A stretch of DNA of 64,000 nucleotides from Bacteriovoracaceae bacterium (GTDB lineage Bacteria; Bdellovibrionota; Bacteriovoracia; Bacteriovoracales; Bacteriovoracaceae): NCBI GenBank assembly GCA_048270185.1, contig JBLWTJ010000003.1, positions 192,001 to 256,000 of the forward strand, given 5' to 3'. The translations under genes and the position numbers were made by a program. The notes beneath the pieces were generated by a model that was not told the DNA's origin, did not search any database, and saw only the letters and a list, made by a program, of their open reading frames with translations. Below, in pieces: positions 1 through 64,000 of the stretch (positions are counted from its first letter, which is position 1; each line of letters opens with the position of its first letter).

Positions 1-457
1 GGCGATCATTGACGGCGCGATCTCTTTTTAAAACTAAGTTCTCTGGCGTTAATTCAACTTCTTCATCTAAGAAAGGGGTAATGAAGATATCATCTTCTTC
101 CGATTCAATTGAGTTGTAATTTGTTAAACTTTCAACTCTTACAATATGCTTAATTTGCCAAAGGTCATTCGTAATATCTTGAATTGCCTTAATAGTGGTT
201 TCATCAAAGAGACCCTTTTCATTGTAAACCATGATATCAATGGTATCTGAACTTCCAAAAATACCTTCATGGGCCTTTAAGTCAGTTAGACGTTTGTCAT
301 GATCCATCAACCAACCCTTTACTGAGTAATTGGCATGAATTTTTGGGATACCTGAACTTAGGGCCACTAAGACAAGAAAAGAAACAAAAAGACATGTTTT
401 TGTATTATCAACGATATACTTAGATACTCTTTCTGCTAATGAATGAACGCGTTTCAT
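1..457 (-). CDS. MMPL/RND-family transporter, N-terminal part (runs off window start)
   Basis: Manually translated; not in ORF track. MKRVHSLAERVSKY..., TM segment CLFVSFLVLVALSSG, then FGSSDTIDIMV and VRVESLTN, typical of MMPL periplasmic domains. AGGA upstream of the ATG at 457. Confidence 0.7.
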   Translation of the reverse strand, partial: MKRVHSLAERVSKYIVDNTKTCLFVSFLVLVALSSGIPKIHANYSVKGWLMDHDKRLTDLKAHEGIFGSSDTIDIMVYNEKGLFDETTIKAIQDITNDLWQIKHIVRVESLTNYNSIESEEDDIFITPFLDEEVELTPENLVLKRDRAVNDR

Positions 458-538
458 ATGATCATTTTCCTTTGAAGATTAAGTGCTATCACTATATTAA
501 GTTTTGTTAGGAAAAGCGAAGATTTTTAAGTGAAGATT

Positions 539-652
539 ATAAGAAATACGTGAAGTTATGTAGACGCTCCGGCGAAATAATGTCTAAGCTCTTAATGAGT
601 TTAAGAGTGAATTAATTCGTGCTCCGGAGCGTTTGTCTTGGAGTGTCTTTAT
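539..652 (+). ncRNA. candidate structured RNA (long interrupted hairpin)
   Basis: gtagacgctccgg pairs with ccggagcgtttgt, cgaa with ttcg, gctcttaa with ttaagagt. The non-Watson-Crick positions are G-U on the + strand. Confidence 0.3.
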
Positions 653-655
653 CAG

Positions 656-1213
656 TTATTGAAGACCGATAAAGTCCATTCCAAGTTTTGAAGTTGCATT
701 CTCTTTCAAGAATGGCATCTTCGTATTGATATTAAATTTTGCGCCCTTTAAAGAACAACCAACAAAGATCGTGCTTAAAAGATCGACATTCGAAAAATCA
801 CAACCTGCTAGGTTACAATTTTTAAAAGTCACACCCTTTAGGTTTGCCCAGCGAAAGCTTGTCGAATCAAGCTCACACTCGATAAACGTACTATTTTCAA
901 GATTTGTACACTCAAGGTTAGCTTCTTTTAAATTGATTCGGTGAAAGCGATTGGCCGCAAGGTTAGACCAAGTAAAGTCTGTTCCTTCATAATTTGAAAA
1001 ATTATGCTTTGCGTACTTCATATTACACTTTCTAAGGTCACTTTCATTTAAGTCTGAGTTTCTAATGCTAATTTTATCTAGCATCGAGTTATCGAATGAA
1101 CTCTTTTCGATTTTAGAGGCACTGATCAATCGTAAGTTATCGACATTGCGAAGGTTTATACGATTTTCATTCTGTTGTTTGATAGCTGTAAACGTCGTGT
1201 TTTGCGTAGTCAT
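656..1213 (-). CDS. pentapeptide repeat protein
   Basis: Repeated A(N/D)L/Fxx units (ANLECTNLENSTF, ANLKGVTFKNCNLAGCDF). Confidence 0.9.
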   Translation of the reverse strand: MTTQNTTFTAIKQQNENRINLRNVDNLRLISASKIEKSSFDNSMLDKISIRNSDLNESDLRKCNMKYAKHNFSNYEGTDFTWSNLAANRFHRINLKEANLECTNLENSTFIECELDSTSFRWANLKGVTFKNCNLAGCDFSNVDLLSTIFVGCSLKGAKFNINTKMPFLKENATSKLGMDFIGLQ

Positions 1214-1283
1214 TGGTTTTCCTCTTTTAAAACTTAAAAGATAGTATCGATTTTATTTAGCTATATTAAGTCAATTATTTGTA

Positions 1284-1302
1284 AATTCGGAAATTCCGAA
1301 TT
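1284..1302. promoter_or_regulatory. palindromic operator, likely LysR-type binding site
   Basis: aattcggaa-a-ttccgaatt is a perfect inverted repeat containing T-N11-A. It lies between the divergent pentapeptide and LysR genes. Confidence 0.6.
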
Positions 1303-1313
1303 ATTGTATCAGC

Positions 1314-2207
1314 ATGAATTGGAATCATCTCTATTGTTTTTATGAAGCTGCAAAGCATAAGTCTGTTAAGAAAGCGGCCGCCCGAATGGGCCTTGCACCG
1401 TCGACTGTAAGTGAGCAGATTAAGAAGCTTGAAGTGAATTATGGCGTGCAACTCTTTGAGCGTAAGGTGCGCGAAATTGTACTAACTAAGAAGGGTGAAG
1501 AGGTCTTTTCATATTCGAAGAATGTTTTTTCAAATGGAATGCGTCTCGTTGACAACTTAACCTTTCAAGATGATGGAGGGTATGATGTAACGTTCTGTGT
1601 TGAGTCTCATTTAGAGTCTCCTGGTATTGCTTCATTCATTGCTGATTACTTCTGTATGTATCAAGACTTCGGTCATACAAAGACAAAGCGCTCAAAGAAC
1701 TTCTCGCAAACAATGTACTTTCTGGAAAACGATACTGTTGATATTGCCATTAGTGATAATAAGCTAGGTAATGAAATGTATGAGAATTACCTTGTTGCTC
1801 AAAATCATCTGAAATTCTACGTCAATGAAACGGTTAGAACGAAGTATAAAGATATGCCCTTGGAGCAAATGGTTAAGAAAATTCCAGTAGGTTTCTTGTC
1901 TTCAGATGAGAAATTAATCGTAAACGTTAAGCAAGTATTAAAAGAGCAACGTGTTTACCTAAAAGATACTTTCTATAGTGAGCACTTAGACTATCTTGCG
2001 ACACTTTGCGAAAGAGGAGATATCATCCTTGCTTCCATTGGCCGTGCAGGAATATTTGAAAATCTTGAATGCATTGGACCTGAAGTTGATATCTGCGTAC
2101 CTACATATGCGATTTTGAAAAAACAGAACTCAAATTTACTTTTTGCTCGTAAACTAAAAGATATCTTAAAAATTGAAGCTGATTCAAATCAACAAATTCT
2201 TCATTAA
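1314..2207 (+). CDS. LysR family transcriptional regulator (NhaR-like N-terminus)
   Basis: MNWNHLYCFY...AAARMGLAPSTVSEQIKKLE...LFER...LT HTH signature; 297 aa. Confidence 0.92.
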   Translation: MNWNHLYCFYEAAKHKSVKKAAARMGLAPSTVSEQIKKLEVNYGVQLFERKVREIVLTKKGEEVFSYSKNVFSNGMRLVDNLTFQDDGGYDVTFCVESHLESPGIASFIADYFCMYQDFGHTKTKRSKNFSQTMYFLENDTVDIAISDNKLGNEMYENYLVAQNHLKFYVNETVRTKYKDMPLEQMVKKIPVGFLSSDEKLIVNVKQVLKEQRVYLKDTFYSEHLDYLATLCERGDIILASIGRAGIFENLECIGPEVDICVPTYAILKKQNSNLLFARKLKDILKIEADSNQQILH

Positions 2208-2246
2208 TTTATAATTGCCGATTAGTTAAAAAGTATATAGCCTCAA

Positions 2247-4157
2247 GTGATGAATTTTTCACGACTTTCAAAAATACTTATCAGTATTTTTCTTATATTT
2301 AACACGATTACAATATCGGCCCAAAATCTTACTAAAGATGATGACTTTCTAAAAGAAAGTAAGCTTAAAGATATTATCATTCGTGAAATTGCCAATCTTA
2401 ACCTATCAACTTCAATTAAGCTTTTGGATTTTGATAAGGTAAAGGGACTTGATGTTGGGCTCAAGTATGGCTATGAGATGACGCCATCTTATTTAAAGGG
2501 CAAGTTTGCAAGAGTAGATGAGTGGACACTTAGTCGCTCAGTAAACCCCGGCTCGATTATTGATGCTGTGACACCAATTAACCTAACACTTTCAAAAAGT
2601 GATCGCATTACTTTTATACGTCACTTTGAAAGTCAAAAGAAGGCGATCCTAGCACTTCCTTATTCGATAAATAAAATCCCATACAATGCACAGAGCACAT
2701 TAAAAAGACTTAAAGTAGGTGACTTTGTTAGTATTCCTGCCACAATGAGCCTAAATATTGGAGTTAGTGCTGGCTACGGCTTTGGTGAAATTATCGCGGC
2801 CAAGGGGTATGCTAATTTAATTACAAGTGGAAATTTTAATATCAATATCTTTCGAATGGATGAAAATAAAGTTCGCTTAAAAATAGTTACGCGTACTTCA
2901 TCTGAAGCAAAGGTTGGTGCCAATTTAAAAAGTGATTTCTTTGTTTCAACTTTAAAAAGACTGAAAGCGCCTGACTTTGTTTCTGACGTTCTTGAGTTAG
3001 AAGTTTTTGAGTATAAATTAGGGCGTGGTATAGGTGAGCAGTATATTCTGGACTATATATTTGATTTAAGTAATGAGAAGGCCCGTGAAGCTTATGATAG
3101 AATCTTAAAACCTAAGTTTAAACTTAATTTCGAAAAGGTTATTGGCCAGTACCAGGGGCGTGAGTACATTGAAGACAAACTCATTTCAGACTTTAAAATG
3201 GCCAATGAATTATCCCAATTAAATGATGGAGTCGAATTACTTTTTCAAGGTTTTAACCAGTATAAGTTTAAAAGGAAAGGTTTTGAATTTGGTCTTTTCA
3301 TTTCAAAGATTGAATCGGGGATGACTTACTTTAAAAATAATATTTCGATTATTTCAGGTAATGAAGCCGGTGATTTCTTCTTTCCAAACAAGGTTTATAA
3401 GTACAAAGAGGAGTTTAATATCTTAGTTCACAGGCGAGAGGACAAGATTGAAGAATCCTTCTTTTCTTTTATTCCAAAATCAAAGACATTATCACAGTCT
3501 TCGATTGATTTCGGTACGAATTATTTAAGAAAAGATCGCTACTTTACACGTGGAGAGTGGAAAAGTGTAAGAAGAAAGATTAAGGCTCTAATTCCAAGTG
3601 ATATTTTCTTAAAAATCGACTTTAATGAACTTGAACAAATTAAAACAAATATCACGACTGAAGTTAGTTACCGCTTAGTTTTTAGAAAAGAGATCTTCAA
3701 CTTTATGGAAGGTGTAACGATTGAGAAGATTATTGACGAAGTTAATAAGATAAAAAGAGATCGTGGTCTTCGTGGCGTAAAAATTGATCGTAGTGGCAAT
3801 TATGTCACAAAGAAACTTTACTTCTGGCAACGATCTCATACTCGCTTAGTTGCTCGACGAATTCATCGTGTATTAAATTCTTTTAAAGATGATATTTATC
3901 GCAAGCTGGAAAATATTATTGATAATATTGATAAGAATGACTTTAGAAAATACTTTTACCGTGTTGTTCAAAGTCTCGTTCCTATTAATGATTTACAGAA
4001 TCTGATTTATTTTAAATTAGATATCCTAGGTAATAGAAGTAAGCCAGTTCACTTTAAATATGGTGAATATGAGTTTCCTAGTATTTATCATGAAATCTTA
4101 GATATAAACCGAGATTTCCATGATTCAAAAAGAGACTTAAAGATTATTACGGAGTAA
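2247..4157 (+). CDS. hypothetical exported protein
   Basis: 636-aa ORF with an N-terminal signal peptide; no family recognised. Confidence 0.75.
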   Translation: MMNFSRLSKILISIFLIFNTITISAQNLTKDDDFLKESKLKDIIIREIANLNLSTSIKLLDFDKVKGLDVGLKYGYEMTPSYLKGKFARVDEWTLSRSVNPGSIIDAVTPINLTLSKSDRITFIRHFESQKKAILALPYSINKIPYNAQSTLKRLKVGDFVSIPATMSLNIGVSAGYGFGEIIAAKGYANLITSGNFNINIFRMDENKVRLKIVTRTSSEAKVGANLKSDFFVSTLKRLKAPDFVSDVLELEVFEYKLGRGIGEQYILDYIFDLSNEKAREAYDRILKPKFKLNFEKVIGQYQGREYIEDKLISDFKMANELSQLNDGVELLFQGFNQYKFKRKGFEFGLFISKIESGMTYFKNNISIISGNEAGDFFFPNKVYKYKEEFNILVHRREDKIEESFFSFIPKSKTLSQSSIDFGTNYLRKDRYFTRGEWKSVRRKIKALIPSDIFLKIDFNELEQIKTNITTEVSYRLVFRKEIFNFMEGVTIEKIIDEVNKIKRDRGLRGVKIDRSGNYVTKKLYFWQRSHTRLVARRIHRVLNSFKDDIYRKLENIIDNIDKNDFRKYFYRVVQSLVPINDLQNLIYFKLDILGNRSKPVHFKYGEYEFPSIYHEILDINRDFHDSKRDLKIITE

Positions 4158-4160
4158 TCC

Positions 4161-4769
4161 ATGAGTGATTATAAGGAATTTATCGGAGCCTTTAACGAAA
4201 CACCTGTTGAGATTTTTGAGCAGTGGTTTAAGGCAGCTGTTGAAAAAGAAGAAAATGGTGCAGCCTTTGTTCTATCGACTGTTGATACTGAGGGTGTCCC
4301 TAATGCAAGAACACTTTTATTAAAAGGCTTTGATTCACACAGACCTTTCTTCTTTTCGAATTATACATCAGTAAAGGGACAAGAAATTGAAGCCAACTCT
4401 AACGTGGCAATGACATTTTATTGGCATCGCCTTGGTAAACAAGTACGAGTTAGAGGAAAGGCCGTAAAGTGTAGCCTAGAACTATCGAGAGATTACTTCC
4501 ACTCAAGAGGGAAGGAGAGTCAAATTGCAAGCTTAACTTCTTCTCAGTCAAAACCTATTTCTAGTAGGAAAAAATTAGAAGATGAATTTCAAGCAAACGT
4601 CTTAAGGTATAATGATCAAGAGATTATTCCTCATCCACAAGAGTGGGGAGGGTATATGATTGATGTTGAAGAGATAACATTCTTCATTTACGGAGAGCAT
4701 CGCCTCAATGATCGCTTCCAGTTTATTAAGAAAGGGCAAGAGTGGGAATCGTTAAGACTTTATCCTTAA
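4161..4769 (+). CDS. pdxH: pyridoxamine 5'-phosphate oxidase
   Basis: PNARTLLLKG, FFSNYTSVKG, QVRVRG, YFHSR, WGGY, RLNDR, RLYP motifs. Confidence 0.95.
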   Translation: MSDYKEFIGAFNETPVEIFEQWFKAAVEKEENGAAFVLSTVDTEGVPNARTLLLKGFDSHRPFFFSNYTSVKGQEIEANSNVAMTFYWHRLGKQVRVRGKAVKCSLELSRDYFHSRGKESQIASLTSSQSKPISSRKKLEDEFQANVLRYNDQEIIPHPQEWGGYMIDVEEITFFIYGEHRLNDRFQFIKKGQEWESLRLYP

Positions 4770-5284
4770 TTACATTATTTGTTTTACTTTCATTCAAAGT
4801 TAGTGCCGCCAATGTCTATCTTGGTGGTGGCGGATCATTTAGTGGTGTCATCTCAAGCACAGATTACTACAATGGTGCTAACTCGTTTATTCCAGCTCTA
4901 AATTTAGGAGTTAGATATAACTCATTAGGGATTGATACATTCATTCGTAAGGGAACTCTTACAAATGAGCACCAGGGCTTTGATATTGATCTCGATACGA
5001 CTCAATTTGGTTTTATGTTTAGATTCTCTCCTGATGAATGGATGGATCTGAATCTTGGGGCACACTGGACAACAGTTGAAGGGAGTTCTTCAGTATATAA
5101 TGGCCAGAAACTTACTGGTCTAATTAATCGTACCGTTACCTCTGCTCTCTTTGGAGTAGGTTTTAACTTTCCCATCACTGAAAGATTTAGATTTAGAACT
5201 GATTTTAATTATTATCTAGGAAAAGAAGTACTATCACTTCTTCAATTTGATATTTCTCTTGTCTACAGCGTAATTACTTTTTAG
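4742..5284 (+). CDS. outer-membrane beta-barrel protein (small, OmpA/OmpW-like)
   Basis: Signal peptide, alternating aromatic/hydrophobic strands, C-terminal Phe. Confidence 0.7.
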   Translation: MGIVKTLSLITLFVLLSFKVSAANVYLGGGGSFSGVISSTDYYNGANSFIPALNLGVRYNSLGIDTFIRKGTLTNEHQGFDIDLDTTQFGFMFRFSPDEWMDLNLGAHWTTVEGSSSVYNGQKLTGLINRTVTSALFGVGFNFPITERFRFRTDFNYYLGKEVLSLLQFDISLVYSVITF

Positions 5285-5660
5285 AACTTGCTGGAATACG
5301 TCCATCATGTCGCTTTATGTACTTTGCAATTTCTGGTGTAATAGCATCTTGCTTTTCAAGAACGTCGATTAATTTACGATTATCAAGTTTCAATTTTTGT
5401 ACATAGTCTTCTGAATTATGAAGTTGTGCAGTAAGCTCTTGATGCTTATTCACTGTCTTCTCGTAAGCAATACGATAGAAGTTCATTTTTTCTTTAGCTT
5501 TTGCAAGCTCTGTCTTTGTATTATGAAGCTCTGTTGCCATCATCGATGTCTTATTAAGCTGCTTCTTATATTCAATAATATCTTTATCTGAAAAATCTCT
5601 TCCAGCTTTTACGACAAAAGCGATTAGAACGATAAAATGTGCAACAATAATCTTCTTCAT
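5274..5660 (-). CDS. hypothetical coiled-coil protein with N-terminal hydrophobic segment and C-terminal RIPAS motif
   Basis: ORF track; GGAG RBS; heptad-rich middle region. Confidence 0.75.
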   Translation of the reverse strand: MKKIIVAHFIVLIAFVVKAGRDFSDKDIIEYKKQLNKTSMMATELHNTKTELAKAKEKMNFYRIAYEKTVNKHQELTAQLHNSEDYVQKLKLDNRKLIDVLEKQDAITPEIAKYIKRHDGRIPASSKK

Positions 5661-5753
5661 AATATTTCTCCATTATTCAATTAACGTATCGACATATTAA
5701 AAAAAATCATTAATATTTTTCAAATTCTTCCGAAATAATAGGTACTTAGTGAC

Positions 5754-6023
5754 ATGCAAGGATGTTTTATGTTTTTAATTGATGTTAATTTATTCGAGGA
5801 CGAGTTCTACCTATTGCCCGTTGAACAGACTAAAGGTGACCAGTATAAGATTCAATGTCATTCAATTGAGTCGGCTAAATTACTGCAAGAATCACTTGAG
5901 AAGATGAAGCATCTTCATCCAACAAAGGATAAGAGTCGTTTCAAGCTTTTGAGGCAAGAGAAGCATTTTGGCTTTAATGTGAAAGTTTTAGGATATATTG
6001 AAGAAGAAAAAAAGGCCTCATAA
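5754..6023 (+). CDS. hypothetical protein (start may be the ATG at 5769)
   Basis: 89-aa ORF ending at a bidirectional terminator. Confidence 0.6.
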   Translation: MQGCFMFLIDVNLFEDEFYLLPVEQTKGDQYKIQCHSIESAKLLQESLEKMKHLHPTKDKSRFKLLRQEKHFGFNVKVLGYIEEEKKAS

Positions 6024-6032
6024 GAGGCCTTT
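6011..6032. terminator. bidirectional intrinsic terminator
   Basis: aaaggcctc-ataa-gaggccttt between convergent genes. Confidence 0.8.
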
Positions 6033-6039
6033 CGTTTAA

Positions 6040-6615
6040 TTAAAGATTTGAGTTAACGAAATCCCAATTTACAAGATTCCAAAATGCATTGATGTAATCT
6101 GGACGAGCATTTCTGTAATCAACATAGTAAGCATGTTCCCATACGTCGATTGTTAGAAGAGCTGTGTGACCATCTGTCATTGGAGTTTCTGCATCGTCAG
6201 TGTTAACGATTTCTAGCTCTCCACCTTTGTTCTTTACAAGCCATGTCCAACCTGAAGCAAAGTTAGTTGCCGCAGAGTTTGAAAATTCTTCTTTGAACTT
6301 ATCAAATGATCCCCATTTAGCATTGATAGCATCAGCAATTGCTCCAGTCGCTGCTCCACCTGCATTTGGTGCTAAACAATTCCAGTAAAAAGTGTGGTTC
6401 CAAACTTGAGCAGCGTTATTGAATAGTCCACCGCTTGACTTCATGATGATCTCTTCAAGAGTCATATTTTCAAATTCAGTCCCTGGGATAGCAGCATTAA
6501 GTTTTGTTACGTAAGCATTGTGGTGTTTACCGTAGTGAAACTCAATCGTTTCTGCTGAGATATGAGGTGCTAGAGCGTCTTTTGCCCATGGTAGTTCAGG
6601 AAGTTTATGTTCCAT
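6040..6615 (-). CDS. sodB: superoxide dismutase [Fe]
   Basis: [16 protein letters not shown] (Fe-type), DVWEHAYY motifs. Confidence 0.96.
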
Positions 6616-6743
6616 AGTAATTCTCCTTAGATTCTTAAATGTTTTTTGAACTCCATCATTCTAAAGCCTTAAGCGTTTAAGTGCAAAACGCGATTTGTTA
6701 AAGCAGTAAATTCTGTCATTCTGGATTAAATACTTATTTTAAC

Positions 6744-6770
6744 TCAAGAATTATCACCAAATGTCGATTG
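6744..6770 (+). promoter_or_regulatory. sigma28 (FliA)-like promoter
   Basis: TCAA-N15-GTCGATTG compared with consensus TAAA-N15-GCCGATAA. Confidence 0.5.
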
Positions 6771-6774
6771 CTTA

Positions 6775-7725
6775 TTGATGATATTTTCACGTTATCTCTT
6801 ACTATTTCCGACTTTTTTAATCTTGCTTTGCAATAATTCTTTTGCTTCGAGTTGGGCCGAGCGTGGTGGAACAATTCAGTCGGGTACTAATAAGTACACA
6901 GGTAATTGGAGAAGATTGGCCTCAAGTGAAGAGAAGAGTGTTGAACAACTAATTCAAATCGTTGCCACTTCAGAACTTGGTGTAAAGCTTATCGATAAGG
7001 CCAGGCTTCGAGCTGCCAAGGATCGCAAGCGTCTTGAAGAGGTCATTAGCGGTGGGGAAGTGTCGGTCACAGACACAACTTTAGTGAGAAAATTTAGCCC
7101 TCATTCACCTGAGAGTGTACGTTTTGAGACGCGATCTCGTGTCTATATTGATAAGTCTCATAGCACCAAGAATGCAGTATTAGACCTTATTCACGAATTA
7201 ACTCATTATATCTATAAGAAGCCATTTAACCCTTATTTGAGTGATTTTTCAGTATCGAGTTTTTTAAATGATACAATTCAAGGTCGAGGTGGCGAAGTCG
7301 ATGCTTTTCTTGTTGAATGTCGTATTGGCCGTGAGATTTATGGCCTAAAGGCAATTTCGCCACAATGTCTCAATATTCTTAGTGGAGATGAGTTTTCTCG
7401 CACATTGGCGGTAAAGGAATTTTATAAAATTGGTCATTACTATGATCAGTTCAAGAGTGATGCCACTGAACTAGGAATAGATAAGAAGGTTATCGCTGAT
7501 ATATCGAAGGACCAAACAAGTCTTGTTTCCTCGGCTTGGTCAAAGCCGTACCCAGTTGCTGTTGTTGCCGAGTATGAGGCGATAATGACTAAGGTCTGTC
7601 ATAATGATCTCAAGCGTATGACCTATCTTTCTGAGGAGCTAACGAGGGGGCCTGCTAGTAAATCCTCTAAGGTTAATGATGTTCGTTCAAAGTTTAATGC
7701 TAGATGTCGTTCTTATTTAGATTAA
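6775..7725 (+). CDS. secreted putative zinc metallopeptidase (HExxH)
   Basis: Signal peptide, LIHELTH, downstream GGEVDAF glutamate, RGPAS near the C-terminus. Confidence 0.6.
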   Translation: MMIFSRYLLLFPTFLILLCNNSFASSWAERGGTIQSGTNKYTGNWRRLASSEEKSVEQLIQIVATSELGVKLIDKARLRAAKDRKRLEEVISGGEVSVTDTTLVRKFSPHSPESVRFETRSRVYIDKSHSTKNAVLDLIHELTHYIYKKPFNPYLSDFSVSSFLNDTIQGRGGEVDAFLVECRIGREIYGLKAISPQCLNILSGDEFSRTLAVKEFYKIGHYYDQFKSDATELGIDKKVIADISKDQTSLVSSAWSKPYPVAVVAEYEAIMTKVCHNDLKRMTYLSEELTRGPASKSSKVNDVRSKFNARCRSYLD

Positions 7726-7797
7726 ATTTTATTGACGAGTCTATTAACAATGCCTCAATGCACTAACAAAAAATCTCTCTTTTTTCGTCGGGTTTAA

Positions 7798-7826
7798 TTG
7801 ACTAGGACTCTAAGCATTGGTAATTT
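7798..7826 (+). promoter_or_regulatory. sigma70-like promoter of nuoBCDI
   Basis: TTGACT-N17-TAATTT with TG extended -10. Confidence 0.5.
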
Positions 7827-7875
7827 ATAAGCTAAGAATTTCATAATTTTACATATCTAAAAAGGATTGCTGGCA

Positions 7876-8358
7876 ATGCAAGATAGTGTTGTTTTATTAA
7901 AACTTGATGACTTCCTTAACTGGGGAAGAAAGAACTCTCTATGGCCAATGACATTTGGTCTCGCATGTTGTGCTATTGAAATGATGGCAACTGGTGGATC
8001 TAAGTATGACTTAGAAAGATTTGGTTGTGGTGCTTTCATGGCGACTCCAAGACGCGCAGACTTAATGATTGTTGCAGGTACTGTAACACTTAAAATGGCC
8101 CCTAGAATTAAGACTCTTTATGAGCAAATGGCCGAGCCGAAATATGTTATTTCGATGGGTTCATGTGCGAATAAAGGTGGTCCATACTGGCAACACGGCT
8201 ACCACGTTCTAAAAGGTGTTGATGAGATCGTTCCTGTTGACGTTTATGTTCCAGGTTGTCCTCCAAGACCAGAAGCTCTAATCGAAGGTCTAATGACTCT
8301 TCAAAAGAAAGTCGCTAATGAAAGACTTCTTAAAGATAAGTGGGTGAAGCATGCTTAA
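7876..8358 (+). CDS. nuoB: NADH-quinone oxidoreductase subunit B
   Basis: [40 protein letters not shown] 7876 preferred over TTG 7867. Confidence 0.96.
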
Positions 8359-8989
8359 TGAGTTAGTAAGTTTTATCAATGATAAAGTAAGTGGTGCAAA
8401 TGCATCACTAATTGAAAACGAAGCAGGGGATAAGCCAATCCTAATTGATGCTTCAAAAATCAAAGACGTTTGCTACGCTCTTAGAGATAGCTCTGAATAT
8501 CAATTCAATGTCCTTCAAGTTGTATCAGGTGTCGATTACCCTGAAGAGATCGAAGTTAATTATATGCTAGCTTCTTTTATTACAAACTCAGATGACGTTA
8601 TCCTAAAAGTTAAGCTTCCTAAAGCTAACAAAGATGATGTTCCAAAAATCGATTCTGTTTGTGACGTTTGGAAGTCTGCGAACTTCTTAGAGAGAGAAGT
8701 ATATGACATGAACGGAGTTGAATTCGTTGGTCACCCAGACTTTAGAAGAATTCTATGTCCAGAAGATTGGGAAGGTTTCCCATTACGTAAGGACTATGAA
8801 GTTCAAAAAGCTTGGCAAGGTCATGAGATTAATCCTGAACATAAGATCAATAATGCTGATCATGAATTCTTTGCTAAGGCTAGAATTGATGCAGCTGAAC
8901 CGAAGAAAATTTCGGGGTCTTGGGACGGAAAGATTGCAGCCGACTTAGAAGCCGCTTTAAATAAGAAAATGGAAGAAGCAAATAAATAA
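8351..8989 (+). CDS. nuoC: NADH-quinone oxidoreductase subunit C
   Basis: [30 protein letters not shown]. Confidence 0.95.
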
Positions 8990-9005
8990 TTTTAAGGATA
9001 TTTTA

Positions 9006-10151
9006 ATGGAAGATAATACATTAAAAACACAACAAGAAGCCTTACATACTGATCTTCTGACAGTAAATATGGGGCCTCAACACCCTGCCACTCACGGGGT
9101 TCTAAGAGTTGAAATTAAAACTGACTCTGAAATCGTGGTTGAAGCGACACCTTACCTTGGTTACCTTCACCGTTGTATGGAAAAGCATAGTGAGCATTTA
9201 GACTACCGAGGAATCATTCCTTTCACTGATCGTATGGACTACCTAGCTTCAATGTCAATGGAGTGGGGATATGTTCAAGCAATCGAAAAGATGCTTGGTA
9301 CAGAAGTTCCAGAAAGAGCTGAGTACGTAAGAATTATCGTTGCAGAACTTCAAAGAATTGCATCACACTTAATGTACTTTGGTACATACGCAATTGACCT
9401 TGGGGCCTTCACTCCGTTCTTATATGCTTTCCAAGATAGAGAGCAAATCCTAAGAATCTTTGAAGAGCTTTCAGGAGCCCGTCTACTTTATAACTATATT
9501 TGGGTAGGTGGTGTATGGAATGATATTAATGACGATCAACTTCGTCGTATCGATAAATTCTGTACTGAAATGGAAGAGAACATGAAGAAGTACCACGATC
9601 TTGTTGGTATGAACGCTATTTTCCGTAACAGAACAGCTAATGTTGGTATCGTAACTCCTGAGATGGCCTATGAATATGGTGCGACTGGTGCTGTTCTTCG
9701 TGGTTCAGGTGTTGAATGGGACCTTCGTAAGAAGAAGCCATACGGACTTTATGAAAAATTTGATTTTGATGTTGTAACTGGTAAAGGTGAAATGGGAACT
9801 GTTGGTGACTGTTGGGATCGTTACTACGTACGTGTTTTCGAAATCTTTGAATCAATTAAAATCCTTCGCCAAGCACTTGATGGTATTGAAGCTGGACCAG
9901 TTATGGGGAAAGTTCCAAAAATCATCAAACTTCCAAAAGGTGAAATTTATACAAAAACTGAGTGTCCACGTGGAGAGCTTGGTTACCACATCGTATCTGA
10001 CGGTGGTAAGACTCCTTACAGAGTTAAAGTTAAGTCTTCATGTTTTACACACACTTCAATGCTTCCAGAGCTAGGGAAAGGGCAAATGATCGCTGACTTC
10101 GTAGCAACTATTGGTAGTATTGATATTGTACTAGGAGAGGTTGACCGATGA
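9006..10151 (+). CDS. nuoD: NADH-quinone oxidoreductase subunit D
   Basis: NMGPQHPATHGVLR, GYLHRCMEK, DIVLGEVDR. Confidence 0.97.
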   Translation: MEDNTLKTQQEALHTDLLTVNMGPQHPATHGVLRVEIKTDSEIVVEATPYLGYLHRCMEKHSEHLDYRGIIPFTDRMDYLASMSMEWGYVQAIEKMLGTEVPERAEYVRIIVAELQRIASHLMYFGTYAIDLGAFTPFLYAFQDREQILRIFEELSGARLLYNYIWVGGVWNDINDDQLRRIDKFCTEMEENMKKYHDLVGMNAIFRNRTANVGIVTPEMAYEYGATGAVLRGSGVEWDLRKKKPYGLYEKFDFDVVTGKGEMGTVGDCWDRYYVRVFEIFESIKILRQALDGIEAGPVMGKVPKIIKLPKGEIYTKTECPRGELGYHIVSDGGKTPYRVKVKSSCFTHTSMLPELGKGQMIADFVATIGSIDIVLGEVDR

Positions 10152-10666
10152 GCACTCAAGCAACTTATCAAGCAAGTGATGAACTAACGATTGGAAAGTG
10201 GTTTAATAATATCTGGACTGCAGTTAGAACGGTAACTAAAGGTCTTGGAATCACTTTTAAATATGTATACGGTGTTAAGCCTGTAACAATTGAATACCCA
10301 GAAGTTAGAGAGGAGCTTCCAAAGAACTCTCGTTCACGTCTTTTTAATGACGCTGAAAACTGTATCTCTTGTTACCAATGTGCAACAGCATGTCCAGTTG
10401 ACTGTATCTATATTACAGCTGTTAGACGTGAAAAAGATGCACCAGTACTTAAAACAAGTGGTGGAACTCCAATCAAGTTAGATCTACTTCAATACACAAT
10501 CGACACAGCTCTTTGCTGTTACTGTGGTCTTTGTACAACAGTTTGTCCTACTGAGTGTCTAACTCACACGACTGACTACGAATTCTCTCAATATACTCTT
10601 GATGAGATGAAGTATGACTACCTTGCTCCAGATATCAAAAAATGGCGTGAGCGTATTGTGAAGTAA
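10148..10666 (+). CDS. nuoI: NADH-quinone oxidoreductase subunit I
   Basis: Two CxxCxxCxxxCP motifs, VTIEYPE, operon context. Confidence 0.92.
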   Translation: MSTQATYQASDELTIGKWFNNIWTAVRTVTKGLGITFKYVYGVKPVTIEYPEVREELPKNSRSRLFNDAENCISCYQCATACPVDCIYITAVRREKDAPVLKTSGGTPIKLDLLQYTIDTALCCYCGLCTTVCPTECLTHTTDYEFSQYTLDEMKYDYLAPDIKKWRERIVK

Positions 10667-10689
10667 GCAACTTAAAAAAATGATTATAT

Positions 10690-10716
10690 AAGGCTCCGTT
10701 TGGAGCCTTTTTTTTT
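10690..10716 (+). terminator. intrinsic terminator of nuoBCDI
   Basis: aaggctcc-gttt-ggagcctt followed by a T-run. Confidence 0.88.
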
Positions 10717-10768
10717 GACACTGCTCAAGCCTTAAACACCCTAAGTTCTTAATATCCCATCAGAAATC

Positions 10769-10784
10769 TGGCACTTCTCTTGCT
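10769..10784 (+). promoter_or_regulatory. sigma54 (-24/-12) promoter
   Basis: TGGCAC-ttctc-TTGCT matches TGGCAC-N5-TTGCW, 39 nt upstream of the ATG. Confidence 0.75.
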
Positions 10785-10823
10785 CTATATAATCCTATCT
10801 TAAAAGTTTTTCTGGAGGATTAG

Positions 10824-11324
10824 ATGAAATCACTTATGAAAATTATGCTTCTTATGGCCCTAATGTTTAACTCATTTGCATCAGATAAGAAGATCATCAA
10901 GGCACTTGGCGATCTTAAAGTTGATGGGAAGCCTATGAAGTCTATCACTATTGAAGGGTCAAAGCTTTCAATCGGAGATGGTATCTCTAATCAATTCATG
11001 TTTGAATTTGATCCGAAGAATAAACGAATGAAAGAATTAATGATCGAAATCTTAAAAGAGAGCGATATAAATCTTTTAAAGAATTTAGAAGGAAAGATAG
11101 AGGCCCAGGTTCTAGTCTATGATGGTGAAGAAGTTAAGTTACTTGAAGCGATGGCACTTTTAGACTTTCTTGAGCGATGTGGCTTTGGTTGGATTTGTGA
11201 TGATGAAGACGATGAGGATGATGCAATCGAGCAAAGTGATTTAAAGCGTTTTGAAATTAAAGAATCTCAAATAATAAATAAAGAAGTAGTTAAGGCCGTA
11301 AAGTCTAACTCTTCTTTAAAGTAG
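10824..11324 (+). CDS. hypothetical secreted protein with acidic tract
   Basis: GGAGG RBS, signal peptide ending SFA, DDEDDEDD tract. Confidence 0.8.
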   Translation: MKSLMKIMLLMALMFNSFASDKKIIKALGDLKVDGKPMKSITIEGSKLSIGDGISNQFMFEFDPKNKRMKELMIEILKESDINLLKNLEGKIEAQVLVYDGEEVKLLEAMALLDFLERCGFGWICDDEDDEDDAIEQSDLKRFEIKESQIINKEVVKAVKSNSSLK

Positions 11325-12039
11325 ATAATTCCTTAGAAAACTCATTAATCTGGTCGAGCATCCTCTTGTGTGTCTCGGCCATAATTTCTTCAATATCATC
11401 TAGTGTCTTACCAACAGTTGAGATTGGCTCTAGTGCCTTCATAATTACTTTTCCAGGAACTAATTTCTTAAGATCAAATGATTCTTCATATTGAGAGAAG
11501 ACAACAGGATAGATAGGAAGTTGTCCTTCAATGGCCACAACAAATGGGCCCTTCTTAAACGGTAGTAGACCTCGACCTTTTGAACGAGTTCCTTCCGGCA
11601 TGATCCAAACATTGCAATTGTCTTCTTTAATCGTTCTTGCAACTTCCTTCATTACATTCCAGGCCTTCTTGCGATTGCCGCGGTTAATGAGGATATTTCC
11701 AGAAAGCCAGTACATTTGGCCAAAGAATGGAATATAGACAAGTGATTTTTTTCCAAGAGAAACAGTTCTCGTTGGAAGAATAGGGCCTACAAAGAAGATA
11801 TCAAGATTTGATTGATGGTTAGAAATAATAACACTATTTCTAATATACTTATGACCTTTAGGCATACGAGCATCAAGTTTAATATTTAAAAAGATGCGTG
11901 TTAGCCATGAGTAGTAAGTGGCAATAAAGTGCGTGTTACCACGATTGGCCGGTCTAAACATGCAAATTGGGATCCAGATAATTGTTCCAATAACAAGAAA
12001 TAGTCCAGCTAGAAATAGGCGAAAGTACATTAATAACAT
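11305..12039 (-). CDS. plsC: 1-acyl-sn-glycerol-3-phosphate acyltransferase
   Basis: SNHQSNLD (HxxxxD), PEGTRS, LLPFKKG. Confidence 0.93.
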   Translation of the reverse strand: MLLMYFRLFLAGLFLVIGTIIWIPICMFRPANRGNTHFIATYYSWLTRIFLNIKLDARMPKGHKYIRNSVIISNHQSNLDIFFVGPILPTRTVSLGKKSLVYIPFFGQMYWLSGNILINRGNRKKAWNVMKEVARTIKEDNCNVWIMPEGTRSKGRGLLPFKKGPFVVAIEGQLPIYPVVFSQYEESFDLKKLVPGKVIMKALEPISTVGKTLDDIEEIMAETHKRMLDQINEFSKELSTLKKS

Positions 12040-12115
12040 TTGTATTTTATATCATAAGAATCATCTCAATTTGATTCTTATTCCAAGCTCTCTTAACGTA
12101 TATTAGTTAGAATCG

Positions 12116-12562
12116 TTAAAATAAAGTAATAAGAATTACTGATCCGATGGCCATGAGGATTCCAAAGCCTTTCGTCATCGTAAGTGGAATATGCTCAATG
12201 AAAACATCCCAAAGAACGCTTGTTACCATTTGTGCAGCAATAAGGCCAACTGTTGTTTTTACTGCTCCAATCTCATAAATCCCAAGTGGAAGTCCAACAA
12301 CAAATAGAAATCCAAAAATACCAGGGATCACGTACCACCATTTAAATTGAAACTCTTTTAGACGAACAAAGTCAGGAAACATTTCAGGATTAGCTTTTAC
12401 GAAGAAGTAGAAACCAATACAAACAAGAAGAGTCACAACATTCCCTAGAAGCGCCATCCAAGTAAGACCAATATCATTTGTCATTAGACGGTTAAGAGCT
12501 CCTTGAAGGATTCCAATACAACCAATAAATAGAGGGACAATAATTGCAATATTTTGAGACAT
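12116..12562 (-). CDS. DMT family (YdcZ-like) membrane transporter
   Basis: About 5 TM helices, QGALN, WWYVIPGIFG, AAQMVTSVLWD. Confidence 0.8.
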   Translation of the reverse strand: MSQNIAIIVPLFIGCIGILQGALNRLMTNDIGLTWMALLGNVVTLLVCIGFYFFVKANPEMFPDFVRLKEFQFKWWYVIPGIFGFLFVVGLPLGIYEIGAVKTTVGLIAAQMVTSVLWDVFIEHIPLTMTKGFGILMAIGSVILITLF

Positions 12563-12575
12563 TCTTTTTCCTATT

Positions 12576-13772
12576 TTATTTTTTTAGTAGTGTTAAGCCT
12601 TTAAGGTAATCACCTTCAATAAAGCCTTTAAGAGAAGGGCAATCTTCCACAAGTTTTAGTGCACCTGTGATACTGATTTTTCTCTTTCCAATATATTCTT
12701 TAATTTTCGTTTCAAACTTCTTTCTCGTTACAGAATGAGTATTTAAAAAGATATGGGCCTTACCACCTTTATTTAAAATCATATCAAAAAGTGGAACTAG
12801 GTCTTTATAAGCATCAATAGCTTTAGATACTTTCTTCCCATCACTTGAAGCACTTGGTGGATCACAGATGATAAGATCGAATTTTGTACCATCAGCTTTA
12901 AATTTTTCAAGGGCCTTAATTGTTGGCATACAAAGAGAAGTATTTCCCTCCATTGCATTTAGATCAAGGTTTTCTTGTAGCCAGTCTAGGTACTTATTCG
13001 AAAGATCAACACTTGTCACTTCTGTTGCACCATTCTTTAATGCGAATAAAGAGTAAGCGCCAGTGTAGCTATATAGGTTAAGAACAGATTTACCTTCGAA
13101 ATCATCTTTGATGCGATTTCTAATACCGGCCATGTCTGTATAAATTCCGATGTCATAGAATTGGTTTAGACGAATCTGATACTTGATACCAAATTCTTCA
13201 ATGACGAATTCTTCTTCAGTTAAATTCTTATTAGTAGCACAGTAGAACTCTTTCTTTCTTTTAAGATTTCTCTTTTGTACCCAAACAGTGTCTTTAGGGA
13301 AGAAGTCTTTAACAATTCTTAGAACATCTTTTTCAAAGTGGTTCCAGAAGTTTGCATAGAATTGAATGAGGATGCGATCTTTTAGACGTATGATAAAAAG
13401 CCCCGGAAGGTAATCAGTTTCACCAAAAGCGAGGTAGTAATTTTCACGCCCTAAGTCTCCACCTCTGGCTTCAAATGAAGCTTGCATTCTTTCTCTTAGT
13501 TCAAAGTAGAAGTCCTTAGGGCCAAGATGTGATCCTTCTCCAATGCGCCAAACACGAGCAAGAACAGTGTCATGTGTAGGATCATTTAGAAGGATTGCAA
13601 ATTTCTTCTCATCTAATTTTGCCGTCACAAAAGGTGAACCTTTCGGGAATCTTTGAGAGTAGCTATCTTTTGTAATCCAAGGGTGATCCTTGAAAATATA
13701 CTTTATACTTGCTGGGTGGAGGTCAACTCGTGGAGTACGGATGCGACTGCGCCCAGTGGATTTTTTGTTCAT
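12576..13772 (-). CDS. class I SAM-dependent rRNA methyltransferase (RlmI/RlmK-like)
   Basis: HPWI, VLNLYSYTGAYS, FDLIICDPPS, YLKG. Confidence 0.88.
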   Translation of the reverse strand: MNKKSTGRSRIRTPRVDLHPASIKYIFKDHPWITKDSYSQRFPKGSPFVTAKLDEKKFAILLNDPTHDTVLARVWRIGEGSHLGPKDFYFELRERMQASFEARGGDLGRENYYLAFGETDYLPGLFIIRLKDRILIQFYANFWNHFEKDVLRIVKDFFPKDTVWVQKRNLKRKKEFYCATNKNLTEEEFVIEEFGIKYQIRLNQFYDIGIYTDMAGIRNRIKDDFEGKSVLNLYSYTGAYSLFALKNGATEVTSVDLSNKYLDWLQENLDLNAMEGNTSLCMPTIKALEKFKADGTKFDLIICDPPSASSDGKKVSKAIDAYKDLVPLFDMILNKGGKAHIFLNTHSVTRKKFETKIKEYIGKRKISITGALKLVEDCPSLKGFIEGDYLKGLTLLKK

Positions 13773-13775
13773 TTT

Positions 13776-14084
13776 CTATCTTTCTTGTTGTGATTGTTCT
13801 TCGAGCTTAATTCTGTATTGCAGATTATTCTCAAGAAGCAGTAGGAGTTTATTTGTTATATCAAATGGGTTTGATAGATCGATGATCCCATATTCTTGCA
13901 GACGAAACTTTGTTTCTAAATCCAAATTTACATAAGGATCAAAAGTGTCACAAAAACTTCTCAGTTCGGCCAGGGCTTCGTCATTTAGATAGAAGTCTGG
14001 GCGAACAATATCTTGCTCGATTTGAGTCTGCTGATTTTGGTGACTCTTATTCTGAATTTGAAATACTTCGTCTCTTGTTTCCAT
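13776..14084 (-). CDS. hypothetical protein
   Basis: 102-aa ORF directly upstream of the methyltransferase (3-nt gap). Confidence 0.65.
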   Translation of the reverse strand: METRDEVFQIQNKSHQNQQTQIEQDIVRPDFYLNDEALAELRSFCDTFDPYVNLDLETKFRLQEYGIIDLSNPFDITNKLLLLLENNLQYRIKLEEQSQQER

Positions 14085-14138
14085 TAAATATTGTTATTTC
14101 AGATACATAGCGTTACGTCAAGATATGGAGGTAAACAC

Positions 14139-14999
14139 ATGGCCATTTTAAGTTTTTTTCTTATAACAATTTCCGTCCTATTTATTCCAACTGAGAAGCT
14201 TTTATCTAAATTCAGTGACTTAAGGAAGAAGTATCGAACTCGTTACCAAAGAGGGAAGGATTTACTCATCGAGTTAACAAGTCTCCACTTGTTAGGGGAT
14301 TTGACTCACTTATCTAGTTATAAGTTCTATGAGACCCTCATTCTTGAGATAGCCATCGTCACAAAAGAGTATGGTGTAGCAACTTCAAAGACCTTATCTA
14401 AGATCCGCCATGCACTTTCTAAGGACTTAGTAATTGAAAAGAAGCTGGCCGCTACAATTAGTGAAACTTACTTTCAGTTCTTCTTGTCACAGGCCTTAAC
14501 GGTTTTATTGAGTATCTTCTCGTCTTCAATTCTAGAGCTTGAAATTGATTTGACCTTTCTTTTGTTTGCTTCTCTATATAGTTTAATTGGATACTTTACT
14601 TTCGCACTTATTATTAAAAAACTTGAAAGGAGATTATTGTCTCCTGTTGGCCAGGCCCTTAAGTCATTTCTAATTTTTAAGATGCTCTACGATGTCGGGG
14701 CCCCTCTCAATTATCTTATTGAAAAATCTAAAATAAACTGCCTTATGGACCTTAAGACATCTTTCTCACACGAACTTTATCGACGCTTAGCTGCATTAGT
14801 GGAGCTTCGCCAAAACCAGGGGATGGAGATAAAAGAGGACCTTGAGTCGATGGAGATTGGCCTATGGGATGAGTATCAAGGCCAGAACGAAGCCTTAAGT
14901 AGTCGTGTCACTATCCTTAAGTTTGTCTGGCTTATAATCTTTTTCTTTACTCCGTACGTTGCTAACTTCTTCAGGCTCGTAACTCGTTTAAATCTTTAG
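14139..14999 (+). CDS. TadB/TadC-like (T2SS F-type) inner-membrane platform protein
   Basis: GGAGG RBS before ATG 14139; EYGV..LSKIRHAL..D pattern; several TM helices; Tad genes nearby. Confidence 0.5.
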   Translation: MAILSFFLITISVLFIPTEKLLSKFSDLRKKYRTRYQRGKDLLIELTSLHLLGDLTHLSSYKFYETLILEIAIVTKEYGVATSKTLSKIRHALSKDLVIEKKLAATISETYFQFFLSQALTVLLSIFSSSILELEIDLTFLLFASLYSLIGYFTFALIIKKLERRLLSPVGQALKSFLIFKMLYDVGAPLNYLIEKSKINCLMDLKTSFSHELYRRLAALVELRQNQGMEIKEDLESMEIGLWDEYQGQNEALSSRVTILKFVWLIIFFFTPYVANFFRLVTRLNL

Positions 15000-15080
15000 T
15001 TTGAGCTGCGCTGAATGATTGATCTTCTATTGTTTTAACGGTAATTTGTATAGGTTAAATTTTAAACTGGAGCAGCTACA

Positions 15081-16766
15081 ATGGCCTATCAAAATGATAA
15101 GCAAATTATTTATTCAATGAATCGTGTTGGAAAAGTCTATAAACAAAAACACGTTCTAAAAGATATCTCACTATCATACTTCTATGGAGCTAAGATTGGT
15201 GTACTCGGTCTTAATGGTGCTGGTAAGTCGACACTTCTTAAGATCATGGCAGGACTTGATCAAGACCATCTTGGTGAAACTCACTTAGCAAAAAATTATT
15301 CAGTTGGATACCTTGAGCAAGAGCCAAAACTTGACCCAGAACTAACTGTTAGAGAAGTTGTCCAGCAAGGTTGTCAGGAGACAGTTGATCTACTTGCTAA
15401 GTTTGATGAGATCTCTGCTAAGTTCATGGAACCAATGTCAGATGACGAAATGAATGACCTACTTGATAAGCAAGCAAAGCTTCAAGATAAACTTGATGCC
15501 GCTGATGCTTGGACTCTTGATAGTCAACTCGATCTAGCGATGGAAGCACTAAATTGTCCGCCATCAGATGCAAAGTGTGGAAATCTATCAGGTGGAGAAA
15601 AGAGGAGGGTTGCCCTTTGTCGTCTACTTCTTCAAAAACCAGATATCCTTCTACTGGATGAGCCAACAAACCACCTTGATGCAGAAACTGTATGGTGGCT
15701 TGAAAGACACCTTCAACAATACAAAGGAACTGTTATTGCCGTAACACACGACCGTTACTTCCTTGATAATGTTGCCGGTTGGATTCTAGAGCTTGACCGT
15801 GGTCAAGGAATTCCATTCGAAGGTAATTACACTGGTTGGCTAGAAACGAAAGCAAAACGTCTTGCCCAAGAAGAAAAGCAAGAGTCAAAAAGACAAAAGG
15901 CCATGAAAGAAGAGCTTGAGTGGATTCGCTCAAACCCTAAAGCACGTCAGGCCAAGTCAAAAGCTCGTATCAAAAACTACGAAGAAAGAGCAAAAATTTC
16001 AAACGAAAAGAGAAACGAAACAAATGACTTATTTATTCCACCGGGGCCTCGTCTTGGTGATAAAGTTATCGTTGCTCAAGGAGTTTCAAAAGCATTTGAT
16101 GATAAGCTTCTTTATGAAGACCTCGAGTTCTCTCTTCCTCCAGGAGGGATCGTTGGGATTATCGGTCCAAACGGTGCAGGTAAGACGACACTATTTAAAA
16201 TGATTACAGGGCAAGAGAAGCCAACTGCTGGTACTTTTGATGTTGGTGAAACTGTTAAGCTTGCATATGTTGATCAAGGACGCGAGCTAGATCCAAATAA
16301 AACGATTTACGATGTCGTTGCTGATGGACATGAATTGATTACAGTTGGTGGCCAGGAAGTAAACTCTCGTGCGTATATTGCAAAGTTCAATTTCTCTGGT
16401 GAAGACCAAAAGAAGAAGGTTACTGAACTTTCTGGTGGAGAAAGAAACCGTGTTCACCTTGCAAAAGTTCTTAAAGAAGGTGGAAATGTACTTCTACTAG
16501 ATGAGCCAACAAACGACCTTGATGTTAATACTCTTCAAGCTCTTGAGAAGGCCCTTGTCGACTATGCTGGTTGTGCTGTTATTATTTCCCATGATCGCTT
16601 CTTCTTAGACCGTCTTGCTACACATATTCTTGCCTTTGAAGGTGAGGGTAAAGCTGTGTGGTTTGAAGGAAACTTTGCTGAGTACGAAGAGGATAAGAGA
16701 AAGCGTCTAGGAGATGCTGCAATCAATCCTAAGCGTTACACTTATAAGAAACTAACAAGAGATTAA
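15081..16766 (+). CDS. ettA: energy-dependent translational throttle protein (ABC-F)
   Basis: GAKIGVLGLNGAGKST, ELEWIRSNPKARQAKSKAR, IPPGPRLGDKVI; two NBDs and no TM segments. Confidence 0.96.
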   Translation: MAYQNDKQIIYSMNRVGKVYKQKHVLKDISLSYFYGAKIGVLGLNGAGKSTLLKIMAGLDQDHLGETHLAKNYSVGYLEQEPKLDPELTVREVVQQGCQETVDLLAKFDEISAKFMEPMSDDEMNDLLDKQAKLQDKLDAADAWTLDSQLDLAMEALNCPPSDAKCGNLSGGEKRRVALCRLLLQKPDILLLDEPTNHLDAETVWWLERHLQQYKGTVIAVTHDRYFLDNVAGWILELDRGQGIPFEGNYTGWLETKAKRLAQEEKQESKRQKAMKEELEWIRSNPKARQAKSKARIKNYEERAKISNEKRNETNDLFIPPGPRLGDKVIVAQGVSKAFDDKLLYEDLEFSLPPGGIVGIIGPNGAGKTTLFKMITGQEKPTAGTFDVGETVKLAYVDQGRELDPNKTIYDVVADGHELITVGGQEVNSRAYIAKFNFSGEDQKKKVTELSGGERNRVHLAKVLKEGGNVLLLDEPTNDLDVNTLQALEKALVDYAGCAVIISHDRFFLDRLATHILAFEGEGKAVWFEGNFAEYEEDKRKRLGDAAINPKRYTYKKLTRD

Positions 16767-16769
16767 TAC

Positions 16770-17810
16770 TTGAGAAGTGTTTATAAATTTGGTGGTAGCT
16801 CAATTAAAAGTGCTACCACCATTAAAGAAATCGCTGAGTTAATTTGTCATTGTCCAAACGACGCTCTTGTTGTTCTATCGGCAACATATAATTCAACGAA
16901 TGAGCTTGAAGAAATCTATCATAGTGAAAGTCATCTTCAGGAAGATCTCATTAAGGTTTTCTTTGATAAGCACAATAGTATAATATCTGAGCTAGGTTTA
17001 AACCTAAGCCTTGAGCATATTAAGGCCGAGCTTTGTGAAAGTCTTTTAAATGATAGTGGAGCAGATACTCTCGATTCGATCTATTGTATCGGTGAGCGTA
17101 CCTCAACGGCAATTCTTAGTAGCTACTTAACAAAGCTTGGTAAAGATCATCATCATGCCGACGCCCGAGATTTCATTACAACAAATACTGATTTTAATAG
17201 TGCGAAAGTACTCTTTAAAAATACAAAAGAGAAATGTCGTCAGCTAACAAAACATAAGCTTGTTATCACACAAGGCTTTATTGGAAGAACTCTTGATGGT
17301 AAAACTTCGACTCTCGGACGAGAAGGTTCTGATTACTCAGCGGCTATTTTTGCATGGGCCTTAGAAGATGTTAGTGAGCTTATCATTTGGAAAGATGTCC
17401 GTGGTATTTACGGGCATGATCCAAAGGTTCTCTCCAATGCTCCTCTGATATCTGCTCTAAGCTATCGCCAGACAAATCTATTAACAAACAAAGGTGCTAA
17501 GATCCTCTTTCATCGTACGATGAATCCTCTTATTGAAAAGGGACTACCGTTAATTGTAAAAAGTGTATTCCATCCGGAAGAGACCGGGACTCGTATCAGT
17601 GCAGAGGAGCGTGGAGCCTTTAAGGCCATCTCAACTGAAGATTCAACCATCACAGTCTTTGGTCAGGCCTTTGAAGATGTAAAACTTATTACTCATGCTT
17701 TTGAACTAGATGAGAATAATGATGATTACTTCTCGCTAAAAGTTAACCCACAAGAGATGAATGAGTGGATAAACCTCTTTGGTGATCAGCTATTTGGTTC
17801 TCATAAATAA
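16770..17810 (+). CDS. lysC: aspartate kinase (short C-terminus)
   Basis: VYKFGGSS, VVLSA, TQGFIG, TLGREGSDYSA, WKDV.G....DP. Confidence 0.88.
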   Translation: MRSVYKFGGSSIKSATTIKEIAELICHCPNDALVVLSATYNSTNELEEIYHSESHLQEDLIKVFFDKHNSIISELGLNLSLEHIKAELCESLLNDSGADTLDSIYCIGERTSTAILSSYLTKLGKDHHHADARDFITTNTDFNSAKVLFKNTKEKCRQLTKHKLVITQGFIGRTLDGKTSTLGREGSDYSAAIFAWALEDVSELIIWKDVRGIYGHDPKVLSNAPLISALSYRQTNLLTNKGAKILFHRTMNPLIEKGLPLIVKSVFHPEETGTRISAEERGAFKAISTEDSTITVFGQAFEDVKLITHAFELDENNDDYFSLKVNPQEMNEWINLFGDQLFGSHK

Positions 17811-18891
17811 CTGAAAAGATTGGCGTGTCATTTTCACTTCCATGAACTTCGATAATCTCTTTTACTTTCTTGTCCTCAAGAAAGATGACGTTATCAACAC
17901 TCTGGCATATTAGTTTTAATATTTGAGAAAAATCGATACCGTTTTTACTATTTGAAAAAATCGAAAAGAGAGTCGTTAGCCTTAAAAGAGTATCCTTGGC
18001 GTTATTGGCATGAATTGTTGTCATCATTCCTTTATGACCAGTATTCATCGCCAAGATAAAAGGAATGATTTCTTGTGAGCGTATTTCTCCAAGTAGGATT
18101 CTCTTTGGTGACATTCTAAGGGCATAACTACAATAATCGTTTAAGCTCTTTCCTGGGCTATCGTGGGCCAGGAGGTGAGTGGTATTTGAAATATCCCCAT
18201 CAATCTCTGAAACGTCTTCTATTATAATATGATGCTCTTTTTCATCACAAAGGCTTTTACAAACTCTAAGGAAACTAGTTTTTCCGCTGGCCGTAGAACC
18301 TGCAATCACAATATTCTTATAATTTGCAATGAGCCCATCAATTGCTATTCTAACTTCCTTTGTTAATGTGAAATCTGCCAAGGTGAAATTCTCTTTCTTA
18401 TGTACACGAATAAATAACTTTGCTGACTTTGAAGGTGTCAGGGATGGATGAGAGAGGGAGAGTCTTAAGTCAATTTCTCCTTTTGTTGTTTTTCTCGTAT
18501 CTTTGAAAGAAGCGAAAGGATGAGCAAAGTTCCAATCAATATTGAGTTTTCTTGTTAAGAAATTTAAACTGAGCTCGTAATCCTGTTGATTTAAGAATTC
18601 AACTTTAAGCTTGATTGTCTCCTGTCCCTCAACTTGTACATCACTTGGTGAGTGGATGATAAATTCATTTGCCTCATACATTTCAAGTAGGTCATTAATA
18701 TAGTCTTGATGGTAAACTTTATTAAACCAGGCTTTGACTGATTCAATATTTGAAATATCTTCTTGTTTGAGATTGTTTCGATTAAGAGTTTCTATGATGA
18801 TATTATCAAAATTAATAAATTGAGACTTTTTAGACGCTTCAATGATAGATGTCTTAAATTCATTAAAGAAGTATTGATCGATTGAGTTCAT
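17743..18891 (-). CDS. cpaF: CpaF/TadA family pilus assembly ATPase
   Basis: AGSTASGKTS, IIIED..E, ALRMSPKRILLGEIR, AMNTGH.G..TTIHAN. Confidence 0.88.
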   Translation of the reverse strand: MNSIDQYFFNEFKTSIIEASKKSQFINFDNIIIETLNRNNLKQEDISNIESVKAWFNKVYHQDYINDLLEMYEANEFIIHSPSDVQVEGQETIKLKVEFLNQQDYELSLNFLTRKLNIDWNFAHPFASFKDTRKTTKGEIDLRLSLSHPSLTPSKSAKLFIRVHKKENFTLADFTLTKEVRIAIDGLIANYKNIVIAGSTASGKTSFLRVCKSLCDEKEHHIIIEDVSEIDGDISNTTHLLAHDSPGKSLNDYCSYALRMSPKRILLGEIRSQEIIPFILAMNTGHKGMMTTIHANNAKDTLLRLTTLFSIFSNSKNGIDFSQILKLICQSVDNVIFLEDKKVKEIIEVHGSENDTPIFSVIYENQIADHQRGLSTHSSLVG

Positions 18892-18900
18892 TAGATTCCT

Positions 18901-20160
18901 TTATCGTAATTTCGCGATAGCAATAATTCGTTTATATGTTTTAAACTTTGCTGAAGAAGAAAATAGCTTTCCTAAGACTGGTATATTTCCTAGTAGAGGA
19001 ATATTTCGTGAAGAGTTGTCATCTGTTGTCAGATCAACTTCAAACATTTGAATGGCTGAATCCTTTCCAATTAGAAAACTCGATTGCTGAACATTACCTG
19101 ATATATATGTATCACCATTGAGCTGAGTCATAGGCCTTGTAAGCTTTGTTTTATACTTTATTTTGTAGCGATTATTGATTCGACTCAGTGTTAAATCAAT
19201 TTTTAATCCTGCAAATTTCCATTGGGTATTATTTCCATTATTCACTGTTGTCGTCGTATAGGGAACTTCAGATCCAATTTGGACAATCGATTTTTCATTC
19301 GTACGAAGGAGGATTTTCTGTGTCGCAAGTGTAGAGACTTCATAATCAGTATCCCTAAGGAGTATATTTTGATTTCTTGTTAAAGCGATCGCACCATTAT
19401 CAAGAAGGTCTGTAAGACCAACATTGATTTGATCGAGTCCAAAGTTAATTTCTCTTCCATCGAGTCTTTCAATTTGAATAATTCTCATTTCCAATTTGTG
19501 ATTATCTAAATTATCAAATCTTTGGGATAGCCTAAATTTAACAAAGTATTTTTTCTCTATTGGGGCCAAGAATTTCTGATCTTTTAAAATCTCTTCACTT
19601 GTCTCACATATAATATCAAGTTGAGACTTCATACATCTGATATCATCATAGTAGTTTTGAAAGAAACGATGATGAACTTCTGATATAATACTCTTTGCAA
19701 CTTTATCTTCGAGCTTACCTTGGAAGATGATCTCTTGGTTTTTTTGAAGTAGAGGTCTTAAGACTAAGTACTGCTCAGTTGTTCTAATATTTCCTGTAAT
19801 AAAGAGACGATCTCCTTTAATTCTTCCTGTGATGCCAAAATTCTTTAGATTCGCTAAGATCTCAAGCATTTTAAATTGACCGGCCTTAGAAAGAACATAT
19901 ATCGATATCGTACGCTTTTGATTATTCTGCCAAAGAGTGATGATTGAGCGTCCTTTCATTGAGCCCTTAATCAATAATTTTGAGTTGGCCTTATCGTGCT
20001 TACTTGTTAGGATCTCCTTGTTTGAGATACTGAAGCTTTCCACTCCCTTTAACGAAATTTCAGTAACTTGGCCTATGCTGAGAGTGATCTGGTTCTGCTT
20101 TACTGCGTAAACATTGAAATTTACGACAGATATTAAGGTAATCACTTTGACAAATGGCAT
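18901..20160 (-). CDS. CpaC/RcpA-like pilus secretin
   Basis: N-terminal pilus-formation domain pattern, GSEVPY, WKFAGL, IPLLGNIPVLGKLFSS. Start moved to 20160 because the upstream ORF extension overlaps a + strand gene. Confidence 0.82.
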   Translation of the reverse strand: MPFVKVITLISVVNFNVYAVKQNQITLSIGQVTEISLKGVESFSISNKEILTSKHDKANSKLLIKGSMKGRSIITLWQNNQKRTISIYVLSKAGQFKMLEILANLKNFGITGRIKGDRLFITGNIRTTEQYLVLRPLLQKNQEIIFQGKLEDKVAKSIISEVHHRFFQNYYDDIRCMKSQLDIICETSEEILKDQKFLAPIEKKYFVKFRLSQRFDNLDNHKLEMRIIQIERLDGREINFGLDQINVGLTDLLDNGAIALTRNQNILLRDTDYEVSTLATQKILLRTNEKSIVQIGSEVPYTTTTVNNGNNTQWKFAGLKIDLTLSRINNRYKIKYKTKLTRPMTQLNGDTYISGNVQQSSFLIGKDSAIQMFEVDLTTDDNSSRNIPLLGNIPVLGKLFSSSAKFKTYKRIIAIAKLR

Positions 20161-20233
20161 GAATCTTAGTAAAAAGTCATACTCAAAAGCTGTTTTAAAT
20201 TTAGTTTTGTATATATTATTGAGGAGATAAATC

Positions 20234-20359
20234 ATGGTTTCAAGAACTCGTATCACAAGAAACAAGCGTAATGCTAAGAAAACAAAAATGGGTGCTAAGA
20301 GAAAAGCGCATAACAGAAACAAGGGAACAACTCCTAAGTTTAAAATTCATTTAGATTAA
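20234..20359 (+). CDS. small highly basic protein, 41 aa (not in ORF track)
   Basis: GAGGAG RBS, then MVSRTRITRNKRNAKKTKMGAKRKAHNRNKGTTPKFKIHLD*, followed by its own terminator. Confidence 0.8.
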   Translation: MVSRTRITRNKRNAKKTKMGAKRKAHNRNKGTTPKFKIHLD

Positions 20360-20388
20360 TATTAAATTTTTCTATTGATATATAAGAT

Positions 20389-20412
20389 AGGCCTTCTTTA
20401 TGAAGGCCTTTC
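20389..20412 (+). terminator. intrinsic terminator after the small basic gene
   Basis: aggccttc-tttat-gaaggcct followed by ttcttgttt. Confidence 0.75.
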
Positions 20413-20436
20413 TTGTTTGGGCCCAACCAAGCTTAC

Positions 20437-20733
20437 TTAGCGTGCAAAGGTGTTACTAAGAACCTTTTGATTTTGTCTTACTAGGATAGGTTCAAAGTTC
20501 TTTCCCTTAAAGCATAGGTGAAGAAGGGCATCTTTATAAATGTCTTCACATGGATTCTTCTTTTTGATGAAAGCAAAGTCTGATGGTTTCACACTGTATT
20601 CTTTCATCATTTCTGTGATCATCTTGTACATGATATTTTCTTGATTATCGTATGTGTAGACTATGATCTGTCTTGCATGAATATTTGCTGAAAGAAGCAT
20701 CATAAGCAGACTAAATTTCAATTTCATAAGCAC
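20437..20733 (-). CDS. small exported protein in the Tad locus
   Basis: GGAGG RBS, signal peptide ending IHA, two Cys; true start probably MKLKF. Confidence 0.7.
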   Translation of the reverse strand: MLMKLKFSLLMMLLSANIHARQIIVYTYDNQENIMYKMITEMMKEYSVKPSDFAFIKKKNPCEDIYKDALLHLCFKGKNFEPILVRQNQKVLSNTFAR

Positions 20734-21208
20734 CTCCTAAAGGTTTTGGGTGGTTAGTAACTGGATATGAAGCTAACTCAAGGGCCTTAAATGGCTCAAT
20801 CTTATTCAACTCTGAAATAGGAATTTTTACTAAGTAGATAGGAGTATCATCATTACTAAGCTCTTTTATAATTTTTGCCTTATTTGTAATATGCTGGCTC
20901 CCTGAATATAGAGCGATAAATTGGTCTTTACCTACTGTATTGGTCATTTCGTTTATTTTAAGCTTTAGAATTGTTTCATCTTTATTAATGACAATCTCTC
21001 TTTCCTGAATGATTGGTTCTGATGGCATGGATAGAATAAAAGTAAAGATATTAGTCAGTAGAAGTGCCATCCAAAACTTCATATAGAGTGAGCGCTTTAA
21101 TTTCTCTTCTTTCTCCTTATTAAATAGAAGTGCTTGTGGAGTGTCCTTATTTGATTGAATTCCAATTGTTGATGAATTGTTTGATTTGTTGTTGTTTAGA
21201 ATTTTCAA
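20711..21208 (-). CDS. hypothetical single-TM protein in the Tad locus
   Basis: GGAGG RBS before TTG; one TM helix. Confidence 0.65.
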   Translation of the reverse strand: MKILNNNKSNNSSTIGIQSNKDTPQALLFNKEKEEKLKRSLYMKFWMALLLTNIFTFILSMPSEPIIQEREIVINKDETILKLKINEMTNTVGKDQFIALYSGSQHITNKAKIIKELSNDDTPIYLVKIPISELNKIEPFKALELASYPVTNHPKPLGGAYEIEI

Positions 21209-21479
21209 TCTTAACCTCCAAGTTGAGTACGAGTAAAAGTGAGCTTACAAAAACTGAAGTCCATAAAACTCCTTCAATTGTTGAATACCCATGGGACCCA
21301 AGTGCTGTGAACTTAGGGAGAAATCGTTGGAGAAAAGATTCTCCTTTAGTTTGAAATTTAGCTTGATGGCAAAAGAATGAATCTCGTCTAAGTTGCTTCC
21401 TTGATAATGAAAAGGCATATAGGCATTCCACTTCTTTTCCAACTTTGCTGTCTGATCGAAATTTCTTTTTATTTTCCAT
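21147..21479 (-). CDS. possible TadE-like pseudopilin (start uncertain)
   Basis: G|YSTIE followed by a hydrophobic helix at about 21290. The N-terminal part overlaps the neighbouring gene. Confidence 0.3.
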   Translation of the reverse strand: MENKKKFRSDSKVGKEVECLYAFSLSRKQLRRDSFFCHQAKFQTKGESFLQRFLPKFTALGSHGYSTIEGVLWTSVFVSSLLLVLNLEVKIENSKQQQIKQFINNWNSIK

Positions 21480-21898
21480 ATTCTCTTTCCTAGGGGATCG
21501 ATAACTCCCAAGTGAATAAGATTTTCTTTCTTACATTCTTTGATATTTAAAAGCTGAAATCGAAATAGGCCTCGATATGATGCTTGCCCCATTTTTGCCA
21601 TTCTTAAAGCTAGTTTTATTCCGGCCAATTGTTGGGGTGTGATCGACGTAAATTGTAAGTAATACAGCGTTCTAATCGATGCATTTGATATGGAAATCAT
21701 CTTATAAAAAGTGTCATACTTAGAGACGACTTTCTTGGCACAGATATATGAGCGATTATAATACTGAATGAGCTTAAGCTCCTCTAAAGACCTGGCCATA
21801 TTAGAAAAGATAATCGCAATAAATGCCATAAAAAAGAGTATGGCCACAAGACTGACACTACCTTTCTCATTTAGTTGCATTTTTGGGCCTGAGTCCAT
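21245..21898 (-). CDS. TadG/TadE-like pseudopilin
   Basis: NEKG|SVSLVAILFFMAF prepilin-like N-terminus; locus context. Confidence 0.6.
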   Translation of the reverse strand: MDSGPKMQLNEKGSVSLVAILFFMAFIAIIFSNMARSLEELKLIQYYNRSYICAKKVVSKYDTFYKMISISNASIRTLYYLQFTSITPQQLAGIKLALRMAKMGQASYRGLFRFQLLNIKECKKENLIHLGVIDPLGKRIWKIKRNFDQTAKLEKKWNAYMPFHYQGSNLDEIHSFAIKLNFKLKENLFSNDFSLSSQHLGPMGIQQLKEFYGLQFL

Positions 21899-22187
21899 TT
21901 GAGATTCCTAAGATTACTTTTTGCTTTTTGTACTTTAAGTATTTTTCTTCTTTATTCTTGATAAATTTCACAGTGTAGTTTGAGTTGATATATCTATTTA
22001 GATTAAGAATACTGACACACGAAAAAGTCTTCTTAGCTTTCTTGTCATCGTGAGATTTTATTAAAGTGTAGACATAACTACGAAAAACCATGGTGTTTTT
22101 ACAACGATAAGCTTCACTTGCCATACAAGCGTATAGGAAAACAATGAAAACGAGAGTAATAGCAAGTGAGGCCTCTAAGATCTTCAA
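21867..22187 (-). CDS. hypothetical membrane-anchored protein, possibly a minor pilin
   Basis: Hydrophobic N-terminal helix with Glu at position 5; directly follows flp. Confidence 0.5.
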   Translation of the reverse strand: MKILEASLAITLVFIVFLYACMASEAYRCKNTMVFRSYVYTLIKSHDDKKAKKTFSCVSILNLNRYINSNYTVKFIKNKEEKYLKYKKQKVILGISNGLRPKNATK

Positions 22188-22195
22188 GGAGAGCT

Positions 22196-22366
22196 CTAGT
22201 TGATTTTGATACTTTCAGTGATCTTATCTGATGCACTCTCTAGTCTTTTTTGAACTCGGCTTCCGAGGGTTTTAACGGCCGTAATACAGATGATTCCAAC
22301 AAGGCTTGTAATGATCATGTATTCCATAACACCTTGTCCTTTCTGATTTTTTAAAATTTTCTTCAT
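22196..22366 (-). CDS. flp: Flp family type IVb pilin, 56 aa
   Basis: AAGGAG RBS; MKKILKNQKG|QGVMEYMII carries the Flp G|xxxxEY motif. Confidence 0.92.
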   Translation of the reverse strand: MKKILKNQKGQGVMEYMIITSLVGIICITAVKTLGSRVQKRLESASDKITESIKIN

Positions 22367-22530
22367 TGGATCTCCTTTTTTAATGCCAAATGCTTTATAG
22401 GGGAGATATGCAAAGAAATCATGTGGCCGGATAAATAAGTCGGTTATTATTCCACTTTTGAAATAAAGGATTATTTTTCCTAGTATTTTCAGCAAGTTGC
22501 TAATAATTCATGAGAGATTAAAATATCCTT

Positions 22531-23253
22531 ATGAACGATAAAAGTAACTTCTATGTATTTGAGAAAAAAGAAATTGTATTGGTTGTCTTCTTTGTAATTT
22601 TAGTGGCCATTACTTCTTTTATTTTTGGTTTAAAGATTGGATCAAACTATGGTTTTGAAAAAGCAGGCAATAGTGAAGCTGAAGAAAAAGCAATTGTTGC
22701 TCCTGTTTCAAAGCAAGATCGAATTGATCTAACTTCTCCTGAAGAAGAGAAAGTAAAAGAATTAGTCGAGTCTCAAAAATCTGAAGCAAATAAAGTTTCC
22801 AAAGAAGAACTTAATAAGAAAATTGAAGAATCTCTTAAGCAGAAAATGGTTAATGAGTTCACAAATGAAAATAAAGAATTCAATGATATCTCAAGTGATC
22901 GTCCTCAAATAGAAGAGTCTCCAAGAGAAGTTGTTGAGGAGAAATCAGAAAAAGTCGCTGAGTCTGTTCCTGTGGTTCAAGAGGCCATCGGCGATAAAAC
23001 TGATGAGTACACAGGTAAGTATACAATTGTCGTTGGTTCATTTGAGTCAATTGATGATTCAAAAGAGTTTGCTGAAGGTTTTAGAGTTCTTGGTTTTAGC
23101 CCAATTATTAATGAAAAAGATATTCCGGGCAAGGGAAATCGCTTCAGAGTTAGCTTAGGCTCTTTTGAAAGAATTATTGAAGCGAAGCAATATGTTAAGA
23201 AGAATCGCTCTCTTTTTGCAGGGCGTGATTACTTCATTACCAAATTTGAATAA
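22531..23253 (+). CDS. SPOR domain protein
   Basis: N-terminal TM, low-complexity linker, C-terminal YTIVVGSF...FRVSLGSF. Confidence 0.88.
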   Translation: MNDKSNFYVFEKKEIVLVVFFVILVAITSFIFGLKIGSNYGFEKAGNSEAEEKAIVAPVSKQDRIDLTSPEEEKVKELVESQKSEANKVSKEELNKKIEESLKQKMVNEFTNENKEFNDISSDRPQIEESPREVVEEKSEKVAESVPVVQEAIGDKTDEYTGKYTIVVGSFESIDDSKEFAEGFRVLGFSPIINEKDIPGKGNRFRVSLGSFERIIEAKQYVKKNRSLFAGRDYFITKFE

Positions 23254-23311
23254 TTCATCATTTTAAAATTTTTGTGATACCATGCCCTTATTAAAAATAA
23301 GGGCTTTTTTT

Positions 23312-24376
23312 ATGAATATTTATACACTTATCATGGCCGGAGGAAAGGGAACTCGTCTTTGGCCTGAGTCAACTGAATCAAAACCGAAACAATATCTTTC
23401 ACTAGTTGGAAAAGAGACGCTTTTAGGACAAACTCTTGAGCGATTCACTGATGCAGTAGATGTTGATAAGAGATTTATCATCACAACACGTGATCAAAGT
23501 GATTTGGCCATTAGTTGTTCAAAAGATCTCGTTAACGAAGAACATATTATTTACGAGCCAGCTGGACGAAATACTGCCCCTTGTATTCTCCTATCTCTTG
23601 CTGCTATTGAAGCTGCAGGGGCCAAAGATGAAGATATCGTGGCCGTCATGCCTTCAGATCATGTGATTCTAAATAAGAATGGCTTTACTTCAAGCTTTAA
23701 TAAGGCCGTAAAGCTCTCGAGCGAGACTCAAACTATAACTACTATTGGAATTCCTCCTCACTTTCCTCACACTGGATATGGCTATATCAGAACGAGTGAT
23801 ATGGTGGGTGATGGACTTAATGTTGATGAATTCGTTGAAAAGCCAAATTTTGAAAAGGCCAAAGAATATCTTGCGACTGGAAAGTACCTTTGGAATGCCG
23901 GAATGTTTATGGCCCCTCTTGGTGTCTTTAAATCTGAATTTGAGGCCCACTCACCAGAAATGTTTAAATTCTATAGTGAGTTAAAAGAAAGTTTAGGTAG
24001 TGAAGAAAAACTTGAAGAAGTTTATAACAAGATTCCAAAGGACTCGATTGACTATGCCATTATGGAGAAGTCCAATAAAATTACTCTAATCAAAGCAGAG
24101 TTTGATTGGAATGATTTAGGCTCGTGGGAAGCACTTGAACAAGTAGTTGACCGCGTGGAAGGAAACACTATAATTGATAGTAATGGAACTTTCCTTAAGG
24201 ATGCGACTGGAAATATTATTTATGCTCCAAATAAGCATGTTTCATTAATTAATGTAAAAGACTTAGTTGTTGTTTCTAATGAGAAGGCCGTGATGATCGT
24301 GCCTAAAGATGATTCACAACGAGTAAAAGAAATTGTTCAACATTTAAAAGAAAATAACAGAAGAGAATTACTTTAG
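23312..24376 (+). CDS. manC: mannose-1-phosphate guanylyltransferase
   Basis: IMAGGKGTRLWP.S....PKQ, EPAGRNTAP, PSDH, FVEKP, WNAGMF, SIDYAIMEK, WNDLGSW. Confidence 0.93.
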   Translation: MNIYTLIMAGGKGTRLWPESTESKPKQYLSLVGKETLLGQTLERFTDAVDVDKRFIITTRDQSDLAISCSKDLVNEEHIIYEPAGRNTAPCILLSLAAIEAAGAKDEDIVAVMPSDHVILNKNGFTSSFNKAVKLSSETQTITTIGIPPHFPHTGYGYIRTSDMVGDGLNVDEFVEKPNFEKAKEYLATGKYLWNAGMFMAPLGVFKSEFEAHSPEMFKFYSELKESLGSEEKLEEVYNKIPKDSIDYAIMEKSNKITLIKAEFDWNDLGSWEALEQVVDRVEGNTIIDSNGTFLKDATGNIIYAPNKHVSLINVKDLVVVSNEKAVMIVPKDDSQRVKEIVQHLKENNRRELL

Positions 24377-24384
24377 GAGAAGTC

Positions 24385-24594
24385 ATGGAAGTTGTTAAAA
24401 AATCTGGTGAATACACTATCGTTAAAAAGAGATCTGGGCGTTTTGCAGTTAAAGATGCCAACGGGAAATTCGTTAACAAAGAAGAAAAAGTAAAAATCCT
24501 AACTGAAGCTGGTCTAATTACTGCTCCAGTTGCAAAAGTTGAAGAAGCTCCTGCTGAAGAATCAGCATCTGAAGAAACTTCTGCTGAAGCATAA
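24385..24594 (+). CDS. small hypothetical protein (basic N-terminus, acidic Ala/Glu tail)
   Basis: AGGAG RBS, terminator downstream. Confidence 0.8.
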   Translation: MEVVKKSGEYTIVKKRSGRFAVKDANGKFVNKEEKVKILTEAGLITAPVAKVEEAPAEESASEETSAEA

Positions 24595-24617
24595 TTCTAA
24601 ATTACATTAGAAATAAG

Positions 24618-24646
24618 AAAGGCTCCTGATGGAGCCTTTTTATTTT
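24618..24646. terminator. bidirectional terminator
   Basis: aaaggctcc-tgat-ggagccttt between convergent genes. Confidence 0.8.
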
Positions 24647-25342
24647 CTATAAGTAATTTGGTCTTTGGTCATACTCAATTGGATCTTCGATACCAGCTTT
24701 TTGAAAGCCTCTAAGTCTTAGGGCGCATGAATCACATACTCCGCAAGCCTTATCTCCACGAGCATAGCATGAATAAGAAAATTGTAGAGGAGCGTTTAAG
24801 TCAACGGCCTTTTGAACAATCTCATTCTTTGCAAGATCAATAACAGGCGTGATGATTTCAATATCACCGTCTTTTGTACCTTGCTTGATTAGCTCATTGT
24901 AAGCTTTGTAGTAACTTGGGCGACAGTCTGGATATCCAGATGAGTCTTCATTTACTGCTCCAATATAGATATTCTTAGCACCAACGACTTCTGACCAAGA
25001 AACGGCCATTGCGATGATGTGGGTGTTTCTAAAAGGTACATAACTATCAGGGATTTCTTCTGAGTCACCTTTATATTGTTTTACATCAATTCCGTCGTCA
25101 GTGAGTGAACTACCACCAATCTGCTTAAGAAATGAAACATCGATTACTTTACGAAGTGACTTATCGACCCCGTAGTGATCAGCAATTTTTTGGAAACAAT
25201 CTAATTCACGTTCTTCAGTTTTTTGTCCATAGTTTAGGTGAAGGAACGCAAGGTTCTCATGCTTCTCATTTGCAATTGCTGCACAAACTAACGAATCCAT
25301 ACCACCACTAACTAAAACAACTGCAAGTTTATCACTTTTCAA
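24647..25342 (-). CDS. queC: 7-cyano-7-deazaguanine synthase
   Basis: SGGMDS, YGQ, YVPFRN, GYPDCR, SYSCY, CGVCDSC. Confidence 0.96.
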   Translation of the reverse strand: MKSDKLAVVLVSGGMDSLVCAAIANEKHENLAFLHLNYGQKTEERELDCFQKIADHYGVDKSLRKVIDVSFLKQIGGSSLTDDGIDVKQYKGDSEEIPDSYVPFRNTHIIAMAVSWSEVVGAKNIYIGAVNEDSSGYPDCRPSYYKAYNELIKQGTKDGDIEIITPVIDLAKNEIVQKAVDLNAPLQFSYSCYARGDKACGVCDSCALRLRGFQKAGIEDPIEYDQRPNYL

Positions 25343-25361
25343 AATTTTTACTCCTTATAAC

Positions 25362-27128
25362 CTATAGTCCTTCAGCAGTTTCATTAATGAATGCTAAAAA
25401 CTCATCAGTTACCTTTGAAGCCTTTGCTTTCTTTTGAGCTAAGCTTCCTTCTTTTTCCTGAATCATAATGTAGAACTTAATTTTTGGCTCAGTTCCTGAA
25501 GGGCGAAGGTATAATCGGTTGCCATTTTTAAAGTGATAACCAATAACATTACTCACTGGATAATCCAGTTTCGACTCTTCATTAGACTCTAGGTTTTTTA
25601 CAAGACCTGTTTGATAATCTTCTATAACGTGAATATCCTGTCCGCACAAGCTTGTCGGAGCTAAGTCTCTAAAATGACTCATTATTCGTGTAATTTTTTC
25701 GGCCCCTTCCTTACCTTGGTAAACAAGATTTAGGAGGCTTTCTTGACTGAAGCCAAATTCTTCGTAAATTTTATCGAGGGCCTGGATAAGGTTAAGACCT
25801 TGCTTCTTGAAGTATAGAGTTACTTCTGACATGAAAGTGATTGAAGCAACACCATCTTTATCGCGTACGAAATTATGTGGAAGGTATCCAAAAGACTCCT
25901 CTGTTCCAAAAAGGAAATTTGCCGAAGGATCTTCTTTTTCGATTTTATTCATAAGGCCACAGATCCATTTAAAACCTGTTAGAGTTGAATAGGATTTAAC
26001 GCCATACTTGTCTGCAATGAGCTCCTGTAGAGGAGTTGTTACAATAGTTTTCACAAAGTAAGGGTTGGCCGGCATTGTTCCGTTCTCATTCAGGTTGTGA
26101 AGCATATAGTAGAGCATAAGGATTCCGATTTGGTTTCCGTTGATATACTGAACTTCACCTTCGTGTTCAAAAGCAACTCCAAGACGATCTGTATCAGGGT
26201 CTGAACCATAAGCGATATCTGCTCCAGTTTCTTTCATTAGGTCAACGGCCATCTTCATTGCCGAAGCATTCTCTGGGTTTGGAGAACTAACAGTAGGGAA
26301 GGCAGAGTCTGGTTGTGCTTGTTCTTTAACGACTTCAACATTTGTGAATCCAAGTTGTGCAAGTGCAGTTGTACAAGGAATTAGTCCTGTACCGTGAATT
26401 GGCGTGTAGACGATTTTAAGATCTTTGCCATCTTGCTTACACATTTCAGGATTAACTGTTTTAGATAGGATATCATTGTAGAAGCTCTGTTCAACATCTT
26501 CTCCAACCCACTGAATAAATCCTTCAGCTTCTGCTTGTGTAAATTCCATGAACTTAACTGCATCATACGAAGTAATATCATAGTAGCGATTGATGATATT
26601 CTTATCATTTGGTGGAGTAACTTGTGCTCCATCATTCCAGTAGACTTTGTAACCGTTGTACTCAGGAGGGTTATGAGAAGCTGTTACCATAACACCAGCT
26701 TGTGCCTTGTGATATCTTACCGAGTAAGAAAGCATTGGGACTGGATTTAGTCGCTTGTAGATATAAGACTTAATTCCATTGGCCGCCATAACGCTACAAA
26801 CTTCTTTAGCGAACTCAAATGAGAATTTACGAGAATCGTAACTGACTGCAATTGATGGGGCCGTGATTCCTGTTTTTTCACTGTGGTCAAGTACTTCACC
26901 AGCAAGTGCTTGAGTGGCCCTTCTTACTGTATATTTATTAATGCGGTTATTTCCGGCCCCTAGGATTGAACGTAGCCCACCTGTTCCGAATTCAATATCT
27001 TTATAAAACCTTTCTTCAATTTCTTTCATATCATCATTATCGATAAGGTTTTGAACTTCTTTGCGTGACTCTTCATCAAAGTAAGAGTTGTTGGCCCATG
27101 CTGTTGCTTTTTCTAGGCTCGTCGTCAT
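25362..27128 (-). CDS. pgm: phosphoglucomutase/phosphomannomutase
   Basis: FGTGGLR, TASHNP, DPDTDR, EESFG, RPSGTEPKIK; GGAG RBS before ATG 27128. Confidence 0.93.
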   Translation of the reverse strand: MTTSLEKATAWANNSYFDEESRKEVQNLIDNDDMKEIEERFYKDIEFGTGGLRSILGAGNNRINKYTVRRATQALAGEVLDHSEKTGITAPSIAVSYDSRKFSFEFAKEVCSVMAANGIKSYIYKRLNPVPMLSYSVRYHKAQAGVMVTASHNPPEYNGYKVYWNDGAQVTPPNDKNIINRYYDITSYDAVKFMEFTQAEAEGFIQWVGEDVEQSFYNDILSKTVNPEMCKQDGKDLKIVYTPIHGTGLIPCTTALAQLGFTNVEVVKEQAQPDSAFPTVSSPNPENASAMKMAVDLMKETGADIAYGSDPDTDRLGVAFEHEGEVQYINGNQIGILMLYYMLHNLNENGTMPANPYFVKTIVTTPLQELIADKYGVKSYSTLTGFKWICGLMNKIEKEDPSANFLFGTEESFGYLPHNFVRDKDGVASITFMSEVTLYFKKQGLNLIQALDKIYEEFGFSQESLLNLVYQGKEGAEKITRIMSHFRDLAPTSLCGQDIHVIEDYQTGLVKNLESNEESKLDYPVSNVIGYHFKNGNRLYLRPSGTEPKIKFYIMIQEKEGSLAQKKAKASKVTDEFLAFINETAEGL

Positions 27129-27249
27129 TTTTATAACTCCCATAAATAATTAATTGTATAGTTGTGCTATATTCGCAAATCTAGTAGACTTAGGCAAAAG
27201 AATATCAATTAAAAATTGTGTTATGTGTTAATAATATCAAGGAGTTAAC

Positions 27250-27498
27250 ATGGCCAATAAAGACATGAAGCATAAGGATAATGTTGCTGGTAAGTGGTAT
27301 TGTACTGATCCAGATGACGATAACGGAGAAGGATGCATTGCATGTAACGTTTGTTACACAGGTGCTCCAGAATTTTTTGGGGAAGATGAAGATGGAAATG
27401 CTTATATTATGAAGCAGCCTTCAACTCCTGAAGAAGAAGAATTATGCCAAGAGCAAATGGATGCTTGTCCAGTTGCTTCAATCGGAAACGATGGCTAA
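27250..27498 (+). CDS. ferredoxin (single cluster)
   Basis: CIACNVC...APEFF...ACPVASIG. Confidence 0.9.
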   Translation: MANKDMKHKDNVAGKWYCTDPDDDNGEGCIACNVCYTGAPEFFGEDEDGNAYIMKQPSTPEEEELCQEQMDACPVASIGNDG

Positions 27499-28818
27499 TT
27501 AGAATCTCTTCGAAAATCTAAGGAAAGCGGCGGTTTCATCTGACTTGGACCCCGCTTGATCTTTTGTATACCTAAATCCCATTGTGACGGTTGCATCGTC
27601 GAAAACTTCAAGTGATTTATCGCTAGTAAAATCAATCTGTCCATTGTCGTGAAAAACAGTACCTGTTTTAATAATGGAGCTACCGTGATACCTAAAATCA
27701 TTCTTCATTGTAAGTGTTTGGTTTGAATCATATTCAAAATCTGTTTCTAATTCAAAATTACTATATTCTGGTGTTAGTAGAGTAACCCCGGCGTAATATG
27801 AACCATTGGCCTTAACTTGCGCACGAGCAATCTCACGCCCATTATACTCGACATTCATTTTTACTCGTTGGTCACGATCTGAGATTTTAACATCAGTATT
27901 AAATTTCGTACTCTCTGTCATTTGACTTGAAGTGGACATATCAATAAGTGTTACTGATTTTGGAATATAGTATTTTTCCTCAAGAGATAGACCTTTTTTA
28001 ATCTTCACACTTCCGAAGGCCGTCTCATATTCTTGATTACTGATAACTGAGTATTCACCAGATTTTGATTCGGTTTTTGTTTTTGTCTTTGGAAGTTTTG
28101 CTTCACTAGTAAGGGACGGGATTTTGTGAGCATAGACATTGATCTTAGGATCGATGAATGAATCATCAGCTCGGTAAACTTGAAAGTAAGGTTTTTCGCC
28201 TTGGATGCTTACGACTTTGATAAAGATATCATCGTCAGCTTCTGATTTGGCCCGAAGCCAAGTAATCTTTTGCTTCTGATTGCTTGAGACGATGGAAAGA
28301 GAGTTTAGATCTCCAAGATCAATTTTTGAAGTTAAAAGTAATTCAAATTTATCGAAATCTCTTGGTTCATAAAAATGCTTAGTATCTCTAAAGTTAGAGC
28401 CAATACATCTTTCCTCACCATTTTCACCGATAATACTTGTGTAGTCAGCAATGGCCTCTAGCTTTAATGCTTCCTGTGCAAGTTGAACACTGTCTTTTGG
28501 AGAGTCCTTATTTAATTTACTGATAATCTTACTCACGTCACGAGAAAGGTTGGCAATATCGCGACACTCAACACAGAAATCACCTTCTCCAGCATTTATT
28601 CTTGCTGGTGGCGGGATATCGTCGGTGAGTGGAATTGGAGTAATATACTTTGGCGACTTATTTTTTGATATTCGTATTACGTCTTTAATAAGTGCCTTGG
28701 TTGTTACCGGCTTTCCATTGACTTCAATAGTCTGATCAAGAGCAGATAAATCAACAGGAAAACACTCAAGGTGCAAAATGCAAATCAATAAAATGATTTT
28801 AAATCTTCTAAATATCAC
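27499..28818 (-). CDS. hypothetical exported protein, probable C-terminal beta-barrel
   Basis: Signal-like N-terminus, CVEC motif, C-terminal AAFLRFSKRF beta-signal. Confidence 0.6.
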   Translation of the reverse strand: MIFRRFKIILLICILHLECFPVDLSALDQTIEVNGKPVTTKALIKDVIRISKNKSPKYITPIPLTDDIPPPARINAGEGDFCVECRDIANLSRDVSKIISKLNKDSPKDSVQLAQEALKLEAIADYTSIIGENGEERCIGSNFRDTKHFYEPRDFDKFELLLTSKIDLGDLNSLSIVSSNQKQKITWLRAKSEADDDIFIKVVSIQGEKPYFQVYRADDSFIDPKINVYAHKIPSLTSEAKLPKTKTKTESKSGEYSVISNQEYETAFGSVKIKKGLSLEEKYYIPKSVTLIDMSTSSQMTESTKFNTDVKISDRDQRVKMNVEYNGREIARAQVKANGSYYAGVTLLTPEYSNFELETDFEYDSNQTLTMKNDFRYHGSSIIKTGTVFHDNGQIDFTSDKSLEVFDDATVTMGFRYTKDQAGSKSDETAAFLRFSKRF

Positions 28819-28955
28819 ATCTTTCTTGTCGGTTAATTTGCTTTAATAAATTAAATATTTGACTAAAAAAATTCAATATTGTGCAAAATTGAGTACTTGC
28901 AACGGGGAGATTAGAGGAATAAAATAGGGGAGATCACATTTACAAAGGAAGTAAC

Positions 28956-30275
28956 ATGAATCCAACAAATCTACAGTTAGTAGGTACGATTCTATTTGCA
29001 TGTGCAATTTTACACACATTTTTAGTTTCAAAAATTCAACACTTAGCTCACAAGTACCCTGAAGGGTCGATGATGGAAAACCTGCTACACTTCTTAGGTG
29101 AAGTTGAAGCAGTTTTCGGTATGTGGGCCGCAGCCTTCATTGTTTACTACAGTGCCACTCATGGCTTTGCTGTTTATGATGATGCACATAAAGTAGTAGG
29201 TGGAGCTCTTAAATATCTTGAGCAAGACGTTAACTACACAGAAGCGGGATTCGTTTTCGTTATCATGTGTATGGCAGGGACAAGACCAATTATTCTTCTT
29301 GCTGAAAAAATCATTAGTATGATTGCAAAGCTTATCCCTATGCCAGGTAAAATGGCATTCTATGTTTCTGCTCTAATCATTGGACCAATTTTAGGATCAT
29401 TTATTACAGAGCCTGCGGCAATGACAGTTACTGCACTTATCCTTCTTGACTACTTCTTCTCTGATGACAAGATGAGCATGAAATTTAAGTATGCAACAAT
29501 TGGTCTACTATTTGTAAACGTATCAATCGGTGGAACTCTATCTCACTTTGCTGCCCCTCCTGTTTTAATGGTTGCAGGTAAGTGGCATTGGGGATTCATG
29601 CATATGTTAACAAACTTTGGTTATAAGGCTACAGTTTCGATTATTATTGGAACACTTGTAATCGCATTCTTATTTAAGAATGAACTACAAGGAAAGCTTG
29701 AAATTAAACAAAAGCATGACAACTGGATGGCACCAACTTGGTGGATGACATTAATCCACATTATCTTTATGGCACTAGTTGTTTTCTCTGCTCACCACAT
29801 GGTTTTCTTCCTTGGTCTTTTCCTATTCTTCCTAGGTTTCACAACTGTTACGAAAGAATACCAAGACGAAATTAAACTTAAAGAATCTCTTCTTGTTGGT
29901 TTCTTCCTTGCTGGTCTTGTAACTCTTGGTGGACAACAAGGATGGTGGCTACAACCAATTCTAACTAAGCTAGGTGATTTTGTTCTATTTGTTGGTGCAA
30001 CTTCACTAACTGCTATTACAGATAACGCTGCCCTGACTTATCTTGGGACGCTCGTTGAACTTAGTGATTCAGCTAAGTACAACCTTGTTGCTGGTGCTGT
30101 TGCTGGTGGTGGTCTAACAGTTATTGCTAACGCTCCAAACCCAGCTGGTTTTGGTATCCTAAAGGGAACTTTTGGAAAAGAGGGAATTAATCCAGGAAAG
30201 CTACTTCTTGGTGCACTTTTCCCAACAATTTTAGCAATGATCTTTTTTCAAATTCTTCCAAATTTAGGGAAGTAG
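28956..30275 (+). CDS. putative Na+/H+ antiporter (DUF1504-like)
   Basis: Many TM helices; HFLGEVEAVFG, GSFITEPAAMT, NVSIGG.L..FAAPP, TDNAALTYL, GGLTVIANAPNPAG. Confidence 0.82.
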   Translation: MNPTNLQLVGTILFACAILHTFLVSKIQHLAHKYPEGSMMENLLHFLGEVEAVFGMWAAAFIVYYSATHGFAVYDDAHKVVGGALKYLEQDVNYTEAGFVFVIMCMAGTRPIILLAEKIISMIAKLIPMPGKMAFYVSALIIGPILGSFITEPAAMTVTALILLDYFFSDDKMSMKFKYATIGLLFVNVSIGGTLSHFAAPPVLMVAGKWHWGFMHMLTNFGYKATVSIIIGTLVIAFLFKNELQGKLEIKQKHDNWMAPTWWMTLIHIIFMALVVFSAHHMVFFLGLFLFFLGFTTVTKEYQDEIKLKESLLVGFFLAGLVTLGGQQGWWLQPILTKLGDFVLFVGATSLTAITDNAALTYLGTLVELSDSAKYNLVAGAVAGGGLTVIANAPNPAGFGILKGTFGKEGINPGKLLLGALFPTILAMIFFQILPNLGK

Positions 30276-30282
30276 AAATAGC

Positions 30283-30306
30283 AAGGGCCTCAATCGAGGC
30301 CCTTTT
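30283..30306 (+). terminator. intrinsic terminator
   Basis: aagggcctc-aatc-gaggccctt followed by a T-run. Confidence 0.8.
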
Positions 30307-30342
30307 TATTTGATGTCTATTTAATTACTTTAATTGATTTAA

Positions 30343-31395
30343 TTAAAGATTCACAATCCAATTAAATTGATCTTCAATTGTCTTTTCTTGAATACCTAAG
30401 AGAGTTTCTCTAAGCATCTTAGTCGTTGGTCCAAATTCTTCTTGAATGTTAACAAAGCTTCCGTCATCTTCATGAAGGGAGCAGATAGGTGTGATAATAG
30501 CGGCCGTTCCACAAGAGAAGCATTCAGTACATTTCTTAGAACGAATATCTTCAATAAGCTCATCAATATTCATCTTGCGTTCAATAACTGTCAGGCCTTT
30601 TGAGCGAGCAATATCAATGAGTGATCTTCTTGTGATTCCATCTAAGATTGTTTCTGTAAGCTCTGGCGTGTGAATTTCCCCGTTAATAACTGCAAAGAAA
30701 TTCATTCCGCTTAGCTCTTCGATTGAAGTGCGATCAAGGGCCGAAAGCCAAAGGTTTTGGTGAAGACCTTTCTGCTGAGTGCGTACTGCTGAGTTAAGGG
30801 CACCGGCGTAGTTACCACCTGTTTTAGCATTGCCCATCCCTCCTGGACATGCTCTAACCATTTGCCTTTCAACGAGAACCTTATAGCTTCCACCTGAGAA
30901 GTAAGATTCAACAGGAGAGGCGATAACCATGAAGAGAAACTCTTCACTTGGTTTAATTCCAAGGTTATTTTCTGTGGCAATCATAAAAGGTCTAATATAG
31001 AGAGACTCACCACTTCTTTTTGGAATAAAGTTTTCACCCATTTTTACAATTGTATTAATGGCGTTTGTAAAAATCTCATTTGGTACTTCTGGCATGGCCA
31101 TACGACGAGCAGAAAAATTAAAACGCTTTAGGTTTTCTATAGGACGAAATAGGTTAGGCCCATTTCCTTTGAAATTATAGGCCTTCATTCCTTCAAAGAT
31201 CTCTTGACCATAGTGAAGAACTTTACAAGTTGGATCGAGTTCTAGTTTAGCGTAAGGCTTTACTGTTAGCTCTCCCCATTCTCCTCGTTTGTATTCACAT
31301 GTGGCCATAATTGGTAGTAGGACTTTACCAAATCCCACTTTATCAGGCATAGAAAACTCTTCGATGGCCTTTTTGGCGCTATCTAATATATTCAT
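30343..31395 (-). CDS. ilvE: branched-chain amino acid aminotransferase
   Basis: LHYGQEIFEGMKA, LYIRPF, AKTGGNY, ILDGITR, CGTAA. Confidence 0.95.
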   Translation of the reverse strand: MNILDSAKKAIEEFSMPDKVGFGKVLLPIMATCEYKRGEWGELTVKPYAKLELDPTCKVLHYGQEIFEGMKAYNFKGNGPNLFRPIENLKRFNFSARRMAMPEVPNEIFTNAINTIVKMGENFIPKRSGESLYIRPFMIATENNLGIKPSEEFLFMVIASPVESYFSGGSYKVLVERQMVRACPGGMGNAKTGGNYAGALNSAVRTQQKGLHQNLWLSALDRTSIEELSGMNFFAVINGEIHTPELTETILDGITRRSLIDIARSKGLTVIERKMNIDELIEDIRSKKCTECFSCGTAAIITPICSLHEDDGSFVNIQEEFGPTTKMLRETLLGIQEKTIEDQFNWIVNL

Positions 31396-31419
31396 AAATC
31401 TCCCAAAATCGAATCTATT

Positions 31420-31704
31420 CTACTTACAGTTATAGCCTACGCCATAAACTTTCCAAGTATTTCCTTGGTTAACAGATTCTTTGACATAAAGAGTATTCGC
31501 ACCTTCTTCGGCAACTAGATTTGTTGCGTGGTTGATGGCAAGTTCTTTAATTCCATCTTCATTCTCACCAACAACACTTTTAAAAGGCGAACAGTTCTTT
31601 CTTGGTTTTTGATAAGTTACCTTAACTTTTTCACCGGCTTTAGTTAATTTAGTTTTAGAAACAGCACAGCTGCAAAGTAGTAATACCATAAATAAATTTC
31701 TCAT
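31420..31704 (-). CDS. small lipoprotein (DUF4156-like)
   Basis: GGAGG RBS, MRNLFMVLLLCSC lipobox, LTKAGEKVKV, GANT, C-terminal YNC. Confidence 0.7.
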   Translation of the reverse strand: MRNLFMVLLLCSCAVSKTKLTKAGEKVKVTYQKPRKNCSPFKSVVGENEDGIKELAINHATNLVAEEGANTLYVKESVNQGNTWKVYGVGYNCK

Positions 31705-31779
31705 AAATCCTCCGTGAATCTTGAATATCCTAACAAAAAGAGTGCGATGTTGCTTAGGTTTGTGCGTCAATTTTATCTT

Positions 31780-31808
31780 TTGACGGAGCTAGGGTTTTGG
31801 AATATTAT
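31780..31808 (+). promoter_or_regulatory. sigma70 promoter of tRNA-Val
   Basis: TTGACG-N17-TATTAT. Confidence 0.75.
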
Positions 31809-31822
31809 TTTTGGACACTTGT

Positions 31823-31899
<77 letters not shown>

Positions 31900-31916
31900 T
31901 CTTTATTTCCTCAATA

Positions 31917-32807
31917 TTAATGATTAATCTGGCGAAGGCTTTCTGCTTTGCTCAGTTTCGGCTTAATTGTTTTCACATTATCGCTACTTCTCATATAGTC
32001 AGCATTAACAAAGGTCATACTAAAACGTGAACCAATACCATCTGAATTATTATAGGCCTTAATATCACCCCCATAGAATTTGAGATATTTTTTTACAACG
32101 GGAAGTCCAAAGCCCGAGCCTTCTTCGCCGTGAGTTCCTTCTCGATGTGTCTCATTCGTAAACGAAAACAACCCCTTGATCATACTCTCTGGAATTCCTA
32201 TTCCTTGATCAATAATATCCACGTTAATGATAGATGATCGACTTGAAACTTTAATGAATATTTCAGATCCCTCTGGGGAGAATTTAGAAGCATTTGTAAT
32301 GAGGTTTGTGAAGACACTATGACTAAGAGATGATGGCTCGGCCATAGCACGAAGATTCGCATAATCTCCTTCAACTCGAATATGTTGATTCTTCTTTTCA
32401 AGGCGTTTACGAATTAATTGAATGGCACTTTCAATGCTGTCTTTGACTGAGACAGGCTCGAGCTTCATATTTGATTTACCTGATTCAATAGATTGAATCT
32501 TTCGAATATGCTGGATCAGCTCACTCATATTTTCAATCACACCGTTGACGCGTCCTAAATTCTTTAGGATTCCATCCTTGTCCTTCATCTGTAAGATTGA
32601 GGAATCACTTAGAAGTGATAAGAGGGTTGTTGAATTTGATAGATCGTGAAAGAGAACCGAGAGTAGGTGTTGTTTTTCTTCGAGCTTTCTTTTGAGGTCG
32701 CGATTATCAACTTCTAGCTGCTTGTTTTGAATGACTTGATGGGTAATCAGTATCAAACTGCCTAAAAGCAATACTGTCAAAAAGCCTATTAGATAAATCA
32801 CATGCAT
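31917..32807 (-). CDS. orphan sensor histidine kinase (one TM, no obvious sensor domain)
   Basis: HDL H-box, NLITNASKF, DQGIGI, GSGFGL. Confidence 0.9.
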   Translation of the reverse strand: MHVIYLIGFLTVLLLGSLILITHQVIQNKQLEVDNRDLKRKLEEKQHLLSVLFHDLSNSTTLLSLLSDSSILQMKDKDGILKNLGRVNGVIENMSELIQHIRKIQSIESGKSNMKLEPVSVKDSIESAIQLIRKRLEKKNQHIRVEGDYANLRAMAEPSSLSHSVFTNLITNASKFSPEGSEIFIKVSSRSSIINVDIIDQGIGIPESMIKGLFSFTNETHREGTHGEEGSGFGLPVVKKYLKFYGGDIKAYNNSDGIGSRFSMTFVNADYMRSSDNVKTIKPKLSKAESLRQINH

Positions 32808-32990
32808 CCCTTCGAGTGGTGTAGTTTAGAACCAATTAATTTTGTAGGATTTTATCGATCTTTATCGACATAACCAAGGTAGGCAGAGTAATCTTAACTT
32901 AAATTAAGAATGATTTTTGACAATCTCGCAGGGCCTAAAATAGCTGATATCAAATAGACTGATGCCCTCAAATCAAGTAGACTTGCCGTA

Positions 32991-34646
32991 ATGAAAAGCT
33001 ATCTTAATAAAAAGTTAACGTCCTTAATCGTGACGCAATTTATCCAGTATTGGTACTACTATATTGGTGCCTTTATCTGTCTCTATCTAACTCATAGTAT
33101 TCAAAGTGAGCTACCATTTTTGGCCAAGGATTTAGCAGATCAAATTTCAAAAGGTATCTCAATTCCTGTCGGCCACCTCTTCTTGCTTGCTCTTGGAATT
33201 ATTATTTTTAGAACCTCTTCGCGCTTACTCTTCTTCTACCCAGCAAGGGTTCTTCAAAAAGTTCTACGCTTTGATCTTATGAAGAAATTAGAAGCCGCAG
33301 GGCCTAGTCGCTACAAGGATTATCCTAAGGGACAAATCTTTCAAATAATAGGGGGAGACCTAGAGCACGTTAGGGCCCTCATTGGATTTGCTCTACTTCA
33401 GATTGCCAATATCATTATTGGAATGTCTGTCCTTGTGCCAAAACTTCTAAGTTTTAATAAGGGGATCTTCATTGCCATGTCGCCAATGTTTATTGCCTTC
33501 ATTATTTTTTCAGTAATTGTTTCAACAAATCGAAAGTTCTATCGACTGACACAAGACCTGCAAGGTGATGTGCAAAACTTTATTATTGAAACATATGCTG
33601 GAAAGAAAACAATTAAGAACTTCCATGCGGAAAAAGCATTTGTTCACTTATTCACTGAACGCTCAAAAGAAGAGTTAAAGAATTTCTTTGAAGCAGGAAA
33701 ACGAGTTTCGATTTCGATTCCACTCGTTCCCGCCGGTGTAGGTCTCTCTCTTGTATGGGGAGCCTATATTATTTTTAATGAACAATTAGGAGCTTCATCA
33801 CTTATCTTGTTTTCTGGATTTGTCTTCTTATTCTTAGAGCCAATTATGTTCCTTGCTTGGATTGGGGTGGTCTTTACTCGCTCTGCTGGAGCTTGGGCAA
33901 GAGTTCAAGAATTCGTTGCCGTTCTTGATAAGGAAAGTGAATTAGAAACACTTTTAAAAAGAGAGTACTCACTTAAGAAAAAAGGTGATGGTCTCGAATT
34001 ACAGCTTCCGTATTGGGAGAGTGATATTTTACTTCAAATAGAATTAGGTAAGAAGAATGCCATTGTTGGAAAAACAGGTTGTGGTAAATCTGAGCTACTT
34101 GTTAAGATTGCTCAGCTTTTAAAAGAAAATAAGATGAGTACAAGTTATGTTGCTCAGGATCCATATCTTTATAATGGAAGTATTTTAGAGAATATTACTC
34201 TTGGACAAGAACTCGATGAGGCGGGCCTTGTAAGAGCTTACGAGCTTCTGCAAATTTTTGGACTTGATTACTTAGCTAGAGATCGTGAGAGTTTATTTAA
34301 TCTTGTTGTTGGTGAAAATGGAAAGAGGCTCTCAGGTGGTCAAATTAAACGAGTAGCACTTATTAAGTCACTCCTTTTTGAGAGTGATTTCATTATATGG
34401 GATGATCCTTTCTCATCTGTGGACGTTGTTCTTGAAAGAGATATCTTAAAGAGATTAAATGAAATGAAAATGTTTGAAGGGAGGACTCTTATCCTTTCGA
34501 CACACAGATACACAACTGCACTTCAGTGTGACTTTATAAGCCTTACTTGCGAAAAGGGCGGGCTTCTAGAGACAATGACGGCAAAAAATATGAACGAAAC
34601 TAACGAAGGGGAGATCTATGAGCATTTTAAAAAGCAGCTCCTCTAA
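32991..34646 (+). CDS. ABC exporter, fused TMD-NBD subunit 1
   Basis: TM domain, GKTGCGKS, LSGGQ, IIWDD. Confidence 0.9.
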   Translation: MKSYLNKKLTSLIVTQFIQYWYYYIGAFICLYLTHSIQSELPFLAKDLADQISKGISIPVGHLFLLALGIIIFRTSSRLLFFYPARVLQKVLRFDLMKKLEAAGPSRYKDYPKGQIFQIIGGDLEHVRALIGFALLQIANIIIGMSVLVPKLLSFNKGIFIAMSPMFIAFIIFSVIVSTNRKFYRLTQDLQGDVQNFIIETYAGKKTIKNFHAEKAFVHLFTERSKEELKNFFEAGKRVSISIPLVPAGVGLSLVWGAYIIFNEQLGASSLILFSGFVFLFLEPIMFLAWIGVVFTRSAGAWARVQEFVAVLDKESELETLLKREYSLKKKGDGLELQLPYWESDILLQIELGKKNAIVGKTGCGKSELLVKIAQLLKENKMSTSYVAQDPYLYNGSILENITLGQELDEAGLVRAYELLQIFGLDYLARDRESLFNLVVGENGKRLSGGQIKRVALIKSLLFESDFIIWDDPFSSVDVVLERDILKRLNEMKMFEGRTLILSTHRYTTALQCDFISLTCEKGGLLETMTAKNMNETNEGEIYEHFKKQLL

Positions 34647-36378
34647 ATTCTTATTCTACGAAGGCTCAAGAAAGTATCTCATTGGGATGATTCTTTGTTT
34701 AATTATTTCAAGTGTTCTCGGTGGTGCACTTCCTCAATTTATTGTAAGACTTACTTCAAGTTACGAGAATGAGCCTGTTTATCGCCAGACGCTTTTAATT
34801 TTAACAGTTATCTTCCTCGGTGGTCTTGTTAACCGAGCAGTTTATAACTTAGTTATCAATCACTATGTTGTTGGACTTGTACAATTTGTTCGCACTCACT
34901 GTTATTCAAAGTGGCTCTTAAGTGTTGAAATTCAAACGTCGAAAGAAAATCGCAATGACCGCTACCCTCAAGGTGAAGTACTTGCTCGTATAATGAATGA
35001 TACAGAAAGCTTAAGAGAACTTGTCACTTCGGGAACATTTGGAATCATTATTGATATCTTCTTTGTTCTTGCTTCTTTGGTGAGCTTCTTTAGTTTTAAT
35101 ATTCTAGCGGGATCATACTTGGCCGTTCTTCAGATTGGGGCCTGTTTACTTCTTATCTGGTGCTCAAAGTATATGCGTGCTGTTTTCTTAAGTGTTAGAA
35201 ATTCACGAGCGAAGCTCTACCGTGTTGTCGCAGATCTCATTGGTGGAGTGAGAGAAAATTATTACAACCCAACTAGTCAGTATACTTCTAAGAAATCACT
35301 TGTGGTCTTTGATGAGTTCTTAAAGAAAATCCTTTCATCAAATGTTTGGGATGCATCTTATTATTCATTCGCTGAATCACTATTTCCGGTCTTTCTTGCA
35401 TGTGCAATCTTCATCATTCCAAATAGTGGGATTACACAGATTGCACTGATCTTTGCTTTCATTGATTTAATTCAACGCTCGATTGGGCCAATTAAAGATG
35501 TTTCATCTAAAGTTGCTAATATTCAAAGAGCGGCCACTGGGATTGGCCGTATTGACGAGTTCTTAACTGATCTTGATAAAGACCAAGCAACAGATGCTGA
35601 TGCAGTTAGAAGAAGTTATGATGTTAAGACGATTCATATTGATATTGAGAAGTTCACATATCCAGCAAAGAGTGAAAACTCAACACCATTTGTTCTTGAA
35701 GGAATCGATTTTGAATGTAAGCAAGGTGATCTCATTGGGATTGTAGGACTATCTGGAAGTGGAAAGTCGACGCTTCTTAATATCTTGGCCGCCAATATTA
35801 TTCCTGATGTTGGAAAGGTTAGTGTCGAAAATCACGACGGAGCTAAGAAAGAATATGATTTTAAATTCATCGAAGACTTTAATGAATACCGAGAGCTCAT
35901 TGGAATTGTTTCTCAAGATTCACATATCTTTTCTGAGTCTGTTGAATTCAATATAACATTAGGACAAGCTGGCTTTGGAAATTTTGAAAGTTTCTGGCAT
36001 GAAGTTTGTACAAAGATTCCATATCTCAATCGCTGGGGAATAGGTCCAGATACTGTACTTGATCAAAATGAAATTTCACTAGGGCAGAAGCAGTTAATCT
36101 CGGCCATTCGATCGTGCTACCTAAAAAAACCAATTGTTCTCTTTGATGAAATCTCTTCATCCCTTGATAGCGACCTTGAAGAGGCCCTTCGCAGCATGAT
36201 TCTCTTTGTGCAAAAACAGGCCTTAACAATGATTGTTGCTCATCGAGTTGAAACGATACTTGATGCTCAGCAGATCCTTGTTATGGAAGGTGGCCGTATT
36301 GTGGCCAAAGGAATTCATCAAGAGCTCATGGAGAAATCTAGTGAATATGAACTTTTTGTTAAACAATTATCGAATTGA
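34618..36378 (+). CDS. ABC exporter, fused TMD-NBD subunit 2
   Basis: TM domain, GLSGSGKS, ISLGQ, VLFDE, VAHR. Confidence 0.9.
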   Translation: MSILKSSSSKFLFYEGSRKYLIGMILCLIISSVLGGALPQFIVRLTSSYENEPVYRQTLLILTVIFLGGLVNRAVYNLVINHYVVGLVQFVRTHCYSKWLLSVEIQTSKENRNDRYPQGEVLARIMNDTESLRELVTSGTFGIIIDIFFVLASLVSFFSFNILAGSYLAVLQIGACLLLIWCSKYMRAVFLSVRNSRAKLYRVVADLIGGVRENYYNPTSQYTSKKSLVVFDEFLKKILSSNVWDASYYSFAESLFPVFLACAIFIIPNSGITQIALIFAFIDLIQRSIGPIKDVSSKVANIQRAATGIGRIDEFLTDLDKDQATDADAVRRSYDVKTIHIDIEKFTYPAKSENSTPFVLEGIDFECKQGDLIGIVGLSGSGKSTLLNILAANIIPDVGKVSVENHDGAKKEYDFKFIEDFNEYRELIGIVSQDSHIFSESVEFNITLGQAGFGNFESFWHEVCTKIPYLNRWGIGPDTVLDQNEISLGQKQLISAIRSCYLKKPIVLFDEISSSLDSDLEEALRSMILFVQKQALTMIVAHRVETILDAQQILVMEGGRIVAKGIHQELMEKSSEYELFVKQLSN

Positions 36379-36457
36379 CAAAAAAATGACGATTCACTTA
36401 ATGCATTATTTATTTTTTTTACATATAATTAGTTTAAATTGATGTAAGGAGAATATC

Positions 36458-37504
36458 ATGTTTAAGAAATCCAAGATTGCTCTTGGCCTTGTTGTTATTT
36501 CTGCAATGGGACTAATTGCATGTTCAAGCGATGTAAATTCAAAACCAAACTTTCTATTTAAGAAAGCACCAAATGCAACATCTGTAATTAAGTTTAATGG
36601 TAAAGAAGTAAGTTATGACGAACTTTATAAAGGTTCAGAAGCTGAGTTATATGAAGTACAAATGAAATTGTATGAACTAAAGCTTGGAAAGGTTAAGGCC
36701 TATATTCTTGAGCAGTTTAAAAATGAAGACCCGGCCCGCTCTTCAATGACAATGGAACAATTCATTGATGTTGTTATCGCTAAAGATATTAAAATCTCAG
36801 ATGCTGAAGTAGATGCTTTTGCAAAAGAGAGAAAGATTCCTGAGGTAAATCCTCAGTTAAAAGCAAGAATTATTGATTTCTTAAAGAATTCAAAGAAGCG
36901 TGATGCCATCGAAGCTTACCTTGCTAAGAAGACTAAGAATAATCCTGTTGAGATCTATTTAGAGAAGCCTGCGCGTCCAAGAATTGATATTCCTGTCACT
37001 GGTACTGAGCCAAGCTTTGGTGGTAAAGATGTTGCAGTAACAATTGTTGAATTCTCTGACTTTCAGTGTCCATACTGTGCAAAGGGTGTTGAAATTATGA
37101 ATCAGATCAAGAAAACTTACGGAAATAAAGTTAAGATCGTTTTCAAAAACTTCCCACTTAGTTTTCACAAAGACGCTGCTAAAGCTGCAGAAGCTGCACT
37201 TTGTGCAAATGAACAGAGTAGTGATAAATTTTGGAAACTTCACGATGCGATGTTTGCTGACCAATCTGGTCTGGCAATCGATGGGCTAAAAGCAAAAGCT
37301 GGAAAAGTTGGACTTGATCAGAAGAAATTTGATGAGTGTCTGGACTCAGGAAAAATGAAAGCTGCCGTTGATGGAACTGTTAAAGAAGGAATGGATGTGG
37401 GTGTAAAATCAACTCCAACTTTCTATGTTAATGGAATGCTAATTAATGGAGCTCAACCATTTGAAATCTTTAAAGAACTAATTGATTCTGAATTAGCGAA
37501 GTAA
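36458..37504 (+). CDS. DsbA-family thioredoxin lipoprotein with N-terminal helical (SurA-N-like) region
   Basis: Lipobox LIAC, EFSDFQCPYC, FKNFPL, GVKSTPTFYVNG. Confidence 0.9.
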   Translation: MFKKSKIALGLVVISAMGLIACSSDVNSKPNFLFKKAPNATSVIKFNGKEVSYDELYKGSEAELYEVQMKLYELKLGKVKAYILEQFKNEDPARSSMTMEQFIDVVIAKDIKISDAEVDAFAKERKIPEVNPQLKARIIDFLKNSKKRDAIEAYLAKKTKNNPVEIYLEKPARPRIDIPVTGTEPSFGGKDVAVTIVEFSDFQCPYCAKGVEIMNQIKKTYGNKVKIVFKNFPLSFHKDAAKAAEAALCANEQSSDKFWKLHDAMFADQSGLAIDGLKAKAGKVGLDQKKFDECLDSGKMKAAVDGTVKEGMDVGVKSTPTFYVNGMLINGAQPFEIFKELIDSELAK

Positions 37505-37537
37505 TTTAGTCATATATTTAAATTGACCATATAAACG

Positions 37538-37566
37538 AAGGCCGGGCATTTATTCCCGGCCTTTTT
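37538..37566 (+). terminator. intrinsic terminator
   Basis: aaggccggg-N8-cccggcctt followed by a T-run. Confidence 0.82.
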
Positions 37567-37593
37567 AAATTCTGCATAATTGATAGAATAGAG

Positions 37594-39597
37594 GTGGTAT
37601 ATAACGCCTTGACGTGGAAGAATTATATGGAAATTAAAGATTATTCAAAGAGATTGGCAGATCATCGAAACAATTTTAACCGCATGGCCGAAGAGCAGCG
37701 TGAGAATTATAACCGTGAAATCGATGAACTAAAAGATACACAGGCCTATCGTTTAAATAAACAAAGAAAGTCATACGATAATTCCCTTAATAAATTAGAA
37801 GAAAAGCAAGATACATTTCGTGAAGTTGCAACACAAGATACAAAGAAGCGAGTGGAGTCTTTACAAAAAGACTTTATGAAGAAACTTGGAAGTAATAAGA
37901 GTGAGTTCGAGCGCGATCGAAAAGATTATCAAGACAAGTTCAACAATCGTTTTCAAGATATTCGTCAAGCTTATGAGGCCAAAGATCTGGCCAAAGAAAA
38001 TCAAATGAGTAATCGTATTGGTTCTCAGCAAAGACGCTATAGTGAAACTATTGATAAGATGAATGATCACTTCAATGACACGATTGATAAGGTCTATGCA
38101 AATTCACGTGAAACAGCTCACGATCATGAATTAAATACGAAGAATGATCGTCGCGCACTTATTGATCGCTATGAAAGTGAGATCCGTGACAATTTGAAAG
38201 AGTCAGGGGAGAAGCGTGCTAAAATCTATGAGCGCTTTAGCGAAGATGTAAATAATTTAAGAAATACTCATAAAGATCGTGAAAACTCATTAAAAGATTA
38301 TCAAAATGAGCGTATCAAAGATATGACGGCCCAAAAAGATGAGCAATTAGCACAGAATCAAAAGAGTTTTAAAAACTCAATTGATGATATCAATGATCGT
38401 AATTCAAGAAAGCAAATGGTCATTCAAAGGGATTCAAAGCAAATGGCCAAGGATCTCGAAAATCGTCATGCTAAAGAACTATATCGTGCTCGTCGCGAAA
38501 TGAATCAAAAGCTTTCGGGTGGAAGCCGTGAAGATATTTTCAATGATAAGCTTGAGCAAACAGAAAGAGGCTATGAGACGCGAATTAAAAATATTCGTGA
38601 TCAAATTGACTTAGACCGTTTCAATGCTGATGTTCAAGAGCGACGTCGAAATCAGTCAACTAAAGAAGCTCTACGACACCAAAAGCAAAGATCATCTGAG
38701 TATATTGCAGATCTTGAAAAAGATATGGCGCAATTTAAAAAAGATAAGCTTAGTGAAATCAATATTGAAGTTAACCGTGATGTTGAAGAGCTTCAGGATA
38801 ATTTTAAGCGACAAGTAAGAGAAAAAGAAGTTGAAGCATATAATGATAAGAATCACTCAAAGAATATTTTAGAAAAGCAGAGAAAGCAATTTGGTGAAAC
38901 TCTACAAAAAATGAGTGATAAGAACTCAGAAGCAGTTTCTCAAATGCAAGAAGACTTTGCTGATGAGTCAAAAGAGTTTATTCAAAAGACTCATTTAGAT
39001 CATTCAAAAGAGATGCAAGAAGCCAAAGAGCACTTCATTGAAAATAAAGCAAAACTTACTCAATCTTTAACGCAAAAGATTGAACTCTTAGAAGAGAATA
39101 ATGACAAGTTAATTTCTTCTTATGAAGCTAAGCTTAGTCGTTTAAAGAAGGCCAATGCAAAAGAGATTGAAAGAATTAGAATGAATCATCATATGCAATC
39201 TGAGCATTTGAAGGAAGAAACGAAGAATGTGATTGCCCTTAAAGATAGGGAAAACCAAAGTACTATTGCTCAACTGAGAGGAGATTTTGACAAGCGTCTA
39301 TCTCAAGTTAAACAAAGAGCAGACATTCAGGTAAAAAGAATGGTAGAGTACTATGAAGATAACTTAGCACGTGAGCGTGATGAGTCTCAAAGAAAGTATA
39401 TTAGTAAAGTGACAGAACTTGAAAATCAATACAATACTCTTTATGAGAACTCAAAGCTTGAGCGTTCGAACCTTATTAACCAATATGAGAATCGTATTGA
39501 AGAAGTTCGTGCTGCAAATGCTGAGGCGCTGGAAGAGAGAGCTCGTGATATCAAAACAGGAATGTTTAAAGAGCAACAAGATTCTCGAAAAGCTTAA
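37594..39597 (+). CDS. long charged coiled-coil protein
   Basis: 667 aa rich in E/K/R/Q/D, no Pro or Cys, no TM; start may be ATG 37627. Confidence 0.85.
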   Translation: MVYNALTWKNYMEIKDYSKRLADHRNNFNRMAEEQRENYNREIDELKDTQAYRLNKQRKSYDNSLNKLEEKQDTFREVATQDTKKRVESLQKDFMKKLGSNKSEFERDRKDYQDKFNNRFQDIRQAYEAKDLAKENQMSNRIGSQQRRYSETIDKMNDHFNDTIDKVYANSRETAHDHELNTKNDRRALIDRYESEIRDNLKESGEKRAKIYERFSEDVNNLRNTHKDRENSLKDYQNERIKDMTAQKDEQLAQNQKSFKNSIDDINDRNSRKQMVIQRDSKQMAKDLENRHAKELYRARREMNQKLSGGSREDIFNDKLEQTERGYETRIKNIRDQIDLDRFNADVQERRRNQSTKEALRHQKQRSSEYIADLEKDMAQFKKDKLSEINIEVNRDVEELQDNFKRQVREKEVEAYNDKNHSKNILEKQRKQFGETLQKMSDKNSEAVSQMQEDFADESKEFIQKTHLDHSKEMQEAKEHFIENKAKLTQSLTQKIELLEENNDKLISSYEAKLSRLKKANAKEIERIRMNHHMQSEHLKEETKNVIALKDRENQSTIAQLRGDFDKRLSQVKQRADIQVKRMVEYYEDNLARERDESQRKYISKVTELENQYNTLYENSKLERSNLINQYENRIEEVRAANAEALEERARDIKTGMFKEQQDSRKA

Positions 39598-39640
39598 AGT
39601 ATAAAATAAATAAATTATTATATAAATTAAGGGAGAGTTA

Positions 39641-41344
39641 ATGGGAATGGGCAAAGTCCGTCGCGCTAAAATTGTTGCGACTTTAGGTCCGTCATCAAAC
39701 ACTGTTGAAATGATCGAGAAATTGATCTTAGCAGGTGTTAACGTGACTCGAGTTAATATGAGTCATGGTACTCATGAATCTCATGCACAATTAATTTCAA
39801 ATATTCGCCAAGCTTCTAAAAATCTTAAGAGAGAAGTGGCAATTCTAATTGACCTACAAGGTCCAAAAATTAGAACAGATAAATTACCAAATGGATTACA
39901 GCTTAAAAATGGAGATACATGGGTTATTGGCCCATCTTCTAAACAAGCAGATTACCCAGAGTATAAAGATTGTTATATCCCAACGATTTATGAGCAGTTA
40001 GTTGACGATTGTCACGATGGTGCTCGTATCCTCTTTGATGATGGAAAGCTAATTGCAAAAGCAATTGAAAGAGATCGTGATGTTTATAAAATCGAAGTTA
40101 TTGTTGGGGGAGAGCTAAAGTCTAATAAAGGAATCAATCTTCCTGATTGTGAAGTTTCAGCTCCAGCATTTACTGAAAAAGACGAAGCAGACTTAATGTT
40201 TGCTCTAAAGCACAATATTGATTATATCGCGCTATCTTTTGTTCGTAAGAAAGAAGATATCATGACGGTAAAAGCACTTCTTCATAAACTTAAAGTGCGT
40301 GTGCCAATTATTTCTAAAATTGAAAAACCTCAGGCCCTTGATAATATCGATGAAATACTCGATGTAACAGATGTTATTATGGTTGCTCGTGGTGATATGG
40401 GAGTTGAAGTGGGTAACCACCTGGTTCCTTCAATTCAAAAAGAACTGATCCAGAAATGTAATGACCGTATGATTCCTGTTATTACAGCAACGCAGATGCT
40501 TGAGAGTATGACTGATGCACCAACTCCTACAAGAGCTGAGGCCAGTGATGTGGCCAATGCTATTTGGGATGGAACAGATGCGGTAATGCTATCTGGAGAA
40601 TCAGCTTCAGGCTCTTTTCCTGTTGAAGCAGTACAGATGATGAGTGATATTATTTTTGAAGCAGAGAAGACGCCAAAAGAGCGTCCACTGCTAAGAAATA
40701 TCGACCTTTCATCTGTTAATTCTTCTGTTATGGTTGCGGCTTCAATGATTGCAGAAAAGATTGGAGCTAAGAGAATTCTTGCGGCCACAGAAGGCGGAAA
40801 CTCTTGTCGTAAGGTTTCGATGTTTAGACCTAATACTCCTGTTGCTGGAGTTACTCATAATATCAGAACAGCTCGTCGAATCTGTCTTTACTGGGGTGTT
40901 TATCCTTATTTAGTAGAAGAAGAAGTTAAAGATACTGGTTCGTACGTAAAGTATATTGTTAAGCATGCTAAAGATAAGATGGGCCTCTTTAATGGTGATA
41001 AGGTTGTTATCACTTTAGGTGATGGAAAGATCTTTTCGAAAGGATATTCAAACTCTGTTAAGGTGGAGATTGTAAAAGAAGCTCCTCATAAGGATGAAAC
41101 AACAGGTGAACTTGAAGATACTTTTGAAATAGCAGAAGATAAAAAAAAAAGAATCTTACTAGATCATAATGTCTGTGCGACTTGCCAAAATTGTGTTGCG
41201 ATTTGTCCTCACGAGATTTGGACGGCCGATGCAAAGACAAAGCTTACAAAGATCAATCACGAACAGATTTCTTTTTGTACTCTCGATTATGAGTGTGTAA
41301 GAGTTTGTCCTACTGGTGCGATTGAGATAATCGATAAGGCTTAA
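39641..41344 (+). CDS. pyk: pyruvate kinase with C-terminal ferredoxin domain
   Basis: KIVATLGP, RVNMSHG, DLQGPKIR, SKIE, MVARGDMG, ATQMLESM, DAVMLSGE; C-terminal CATCQNCVAICP and CTLDYECVRVCP. Confidence 0.95.
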   Translation: MGMGKVRRAKIVATLGPSSNTVEMIEKLILAGVNVTRVNMSHGTHESHAQLISNIRQASKNLKREVAILIDLQGPKIRTDKLPNGLQLKNGDTWVIGPSSKQADYPEYKDCYIPTIYEQLVDDCHDGARILFDDGKLIAKAIERDRDVYKIEVIVGGELKSNKGINLPDCEVSAPAFTEKDEADLMFALKHNIDYIALSFVRKKEDIMTVKALLHKLKVRVPIISKIEKPQALDNIDEILDVTDVIMVARGDMGVEVGNHLVPSIQKELIQKCNDRMIPVITATQMLESMTDAPTPTRAEASDVANAIWDGTDAVMLSGESASGSFPVEAVQMMSDIIFEAEKTPKERPLLRNIDLSSVNSSVMVAASMIAEKIGAKRILAATEGGNSCRKVSMFRPNTPVAGVTHNIRTARRICLYWGVYPYLVEEEVKDTGSYVKYIVKHAKDKMGLFNGDKVVITLGDGKIFSKGYSNSVKVEIVKEAPHKDETTGELEDTFEIAEDKKKRILLDHNVCATCQNCVAICPHEIWTADAKTKLTKINHEQISFCTLDYECVRVCPTGAIEIIDKA

Positions 41345-41350
41345 TGGCCC

Positions 41351-42343
41351 ATGATTAGAAAAGACGATATTCAAAAAATTCTTAAAGGCCAGGGCCTTGA
41401 GGTTTGGGGTGTCGTCAAGGAATCCAAACCCAAATCAATTAGTAATTTTAAAGCATGGCTAAAAGACGGTCTCTATGGAGCTTTAGGCTATCTTGCGGAT
41501 GATCGTGCTGTTAAAAGAGAAGACTTAAAGAATTACTATCCTGATATCAAATCTACTTTAGTTATTGCATTTGATTATTCTCATATTGCTCGAAGTGCAA
41601 AGAAATTCTATGCCAGTGGTGAATCCAACGGCCTAAAGATTGCTAATTATGTCGTTGGTTTTAAGGGACGTGATTATCACTATGAAGTAAGAGATAAGTT
41701 GCAACGTATTGGGGAGGCCCTAAAAGAGTTAGACCCAAGCCTTGAGTTTAAATTCTCTCTTGATACGCAGCCTATTTTGGAGCGTGACTTTGCTTATCAG
41801 TCAGGCCTTGGTTGGTATGGCAAGAATTCCATGCTCATTAATCGCCACATTGGAAGCTACTTTATCATCGGGTCTTTGTTACTTAATAAAGAAATCCAAG
41901 CACCAAATGAAATATTTGAAACAGATCACTGCGGTCAATGTACTCGTTGCGCAGACGCTTGTCCGACTGATGCTATTGATTTAGAGAAACGAACAATTAT
42001 TGCAGATAAATGTATTTCTACTTTTACCATTGAACATTTTAAAGATATTGAGGCCCCTAAAGGTTTTGAAAAGGCAAATGGTGAAATCTTTGGTTGTGAT
42101 ATTTGCCAGGATGTTTGTCCCTGGAATGCAAGACTTGAGAGGAAGCTTGAAGCCGACGGCCTTGCTTTTAAAGAAAATGGAAAGCAATTTATCGACTTCT
42201 ATCTGATGCGGCCAATTGAAAAGATCATTAGTGATCTCGAAGAAATGAGTAATCGAGAGTATCGCCGAATTTTTAAAGGCACGCCACTTGAGCGAACAGG
42301 TCGTGTGGGAATGCTTAAAAATCTTAAAGCGACTTTAGAGTAA
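41351..42343 (+). CDS. queG: tRNA epoxyqueuosine reductase
   Basis: GRDYH, DTQPILER, GWYGKN, CGQCTRCADACPT, FGCDICQDVCPWN. Confidence 0.94.
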   Translation: MIRKDDIQKILKGQGLEVWGVVKESKPKSISNFKAWLKDGLYGALGYLADDRAVKREDLKNYYPDIKSTLVIAFDYSHIARSAKKFYASGESNGLKIANYVVGFKGRDYHYEVRDKLQRIGEALKELDPSLEFKFSLDTQPILERDFAYQSGLGWYGKNSMLINRHIGSYFIIGSLLLNKEIQAPNEIFETDHCGQCTRCADACPTDAIDLEKRTIIADKCISTFTIEHFKDIEAPKGFEKANGEIFGCDICQDVCPWNARLERKLEADGLAFKENGKQFIDFYLMRPIEKIISDLEEMSNREYRRIFKGTPLERTGRVGMLKNLKATLE

Positions 42344-43126
42344 GCCTATCTTTTTAGCGTATTTCTTTACAAAGCTTCCGGCCATATCGGGAAGGTGATG
42401 ACCTAGTTTTTTAGGCTTATCCATTGTGACTTCATTGCCAAGATCAACTAAGAGCTTTGTAAAATTCTCCATCCCTTCTTTTCCAACTACTACATCATCT
42501 TCACCTGAGATGAGGTGAATTGTTTTTCCACTAAGGCTTAGGTGGTATTTCTGGTCCTTAATCCATGGAAACATAATCTCTGGGGCCAGATGTTTTGAAA
42601 CCATTTCGGCGCGGGCCTTAACTGTTGCTTGATAAAATGGAGTATCAAAAACGTGTGTGACTCCTTGTGGAGGAACGCCAAATCCTACACCACAGTGATA
42701 GGCTTCATATCCATCAAAGATTCCATTTTGAAGGGCGAGAATTGATGTCAGGGCCCCAAGAGAGTGTCCTCCAATAAGGATACGCTTTTGTTGATTAGGG
42801 TAGATTTTCTTTAATTCAATTAGCGCTTGCTCAAAGAGAAGCGGGGCGTCGTTTTTGAAGTCTTCAAATGAAGCGACTTCGTGAAAAGATCCAGTGAAAT
42901 GACCTGGTTGGTCAAAAATTAAAGTCGGGATTCCATCGTCGCAAAGCTTTTGGGCCCATGAAAAAATACTGCCCTTATGAGATGTATAACCATGTGTGAA
43001 AATTGCGTAACCATTATCCTTAAGCTTTGATTGCGGTGGCCTAAAGAGGAGAGCATTAACTTTGGTTTCATTTACAGTTAAAATAATTTTATCGATACTT
43101 AAAAACTTTTCATTCATAGTAGTCAT
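42335..43126 (-). CDS. alpha/beta hydrolase
   Basis: HGYTS, DQPGH, GHSLG nucleophile elbow, GEDD, GHH. Confidence 0.85.
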   Translation of the reverse strand: MTTMNEKFLSIDKIILTVNETKVNALLFRPPQSKLKDNGYAIFTHGYTSHKGSIFSWAQKLCDDGIPTLIFDQPGHFTGSFHEVASFEDFKNDAPLLFEQALIELKKIYPNQQKRILIGGHSLGALTSILALQNGIFDGYEAYHCGVGFGVPPQGVTHVFDTPFYQATVKARAEMVSKHLAPEIMFPWIKDQKYHLSLSGKTIHLISGEDDVVVGKEGMENFTKLLVDLGNEVTMDKPKKLGHHLPDMAGSFVKKYAKKIGLL

Positions 43127-43176
43127 AATAATTAAAGATATCTCAAATTAAAATTAAAAAACTTTTTAATTTTCTA

Positions 43177-43205
43177 TTGACGAAGAAGGGATAAACCATT
43201 AATTT
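43177..43205 (+). promoter_or_regulatory. sigma70-like promoter of tRNA-Phe
   Basis: TTGACG-N17-TAATTT. Confidence 0.55.
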
Positions 43206-43225
43206 ACTTAAACCAAATCATTTAT

Positions 43226-43301
43226 GCCCTGATAGCTCAGTTGGTAGAGCAAAGGACTGAAAATCCTTGTGTCCGTGGTTCGAATCCGCGTCGGGGCACC
43301 A
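43226..43301 (+). tRNA. tRNA-Phe(GAA)
   Basis: 76-nt cloverleaf; anticodon loop ctGAAaa, TTCGAAT, encoded CCA. Confidence 0.97.
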
Positions 43302-43336
43302 TAAAAAGCCGAAGTTAACCCACTTCGGCTTTTTAT
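43302..43336 (+). terminator. terminator after tRNA-Phe
   Basis: aaaaagccgaagt-taaccc-acttcggcttttt. Confidence 0.85.
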
Positions 43337-43439
43337 TGCCTAAATTCCAAATTCGAAAAATCTCCCACGACTTCACTATACAACTTTCAAATAAAATCAA
43401 CCTTCGCTATCAAACTCTATTATTCAATATGGAGCTGAG

Positions 43440-43952
43440 ATGGAAATTCAATTAGAACAAATTCAAAATATGATCTATGTGATTCGAGGACATAAAGTGA
43501 TGCTTGATAGTGACCTTGCAAAACTTTATGGAGTTGAAACCAAAAGACTAAATGAGCAAGTGAGAAGGAATTTGGATCGATTCCCTGAAGACTTTATGTT
43601 CCAGTTAAGTTCAGAAGAGTATGATTTTTTGAAGTCGCAAATTGCGACTTCAAAAGTAGGGAGGGGAGGAAAGCAGAAGAAACCTTTTGTTTTTACTGAA
43701 AATGGTGTCGCGATGCTTTCAAGTGTTTTAAAGAGTAAGCAAGCAGTTCAGGTTAATATCGCAATAATGAGGATTTTTACTAAGTTAAGGAGCTTTCTAC
43801 TTATGGAGCAGGAAAATAGTAAAAAGATTGACTCAATTGCGAAAGGTACTAATCAATTATTTAAAGTAGTTTTTGAAAGACTTGATAATTTAGAAGAAAG
43901 ATTACCTTCTCTCAATGATACCCGAAGAAAAATTGGACTAAATCAAAAATAA
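43440..43952 (+). CDS. ORF6N domain DNA-binding protein
   Basis: IRGHKVMLDSDLAKLYGVETKRLNEQVRRNLDRFPEDFMFQL, FTENGVAMLSSVL, RRKIG. Confidence 0.92.
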   Translation: MEIQLEQIQNMIYVIRGHKVMLDSDLAKLYGVETKRLNEQVRRNLDRFPEDFMFQLSSEEYDFLKSQIATSKVGRGGKQKKPFVFTENGVAMLSSVLKSKQAVQVNIAIMRIFTKLRSFLLMEQENSKKIDSIAKGTNQLFKVVFERLDNLEERLPSLNDTRRKIGLNQK

Positions 43953-43977
43953 TAACTCAGTTGTTTTTGATATATTC

Positions 43978-44020
43978 AAGGTGCTTTTCATTGACATAAA
44001 GGTAACGAAAAGCACCTTTT
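43978..44020. terminator. hairpin/terminator between convergent genes
   Basis: aaggtgcttttc ... gaaaagcacctt, a 12-bp stem. Confidence 0.7.
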
Positions 44021-44027
44021 ATTAAAG

Positions 44028-45989
44028 CTACGCTAATACGATTTTTATTTTCTTCATTCGGCCTTCACCGATTGAGACTGTTTTAACTTCCTTGTGCTTA
44101 TCAAGGTGTTGATGAACAAGCCTGCGATCTGAAGCATTTAATGCTTTAAGTGTTACTGGCTCGCGAGTGTCTAGAACTTTGGCCGTTTCACGCTCAACCA
44201 TCTTAATAAGACTATCTTCCTGATTCTTTAAACCCTTACACTTAAAACTTAGTCTAACTTCTCGAGGAATATCAGCACTATTGTAAAGGTGAAGCCTTGT
44301 CAGGTGCTCGATAGCTTGGAGTAGTTCATTATTATCTCTTGTTAACAGCTTCTCATCTTTTCCAGAAAAGAAGATTTTTATATCTTTTCCATTAAATGAG
44401 AATTTAGCAAATAGACTTAAATTCGCCTTTTTTATTAGCTCAATTAAGAATGGCATCACAAGCTTCTTATACGTTGGCCTAAGACTAAAAGTGAACTTAG
44501 TAAGTCTCTTTCCAAATAAGAAGAACTTCTTACGTCCTTCTTGTGATTCATCAAGGCTTAGTTGAGAGTCATACTTTATCTTAAAGAATTCAAGAGCAGC
44601 TTTCTTCGCACTTTCTTGAGAGTCTGCTTGAATAGTAAAGGTCGGTGCACTTGATTTCTTTTCTATTTCTTTAACTGGTTTTTGTACCGTTTGACTACTG
44701 ATTGGCCTTTCAACTTTTTTACGAGTTTTTTTGCGTTGAGGCTTCTTGCGCTTGTCTTTTTCCTCTTGTGTAAGTGGCTTACCAGTTGTTCTATCGACGA
44801 CTTTAAAAGTTTTACGATCAATGAATGGCTTCTTTGATAGCTGCTTAGAAATATCTTCTGGGCCAACTTCAAATTTTGGAATTTTATCACCAATAAATTC
44901 TTGAATAGGGTCTAGGTATTCACAGTCATCAAATGAACAAAAGCTTATTGCTTCACCTTCTGAACCTGCACGACCTGTTCGACCGATGCGATGAACATAG
45001 TTTGCAGCATCTTGTGGAAGATCGTAATTGATAACAAGATTAACATCTTTAATGTCGAGTCCTCGTGCTGCAACATCTGTACAAACAAGGATTGTCGTTT
45101 CTTTCGATCTAAAATCTTTGATTAGCTTTGTTCTCTTACTTTGAGAGAGACCGCCTGAAATTGCCTTTGCTTTAAAATCCATTGCAATAAGCCATTCAGC
45201 AACTAAGTGTGTTTGAAATTTTGTATTACAGAAGACTAGGGCGTATGCATCTTCATGGTTACGGATGAGGTTAACAAGAAGGCCCATCTTTTCATTCTCA
45301 TTAATCATCGCTAACTTGTGATCGATGTGATCAACAACCATGTTGTCTTCATTTAGCTTGAGCTCAATTGGTGTTGAGTTGAACTTGTAGGCCGTGTTTA
45401 AAACGGCCATATTAGTCGTTGCCGAGACCATGATTAATTGCCTGTCATCTGGCATTTGACCAAGTGTATACTCAATATCCTTTTGGAAGCCCATATCAAA
45501 TAAGCGGTCAGCTTCATCAAAGACGATTCCGTATGAGCGATCAATGTAGACGGCCTTTTGCTTAAGTAGGTCGACTAAGCGGCCAGGGGTTGCAATAATG
45601 ATATGAACACCCTTATTGATTTCCTCTTTTTGCTTTTCGAGGCTTTCACCACCAATAACGCAAATGGTTTTAATTCCTGAATCACTACCTAGGTCTTTAA
45701 AGACCTTTGCCGTTTGTTGTGCTAATTCTCTGGTCGGAGATAGGACAACGTAGTGAACCTCATCTACTTTAACGAGGTCATCATGAATGATATGTTCGAT
45801 TATTGGGATGGCAAATGACGCAGTCTTTCCTGAACCTGTTTCAGCAAGAGCGAGGATGTCTTTACCTTCTAAGATTGGATCAATTGTTAGTTCTTGGATG
45901 GCGCTTGCTGTTTCGAAGCCACATTTTTTAATGGATTCAAGGAGGCCTGCGCTTAAATTAAAGTCTTCAAATGGTATATTATTTGTCAT
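44028..45989 (-). CDS. DEAD-box RNA helicase fused to a C-terminal Jag_N-KH-R3H module
   Basis: AETGSGKT, PTRELA, TPGRL, DEAD, SAT, ARGLD, HRIGRTGR; C-terminal EGRKKFFLFG and LNASDRRLVH...TVSIGEG. Confidence 0.92.
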   Translation of the reverse strand: MTNNIPFEDFNLSAGLLESIKKCGFETASAIQELTIDPILEGKDILALAETGSGKTASFAIPIIEHIIHDDLVKVDEVHYVVLSPTRELAQQTAKVFKDLGSDSGIKTICVIGGESLEKQKEEINKGVHIIIATPGRLVDLLKQKAVYIDRSYGIVFDEADRLFDMGFQKDIEYTLGQMPDDRQLIMVSATTNMAVLNTAYKFNSTPIELKLNEDNMVVDHIDHKLAMINENEKMGLLVNLIRNHEDAYALVFCNTKFQTHLVAEWLIAMDFKAKAISGGLSQSKRTKLIKDFRSKETTILVCTDVAARGLDIKDVNLVINYDLPQDAANYVHRIGRTGRAGSEGEAISFCSFDDCEYLDPIQEFIGDKIPKFEVGPEDISKQLSKKPFIDRKTFKVVDRTTGKPLTQEEKDKRKKPQRKKTRKKVERPISSQTVQKPVKEIEKKSSAPTFTIQADSQESAKKAALEFFKIKYDSQLSLDESQEGRKKFFLFGKRLTKFTFSLRPTYKKLVMPFLIELIKKANLSLFAKFSFNGKDIKIFFSGKDEKLLTRDNNELLQAIEHLTRLHLYNSADIPREVRLSFKCKGLKNQEDSLIKMVERETAKVLDTREPVTLKALNASDRRLVHQHLDKHKEVKTVSIGEGRMKKIKIVLA

Positions 45990-46131
45990 AGCAATGAATA
46001 TACGTTAAACGACACACTTATCTAAGTAATTTCTTAATTTTAATTATATTAAATACATTTAAGTGCTTATTATTGAGAAAAACATGAACTTGACTCAAAA
46101 TTGAAAGAATATTTTTGTAAGTAGGTAGGTT

Positions 46132-47157
46132 ATGAGTAAGAAAGTAAAGATTTTTGTCGCAGAACAATATGATCCATATTTTAATCTCGCCACAGAGAAT
46201 TGGATTTTCAATGATATGGACACGGATTCTCACGTTCTCTTTCTTTGGCAAAATGACGAGACGGTCGTCATTGGTAAGCACCAGAACCCATGGACTGAAT
46301 GTATTACGAGTAAGATGGAAGAAGATGGGGTGAAGCTTGCCAGACGTCAAAGTGGTGGAGGGGCCGTTTTCCATGATCTTGGTAATACGAATTTTACATT
46401 TATGTCTTCAAAAGAGTCTTATGATAAAGACGCCAATAACAAGATCATTACAAATGCTTTGAAAGTATTTGGAGTGGACGCCTTTCCAAATGGACGAAAT
46501 GATATTGAAGTCAAAATTGCACAAGAAGAAGGTTCAAGAAAGATTTCTGGTTCGGCCTTTAAAGTGAAAAGAGATCGAAGCTTCCACCACGGAACCCTGC
46601 TTATCAATGCTGATTTAAGTAAACTTGCTAATTACTTAAATCCGAATAAGAAGAAATTAGAATCAAAAGGGATTAAGTCGGCACGTGCTCGAGTTGTTAA
46701 TCTTTGTGAGCTTAATTCAGAAATCAATCATGAAAGTCTCTCAAAAGCGATTATTGAAGAATTCTGTCGTTTCTATAATGCGAGCTCAGAAGTTGAAGTT
46801 CTAAACTACGACTTCTTAAAATCAGTTCCAAAAGTAAATGAGTACTATGAGGAATTAAAGGATTGGAATTGGCTTTACGGTAAAACACCAAAATTCAATC
46901 ATCAATTTGATGAGCGCTTTACTTGGGGTGGTGTTGAAGTTCATCTCAACTCTAATAAGGGTTTAATTGAGGAAGTAACAATCTTTAGTGATTGTTTGCA
47001 CCCGCCACTGATTGAATCATTTGCAGAAACATTAAAAGGTATTGCTTATAATGCGGATGCCGTAAAAGAATCCTTGATTAATCTTAAAAATGAGTTTCAA
47101 GATCATCATAGTGAAGTGGACGACTTTACGAAGTGGCTATTATCAAATATCCGATAA
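46132..47157 (+). CDS. lplA: lipoate-protein ligase A
   Basis: DPYFNLA.E, VVIGKHQNPW, RRQSGGGAVFHDLGN, KISGSA, HHGTLL, WLYGKTP. Confidence 0.95.
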   Translation: MSKKVKIFVAEQYDPYFNLATENWIFNDMDTDSHVLFLWQNDETVVIGKHQNPWTECITSKMEEDGVKLARRQSGGGAVFHDLGNTNFTFMSSKESYDKDANNKIITNALKVFGVDAFPNGRNDIEVKIAQEEGSRKISGSAFKVKRDRSFHHGTLLINADLSKLANYLNPNKKKLESKGIKSARARVVNLCELNSEINHESLSKAIIEEFCRFYNASSEVEVLNYDFLKSVPKVNEYYEELKDWNWLYGKTPKFNHQFDERFTWGGVEVHLNSNKGLIEEVTIFSDCLHPPLIESFAETLKGIAYNADAVKESLINLKNEFQDHHSEVDDFTKWLLSNIR

Positions 47158-48456
47158 GATTTTAGATAGTGCATCTTGGCAGCTAGAAGCAGGCCTTAGA
47201 AATTCTATGGCCTTTTCTAGAATTTCCTTTGTTCGATAGTTAATAAGTCCATAATCTCCCTTAAGCTTTTCAATATTTTTTGAGACTTCTTCTGATTCAG
47301 TTGTATTTGAAAGCAGTCTTTGCATATTGTCGGAGATAATATTAGAGATATCGTCTTCAAGCTCTTCATCAAGGCCAATTTCATTCATCTTTTTATAGAG
47401 AAGCATGAAGGTTTCAAGGTCATAGATATTAGAGACGACCTTTTCAGAGAATTGAGAAAAGTAATATGGTGAAAACTTACCGAGATTATTTAATAGTAAT
47501 TCCAATTCTTGCTCCTTAATCTTTCCGGCAGGAAATTTGGCAAGATGATTGGTAACAAAGTCTTTTTGTAACATGGTATAGAAAGACAACATATGCTTTG
47601 AGTTTATTTCTTTGTAAACCTCAAGAATTTCACGATGATCGACTAATTCACTTAATTTTAATTTTATTCTTTCAAGCTCAAGGTTATCGAGTCCTGTTTG
47701 TTTACTTCTTTCTTCAGAAATAACTTCATTCAATTCATTTAACAGATTACTTTCATACTCAGAGATATCGCGCTTACTATTTGTAAAGAAGTGAGGTGTA
47801 AAGAGAGTTGGAGAAGAGGGAAGCCTTGCTAGTTGATGGCCTTCTGACCAATCAAGTAAGAACCACTTCTGTTTTGTATTTGAATAAACAAGTTGTTCGA
47901 CATGAAAGTCACCAATGGATTGATAGATAGCACTTTGTCTTGCAAAGTCGATGAGTGAGCTTTCAATTTGAAGCTTTTGAATATCTGTAAAAGTCTCATG
48001 ATTATCTAAGAAGCCTTTTAAATCAAAGTCATTTTCTATGAGATCCACAAGAAGGTAGGAGCTTTCTTGATATGCGTGAATGGTTGGAATTGGAAGCTTA
48101 ATCTCTTCTAGTTCTCGGTAACCATTATAAGAATAGTTGATGAATTTCTTGCCATCAAAGATCGTATAGTTCTTTTCTTGATTACCATGAGGAAGCCTAA
48201 GGGCCACATCCTTTTCTAATTCATTATCGTACACTTTTAGAATGAGTGTGGTATTTCCACTTCCTAAAATCTCTTTATAAGTGACGCTCTTGTCTTTTAG
48301 GTGAATTTTCTCTCCTGCTTCTAAGTCTCCTGAGAAGATACTTTGGGAAAAGTTATCATTGAAGTTTTCCTGTGCATTATAGAGGTAGAGATCAGCAGAA
48401 CTGACCGAGAAATTTGCGAGGCAAAGGATGAATAGAGTAAAGAGAAATTTAATCAT
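47143..48456 (-). CDS. secreted protein with a protein-kinase-like domain
   Basis: Signal peptide MIKFLFTLFILCLANFSVSSA; ILGSGNTT, VALRLP, GDFHVEQL, FLLDW. Confidence 0.6.
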   Translation of the reverse strand: MIKFLFTLFILCLANFSVSSADLYLYNAQENFNDNFSQSIFSGDLEAGEKIHLKDKSVTYKEILGSGNTTLILKVYDNELEKDVALRLPHGNQEKNYTIFDGKKFINYSYNGYRELEEIKLPIPTIHAYQESSYLLVDLIENDFDLKGFLDNHETFTDIQKLQIESSLIDFARQSAIYQSIGDFHVEQLVYSNTKQKWFLLDWSEGHQLARLPSSPTLFTPHFFTNSKRDISEYESNLLNELNEVISEERSKQTGLDNLELERIKLKLSELVDHREILEVYKEINSKHMLSFYTMLQKDFVTNHLAKFPAGKIKEQELELLLNNLGKFSPYYFSQFSEKVVSNIYDLETFMLLYKKMNEIGLDEELEDDISNIISDNMQRLLSNTTESEEVSKNIEKLKGDYGLINYRTKEILEKAIEFLRPASSCQDALSKILSDI

Positions 48457-48468
48457 TTCAGATATATA

Positions 48469-48484
48469 TGCATCTGTTATGCCA
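48469..48484 (-). promoter_or_regulatory. sigma54-like promoter
   Basis: Minus strand TGGCAT-aacag-ATGCA with correct GG-N10-GC spacing. Confidence 0.5.
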
Positions 48485-48743
48485 ATTCTCTCATGTGATT
48501 TCTTAACCTTAGAAGAGCTTTCGATGATAATTGTGACCATAGCTTAAACATATGTGAAGTATTAAATCACTACTCGTTCGATTATTTGATCAACGAATGT
48601 GAAAGGTGAAAGAGGGTTATTTGTGTATGAAATTGCATTAAAGATTTATGCTCTAAAGTTGAAATGAACCTCTTTCTTCATATGTCGCGCTGCTAAGCTA
48701 CTTTTTGGTAACTTTACTATTTTATGGTATATTGTCGCCCTCT

Positions 48744-49187
48744 ATGAGCAACTACGAATATAAAGAATATATTGAAATTACTGATGAAGTATTTGAAATC
48801 GTCTCTCAAACGAATTCACATATTTTCAGTACGCCTTATTGTAAGGATCGTATGTACGAGAAAACTCGTGGGTGTAAGAAATTTCTAGCTCAATTCTTCT
48901 TTGATGGAAGTCAGCCGATAGCTTTTAAAGTTGGTTATGACTGTGGTGATCACTTCTATAGTTGGGTCGGAGGCGTTATGCCATTTTACCGCGGGCAAGG
49001 CCTCGCTAAGAAGATGATGGATCGACAACATGAGTGGGTCAAAGAGCAAGGCTTTAGGCGAATTAGAACCCATACCGACGCGCGCTTTCCTGAGATGATT
49101 GATCTTAATAATAAATATGGATTTAAGCTCGTTGGAACGCGAATTAAAGCAGATTTAGAACAACTAATCTTAGAGAAATCTTTCTAA
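48744..49187 (+). CDS. GNAT family N-acetyltransferase
   Basis: YSWVGGVMPFYRGQGLA, MIDLNNKYGF. Confidence 0.9.
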   Translation: MSNYEYKEYIEITDEVFEIVSQTNSHIFSTPYCKDRMYEKTRGCKKFLAQFFFDGSQPIAFKVGYDCGDHFYSWVGGVMPFYRGQGLAKKMMDRQHEWVKEQGFRRIRTHTDARFPEMIDLNNKYGFKLVGTRIKADLEQLILEKSF

Positions 49188-49273
49188 TTCTTAAGTTTAC
49201 ATAAACCTAACAATACTTCGATTGACCCATACATGATTTCTAGGTGACAATATTCTTATACTAAGGAGTATCA

Positions 49274-49954
49274 ATGAAATCGATTACGATCATCTTAATG
49301 AGCTTACTAGCTCTATCATCTTTTGCTGATTCATCTCTTCAAGAAAGACTTGATAGCCGCAGAGATAGCGCTAATAAGAAAAGACCTGAAGAAGTAAAGA
49401 AAGTTATGGATGATGCTTTAAAAGAACTTCAACAATCTGGCATTGTACAAAAAAGTATTAAGCAAGGAACAAAGGTTCCAAGTTTTGAGCTTGATGGTAA
49501 GAATATCAGTGAATACTACAAAGATGGAAATATCATTATAAGTTTTTACCGCGGAAGTTGGTGTCCATACTGTATGATGCAGTTAAAAGAATTTGAAAAG
49601 TACTATAGTGATATACAAAAGAAAGGTGGTAAGCTTTTAGTTCTTGCTCCTGATACAAAGATGGAAATTGCAAAGACTAAGAGAAATCATAAATTATCAT
49701 TTCCGATTTTTTCAGATAAAGATAATCTGATTGCTAAGAAATTTGGGCTTGCTTTCAAATTAGGTGATGAGCTCAAAAAAGTTTATACAAAGTTTGGTAT
49801 TGATTTAGAGAAGAATCAAGGCAATGAGAGCTTTGAGATACCTCTTCCTGGAACATATGTTGTTAATAAGGAAGGTCAGATTATCTACGCTTTTGCTGAT
49901 GCAGATTATACAAAGAGAGCAGAACCAAAAGACTTAATTAAATACCTAGAATAG
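49274..49954 (+). CDS. exported peroxiredoxin-like AhpC/TSA protein
   Basis: Signal peptide, FYRGSWCPYC, PLPGTYV, DYTKRAEP. Confidence 0.9.
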   Translation: MKSITIILMSLLALSSFADSSLQERLDSRRDSANKKRPEEVKKVMDDALKELQQSGIVQKSIKQGTKVPSFELDGKNISEYYKDGNIIISFYRGSWCPYCMMQLKEFEKYYSDIQKKGGKLLVLAPDTKMEIAKTKRNHKLSFPIFSDKDNLIAKKFGLAFKLGDELKKVYTKFGIDLEKNQGNESFEIPLPGTYVVNKEGQIIYAFADADYTKRAEPKDLIKYLE

Positions 49955-49965
49955 AAGGAAGAACT

Positions 49966-50367
49966 ATGCATCAGGGCTCTTGTTTATGTGGAAGTGTTAA
50001 ATTTGAAATGGATGGTGAATTTGACCGCTTTTTCTTATGTCATTGTACATATTGCCAAAAAGATACAGGCTCATCGAATGCGGCCAATTTATTTGCTTCA
50101 AATACAAGGTTTGAATGGCTATCTGGATCTGAGAAAGTGAAGACCTATCGTCTTCCTGAAACAAGGCATTCAAAGAGCTTTTGCACTGAGTGTGGCTCAT
50201 CCCTTCCAACTGTTGTTAAGGATGGATCCCTCGTTGTTATTCCTGCTGGATGTCTTGATAGTGAAGTGACGATTGAACCTAGTGCTCATCTTTTTATGAA
50301 GAGTAAGGCCAACTGGGAAGAGGGACTTGAGTCAATTAAGAGCTTTGATGGTTTTCCTGATATATAA
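49966..50367 (+). CDS. GFA family protein
   Basis: GSCLCG, CHCTYCQK, FCTECGS. Confidence 0.92.
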   Translation: MHQGSCLCGSVKFEMDGEFDRFFLCHCTYCQKDTGSSNAANLFASNTRFEWLSGSEKVKTYRLPETRHSKSFCTECGSSLPTVVKDGSLVVIPAGCLDSEVTIEPSAHLFMKSKANWEEGLESIKSFDGFPDI

Positions 50368-50423
50368 ACTGAAAGAATGCAGTGCGACTATTTTTGCTTT
50401 AGAATATAGCGTATAAAATATCT

Positions 50424-50792
50424 ATGTTTAGATATTTAGTTATTACCTTATCAGTTATTTTATCGACGACAGCTTATGCTCAATCTGAATCTAAGCAAGA
50501 TCTAATATGTGCAATCAAGTCGGCAACCTATTATAAGAAAATTCTTGAGTCTCAGAGTCTTGAAGTCGATAAATTTAGGCATTGTAGTGTTTCATGTATT
50601 GTTGGCATTGAGTGTGGAGTTGGCCCTAGTGCTGTAATTGGCGTCGCAAAAGAAATTTATGATCTCTTCGGTGGAGGAACTCCAGAGCTTGCTGACCTCT
50701 TGGCCAATATTCGTGGAATAAAATTAGGGCAACAATCAGATATTCAAAACTTTGAAGAGTGTAAGACAGCTTGCCTCAAGATATATGAATAA
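50424..50792 (+). CDS. small secreted Cys-containing protein
   Basis: Signal peptide ending AYA; DKFRHCSVSC...KEIYD...DLLAN motif. Confidence 0.75.
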   Translation: MFRYLVITLSVILSTTAYAQSESKQDLICAIKSATYYKKILESQSLEVDKFRHCSVSCIVGIECGVGPSAVIGVAKEIYDLFGGGTPELADLLANIRGIKLGQQSDIQNFEECKTACLKIYE

Positions 50793-51498
50793 ACTCCTTC
50801 TCATTCTTTTAATCACAGCTAATTTAAGTACTCATGCAAATGAATGTGGGGAATTACTATCTAATTTCACATCTCCTGTATGCACTGATGCTAAGTATAT
50901 TTTTTGGACAGGAACGGCCATTACGATAGGTTTTAAAATATTAAAAGATGAAAAAGGTGTGGATGAAATTCAAAAGCGTGCAGCTCAGAAAAATCACTTA
51001 AAAGGCCTTGGAGAGTTTGGTGGTGATATTGGATATGGCTTTCTAAATATAGGCTATATTGTTGGCCAATATTTCTGGGGTGGCAATACTGGAAAGCACA
51101 GAGCACAGCATATGTTTGAAGCTACTGCTTATACCCTCGGAACAACAATGGCCTTGAAATATAGCGTCGATGAAGCAAGGCCTGGCTTTCCTGACCAACA
51201 TGACTCATTTCCTTCTGGGCATTCATCGGCATCATTTGCTTTTGCCTCTGTTGTTACCGCTCAGCACGGTTGGAAGTGGGGGGCAGCTGCTCATCTTGCA
51301 GCAGTCTTTATAGCCTTTAGTCGTCTCAATGATGACTGGCACTATATGCATGATGTGACAGCAGGTATGACAATAGGAATGAGTTATGGTTGGGGAATAT
51401 TCTACAACCATATCGATTATAATAAGCCTTATTGGTTCACTATACTTCCAAGTGAGAATCTTGATGGAGTAAATATTGGATTATCTGCTTCTTTCTGA
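50785..51498 (+). CDS. PAP2 family phosphatase
   Basis: K......RP, SFPSGH, SRL....HY..D; start coupled to the upstream stop. Confidence 0.9.
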   Translation: MNKLLLILLITANLSTHANECGELLSNFTSPVCTDAKYIFWTGTAITIGFKILKDEKGVDEIQKRAAQKNHLKGLGEFGGDIGYGFLNIGYIVGQYFWGGNTGKHRAQHMFEATAYTLGTTMALKYSVDEARPGFPDQHDSFPSGHSSASFAFASVVTAQHGWKWGAAAHLAAVFIAFSRLNDDWHYMHDVTAGMTIGMSYGWGIFYNHIDYNKPYWFTILPSENLDGVNIGLSASF

Positions 51499-51557
51499 TT
51501 TACTTTTTTAATTTTAAATTAACTTAATTGGCATCTATTTAAAGTCGATGCGTTAGC

Positions 51558-53573
51558 ATGGTTGAAATGTCTAAGGTAAGTGGTCAATTAAATTTTTTTG
51601 GATTTCACTTATCGAAAATATCATTCACAATATTAGTTCTGGGATTGGCCTTCCTTTCACTATTATATTTTCAAAGAGAAGAAGTACTTAGAGAAAGTAT
51701 AAAAGAGAAGTTCATCAACGATGCAAATGAAATTACTGCAGGAATTACTTCAAATAAGAAAATACGCGAAGAGGCCCTCATTGGGATCGGCCAGTTCTTC
51801 AGTTCATCACTTAATGTAAATCAATGGGAGTTTAAAAACTATACTTCGATTATTATTGAGAATCTTGAAGTCTTGGCCATATGTTACTTTGGAGCTGATG
51901 GTAGAAATTATGAGAGTACAAGTTCTAAAGGAAAAATTTGCGGAAAGTTTGCTAATGATACTAGCTCAAGCTTTGATACAACAACTTCTGATCTAATTCT
52001 CCATGGAGATGTCCGTTCTGCTGATGGCACTGAAGGACACCTTATTATGGTTGTACCTTTTTCAACACTTTTGCCTAATGATAAGATTATAAAAGGGGAT
52101 TCAGAGTTTAGAGTAAACCTCGATGCTGGAAATAGAAATGTCTCGGAAGAATATTACTTTTTTCGTGATAAGAATGTCTTCGTAAAAGATGGTGAAACAA
52201 GTTTTTATATAACTGTTATGAATCCCATTCAAATATCAACACTATCATTTTCTTTTGATTATGTTTTAGTATTACTTTTGTACTCGGCTTTACTTGTTTT
52301 GTCTGTCTATACAGTTGAGACAGGATTGCGACGAGAGTATCTTATTTCGATGAAGGTACACCGACAAGAAATTGCGATAAAGAGACAATATGAAGAATTG
52401 GCCAAGCAAAAAATGATTGTTAGTCGAAATGAAAGACTTGCTTCTATTGGACTTCTCGCTGCTGGTATCGGTCATGAAATAAATAACCCGCTTACGATCA
52501 TTCTTGGTTATTTAAACTCTGTGAGAAAAGGACTCTTACAAAGAGATTACGCCGAAGTAAGCTCTAAAGTTTTAAAAATTGAAAGTGCTGCTTTTCGCAT
52601 TGAGAAGATTGTTTCAGGTCTTAGGAAGTTATCAAGACAGGAAAGACAAGAGCAGACTGAGAGATTTTATGTTAAGGATGTTTTTGATGAAACTATATCT
52701 ATGCTTAAAGATCTCTATGAAAAGAATGGAATTGAAATAACGATGAATCTTTCTTTGGATGATCGCGTGATTATAGAGGGAGATCGAGTAAAGTTTCAGC
52801 AAATTATTGTCAATCTCATTTCAAATGCAAAAGATGCAGTAGAAGGAAAGAAGCATGGCCTTATAAATATAGATGTTAGGCAATTTAAAGACTTTATAGA
52901 TGTTAGTGTAAAAGATAATGGTATCGGTATGACAAAAGAACAGAGTGAAAGTGTATTTGATTTATTCTACACAACCAAAGATGTCGGTAAGGGAACAGGT
53001 ATAGGATTGTCTTTAGTTTATGGATTTGTAAAAGATGAATTTAAAGGCAATATATTTGTTGAAAGTGTGAAAGACAAAGGGACAAGCTTCAAGTTAGTTC
53101 TTCCTGTTAAAGAAGGTGAAATTAATGAGACAGTCTCTGATAATGTTGTAAATCTCTACAAGGAGAAGCAGCTTCCTTGTCACGTTTTAATTGTCGATGA
53201 TGAAGAAGGAATTAGAGACCTCATGCGAGAAATGCTAGAGGATCAGGGAATTAGTGTTAGCCTTGCAAAAGATGGAAAGGAAGCAATGGAGTACTATTTA
53301 AATGATCCTGATTCAATTGATATTGTCATATCTGATTTAAAAATGCCTATCATGGATGGCCCTACTTTAGTTAGAAATATTAGAAAGCAAAACACTCTTA
53401 AACAACCAAAACTAATTCTTTCTACGGGTTGTGTAAATTTACAAACAGAAAGAGGTGGCAATATTGAATCATTGTTAGATGGTGTACTTTATAAGCCTTT
53501 TAGTGAAGAGCGTTTAATGGAATTAATTAGTAATGTCTTAAATGATATCGAAGATAAAAAATTGGTTGCATAG
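51558..53573 (+). CDS. hybrid histidine kinase/response regulator with CHASE-like periplasmic region
   Basis: Two TMs, FFSSSLNVNQWEF, HEINNPL, NLISNAKDA, GKGTGIGL; REC domain IVDDE/SDLKMP/KPF. Confidence 0.92.
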   Translation: MVEMSKVSGQLNFFGFHLSKISFTILVLGLAFLSLLYFQREEVLRESIKEKFINDANEITAGITSNKKIREEALIGIGQFFSSSLNVNQWEFKNYTSIIIENLEVLAICYFGADGRNYESTSSKGKICGKFANDTSSSFDTTTSDLILHGDVRSADGTEGHLIMVVPFSTLLPNDKIIKGDSEFRVNLDAGNRNVSEEYYFFRDKNVFVKDGETSFYITVMNPIQISTLSFSFDYVLVLLLYSALLVLSVYTVETGLRREYLISMKVHRQEIAIKRQYEELAKQKMIVSRNERLASIGLLAAGIGHEINNPLTIILGYLNSVRKGLLQRDYAEVSSKVLKIESAAFRIEKIVSGLRKLSRQERQEQTERFYVKDVFDETISMLKDLYEKNGIEITMNLSLDDRVIIEGDRVKFQQIIVNLISNAKDAVEGKKHGLINIDVRQFKDFIDVSVKDNGIGMTKEQSESVFDLFYTTKDVGKGTGIGLSLVYGFVKDEFKGNIFVESVKDKGTSFKLVLPVKEGEINETVSDNVVNLYKEKQLPCHVLIVDDEEGIRDLMREMLEDQGISVSLAKDGKEAMEYYLNDPDSIDIVISDLKMPIMDGPTLVRNIRKQNTLKQPKLILSTGCVNLQTERGGNIESLLDGVLYKPFSEERLMELISNVLNDIEDKKLVA

Positions 53574-53734
53574 TTTTTTATCTTTTAATTTCAATAGTTT
53601 GTTTGTTTCTTGTAAAGTTTGTCATTTCTTTTACAAGAACTTCCTTCTCCCTATCTATTACTGTCTTAATGAGTTAAAATATATTTATAAGAGGTTGGAG
53701 ATCATGCTGATCTTTAACAAACGTGGAGGACCTT

Positions 53735-53980
53735 ATGAAAAAATTATTATTAATTGTCCTTTTTCTCATTTCTAGTTTTTCTTTCGCTGGAAGCGCAGGA
53801 AACTCTAGCAGCTCTGCTCTTAATGAATACCAAGACCCAGCTTTAAATGTTGATAAAGGGTATAATGACGCTAAGTATTTGGATCAAAAAAAAGCTGAAG
53901 AAAAGCGTTTTCAAAAATCTGGCTTTAATCTACTACAAGATGTGAGTCAGATCTTTCAAGTTGAAAGAAATCATAACTAA
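53735..53980 (+). CDS. small secreted hypothetical protein
   Basis: GGAGG RBS, signal peptide ending SFA, terminator follows. Confidence 0.75.
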   Translation: MKKLLLIVLFLISSFSFAGSAGNSSSSALNEYQDPALNVDKGYNDAKYLDQKKAEEKRFQKSGFNLLQDVSQIFQVERNHN

Positions 53981-53989
53981 ATAAGAGAG

Positions 53990-54014
53990 GGCCACTTTAA
54001 TAGTGGCCTTTTTT
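53990..54014 (+). terminator. intrinsic terminator
   Basis: ggccact-ttaat-agtggcc followed by T6. Confidence 0.8.
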
Positions 54015-54071
54015 ATTGATTAAATTTCCTTTATTTAAAAACCTGATATTTATTACTTTTTTTTCTGATTC

Positions 54072-54085
54072 ATGATTTGAATCAT
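54072..54085. promoter_or_regulatory. Crp/Fnr-like box
   Basis: ATGAT-ttga-ATCAT palindrome about 60 nt upstream of the hemerythrin-like gene. Confidence 0.45.
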
Positions 54086-54145
54086 ATATTATTATTCGCT
54101 AAGCGTTAATATGATATTCAACATATTAATACTTGGGGATATTTC

Positions 54146-54637
54146 GTGAATTCAATTACTAACATATTCAAAACGATCAATGAGCTTTCAAATTATCACG
54201 ATAAAATTCGTCAGGAATTCAAAGGATTAATTACGCTCGCAAATGAAGTTGAAACTAAGACATCGACTTTGGGAAACACACCAAAGAATATCACAAAATT
54301 TCTTCTTAGATTTTGGGTAACTGTTGAAGCCGATATGCAAAAAGAAGAGAGATCGATATTTCCACTGGTTATAGAAGGAAGTAGAGAAAAGCTTAGAGCA
54401 TACATGAAAGAGCTAATCTCTGAGCATATTGCACAAGAAATGGAGCTAGAGTATTTAATTTCTCTGGTTGAAGAATACCAAATCAAAGATGATTTAAGTG
54501 AAGAATGGAAGCATCTAATTTCTAGAATTCAAAAAACAGTTAGTGGCCTTAAGAATCATATGGCAATTGAAAATCAAATCTTAATGTATTATATCGGTGA
54601 AGAAATTACTGATATTGATATAAAAGAAGTTATTTAA
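54146..54637 (+). CDS. hemerythrin-like (Ric/YtfE C-terminal type) protein
   Basis: H..IR, MQKEERSIFP, ISEH, HMAIENQIL. Confidence 0.75.
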   Translation: MNSITNIFKTINELSNYHDKIRQEFKGLITLANEVETKTSTLGNTPKNITKFLLRFWVTVEADMQKEERSIFPLVIEGSREKLRAYMKELISEHIAQEMELEYLISLVEEYQIKDDLSEEWKHLISRIQKTVSGLKNHMAIENQILMYYIGEEITDIDIKEVI

Positions 54638-54638
54638 T

Positions 54639-55511
54639 TTAAAATACATCAAACTCCTTGAGAAATAATTTCACGGCAGGAGTTATTAATTTCCTTGAAG
54701 GAGTCAGTGCCCATATTGGAACTGGCTCTTCAGTATAGTTTTCAAGAATCGGAGTGAGAGATTTATTTCTAATATGTTCTTCTAGGTAAACACTTGGAAG
54801 CCTACATATACCAAGCCCTTGAATGGCCGCATTCATTGTGGCCCTTGCATTTGTACTCTTAAAATTTCCACTTATTCTTACTCTTTGTCTGCCTTCTGAA
54901 CTTTTAAAGCTCCAGGTTGGGTTACTACCGCTAAGACAATTATGCTGACTTAAATCCTTTGGTCTCTTTGGTGTTCCATATTTTTGAAGGTAGCTAGGAG
55001 ATGCAACAATATATTCTTTTCGATCAGCTATTTGAATAGCGTGCCCCTTTGTGGGCCTTTTATCTGTTACTCTAATTGCGAGGTCAAATTCTCCCGAAGT
55101 AATATCAATAATCTCGGTAGAAAAGACTAGCTCAGCTTCGATCTCTGGATGATTCATGAGAATTTTAGAAATAACTGGCGCGATAATATCTTCGCCATAA
55201 GCTCCTGCTAAAGTTATTCTAAATTTTTCCTTAGGAACTTCAATATTTTCTTTGGACTTCTTAGTAAAGCTTTCTATTTCTTCAATTTGATTTTCACAAA
55301 TATGAAAGTAATTTCGACCAAAGTCGGTGAAGTCAACATAGCGAGTATTTCTCTTAAATAGTGCTTGGCCCAGGTTTGTCTCTAATTCCTTAACCGCCTT
55401 ACTCAGTTGGGAGCGAGATATTCCTAGTTCATCGGCCGCTTTAGTAAATGACTTAAATTGTGCAACTTTAACAAAACTATAGACTAGTGTGAGATTCTTT
55501 ATTGTTTCCAT
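54639..55511 (-). CDS. LysR family regulator divergent from frmA
   Basis: SFTKAADELGISRSQLSKAVKELE..LG..LFKRNTR; PSYL...GTP..P.DL..HNCL. Confidence 0.93.
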   Translation of the reverse strand: METIKNLTLVYSFVKVAQFKSFTKAADELGISRSQLSKAVKELETNLGQALFKRNTRYVDFTDFGRNYFHICENQIEEIESFTKKSKENIEVPKEKFRITLAGAYGEDIIAPVISKILMNHPEIEAELVFSTEIIDITSGEFDLAIRVTDKRPTKGHAIQIADRKEYIVASPSYLQKYGTPKRPKDLSQHNCLSGSNPTWSFKSSEGRQRVRISGNFKSTNARATMNAAIQGLGICRLPSVYLEEHIRNKSLTPILENYTEEPVPIWALTPSRKLITPAVKLFLKEFDVF

Positions 55512-55522
55512 ATGTAAACAAT
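55501..55522. promoter_or_regulatory. inverted repeat over the LysR start, likely autoregulatory operator
   Basis: attgttt-N8-aaacaat. Confidence 0.5.
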
Positions 55523-55593
55523 GTGTACTGTGAGGTCACAGTTGTCAACAATTTAAAGCGCGGATATAATATCTCATCACAATAATCTAATAA

Positions 55594-56718
<1,125 letters not shown>

Positions 56719-56720
56719 GA

Positions 56721-57557
56721 TTGATAATGAATATTACAGAAATAAAATCAGTTAAAACTTTTGAAGGTCACACTAAGTATTTTGAACATGACTCTCGTAT
56801 GACTAAGACTAAGATGAAGTTTTCAACATTCATTCCTAAGTCAGAAAAGATTGATTCGGCAATTATTTGGCTTTCGGGTCTTACTTGTACGGAAGAGAAT
56901 TTTATTACAAAGGCAGGAGCACAGAACTATCTTAAAGATACAAATACAATGATTATTTGTCCTGATACTTCTCCTCGTGGCCTTGATCTTCCTGGCGAAC
57001 ATGAAAGTTATGACTTTGGTTCTGGTGCAGGTTTTTATGTTAATGCTACATCAGAAGGTTATAAAGATCATTATCGAATGTATGACTATGTAACGATTGA
57101 GTTAGTTGAAGTACTAAAGGATTTCTTCAAGGTTTCTAACCTTGCTATCATGGGACACTCAATGGGTGGCCATGGTGCACTTGTTCTGGGACTTAGAAAT
57201 GAAAATCTTTTTAAAAGTGTTTCGGCTTTTTCTCCAATAGTAAATCCACTAGAGTGTCCTTGGGGACAAAAGGCCCTAAAGGGTTATCTAGGGGAGAGTC
57301 TTGAAGGTGCGTCTGACTATGATGCCACAAAACTCGTTGCTTCTGGTGTTAAGAGAGCAGATACAATTTTAATCGATCAAGGTCTTGCTGATGAGTTCTA
57401 CCCTGATCAGCTCTTAACTAGTAATCTTGAAAAAGTTGCAAGTGAAGCTGGTCAAAAGTTAGAAGTGAAATATAGAGAAGGCTATGATCATAGCTACTTT
57501 TATATTTCGACTTTTATCGGTGAGCATATTAAATTTCACCTACAAAATTTAAAATAA
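56721..57557 (+). CDS. fghA: S-formylglutathione hydrolase
   Basis: WLSGLTC, PDTSPRG, GHSMGGHGA, GYDHSYF. Confidence 0.96.
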   Translation: MIMNITEIKSVKTFEGHTKYFEHDSRMTKTKMKFSTFIPKSEKIDSAIIWLSGLTCTEENFITKAGAQNYLKDTNTMIICPDTSPRGLDLPGEHESYDFGSGAGFYVNATSEGYKDHYRMYDYVTIELVEVLKDFFKVSNLAIMGHSMGGHGALVLGLRNENLFKSVSAFSPIVNPLECPWGQKALKGYLGESLEGASDYDATKLVASGVKRADTILIDQGLADEFYPDQLLTSNLEKVASEAGQKLEVKYREGYDHSYFYISTFIGEHIKFHLQNLK

Positions 57558-57592
57558 AATATAAGCCTACTGGAAACAGTAGGCTTATATTT
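57557..57592. terminator. 16-bp perfect hairpin with GAAA loop, bidirectional terminator
   Basis: aaatataagcctactg-gaaa-cagtaggcttatattt between convergent genes. Confidence 0.8.
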
Positions 57593-57596
57593 CTAA

Positions 57597-57896
57597 TTAA
57601 AGAATGAAAACGTCGAATTCAACGATGTCACATCTCTCATCAAGAGTTGCATTCATTTCATAAACACCGTAGTAAGTATTAAATAGGCCCCAGTAAATTT
57701 CGTTACCTTTATCGTCTTGTCCTTTTGAAGTAAGAGTAATTTGCCATTGGTTCAGTGCATCTTCATATGTTTCACCAAGCTGTTGAGCAGCGGCATCCAC
57801 TAGTTGAATTTCTGCTTCTTCACCACAAGATTGCATTGCTTGTGCAGAAGTTAGAGAAAGCATAGAAAGTAGGATTACATTTAAGATAAATTTCAT
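57597..57896 (-). CDS. small acidic secreted protein
   Basis: AAGGAG RBS, MKFILNVILLSMLSLTSAQA signal peptide, two Cys. Confidence 0.78.
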   Translation of the reverse strand: MKFILNVILLSMLSLTSAQAMQSCGEEAEIQLVDAAAQQLGETYEDALNQWQITLTSKGQDDKGNEIYWGLFNTYYGVYEMNATLDERCDIVEFDVFIL

Positions 57897-57999
57897 GGAA
57901 GCTCCTTTAAGTTTGATTAAGGAGCTTATACAAAGACCAAGATTGTCGGTCAATTTAGTTTGAAAATATTAATCTAATCTTGTTGAGCTGTTATTTATT

Positions 58000-58335
58000 T
58001 TAGTTATCTGACATCACATCTTTGACTTGTTTTTGAATATCTTTAAACTGCTTCGAATCAAAGTCGATATTCTTGGCCGCACTATCAACATCGAGGGATA
58101 CATTTCCATTTTTTACCTGTTGAGCAGCAATCTTTCGACCTAAGTCTTTAAGTTCTCCCCACTGTTGGTCTGGCATGGCCTGAAGCTTGTACTTGGCCCT
58201 ATCGGCTTCTTCTTTGCTAATAATACCTTTGGCCACCATTTTATCAATCATGGATACAGTTGTGTTTCGATCTATTCCAATTGCTACTGTGTTAAGACTA
58301 AATAAGATAAAACTAGTTAATAAAATAGCTTTCAT
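58000..58335 (-). CDS. small secreted hypothetical protein
   Basis: GAGG RBS, MKAILL... signal peptide. Confidence 0.75.
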   Translation of the reverse strand: MKAILLTSFILFSLNTVAIGIDRNTTVSMIDKMVAKGIISKEEADRAKYKLQAMPDQQWGELKDLGRKIAAQQVKNGNVSLDVDSAAKNIDFDSKQFKDIQKQVKDVMSDN

Positions 58336-58380
58336 CAGGCCCTCTCTTTTTATCAATAAAGTATTATAGTTAGATTTTAT

Positions 58381-58408
58381 TAATCGGCTAAACTTAATGA
58401 AATATTAA
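58381..58408 (-). promoter_or_regulatory. sigma28 (FliA)-like promoter
   Basis: Minus strand TTAA-N16-GCCGATTA (equivalently TAAT-N15). Confidence 0.55.
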
Positions 58409-58480
58409 TAGTTTAGAACATTGATCTATTTATTTTTAGCGTTTATAGTGGCAATAATTAGTGGATGAAAGGAGGTTGAA

Positions 58481-58939
58481 ATGAAGTTTCTCCATACAAT
58501 GGTTAGAGTTGAAAACCTTGAAGAAAGCTTAGACTTTTACTGTAATAAACTAGGGCTTGTTGAGGCCCATCGCTATGAAAGTGAAGAGGGGCGCTTCTCA
58601 CTTATTTATCTTTGTGCATCTGAAGATTTAAATCGCGCGATGGAAGACAAGGCGCCTCTTTTAGAACTTACTTATAATTGGCCAGATAAAGATGGTAATT
58701 TTGAAAGAATGCCAAAGAGTAGCCGAAATTGGGGACACCTTGCATTTGAAGTTGAAGATATCTATGAGACTTGTCAAAAATTAATGGATCAAGGTGTTGT
58801 TATAAACCGTCCACCACGTGATGGTTATATGGCCTTTTTAAAATCACCAGATGATATTTCAATTGAGCTACTTCAAAAAGGTGAGAAGCTTGAGCCAGCT
58901 TCCCCTTGGAAAGAAATGGAAAACACTGGGACTTGGTAA
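58481..58939 (+). CDS. gloA: lactoylglutathione lyase (glyoxalase I)
   Basis: LHTMVRV, FSLIYL, LELTYNW, GHLAFEV, SPD...IEL. Confidence 0.92.
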   Translation: MKFLHTMVRVENLEESLDFYCNKLGLVEAHRYESEEGRFSLIYLCASEDLNRAMEDKAPLLELTYNWPDKDGNFERMPKSSRNWGHLAFEVEDIYETCQKLMDQGVVINRPPRDGYMAFLKSPDDISIELLQKGEKLEPASPWKEMENTGTW

Positions 58940-58981
58940 TATATATTGGACGTGGCCATGTTTCTCTCTTAGAATTGAAAC

Positions 58982-60208
58982 ATGGCAGCTTTCGAAAATC
59001 CCAGTGAAGAAAAATTAGAACGAAATTTAAAATACTATCTCAGCTTTGTGGCCCTTGGTGTTCTTACTGGCCTTGCCTCATCAATTTTTCTCTATCTTTT
59101 AAAACTAGTTACAACTCTTAGATTTAAGTACTCATGGTTAATCTATCTTCTTCCTTTTGCCATGGTAGCTGTGAATTTTGCATATAAGAAGCTTTCACCA
59201 TTAAGTGAAAAGGGAAATAATTTAATTATTGATGAAATTCATCATCCTAAAAAGGATATCCCTTTAGTGATGATACCTCTTATTCTTTTTTCAACTCTAA
59301 TCTCACATCTTTTTGGCGCCAGTGTTGGGCGAGAGGGAAGTGCTGTTCAAATGGGAGGAGCAATTGGAAACTATCTCTCAAAACTCTTTAAGCACAGCTC
59401 TAGAAAGCGCGCAGTCTTACTTATGGCCGGCTGTGGGGCCGGTTTTGGAACGGCAATTGGTGCACCTCTTGCTGGTGCTATTTTTGGAATTGAGGCCATC
59501 TACCTAAATGCAAAGATAAAGGCATCCACATTTATTGAATGCTTAATTGCTTCGTATGTTGGTTATTATACAACTCATTTACTTCATGCACCTCACTCAA
59601 CTTACTTAAAGTTTTCTGTGATTCAATTTCATTGGGACTGGGTTTTCTATTCTCTTATTGCGGGCCTTGCTTTTGGTTTAGTGGCGCGCTCTTTTGTCTT
59701 AGTTGTCGATTACTCTAAGAATTCATTAAATAAATTAAAGAGACCGCTAACGATGACATTTATCGGAAGTACCATTCTCATAATTGCCTACTACTTTTTG
59801 AATGACATTAGTAACCAACGCTATACAGGTCTTGGTATTGAAGTCATTCAACAAGGCTTAAATGAAATTCTGTCTTTTAAAGATTCAATTCTTAAATTTA
59901 TCCTAACAGTAATTTCACTTGTGGCAGGCATTAAAGGGGGAGAGTTCACTCCGCTTGTCTATATCGGAACGACTCTTGGATCTTCTCTTTCATCAGTCAT
60001 TGGAATAGATCCACATTTACTTGCGGCCGTTGGATTTTGCGCAGTTTTTGCAGCAGCTTCAAATACTCCACTTGCTTGTATCGTTATGGGAGTCGAAATT
60101 TTCGGCCTTGAATTACTACCTTACTTAACTGTTGCAATTATTGTTGCCCAGTTTGTTTCTGGTAGAGAAACGATTTACTCATCTCAGATTATTGAAAAGT
60201 TTAAATAG
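58982..60208 (+). CDS. CLC family anion transporter, fluoride-type (CLC-F) signatures
   Basis: GNNLI, GREGSAV, GGEFTP. Confidence 0.88.
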   Translation: MAAFENPSEEKLERNLKYYLSFVALGVLTGLASSIFLYLLKLVTTLRFKYSWLIYLLPFAMVAVNFAYKKLSPLSEKGNNLIIDEIHHPKKDIPLVMIPLILFSTLISHLFGASVGREGSAVQMGGAIGNYLSKLFKHSSRKRAVLLMAGCGAGFGTAIGAPLAGAIFGIEAIYLNAKIKASTFIECLIASYVGYYTTHLLHAPHSTYLKFSVIQFHWDWVFYSLIAGLAFGLVARSFVLVVDYSKNSLNKLKRPLTMTFIGSTILIIAYYFLNDISNQRYTGLGIEVIQQGLNEILSFKDSILKFILTVISLVAGIKGGEFTPLVYIGTTLGSSLSSVIGIDPHLLAAVGFCAVFAAASNTPLACIVMGVEIFGLELLPYLTVAIIVAQFVSGRETIYSSQIIEKFK

Positions 60209-60325
60209 TTGACTAAAATGCTTTCTGACTTATTCTGGCAAGTTAATTTTTTTTCTTCACAATCAGTTTTTTAATTTTCTATAATAACTTGTTTATTTAA
60301 AAAAATACTTTTCAGGGAGGAAAGG

Positions 60326-61195
60326 ATGAGAAAATCAACGCTAATGATTGCTCTTATTGCTGCAATCTTTTCTATTCAATCTTACTCATGCGATATACAT
60401 GGGAAAACAGGAATCATGCCAGAAAACGATTTATACAGAGGAGTTGATGCTCTTACTGGTAATGGTATGACAGAAGAACTATTCAACATCATCATTGATC
60501 GTGCAAACGAAGTTTATGCGCCAGTTGTTGAAACTGAAGGTGCTAACCTTAAATTTCACCGTAAATGGGAAGATGGAACTGTAAACGCTTATGCAAACCA
60601 ACAAGGTTCAACTTGGAATGTTCACATGTTTGGTGGTCTAGCACGTCACGAGCTAGTATCTCCAGATGGATTTGCTCTTGTAGTATGTCACGAACTTGGT
60701 CACCACCTTGCAGGTGCTCCAAAAATCAAAAGATTTTGGATTCCTTCATGGGCATCAAACGAAGGTCAATCTGACTACTGGGCATCACTTAAGTGTTTCA
60801 GAAGAATTTTCCAAGACGATAACAACGCTGGTATCGTAGCTAAAATGGAAATTGATCCAGAAGTTGAAAAGAAGTGTAACGCAATCTGGTCTGATGAAAA
60901 TGAAAATGCTCTTTGTAAGAGAATGGCACAGGCTTCAAAAGGTCTAGCAACTCTTCTTAACTCAGGACGCTCTGTATCTTTCACAACTCCAGATTCATCT
61001 ATTGTATCTAAGACTGATGACAAGCACCCAGCTGGTCAATGTCGTCTAGATACTTACTTCCAAGGAGCTCTTTGTAATAAAGACCTAAACGAAGACGTAT
61101 CAAAAACTGATGCAACTGTTGGTACTTGTAATAGAGTAGATAATTACGAAACTGGTATTAGACCACTATGTTGGTATAAGCCAAGCAGAATCTAA
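60326..61195 (+). CDS. secreted zinc metallopeptidase (M48-like)
   Basis: Signal peptide, VNAYA, CHELGHH, NEGQSDY, HP...R. Confidence 0.8.
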   Translation: MRKSTLMIALIAAIFSIQSYSCDIHGKTGIMPENDLYRGVDALTGNGMTEELFNIIIDRANEVYAPVVETEGANLKFHRKWEDGTVNAYANQQGSTWNVHMFGGLARHELVSPDGFALVVCHELGHHLAGAPKIKRFWIPSWASNEGQSDYWASLKCFRRIFQDDNNAGIVAKMEIDPEVEKKCNAIWSDENENALCKRMAQASKGLATLLNSGRSVSFTTPDSSIVSKTDDKHPAGQCRLDTYFQGALCNKDLNEDVSKTDATVGTCNRVDNYETGIRPLCWYKPSRI

Positions 61196-61221
61196 TTATA
61201 ATTACAAAAAGAAATAAAGTG

Positions 61222-61249
61222 AAAGGCAGGTCATTGACCTGCCTTTTTT
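61222..61249. terminator. intrinsic terminator
   Basis: aaaggcaggtc-att-gacctgccttt followed by a T-run. Confidence 0.85.
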
Positions 61250-61260
61250 ATTTTCATTCT

Positions 61261-62565
61261 CTATAAGTTGATTACTTCTTTAATTTTTTCGATATCCCCG
61301 TCAATAGTATATTGATTATCAAGACCTAGAAGCCTCAATAAGAGTGGGAAGATGTGGATATTTGATTTTGATTCAGCAATAAAGTTTTTCTTAAAGTCTG
61401 GACCTTGCGCATAGAAAATTCCATGCATACTCATATCTGAAAACTGGTCCCACCCGTGTGTCGCCTTAGGAAATTTAAAGTCAGTTGCCGCAATCCAATA
61501 ACCAGACTTTGCAATACAAGCAATATCACCAACTCTTGGGTTCGAGTTGAAGTTTAATTGCGTCGGCGTTTCACTTTTTGAGTAACACTTAAAGTTTTGG
61601 GCCTTGCTATTGATGGCGACAATATCAGCTTTAATATTTCGGCCCTTCTGTTTTAGATAGAATTGAACAATTGGGCCTGCACCGTATATACGATAATCTT
61701 CTTTTATCTCGTGTAGTTTACTTGTCTTTAGGATGAGCTCTTTCTTATTTTCATCAACATCTTTCATTCCGTGATCTGAGACGATGATAATATTAATATT
61801 TGGAATTATCCCTCTTACTTTTGTCACTAGTTCTTCAAGAGAGCGATCAACTTTAATAATGGCATCTTTTACTTCTTGAGATTCAACACCGTGGTGATGT
61901 CCAGCTGAGTCCACATCTGGAAAATAGAGAGTTGTAAATGATGGCCTTCTTTCAATTGGAAGTTTCATCCATTCAACAATTTGTGCAATACGATCTTGGT
62001 GAGGCATTGAGTGAATATACTCGTACCAATATGTCGGTCTCTTTCCTGAAATTTCTGCTTCTGAGCCTGGCCAAAATAGTGTTGCGGTTCTTAGTCCTTG
62101 CTCTTCTGCTGCTGTCCAAATTGGAGTTGCCAGATAGAAGTCTGAGTTACCAACGGCCTTGCGATCTTTAAGAGAATAGCTAAGCTTAAGCTCTGGAGCA
62201 TAGAACGAGTTAGCAACAATTCCATGATTCATTGGATAGCGTCCCGTTACAATGGAGAGGTGATTCGGGAAAGTCTTTGTAGGATAGGAAGAGATTAGAC
62301 TTTTTAGTTGGGCCCCTTCTTTTGCAAATTGTGAAATAAACTTTGGCCGATACTTTGCTGTGTAGTCAAATCGGTATCCATCAAGAGAAATCAATAGGAC
62401 TGGATTGATCTGCTGAAGTTCTTCCTTTGAAATACTTGATACCTTAGAGCTCTTTGCTTGCTCTTCAAAGTTATCATTTTCAATGTGATAGCTATTCTTG
62501 TAAGTTGATTTCTTCGGGCTACAAGCTATTAGAAGAACAAGTAAGGCCCATTTCATTTTAAACAT
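61261..62565 (-). CDS. nucleotide pyrophosphatase/phosphodiesterase (alkaline phosphatase superfamily) lipoprotein
   Basis: Lipobox LIAC, ISLDGYR, PTKTFPNH..IVTG, DSAGH, SDHGM, HGW. Confidence 0.93.
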   Translation of the reverse strand: MFKMKWALLVLLIACSPKKSTYKNSYHIENDNFEEQAKSSKVSSISKEELQQINPVLLISLDGYRFDYTAKYRPKFISQFAKEGAQLKSLISSYPTKTFPNHLSIVTGRYPMNHGIVANSFYAPELKLSYSLKDRKAVGNSDFYLATPIWTAAEEQGLRTATLFWPGSEAEISGKRPTYWYEYIHSMPHQDRIAQIVEWMKLPIERRPSFTTLYFPDVDSAGHHHGVESQEVKDAIIKVDRSLEELVTKVRGIIPNINIIIVSDHGMKDVDENKKELILKTSKLHEIKEDYRIYGAGPIVQFYLKQKGRNIKADIVAINSKAQNFKCYSKSETPTQLNFNSNPRVGDIACIAKSGYWIAATDFKFPKATHGWDQFSDMSMHGIFYAQGPDFKKNFIAESKSNIHIFPLLLRLLGLDNQYTIDGDIEKIKEVINL

Positions 62566-62629
62566 TTAAAATCCCTTGTTATGAATAATCATATTTTAAG
62601 GGATGAACCGAACTTTTGTATATTAGGAA

Positions 62630-62791
62630 TTAATAACAGTTATAATCATCGAAATCGATATCAGTGTGCTTAAGTTTTAGCTCTCTAATATGGTCTAGAG
62701 GAATATCAAATTCTTGACGAAAAGCTCCATCAATATCTTTTGTGAAAATAATTCCGTCAATAACTCGGTACTCAATTGTCTCAATAGTCAT
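62630..62791 (-). CDS. small acidic protein, 53 aa (not in ORF track)
   Basis: AGGAG RBS, then MTIETIEYRVIDGIIFTKDIDGAFRQEFDIPLDHIRELKLKHTDIDFDDYNCY*. Confidence 0.6.
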   Translation of the reverse strand: MTIETIEYRVIDGIIFTKDIDGAFRQEFDIPLDHIRELKLKHTDIDFDDYNCY

Positions 62792-62905
62792 AATTCCAAT
62801 CTCCTGCATGGGGAAATTCTAATCATATGCTTAAGACTGAACAAGTTAAGTTTTCTTAAGAAATTAAGATAAATTAATAAATCTTTAGACTAACTTAAGG
62901 GAAAT

Positions 62906-63895
62906 CTATCTCTTAAAAAAAGGATGGACTCCTACACCAGTGTAATCACTTGTAATATAGAAAACCACTACAATGAAGGCAGTAACGATAATACTCGAGA
63001 TGAGAAGGGTATACTTATCACTAACTCCTTTGCGCTCAAGCCATGTCACAAGACGACTTTGGGCCAAAATGCCAATTATAATGGTAAAGGCAAAGAGTAG
63101 AGCAGTTGAGATAAGTGTTAAAGAAATATTTGAAAAGTTTGAGTAGTCCTTCTTACTGTCGTATTTAGGACTTTGCTCTTTTTTTTTGTAATTTTCTGGA
63201 AGAATTAGCTCGCCACCAGTGGTCTTGGTGTCGAGCTCAACTTCTCTTTGTACTGAATTTGTTGGAAGGTAGAATCTTGAAAAAGCAGGTTTATCATTTG
63301 ACTCATAGGCTTCGATAACGAAGTTAATTTCAACTTCTTCTCCCACGACGAGTCCTGCATCAAATTTCTTGCTCCAATTAATTCCAAAATCAAAACGATT
63401 GATTTTGAAACTTCCTTGATAATAACTACCATCTTTATTTGTCCAAGGGTCTTTGCGCTCTCCAAGATACTTAATCATTACTGGAACGATCTTTTTCTTA
63501 TCTTTGATAATTAATTCAATCTTGGCCTGAGCTTCTTTTGAGTTTAAATCAATAGGCCCAGTCGCTTTAAACTTGATGAGAGGATAGTTCTTTAAATCAA
63601 AGAAATCTTTCTTCTTAAGGTGTTGGTCGCGCTTCTTATCAAATGTATTGATGCTCTTAACGTCAATTTCTCCTTGTAGAGAAGTGATCTTTTGATCCTT
63701 CTTTTCAAAGAAAATTTTATAATCATCAAATTGTCCCTCAACATCAGTTAAGGCCATATATTTTACTTTAAATTTTAGTTTAGAGTGTTCCTTATTAACA
63801 AGGTAAGTTGAAGCTTGTAGTTGGAAAGAGAATAGTAGGGCAAAAAAAAAGTGCCACTTAAGGCACCCTTTAAAATTATTTAACGTAAGCGTCAT
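62906..63895 (-). CDS. YceI family protein with C-terminal two-TM extension
   Basis: HSKLKFKVKYM...VEGQF, SINT...KRDQHL...DFFD...YP.I.F, DPW, INRFDFGI; start uncertain (63895 or 63907). Confidence 0.85.
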   Translation of the reverse strand: MTLTLNNFKGCLKWHFFFALLFSFQLQASTYLVNKEHSKLKFKVKYMALTDVEGQFDDYKIFFEKKDQKITSLQGEIDVKSINTFDKKRDQHLKKKDFFDLKNYPLIKFKATGPIDLNSKEAQAKIELIIKDKKKIVPVMIKYLGERKDPWTNKDGSYYQGSFKINRFDFGINWSKKFDAGLVVGEEVEINFVIEAYESNDKPAFSRFYLPTNSVQREVELDTKTTGGELILPENYKKKEQSPKYDSKKDYSNFSNISLTLISTALLFAFTIIIGILAQSRLVTWLERKGVSDKYTLLISSIIVTAFIVVVFYITSDYTGVGVHPFFKR

Positions 63896-64000
63896 TATAG
63901 TCCTCAATTCCTAAGTCGATTACTTTCATCGCAGTTTCGGCACCGTATGTATCAGTGATTTCAACTTTAGCATTCCCGTCTGTAACAGGGATTTCTTTGT
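63876..64000 (-). CDS. 3' end of a gene entering from beyond the window
   Basis: Open frame ...KEIPVTDGNAKVEITDTYGAETAMKVIDLGIEDYNDAYVK*. Confidence 0.5.
   Translation of the reverse strand, partial: KEIPVTDGNAKVEITDTYGAETAMKVIDLGIEDYNDAYVK

Follow-up and report, generated by a model that had tools for sequence, protein, structure and literature searches.

A hidden gene inside a Tad pilus locus

Within a Tad pilus locus of a Bacteriovoracaceae bacterium lies a short open reading frame for a very basic protein, antisense to a secretin gene, which raises the question of what its product (P0001) does and what ties it to the pilus, if anything. We addressed this question from a stretch of 64,000 nucleotides (henceforth the window) together with homologous loci from related genomes. 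The original prediction had described a hidden 41-aa basic ORF with a GAGGAG ribosome binding site and a terminator of its own, and all of these were found (Table 1). Its count of 15 lysine or arginine residues and a single acidic one among the 41 was also correct, the acidic residue being an aspartate.

Table 1. Features at and around the small gene, in window coordinates
Feature	Position	Strand	Evidence and remarks
41-aa basic protein gene (P0001)	20234..20359	+	ORF, translation, homologues, proteomics of orthologue
Shine-Dalgarno GAGGAG of small gene	20221..20226	+	sequence; 7 nt 5' of ATG
Predicted sigma-70-type promoter of small gene	20147..20175	+	-35 20147-20152, 17-nt spacer, -10 20170-20175
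Intrinsic terminator hairpin with T-tract	20389..20409	+	listed on both strands
CpaF/TadA-type ATPase, downstream of secretin	17743..18891	-	PF00437 E 1.2e-27, TIGR03819 E 2.8e-28
Secretin (CpaC-like) ORF, 473 aa	18901..20322	-	PF00263 E 2.7e-10; probable start TTG 20322
SD-like AGGAG, 8 nt 5' of secretin TTG	20331..20335	-	antisense of Thr33-Pro34 codons
Hydrophobic N-terminal secretin extension, before signal-peptide-like segment	20161..20322	-	translation
ORF of about 98 aa, converging on small gene	20437..20733	-	last gene of flp-side cluster

The homologues begin with the same start methionine, and most are preceded by a Shine-Dalgarno-like site. The predicted promoter sits within the secretin coding region of the opposite strand. 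Of 88 homologous loci, seven near-duplicate or false ones having been left out, 56 carry its core (TTGAC-N17-TA) no more than 130 nt upstream of the gene, compared to 18 of 5,195 control windows. Terminator-like sites are also concentrated here (six in 3 kb, compared to 1.4 +/- 1.2 in shuffled sequences), hairpins followed the gene in all 16 relatives' loci that were folded, and the hairpin of the window may act weakly as a terminator on the minus strand as well. Between the window and four close relatives the small gene shows six synonymous and no non-synonymous differences, and pN was below pS in 12 of 12 pairs, which shows that it is under purifying selection. By codon score (0.118) it ranks within the top 1.5% of its own genome (about 2,965 genes, crudely called) and falls in the middle of the range spanned by 25 ribosomal genes; tested against a composition-matched null, the score has p 0.0012.

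The flanking genes had been named as secretin and cpaF on one side, which Pfam confirmed, and flp and pseudopilin genes on the other, where only part of the description held: there is a Flp-like ORF with a weak match that stays below the cut-off (PF04964, E 0.003), and the 'pseudopilin' labels found no Pfam or NCBIfam support. The stretch that separates flp from the small gene (20437-22187) contains five minus-strand ORFs with no match in either database, and among them the 98-aa one is conserved throughout the order, adjoining the small gene in 43 loci, all of families f1 and f2 (the order of the window). On the plus strand at 14091-14999, 2.7 kb from cpaF, a 302-aa membrane-protein ORF looks TadB/TadC-like by eye and had no significant family match.

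Distribution and conservation of the family

A single-sequence search with P0001 matched 31 of 41 relatives, and close matches bear names as hypothetical proteins of Halobacteriovorax and Bacteriovorax. A family profile built from 37 rows matched 266 of the 301 genomes searched in the phylum of the window, nearly always once per genome (260 of the 266). Among high-quality genomes of the phylum the family is present in 249 of 279; by genus it is present in 153 of 170, and in the taxonomic family of the window in 74 of 74 genomes. It is kept even in a reduced genome of 0.9 Mb (G025). A second match in the genome G017 was bS20 by our reading of the sequence and was dropped from the family. Three taxonomic families stand apart: f6 with a profile match in just one of 29 genomes (E 0.04), f16 (0 of 3) and f20 (0 of 2). 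A search of 40 negative genomes with a broader profile yielded no convincing member, upholding these absences.

The conservation across Bdellovibrionota and Myxococcota that the original prediction had proposed to look for was found by the profile search. In Myxococcota, with at most 32 candidates scored per genome, 107 of 201 genomes had matches, comprising 78 long, 28 short (covering only the first 28-29 profile positions) and one false; the match in G490 was the one judged false. Inspection of 20 weak matches confirmed 19 as true members, which share the N-terminal core and differ in their tail. In all, 327 cluster representatives pass E 1e-3, and the named loci include Sorangium, Minicystis, Sandaracinus and many Polyangiales. 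The gene is thus single-copy and near-universal in its own phylum, and patchy in Myxococcota.

Eight residues (M1, S3, R12, G20, R23, K24, G31 and T33) are each conserved in at least 90% of 143 sequences, a residue-specific pattern of conservation and not one of generic charge. The G(T)TPxFxIH tail expected in both phyla is widespread without being universal, as Bdellovibrio-type members end in a different tail. Members of family f4 (L026, L030, L084, L085, L093) carry a longer conserved C-terminal tail, and a tail-less variant (L168-L184) combines the same N-terminal core with a longer helical C-terminus; the latter is the only form found together with bS22. The AlphaFold model of P0001 (pLDDT 89.5, pTM 0.51) predicts a helix at residues 4-18, a kink at Gly20, a second helix at 21-30 and an extended tail, with no globular domain or core.

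Genomic context

A divergent secretin gene lies beside or near the small gene in 70 of the 95 loci searched. Other neighbours change. Downstream of the small gene in the 48 non-f1 loci of the phylum we found metK (21), a convergent TonB_C gene (9), an Rsm22-family methyltransferase (5) and surE (3); two loci have the small gene behind tRNA-Cys and one (G031) has it 15 nt behind a stand-alone rplC. The downstream methyltransferase of the five f4 loci listed above matches mitochondrial Rsm22 (PF09243). From 130 ORFs extracted around the Myxococcota matches, 68 were scanned; they included aminotransferase IV, Dus and SPOUT methyltransferase genes, among others, and none of the 68 was a Tad gene. 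Such wide variation means that the small gene is not tied to the pilus.

Among the 48 non-f1 loci and the Myxococcota loci checked, G031 is the only case next to a ribosomal protein gene, and location in a ribosomal operon is not required of every ribosomal protein. The rplC (uL3) in question (L310:2227-2952, minus strand) is full-length, lies outside an S10 operon and converges on efp; no second case of this arrangement occurred among the two genomes of that class. In many of the Myxococcota loci (among L149-L167 and others) the gene has no Shine-Dalgarno site and a -10-like TAGAAT stands about 10 nt 5' of the ATG, followed by GC-rich sequence, a layout that suggests nearly leaderless mRNAs.

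A probable antisense overlap with the secretin gene

The secretin ORF runs antisense to codons 1-30 of the small gene, its leader and its promoter. The original prediction had regarded this as a wrongful extension of the secretin by the ORF track, and we likewise considered a start at ATG 20160, with the long ORF as an artefact, before dropping it after the tests of phase, stop avoidance and promoter position. With respect to the small gene, the secretin frame kept one and the same phase in 75 of 77 f1 loci (one of 78 could not be located) and was open beyond Gly31 in 76 of the 77. Families other than f1 that share the divergent layout showed the three phases 6, 6 and 8 times in 20 loci, and the frame was closed before the ATG in 18; here the f2 locus was tallied apart and two loci were unassignable. 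Across leader and promoter, 72 loci had no stop in about 1,682 secretin-frame codons, compared to 129 and 139 stops in the other two minus frames. Inside the small gene none of 60 potential stop sites was realised when 14.6 would be expected, these sites not being independent, as against 6 of 27 in other families. Even the distance from the -10 element to the ATG, which takes 21 distinct values, was 1 mod 3 in 66 of the 68 f1 loci that carry the element, spread over 19 of those values. Phase is broken in two f1 genomes, L041 and L304; the secretin of L041 starts at an ATG of its own below the start of the small gene, a natural loss of the overlap.

These comparisons indicate that selection keeps the secretin frame open across the small gene, and that the 473-aa ORF is probably correct and begins at TTG 20322, with a ribosome binding site of its own, so that the supposed annotation error is contradicted. 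By the same token the gene is stand-alone in having its own promoter and terminator and yet is not the clean island that had been proposed, because the secretin frame is kept open across it. All 76 in-phase loci offer the secretin a start codon at codon 25 of the small gene or above, in 69 of them with a Shine-Dalgarno match of at least 4 nt. Where the frame closes by codon 42 (11 loci, including the window and the f2 genome), no such start exists other than the TTG at codon 30, preceded at 8 nt by (A)GGAG; this TTG occurs in 40 of 75 loci. Many other loci have an ATG with a Shine-Dalgarno site just beyond the stop of the small gene, which would nest the small gene wholly. The added secretin segment is hydrophobic (best 19-residue Kyte-Doolittle mean 2.67) because it is largely read antisense to Lys and Arg codons, and it is likely removed along with the signal peptide, so that it would need only to stay open. 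Bacteriovoracales secretins would accordingly start inside or past the small gene on the other strand and gain a disposable hydrophobic leader.

The layout suggests an antisense overlap of the noncontiguous-operon type. Like noncontiguous operons and excludons, it places a short opposite-strand gene amid co-directional genes, an arrangement conserved in the 43 f1/f2 loci alongside the conservation of the frame described above. In Staphylococcus aureus the opposite gene is reported to be a peptide of less than 50 aa in 7 of 22 cases (PMC11034616). The antisense stretch is described there as untranslated, whereas here the secretin frame is open through it. The two mRNAs would overlap, so mutual repression is possible, and the interference with read-through into the secretin gene raised in the original prediction is plausible, applying only to the order of the window. 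The Bdellovibrio expression data below have no bearing on mutual repression, since that genus lacks the layout. With one phase in 75 of 77 genomes, the long overlap offers a strong natural example of bacterial DNA coding on both strands and suggests how gene expression can cross an opposing, highly expressed gene.

Comparison with known proteins

P0001 and its relatives matched no family in Pfam or NCBIfam, and the family had no match among PDB sequences at E<=10. Foldseek with the P0001 model returned a single match (E 8.5), and VIA-align reached a best Z of 3.7 with generic helices, its top row being a mitoribosomal chain at a level that is not significant. Named clusters of the ESM Atlas all scored below 0.85, and the Rfam search gave only a chance match to the L20 leader (23.6 bits, the gathering score being 58.7). 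The resemblance in size and charge to tiny rRNA-binding proteins such as bL34, bS22/Sra and bTHX had been pointed out with the remark that none of them was recognisable, and indeed none gave a profile match. P0001 belongs to the same size and charge class as bTHX, bL34, bL32, bS21, uL30 and bL36. However, bTHX (PF17070) has no profile match and Thx was found in none of five genomes tested; bL34, bL32, bS21 and uL30 have no profile match and are each encoded by separate genes in all five; and bL36, again with no profile match, was rejected as a replaced protein given that it is already present in the spc cluster of the same genome. DUF6800 (PF20607) was also rejected (Atlas score 0.83 only, no match in 143 members or in five genomes).

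bS22/mS38 (PF08213) resembles P0001 in being small, basic, helical and patchily distributed, although none of the 143 members match it and the Atlas score of 0.76-0.78 has the rank of a lead only. Of 201 Myxococcota genomes 51 have it, among them none of the 78 with a long family match and 11 of the 28 that carry the short variant. It was not found in any of five genomes from the phylum of the window, and two of these (f6) lack the P0001 family as well. This exclusion between bS22 and the long form operates at the level of lineages, in which kin are not independent, and serves as a lead to a binding site only.

Precedents are CLaSP and bL37, also tiny, basic and lineage-restricted. CLaSP, a large-subunit peptide of Coxiellaceae, is described as having been discovered only through cryo-EM and as spanning 23S and 5S rRNA at the site of bL37 in Actinobacteria (bioRxiv 10.1101/2025.11.08.686982). 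It is an extended peptide of 22 aa, in contrast to the 41 aa and predicted helices of P0001, and P0001 has no PDB sequence match to bL37 or CLaSP, at lengths where HMM filters are weak and fold searches uninformative. Nor does presence of the P0001 family go with a shortened 5S rRNA, the 5S matches being 116-117 nt in genomes both with and without the gene. A further parallel is bL38 of Bacteroidota, reported as a clade-wide unnamed small ORF that was later proven to be a ribosomal protein (PMC11851116); it consists of a beta hairpin and a helix and is encoded in the rpmB-rpmG operon, unlike P0001, which is predicted to be all-helical and lies apart from ribosomal operons.

In a literature search mostly confined to freely accessible papers, no description of the P0001 family was found, and searches for the accessions and for Bd3766-Bd3771 turned up no main-text mention of the Bdellovibrio bacteriovorus orthologue (Bd3769; CAE81131/Q6MGZ6), which appears there only as an uncharacterised row in supplements.

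Expression of the Bdellovibrio orthologue

Bd3769 is nearly silent in the attack phase (4.7 RPKM) and abundant in the growth phase (1,491), as listed in Table S1 of PMC3627812. The same table gives, for attack and growth phase respectively, 3.7 and 3,955 for L31, 6.0 and 2,861 for S21, 20 and 11,495 for L35, and 199 and 3,286 for S20, so that Bd3769 shares the pattern of L31, S21 and L35, and in growth phase stays below all four ribosomal genes compared (2,861-11,495); the growth-phase class is shared by 1,557 genes (PMC3627812). In host-independent cells its RPKM is 1,106 (row 3,421 of 3,584, i.e. top 4.6%; PMC10627809 source data). The protein is absent from the label-free tables of the same source, including the 2,235-protein nucleoid table, as would be expected for a sequence with no fully tryptic peptide longer than 5 aa. 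It was detected in a life-cycle proteome, by three unique peptides with a peak at 3 h (log2FC 0.63, FDR 5e-9; PMC12546842). P0001 thus represents an unnamed family that is translated in B. bacteriovorus, and the profile range, the synonymous changes and these peptides together vindicate the view of the gene as real, conserved, translated and unnamed.

We compared the life-cycle profile of Bd3769 with 56 others, using 57 of the 2,195 proteins (PMC12546842 Supplementary Data 1 and 3). Measured against the averaged profile of 24 ribosomal proteins, the richest in peptides of 52 ribosomal matches, Bd3769 gave r 0.80 and rmsd 0.105, with a step-to-step r of 0.87. None of 32 controls came as close; these have 4-5 peptides and come from one block, and other housekeeping proteins such as RNA polymerase and EF-Tu, absent from the set, could match equally. 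Four of the 24 ribosomal proteins fit their own mean worse than Bd3769 does, and its late time points drop less than the mean. Its summed TMT signal averages 5.45, compared to about 6.4-10 for the 24 ribosomal proteins, which are far richer in peptides, and exceeds that of all 32 controls although only three peptides contribute. Expression and codon use therefore match those of ribosomal proteins in these data, a property that is necessary and not sufficient for being one.

A candidate ribosomal protein

Our preferred reading is that P0001 is probably a small ribosomal protein that binds rRNA and is specific to the lineages of Bdellovibrionota and many Myxococcota, acting in the mode of CLaSP, bL37, bS22 or bTHX. 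What leads to it is the combination of a ubiquitous, single-copy and context-free gene with a core-less protein, fixed residues and ribosome-like regulation, and the occasional translation-gene contexts (rplC, tRNA-Cys, Rsm22-family methyltransferase) count in its favour. Of the two functions first suggested, ribosomal or nucleoid, the former is made likely by expression, codon use and range and the latter less likely by the HU profiles (see below). The two basic helices, predicted to bend at the invariant Gly20, and the extended G-T-T-P-x-F tail would fold in a crevice of the rRNA in the absence of a globular core; Ser3, Thr8, Arg12 and Lys24 may make fixed rRNA contacts, and P0001 would staple rRNA helices together as small lineage-specific proteins of the CLaSP type do.

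An accessory factor of the growth phase, i.e. one for ribosome assembly, associated with tRNA or SRP, or a small partner of RNA polymerase, and not a permanent part of the ribosome, would be expected to show the same growth-linked expression and codon bias. It would also suit a stand-alone gene with its own predicted promoter, the Rsm22-like, RlmH-like and Dus neighbours of some lineages, and a Bd3769 signal lower than that of ribosomal proteins. We nevertheless consider it unlikely: the model has no globular domain, Bd3769 out-signals 32 of 32 controls on its three peptides, and the lone assembly-type control in the proteome, Bd2016 (COG1399; which we take to be YceD), swings far more (rmsd 0.68). 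Bdellovibrionota and Myxococcota are both known for predation, and a small cationic protein could be a hibernation factor similar to Sra or RMF, or else an exported peptide directed against prey, but expression in the tables cited above is maximal in growth and not in attack phase or prey entry, and the sequence has no hydrophobic export signal, so that such a role is very improbable.

A nucleoid-associated protein, or one that binds nucleic acids in general and helps to pack DNA, would also have the strong positive charge, and the phylum is reported to combine a highly compact nucleoid with unusual chromatin proteins (PMC10627809). Yet the Bd3769 mRNA is almost silent in the attack phase, the time of the tightest nucleoid, its protein profile correlates negatively with HU-alpha (r -0.25), HU-beta differs as well (log2FC 3.0 at 4 h), and conservation is residue-specific; absence from the nucleoid table carries little weight for the reason given above. 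There is accordingly not much probability left for this explanation. A component or regulator of the Tad pilus, retained chiefly for its antisense effect on the secretin, would account for the frequent divergent secretin-cpaF partner and for an antisense overlap conserved in the window's order. It would leave unexplained the nine Bdellovibrio-type (TonB_C) loci without a Tad neighbour, the lack of Tad genes among the 68 Myxococcota flanking ORFs, and a protein that is conserved whatever the context and is itself produced, and we give this role only the slightest chance.

Lineage-specific ribosomal proteins have so far been mostly chance finds in cryo-EM maps. Here a candidate is named beforehand in a genetically tractable and non-pathogenic model predator (Bd3769). 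If the ribosomal reading of P0001 is true, the inventory of the ribosome is extended to two phyla and a short single-copy marker is gained. More tentatively, and on balance doubtfully, the two strands of evidence may be joined: an undescribed core ribosomal protein of two predatory phyla, maybe in the role of bS22, whose gene in Bacteriovoracales would be truly nested antisense, with the secretin translated through it, coupling growth-phase ribosome production inversely to the synthesis of the pilus secretin. The ribosome binding site and start of the secretin would then be formed by the Asn-Lys-Gly-Thr-Thr-Pro codons of the small gene.

The literature search found no high-resolution ribosome structure from Bdellovibrionota or Myxococcota; a Bdellovibrio ribosome average at about 4.7 nm is reported (bioRxiv 10.1101/2022.06.13.496000). 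In 16S and 23S rRNA no alignment column separates genomes with and without the gene, the best difference being 0.81. Some 16S positions (E. coli 144/178, about 87-88, and 1414) track the gene partly, having been found by fishing and being confounded by kinship; U1414, for instance, is present in 15 of 16 genomes with the gene, and C in 9 of 11 without it. Four Myxococcota 23S genes, L245 (G379), L255 (G367), L256 (G512) and L243 (G499), contain large insertions (about 120-1,030 nt), possibly self-splicing introns, most of which lie around positions 1900-2000 and 2450-2500 in E. coli numbering.

Follow-up and report, generated by a model that had tools for sequence, protein, structure and literature searches.

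The window, a stretch of 64,000 nucleotides from the genome of a Bacteriovoracaceae bacterium, carries on its forward strand an open reading frame of 567 amino acids (39641–41344) that contains no internal stop and places a pyruvate kinase (PK), a linker, and a ferredoxin domain in a single frame (Table 1). An earlier note on this DNA had described a complete PK followed by a C-terminal ferredoxin-type domain, and the description is borne out by Pfam, which matches PK, PK_C, and Fer4 within the one open reading frame. The gene, here called pyk-fd, is the sole PK-family gene in the source genome (95.9% complete), which argues for its product being a working enzyme that would convert PEP and ADP to pyruvate and ATP.

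Table 1. Features of the pyk-fd locus, in positions of the window.
Feature	Position	Strand	Evidence and remarks
667-aa highly charged ORF, directly upstream of pyk	37594..39597	+	No Pfam match
pyk-fd gene, PK with C-terminal ferredoxin-type domain	39641..41344	+	567 aa plus stop; AF2 mean pLDDT 91.0, pTM 0.86
PK A/B (barrel) domains, residues 7–331	39659..40633	+	PF00224, E 9.7e-116
His215 codon, C-terminal end of A-domain helix 204–216	40283..40285	+	Covaries with the ferredoxin tail
PK C (alpha/beta, allosteric) domain, residues 362–475	40724..41065	+	PF02887, E 2.4e-25
Charged linker, residues 476–504	41066..41152	+	Block 481–490 at pLDDT 51; relaxed selection
A10 homopolymer within Lys-Lys-Lys-Arg codons, domain boundary	41141..41150	+	1-nt frame changes here in three relatives
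Ferredoxin-type domain, residues 505–567	41153..41341	+	Pfam Fer4; AF2 fold; dN/dS
Motif 1 CATCQNCVAICP, canonical all-Cys (C512-x2-C515-x2-C518-x3-C522-P523)	41174..41209	+	Invariant Cys in 73 aligned sequences
Motif 2 CTLDYECVRVCP, Asp for the second Cys (C546-x2-D549-x2-C552-x3-C556-P557)	41276..41311	+	Read in sequence
queG (epoxyqueuosine reductase), operon neighbor 6 nt past the pyk stop	41351..42343	+	TIGR00276, 200.9 bits (cut-off 200)

The PK part matches its families over their entire length. The Pfam alignments are complete for both PF00224 (profile positions 2–328 of 328) and PF02887 (2–113 of 114), and the protein scores 523.2 bits against the NCBIfam equivalog TIGR01064 for pyruvate kinase (cut-off 306.4) and 529.8 bits against the subfamily NF004978 (cut-off 462), which also holds the PEP-utiliser-type PKs 2E28 and 3T05. 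These two are the closest solved PKs to the core by sequence (E 3e-113 and 3e-106) and by fold: the full-length AF2 model aligns to 2E28 with a Z score of 54.1 and an rmsd of 2.0 over 468 residues, and 49 further PK entries align at Z about 53. Within the barrel lies a signature of the K+-independent type, D-L72-Q73-G-P-K76-I-R, which a survey gives as L113/Q114/K117 in rabbit-muscle numbering for Lys117-type PKs (PMC12428139). K76 is invariant in 73 aligned sequences, whereas the PK of Staphylococcus aureus has Glu at the same position. We predict that pyk-fd encodes a working PK.

The C-terminal domain is matched by Fer4-type Pfam models at residues 505–562. Fer4 itself reaches 27.8 bits (cut-off 21.1), and further models stay just below their cut-offs on this tail (the dicluster models Fer4_9 26.9 and Fer4_7 26.7 against 27; Fer4_10 23.3 against 25.5); several of these Pfam models are passed by relatives. 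Both motifs are present in the form given by the earlier note, including Asp in place of the second Cys of motif 2. All eight ligand positions are invariant in the 73 aligned sequences, which come from several phyla. At the second position of motif 2, Asp stands in every one of the 78 genes of the family (Bacteriovoracaceae), and the 36 stored tailed proteins have Asp in 33 cases, Glu in 2, Asn in 1, and Cys in none. With motif 1 full and Asp549 in motif 2, the tail departs from the clostridial 2x[4Fe-4S] type, which has two full Cys motifs, and has the single Asp-for-Cys exchange of an Asp-type ferredoxin. An Asp in place of Cys-II is described, in the available text of PMC2946596, as marking a site either for [3Fe-4S] or for an O2-labile [4Fe-4S] with Asp as ligand.

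The same exchange is found in the zinc ferredoxins of Sulfolobus and Acidianus (1XER, 2VKR) and in Pyrococcus furiosus ferredoxin (1SIZ, 2Z8Q). The tail matches these over its whole length with E-values of 0.12–0.15 for 1XER and 2VKR and 0.0047 for 2Z8Q, and its fold matches 1SIZ with TM scores of 0.52/0.54. However, the substituted motif is the second in pyk-fd but the first in the zinc and P. furiosus ferredoxins, pyk-fd does not have the zinc-binding extension, and those proteins are free electron carriers, whereas the pyk-fd module is fused to a non-redox enzyme.

Modeled alone, the tail (pLDDT 76.9) is predicted to form a compact (beta-alpha-beta)x2 structure with a bacterial-type ferredoxin fold, and matches known ferredoxin folds at a probability of 1.00 (TM 0.5–0.66, rmsd 2.2–3.1 over ~64 residues). 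A search of the ESM Atlas with the tail returned only generic small ferredoxins (0.87–0.88), and no paralogue of it was found in the source genome. By structure and sequence, its best matches are PorD (9BT4_G), the delta subunit of oxalate oxidoreductase (5C4I), the beta subunit of APS reductase (3GYX_B/1JNR_B), and the polyferredoxin MvhB (9SW6_G). Unlike the pyk-fd tail, these are all-Cys dicluster modules of electron-transfer chains, and no chain of that sort lies beside fused pyk in the contexts read. That the best structural matches are electron-transfer subunits counts against a regulatory reading of the tail.

The fusion might be an artefact or a neutral accident, arising from an assembly or frame error or from recent read-through into a ferredoxin gene, and there are grounds for suspicion in the A10 run at the junction, where the assemblies of three relatives are frameshifted. 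However, Logan contigs from three runs of two other studies span the linker, tail, and stop codon with no gaps and with the frame kept, although contigs as such are blind to rare variants; X3 (2484 nt) covers 40779–41700, X1 (717 nt) 41096–41700, and X4 (195 nt) 41113–41307. The continuous frame is no assembly accident of the source record. A stop or indel splitting the gene in two, one of the outcomes that the earlier note had named as fatal to a fusion, is absent from these independent contigs. Another, a ferredoxin encoded separately in relatives, is not what is seen: the three apparent splits are 1-nt changes in poly-A length, and the tail frame in them has no start codon of its own. Moreover, among the 96 PK-bearing genomes of the order, 78 have the fused form, which spans about 40 genera, 3 have a frameshift in the poly-A run, and 15 lack the tail; two further families of Bdellovibrionota share the architecture, as do proteins labeled Planctomycetota, Wallbacteria, and Spirochaetota, and the neighboring genes differ there. 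The tail is also strongly constrained, with dN/dS values of 0.013–0.17 where dS could be computed, compared to 0.008–0.08 for the PK core and 0.02–0.62 for the linker; it is under purifying selection close to that on the core, and the linker is looser. An artefactual or neutral origin is refuted as far as sequence data allow, and we regard it as next to impossible. The fusion of PK to ferredoxin is real, old, selected, and widespread.

It has also been undone repeatedly. Supported branches force at least three changes, and the best tree needs seven; this repeated loss marks the domain as accessory, which favors the regulatory reading set out below. Eleven lineages of the family do without the tail, which is therefore dispensable, a point against that reading. 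No close stand-alone copy of the tail was found in the 5 of 11 tail-less genomes that were examined (best match 26.5 bits). As for the origin of the tailed PKs, the ML tree needs ten changes, and placing them in one clade gives a p-AU of 0.214. A metagenome scan with the tailed protein P0049 yielded 3 fused genes among 80 loci; two further loci with long matches, L198 and L231, turned out to be tail-less. A genome scan with P0021, which matched through generic PK peptides, returned 80 ordinary PK loci, and none of 68 PK frames had a two-motif tail; the long match at L158 was a false extension. Our literature search, which did not extend to subscription journals, turned up no study of a PK that carries an Fe-S or ferredoxin domain, and no Fe-S type is among the extra C-terminal sequences listed for PKs in the available text of section 2.12 of a 2025 survey (PMC12428139). 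The layout occurs in several bacterial phyla and has apparently never been studied.

The match of the downstream gene to TIGR00276 agrees with the earlier identification of the Fe-S/cobalamin reductase QueG 6 nt past pyk. The earlier note had also proposed that the tail is an electron carrier for QueG, in which case a ferredoxin gene once located between pyk and queG would have become fused to pyk. Within the family, queG directly follows pyk on the same strand in 75 of the 78 fused loci, with gaps of −34 to +21 nt. The available text of the QueG structure papers names no physiological donor and allows for either cluster to receive electrons from another protein (PMC4646009, PMC5175355), and flavodoxin (PF00258) was not found in the source genome at its 95.9% completeness. 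However, the adjacency persists, with nothing between the genes, in 10 of the 11 tail-less family genomes, and no QueG-like sequence was found in the fetched flanks of six fused loci outside the family (G183, G206, G214, L182, L183, and L185). The synteny on which the proposal leaned is hence conserved within the family, but with or without the tail, and it is absent from the fetched flanks of the six fused loci outside it. The five tail-less genomes mentioned above also hold no close free-standing tail that could serve QueG, and a role as its carrier leaves the tracking of the tail by a PK residue (see below) unexplained. Nor is the tail similar to QueG's own ferredoxin domain: BLASTP gives no alignment between them, and a derivation of the tail from that domain was rejected. 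Service to QueG is accordingly disfavored, and we consider it highly unlikely; the conserved pyk-queG operon of the family does not account for the tail. The 667-aa upstream ORF is a syntenic neighbor of fused and unfused pyk alike, and BLASTP found no significant similarity between it and the 650-aa ORFs that two other families have upstream of their fused genes. The recurrence of the same architecture among different neighbors across phyla links the tail to PK rather than to an adjoining gene.

Alternatively, the tail could be a tethered carrier for some other partner, for example, a 2-oxoacid:ferredoxin oxidoreductase oxidizing the pyruvate made by PK, so that substrate and acceptor would be delivered together. 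The resemblance to the delta subunit of Methanosarcina acetivorans PFOR (9bt4_G; TM 0.66/0.57, rmsd 2.5 over 64) fits such a role, as do the place of the oxalate oxidoreductase delta subunit among the best structural matches and weak NCBIfam matches of the tail to PorD/KorD, and the genome does encode a protein of the indolepyruvate:ferredoxin oxidoreductase family (a 1157-aa frame). Small ferredoxins are generically alike, though, and the likeness to PorD is therefore weak evidence. The POR_N domain was not found in the source genome, the contexts read have no oxidoreductase gene beside fused pyk, and of the genomes that lack the tail, 7 of 11 have the gene of the indolepyruvate:ferredoxin oxidoreductase family, which was not found in 13 fused ones. 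The tail does not co-occur with this gene, and we judge a carrier role for a partner other than QueG to be distinctly improbable.

A link between the tail and the enzyme itself is suggested by His215. Within the family, this residue is present in all 77 fused and all 3 frameshifted PKs but in only 1 of 11 tail-less ones; among the stored proteins, all but one of the 36 tailed PKs have it (in clusters at 90% identity, 25 of 26), as against 9 of 225 plain PKs and none of the 9 remaining long ones. No other column comes close in separating tailed from plain PKs (0.97 versus 0.04; the runner-up reaches 0.69 versus 0.12). The one tailed PK without it, P0043, has Arg instead, and no other tailed PK has Asn in motif 2. 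Independent contrasts between His215 and the tail number only three on supported branches, all in one direction (p 0.25), and His215 could mark a lineage instead of forming a contact, given that one common origin for the cores of tailed PKs is not rejected. Read from the alignments, the association of His215 with the tail is a new result of the present analysis.

Few metabolic control points have been studied as much as pyruvate kinase. To our knowledge, all known controls of PK are exerted by small-molecule effectors, phosphorylation, or an extra domain of the PEP-utiliser type. PKs of the last kind (Geobacillus stearothermophilus 2E28, S. aureus 3T05, and Bacillus subtilis Pyk) have a domain of ~70–110 residues past the C domain, as does pyk-fd, but theirs is a PEP-utiliser swivel domain, whereas that of pyk-fd has an Fe-S ferredoxin fold; PF00391, the PEP-utilising mobile domain, has no match in pyk-fd at E-values up to 0.01 but does match four of the long representatives. 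In Bacillota PKs, the extra C-terminal domain is autoinhibitory and required for gluconeogenic growth, according to the available text of PMC11834443. By analogy, we propose that the tail is a regulatory domain responsive to redox state, O2, or iron, a reading that we find plausible although a shade short of an even bet. One all-Cys [4Fe-4S] cluster would be held by C512, C515, C518, and C556, and a second by C546, C552, and C522, Asp549 taking the position of a fourth Cys; three Cys and Asp549 suggest that the second is either a [3Fe-4S] or an Asp-ligated, labile [4Fe-4S] cluster. The module would pack on the PK body, with the residue His215 of the catalytic A domain in the contact or close to it, and would regulate the enzyme as part of the same chain. 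How oxidized the labile cluster is, whether it is intact, or how much iron it holds could then move the PK tetramer between states of lower and higher activity, such that the flux from PEP to pyruvate would track redox, O2, or iron status. The tail would in this way correspond, with Fe-S chemistry, to the PEP-utiliser-type domain by which Bacillota PKs are autoinhibited in gluconeogenesis.

Hints of docking come from the models. The pLDDT of the tail rises from 72–81 when folded alone to 84–94 in the full-length model (pTM 0.86), and the alignment to 2E28 is the only one that reaches both extra domains, extending to residue 534 of the model and 585 of the chain; the full-length model is a monomer and silent on contacts between subunits. 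Our best guess that the domain senses redox state or O2, which the earlier note had also suggested, draws indirect support from purifying selection, from the position that is never Cys, and from the covariation of His215. The Asp does not have to imply sensing, as ferredoxins of the 7Fe type serve aerobes as ordinary, stable electron carriers.

Purifying selection and the coupling to His215 fit a structural contact equally well, and the Fe-S domain could be purely structural, stabilizing the tetramer or the active conformation with no sensing. There is precedent in the C' domain of Geobacillus stearothermophilus PK, which has been proposed to stabilize the tetramer (PMC4448766), and in the Thermoplasma enzyme's extra C-terminal sequence, which PMC12428139 reports to stabilize quaternary structure and activity. 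Against this, a module with two clusters, costly and exposed to oxygen, would make an odd brace, the clean loss of the tail on several occasions means that the PK tetramer does not need it, and the universal absence of Cys from the second position of motif 2, the one site where this renders a cluster labile or three-iron (0 of 78 family genes and 0 of 36 stored proteins), suggests that the cluster chemistry matters. We regard a bracing role as rather unlikely. A stricter form of the regulatory reading, in which PK is switched directly by the Fe-S site, strikes us as quite unlikely: His215 would lie at the open corner of the three-Cys cluster, or would bind the domain only with the cluster intact, and 3Fe/4Fe conversion, oxidation by O2, or loss of iron would set PK activity in one step.

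If the regulatory reading is true, the Fe-S domain would couple the switch between glycolysis and gluconeogenesis to oxygen, redox, or iron in a new way, and if the direct switch is true, a glycolytic kinase would be a primary redox or iron sensor in aerobic predators and several anaerobic phyla. The fusion is conserved in obligately predatory marine bacteria, which have to switch their metabolism between an attack and a growth phase, and it is also present in uncultured Planctomycetota, Wallbacteria, and Spirochaetota. The system is tractable, being a soluble enzyme with a standard assay, a deletable domain, and point-mutant sites at H215 and D549.

A minor observation concerns the A10 run, which is kept unbroken in 17 of ~35 family genes with Lys-Lys-Lys at this place (hand count). 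Selection for the run is not indicated, since this is judged to be roughly what a strong preference for AAA, which we assume, would give by itself. As a second layer of the direct-switch reading, the slippery run may let RNA polymerase or replication yield a tail-less, unregulated isoform of PK.

The pyk-fd gene is a single uninterrupted open reading frame in which a pyruvate kinase (PK) barrel, a PK_C domain and a C-terminal ferredoxin-type domain (the tail) follow one another (see table), which confirms the PK-ferredoxin fusion described in the earlier note; both Cys motifs likewise stand as it gave them. The NCBIfam pyruvate kinase model TIGR01064 scores 523 bits against a cut-off of 306, and in the core the L/Q/K residues that mark K+-independent PKs are present, while the dicluster ferredoxin Pfam models score slightly below their own cut-offs on the tail. 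This is the only PK-family gene in the genome (3.35 Mb, 95.9% complete), and the closest protein cluster, 90% identical, bears the source name Halobacteriovorax sp. The frame was checked independently in contigs only, so that rare variants could go unseen: a 2484-nt Logan contig from the seawater metagenome of another study spans 40779-41700 with no gaps, and in two plastic-metagenome runs Logan contigs likewise read from the linker through the tail to the stop without gaps. No stop or indel separating the PK from the ferredoxin was found in these contigs, and one gene stands.

Features of the pyk-fd locus and of related loci (coordinates without a handle are those of the window; G, genome; L, fetched locus)
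Feature	Position	Details
pyk-fd	39641-41344 (+)	567 codons
PK barrel	residues 7-331	Pfam, E 9.7e-116
PK_C domain	residues 362-475	Pfam
Fer4-type matches	residues 505-562	Pfam; Fer4 27.8 bits, cut-off 21.1
A10 run	41141-41150	PK/ferredoxin boundary
Motif 1	41174-41209	CATCQNCVAICP
Motif 2	41276-41311	CTLDYECVRVCP
queG	41351-42343	6 nt downstream of pyk-fd; NCBIfam 200.9 bits, cut-off 200
Poly-A run in frameshifted relatives	L014 4640-4655; L015 4664-4680; L016 1240-1252	
Charged ORF upstream of pyk	37594-39597 (+)	
Upstream 650-667-aa ORF, other families	L099 2083-4035; L100 7738-9690 (-); L101 5752-7722 (-)	
Fused pyk neighbours, G183		prs, pth, ychF
Fused pyk neighbours, G206		unknown ORF, mutS
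Fused pyk neighbours, G214		unknown ORFs
Fused pyk neighbours, three Planctomycetota-like contigs		aspS upstream, priA convergent downstream
Second PK-barrel frames	G009:C4:269740-270717; G023:C14:189809-190819; G079:C247; G085:C32	
Second PK-barrel frames, other families	G113, G121, G224	

With the protein as query, a PK was found in 96 of 101 genomes from the same order, and all 96 loci were fetched and classified by script: 78 are fused, in 3 the ferredoxin part lies out of frame with the PK, and 15 are tail-less, 11 of these being of the family's own type (54-67% identity) and 4 distant (37-43%). Motif 2 reads CxxDxxCxxxCP in all 78 fused genes and motif 1 reads CxxCxxCxxxCP in 74, with a final Ala for Pro in three and one additional residue in one. 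In a FastTree phylogeny built on the PK core, tail-less genes branch from within the fused ones, with seven tail gains or losses on the best tree and at least three forced by supported branches; the simplest reading is that the fusion is ancestral and that the tail was then lost repeatedly. Nei-Gojobori dN/dS values, taken only where synonymous divergence was unsaturated, are 0.013-0.17 for the tail, 0.008-0.08 for the core and 0.02-0.62 for the linker, and mark the tail as a selected domain. The PK-ferredoxin fusion is thus real, conserved and selected; that it might be an artefact is hardly credible in view of the gap-free independent contigs, the constraint on the tail and the number of fused loci in the order.

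The earlier note had envisaged that relatives might encode the ferredoxin separately, but no such gene was found. In the three genomes with a split arrangement (G095, G007 and G036) the frame shifts inside a poly-A run coding for the Lys-rich end of the linker, the run being one A shorter than its in-frame length in each case, and the ferredoxin frame lacks a start codon; separate genes were therefore rejected, and the frame changes are either homopolymer length errors or real slippage variants. Five of the 11 tail-less genomes were searched for a close stand-alone copy of the tail, and none was found (best match 26.5 bits). Within the 64 kb of the window the A10 run of pyk-fd is the sole A/T run of that length, where dinucleotide shuffles expect 4.9, and it is one of 10 such runs genome-wide, only 4 of which lie inside long ORFs. 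It is kept as A10 in 17 of the 78 fused relatives and as A9 in 3. A change of +1 or -1 would lead to a stop within ~10 codons and give a tail-less PK; the one-A differences of the three frameshifted relatives, which fall precisely on this run, could reflect sequencing error, phase variation or transcriptional slippage.

Further afield, when 151 genomes of the phylum were searched with a profile, matches extended to the tail end in three groups only: 20 of the 24 sampled genomes of the window's family, one genome of a second family (G183) and two of a third (G206 and G214), the last two groups making up 3 of the 127 genomes outside the window's family. The remaining PKs of the phylum stop at profile position ~475-480 or extend only through stop codons. 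Among 1.84 billion representative proteins, a profile search with subsequent Pfam scans showed the same architecture on PK cores just 37-45% identical to that of the window, and two word-index searches gave further tailed PKs; the source names of these clusters are Planctomycetota bacterium, Candidatus Wallbacteria bacterium GWC2_49_35 and Spirochaetota bacterium. In all, 36 stored proteins, which form 26 clusters at 90% identity, have the tail. Because none of the 68 PK frames evaluated from 80 arbitrary PK loci of GTDB species genomes has a tail, we consider the architecture rare. Tailed proteins fall in about nine places on PK-core trees, and a tree holding all tailed cores together is not rejected (p-AU 0.214), so that one origin or several are both compatible with the trees.

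In the ferredoxin fold, clusters are ligated cross-wise between the two motifs. By this rule C512, C515, C518 and C556 are presumably the ligands of an ordinary [4Fe-4S] cluster, and we take C546, C552 and C522 with Asp549 to be those of a three-iron or labile cluster. All seven Cys and Pro557 are invariant across an alignment of 73 fused proteins, and the second position of motif 2 is Asp in 33 of the 36 tailed proteins, Glu in two, Asn in one and Cys in none. According to the accessible text of a review of archaeal ferredoxins (PMC2946596), the second Cys is replaced by Asp, or tilted away, where the fold holds [3Fe-4S], and the equivalent Asp ligates an oxygen-labile [4Fe-4S] cluster in P. 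furiosus-type ferredoxins. By sequence the tail best matches polyferredoxin repeats, with full-length matches to small mono- and 7Fe ferredoxins too. Modelled alone (pLDDT 76.9) it matched ferredoxin modules at probability 1.00, among them APS reductase beta, PFOR delta (TM 0.66/0.57), oxalate oxidoreductase delta and the P. furiosus [Fe3S4] ferredoxin.

Adjacency to queG had suggested that the tail might be a tethered electron carrier for QueG, for which the accessible parts of the structure papers (PMC4646009, PMC5175355) name no physiological donor. The synteny is indeed conserved in the family, with queG next after pyk, and in the same orientation, in 75 of 78 fused loci and in 3/3 frameshifted ones, often with overlapping stop and start; however, it is kept in 10 of 11 tail-less family loci as well, and the pyk-queG operon is therefore a family trait independent of the tail. 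Outside the family the fused gene has different neighbours (see table), and tblastn with QueG detected no QueG-like sequence in any of those six loci (G183, G206, G214 and the three Planctomycetota-like contigs). The proposal was thus not borne out, and such a role is very improbable. As an observation in its own right, pyk and queG (39641-42343) form a tightly packed pair in 88 of 92 family-type loci, joining, for no evident reason, a glycolytic kinase with a tRNA-queuosine enzyme.

Some other oxidoreductase is a rather unlikely partner for a tethered carrier, though less so than QueG. For 2-oxoacid:ferredoxin oxidoreductases the link is unsupported: neither a POR_N domain nor a flavodoxin was found in the window's genome, that of an aerobic predator, and an indolepyruvate-oxidoreductase-family gene occurs in 7 of 11 tail-less genomes and was not found in 13 fused ones, giving no co-occurrence with the tail. 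In the order, 80 of the 101 genomes have a gene of the indolepyruvate:ferredoxin-oxidoreductase family; in the window's genome it is a 1157-aa frame (G000:C1:735965-738790 (-), locus L098), whose 328 bits fall short of the curated cut-off of 816. The gene two positions upstream of pyk, 36458-37504 (+), probably encodes a lipoprotein, with a Cys following the signal-like N-terminus, and ends in a DsbA/thioredoxin domain with a CPYC motif (Thioredoxin_4, E 1.3e-31). The ORF directly upstream of pyk is highly charged (K/E/R/D/N/Q-rich). Such ORFs of 650-667 aa, probably coding for a coiled coil or repeat and lacking any Pfam match, abut or overlap the pyk start in the window's family and in the two other Bdellovibrionota families with fused PK, and also precede tail-less pyk (L019, L021 and L024); they evolve fast, identity being down to ~33% even within the window's own genus for some genomes, with no significant similarity between families.

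A column-by-column comparison of fused and tail-less family PKs over residues 101-485 found two separating columns only, His215 and Lys218, at the end of A-domain helix 204-216. His215 is present in 77/77 fused PKs (one partial gene is gapped there), in 3/3 frameshifted ones and in 1 of 11 tail-less PKs, the others having K, Q, N or A; the exception, from G058, has the core most like the fused ones, and its tail loss may for this reason be the most recent. It is also by far the most discriminating column among 270 stored PKs, where counts that include related, non-independent sequences place it in 35 of 36 tailed proteins (25 of 26 clusters), in 9 of the 225 plain PKs, none of them close kin of the tailed PKs, and in 0 of 9 with other long C-termini. 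The lone tailed exception, P0043, has Arg at 215 and is also alone in having Asn in motif 2. Supported branches provide only three contrasts of fused with tail-less PKs, which all point the same way (p 0.25). Should the tailed cores all belong to one clade, inheritance could account for part of the His215 pattern. That the His is lost once the tail has gone speaks for a functional link between the two.

Of the systems described so far, the extra C-terminal domain found in Bacillota PKs comes nearest; among solved structures, the window's PK core is closest to the S. aureus and G. stearothermophilus enzymes, both of which have that domain. The full-length AF2 model (pLDDT 91.0, pTM 0.86; 51 for linker block 481-490) gives the tail pLDDT 84-94, versus 72-81 alone with equally deep alignments, and among 50 VIA-align entries listed, 2E28 (G. 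stearothermophilus PK) alone aligns into both extra domains (model 5-534, chain 1-585), the others ending at 478-482. Together, the rise in pLDDT and the 2E28 range hint that the tail docks roughly at the position of the Bacillota C' domain. Tetramer stabilisation was proposed earlier for the extra domain of PKs (PMC4448766) and appears also in the available text of PMC12428139; a structural brace seems an unlikely role for the tail here. In B. subtilis and relatives, as stated in the accessible part of PMC11834443, the domain is autoinhibitory, and efficient growth under gluconeogenic conditions depends on it. By analogy, pyk-fd would be a PK with a regulatory extra domain that differs from those of Bacillota in being a ferredoxin, without PEP-utiliser homology by Pfam scan. 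An Fe-S-based regulatory domain, which would make PK activity depend on the redox, oxygen or iron state by way of a contact in which His215 takes part, is the most likely of the mechanisms considered, ahead of brace, carrier and artefact, and is put forward tentatively, at somewhat below an even chance. Full-text searches turned up no publication in which a PK bears a ferredoxin or Fe-S domain, and the accessible text of a 2025 survey of PK C-terminal extensions (PMC12428139) mentions no Fe-S type; the fusion has apparently not been studied before.

Other unusual PK architectures were also encountered. In P0012, a 1051-aa protein of the representative library, two PK-barrel stretches are followed at the C-terminus by an adenylate kinase domain (PF00406, E 5.6e-38), which makes it a fusion of PK and adenylate kinase. 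P0171 (629 aa, Chloroflexota MAG by source) is a PK without a ferredoxin tail in which ~150 A-domain residues are duplicated internally, seen as a long insert in alignment A4. Some genomes hold a second frame of 718-745 aa whose first ~340 residues match the PK barrel only (30-34% identity), which identifies these frames, by sequence, as PK-barrel fusion proteins.
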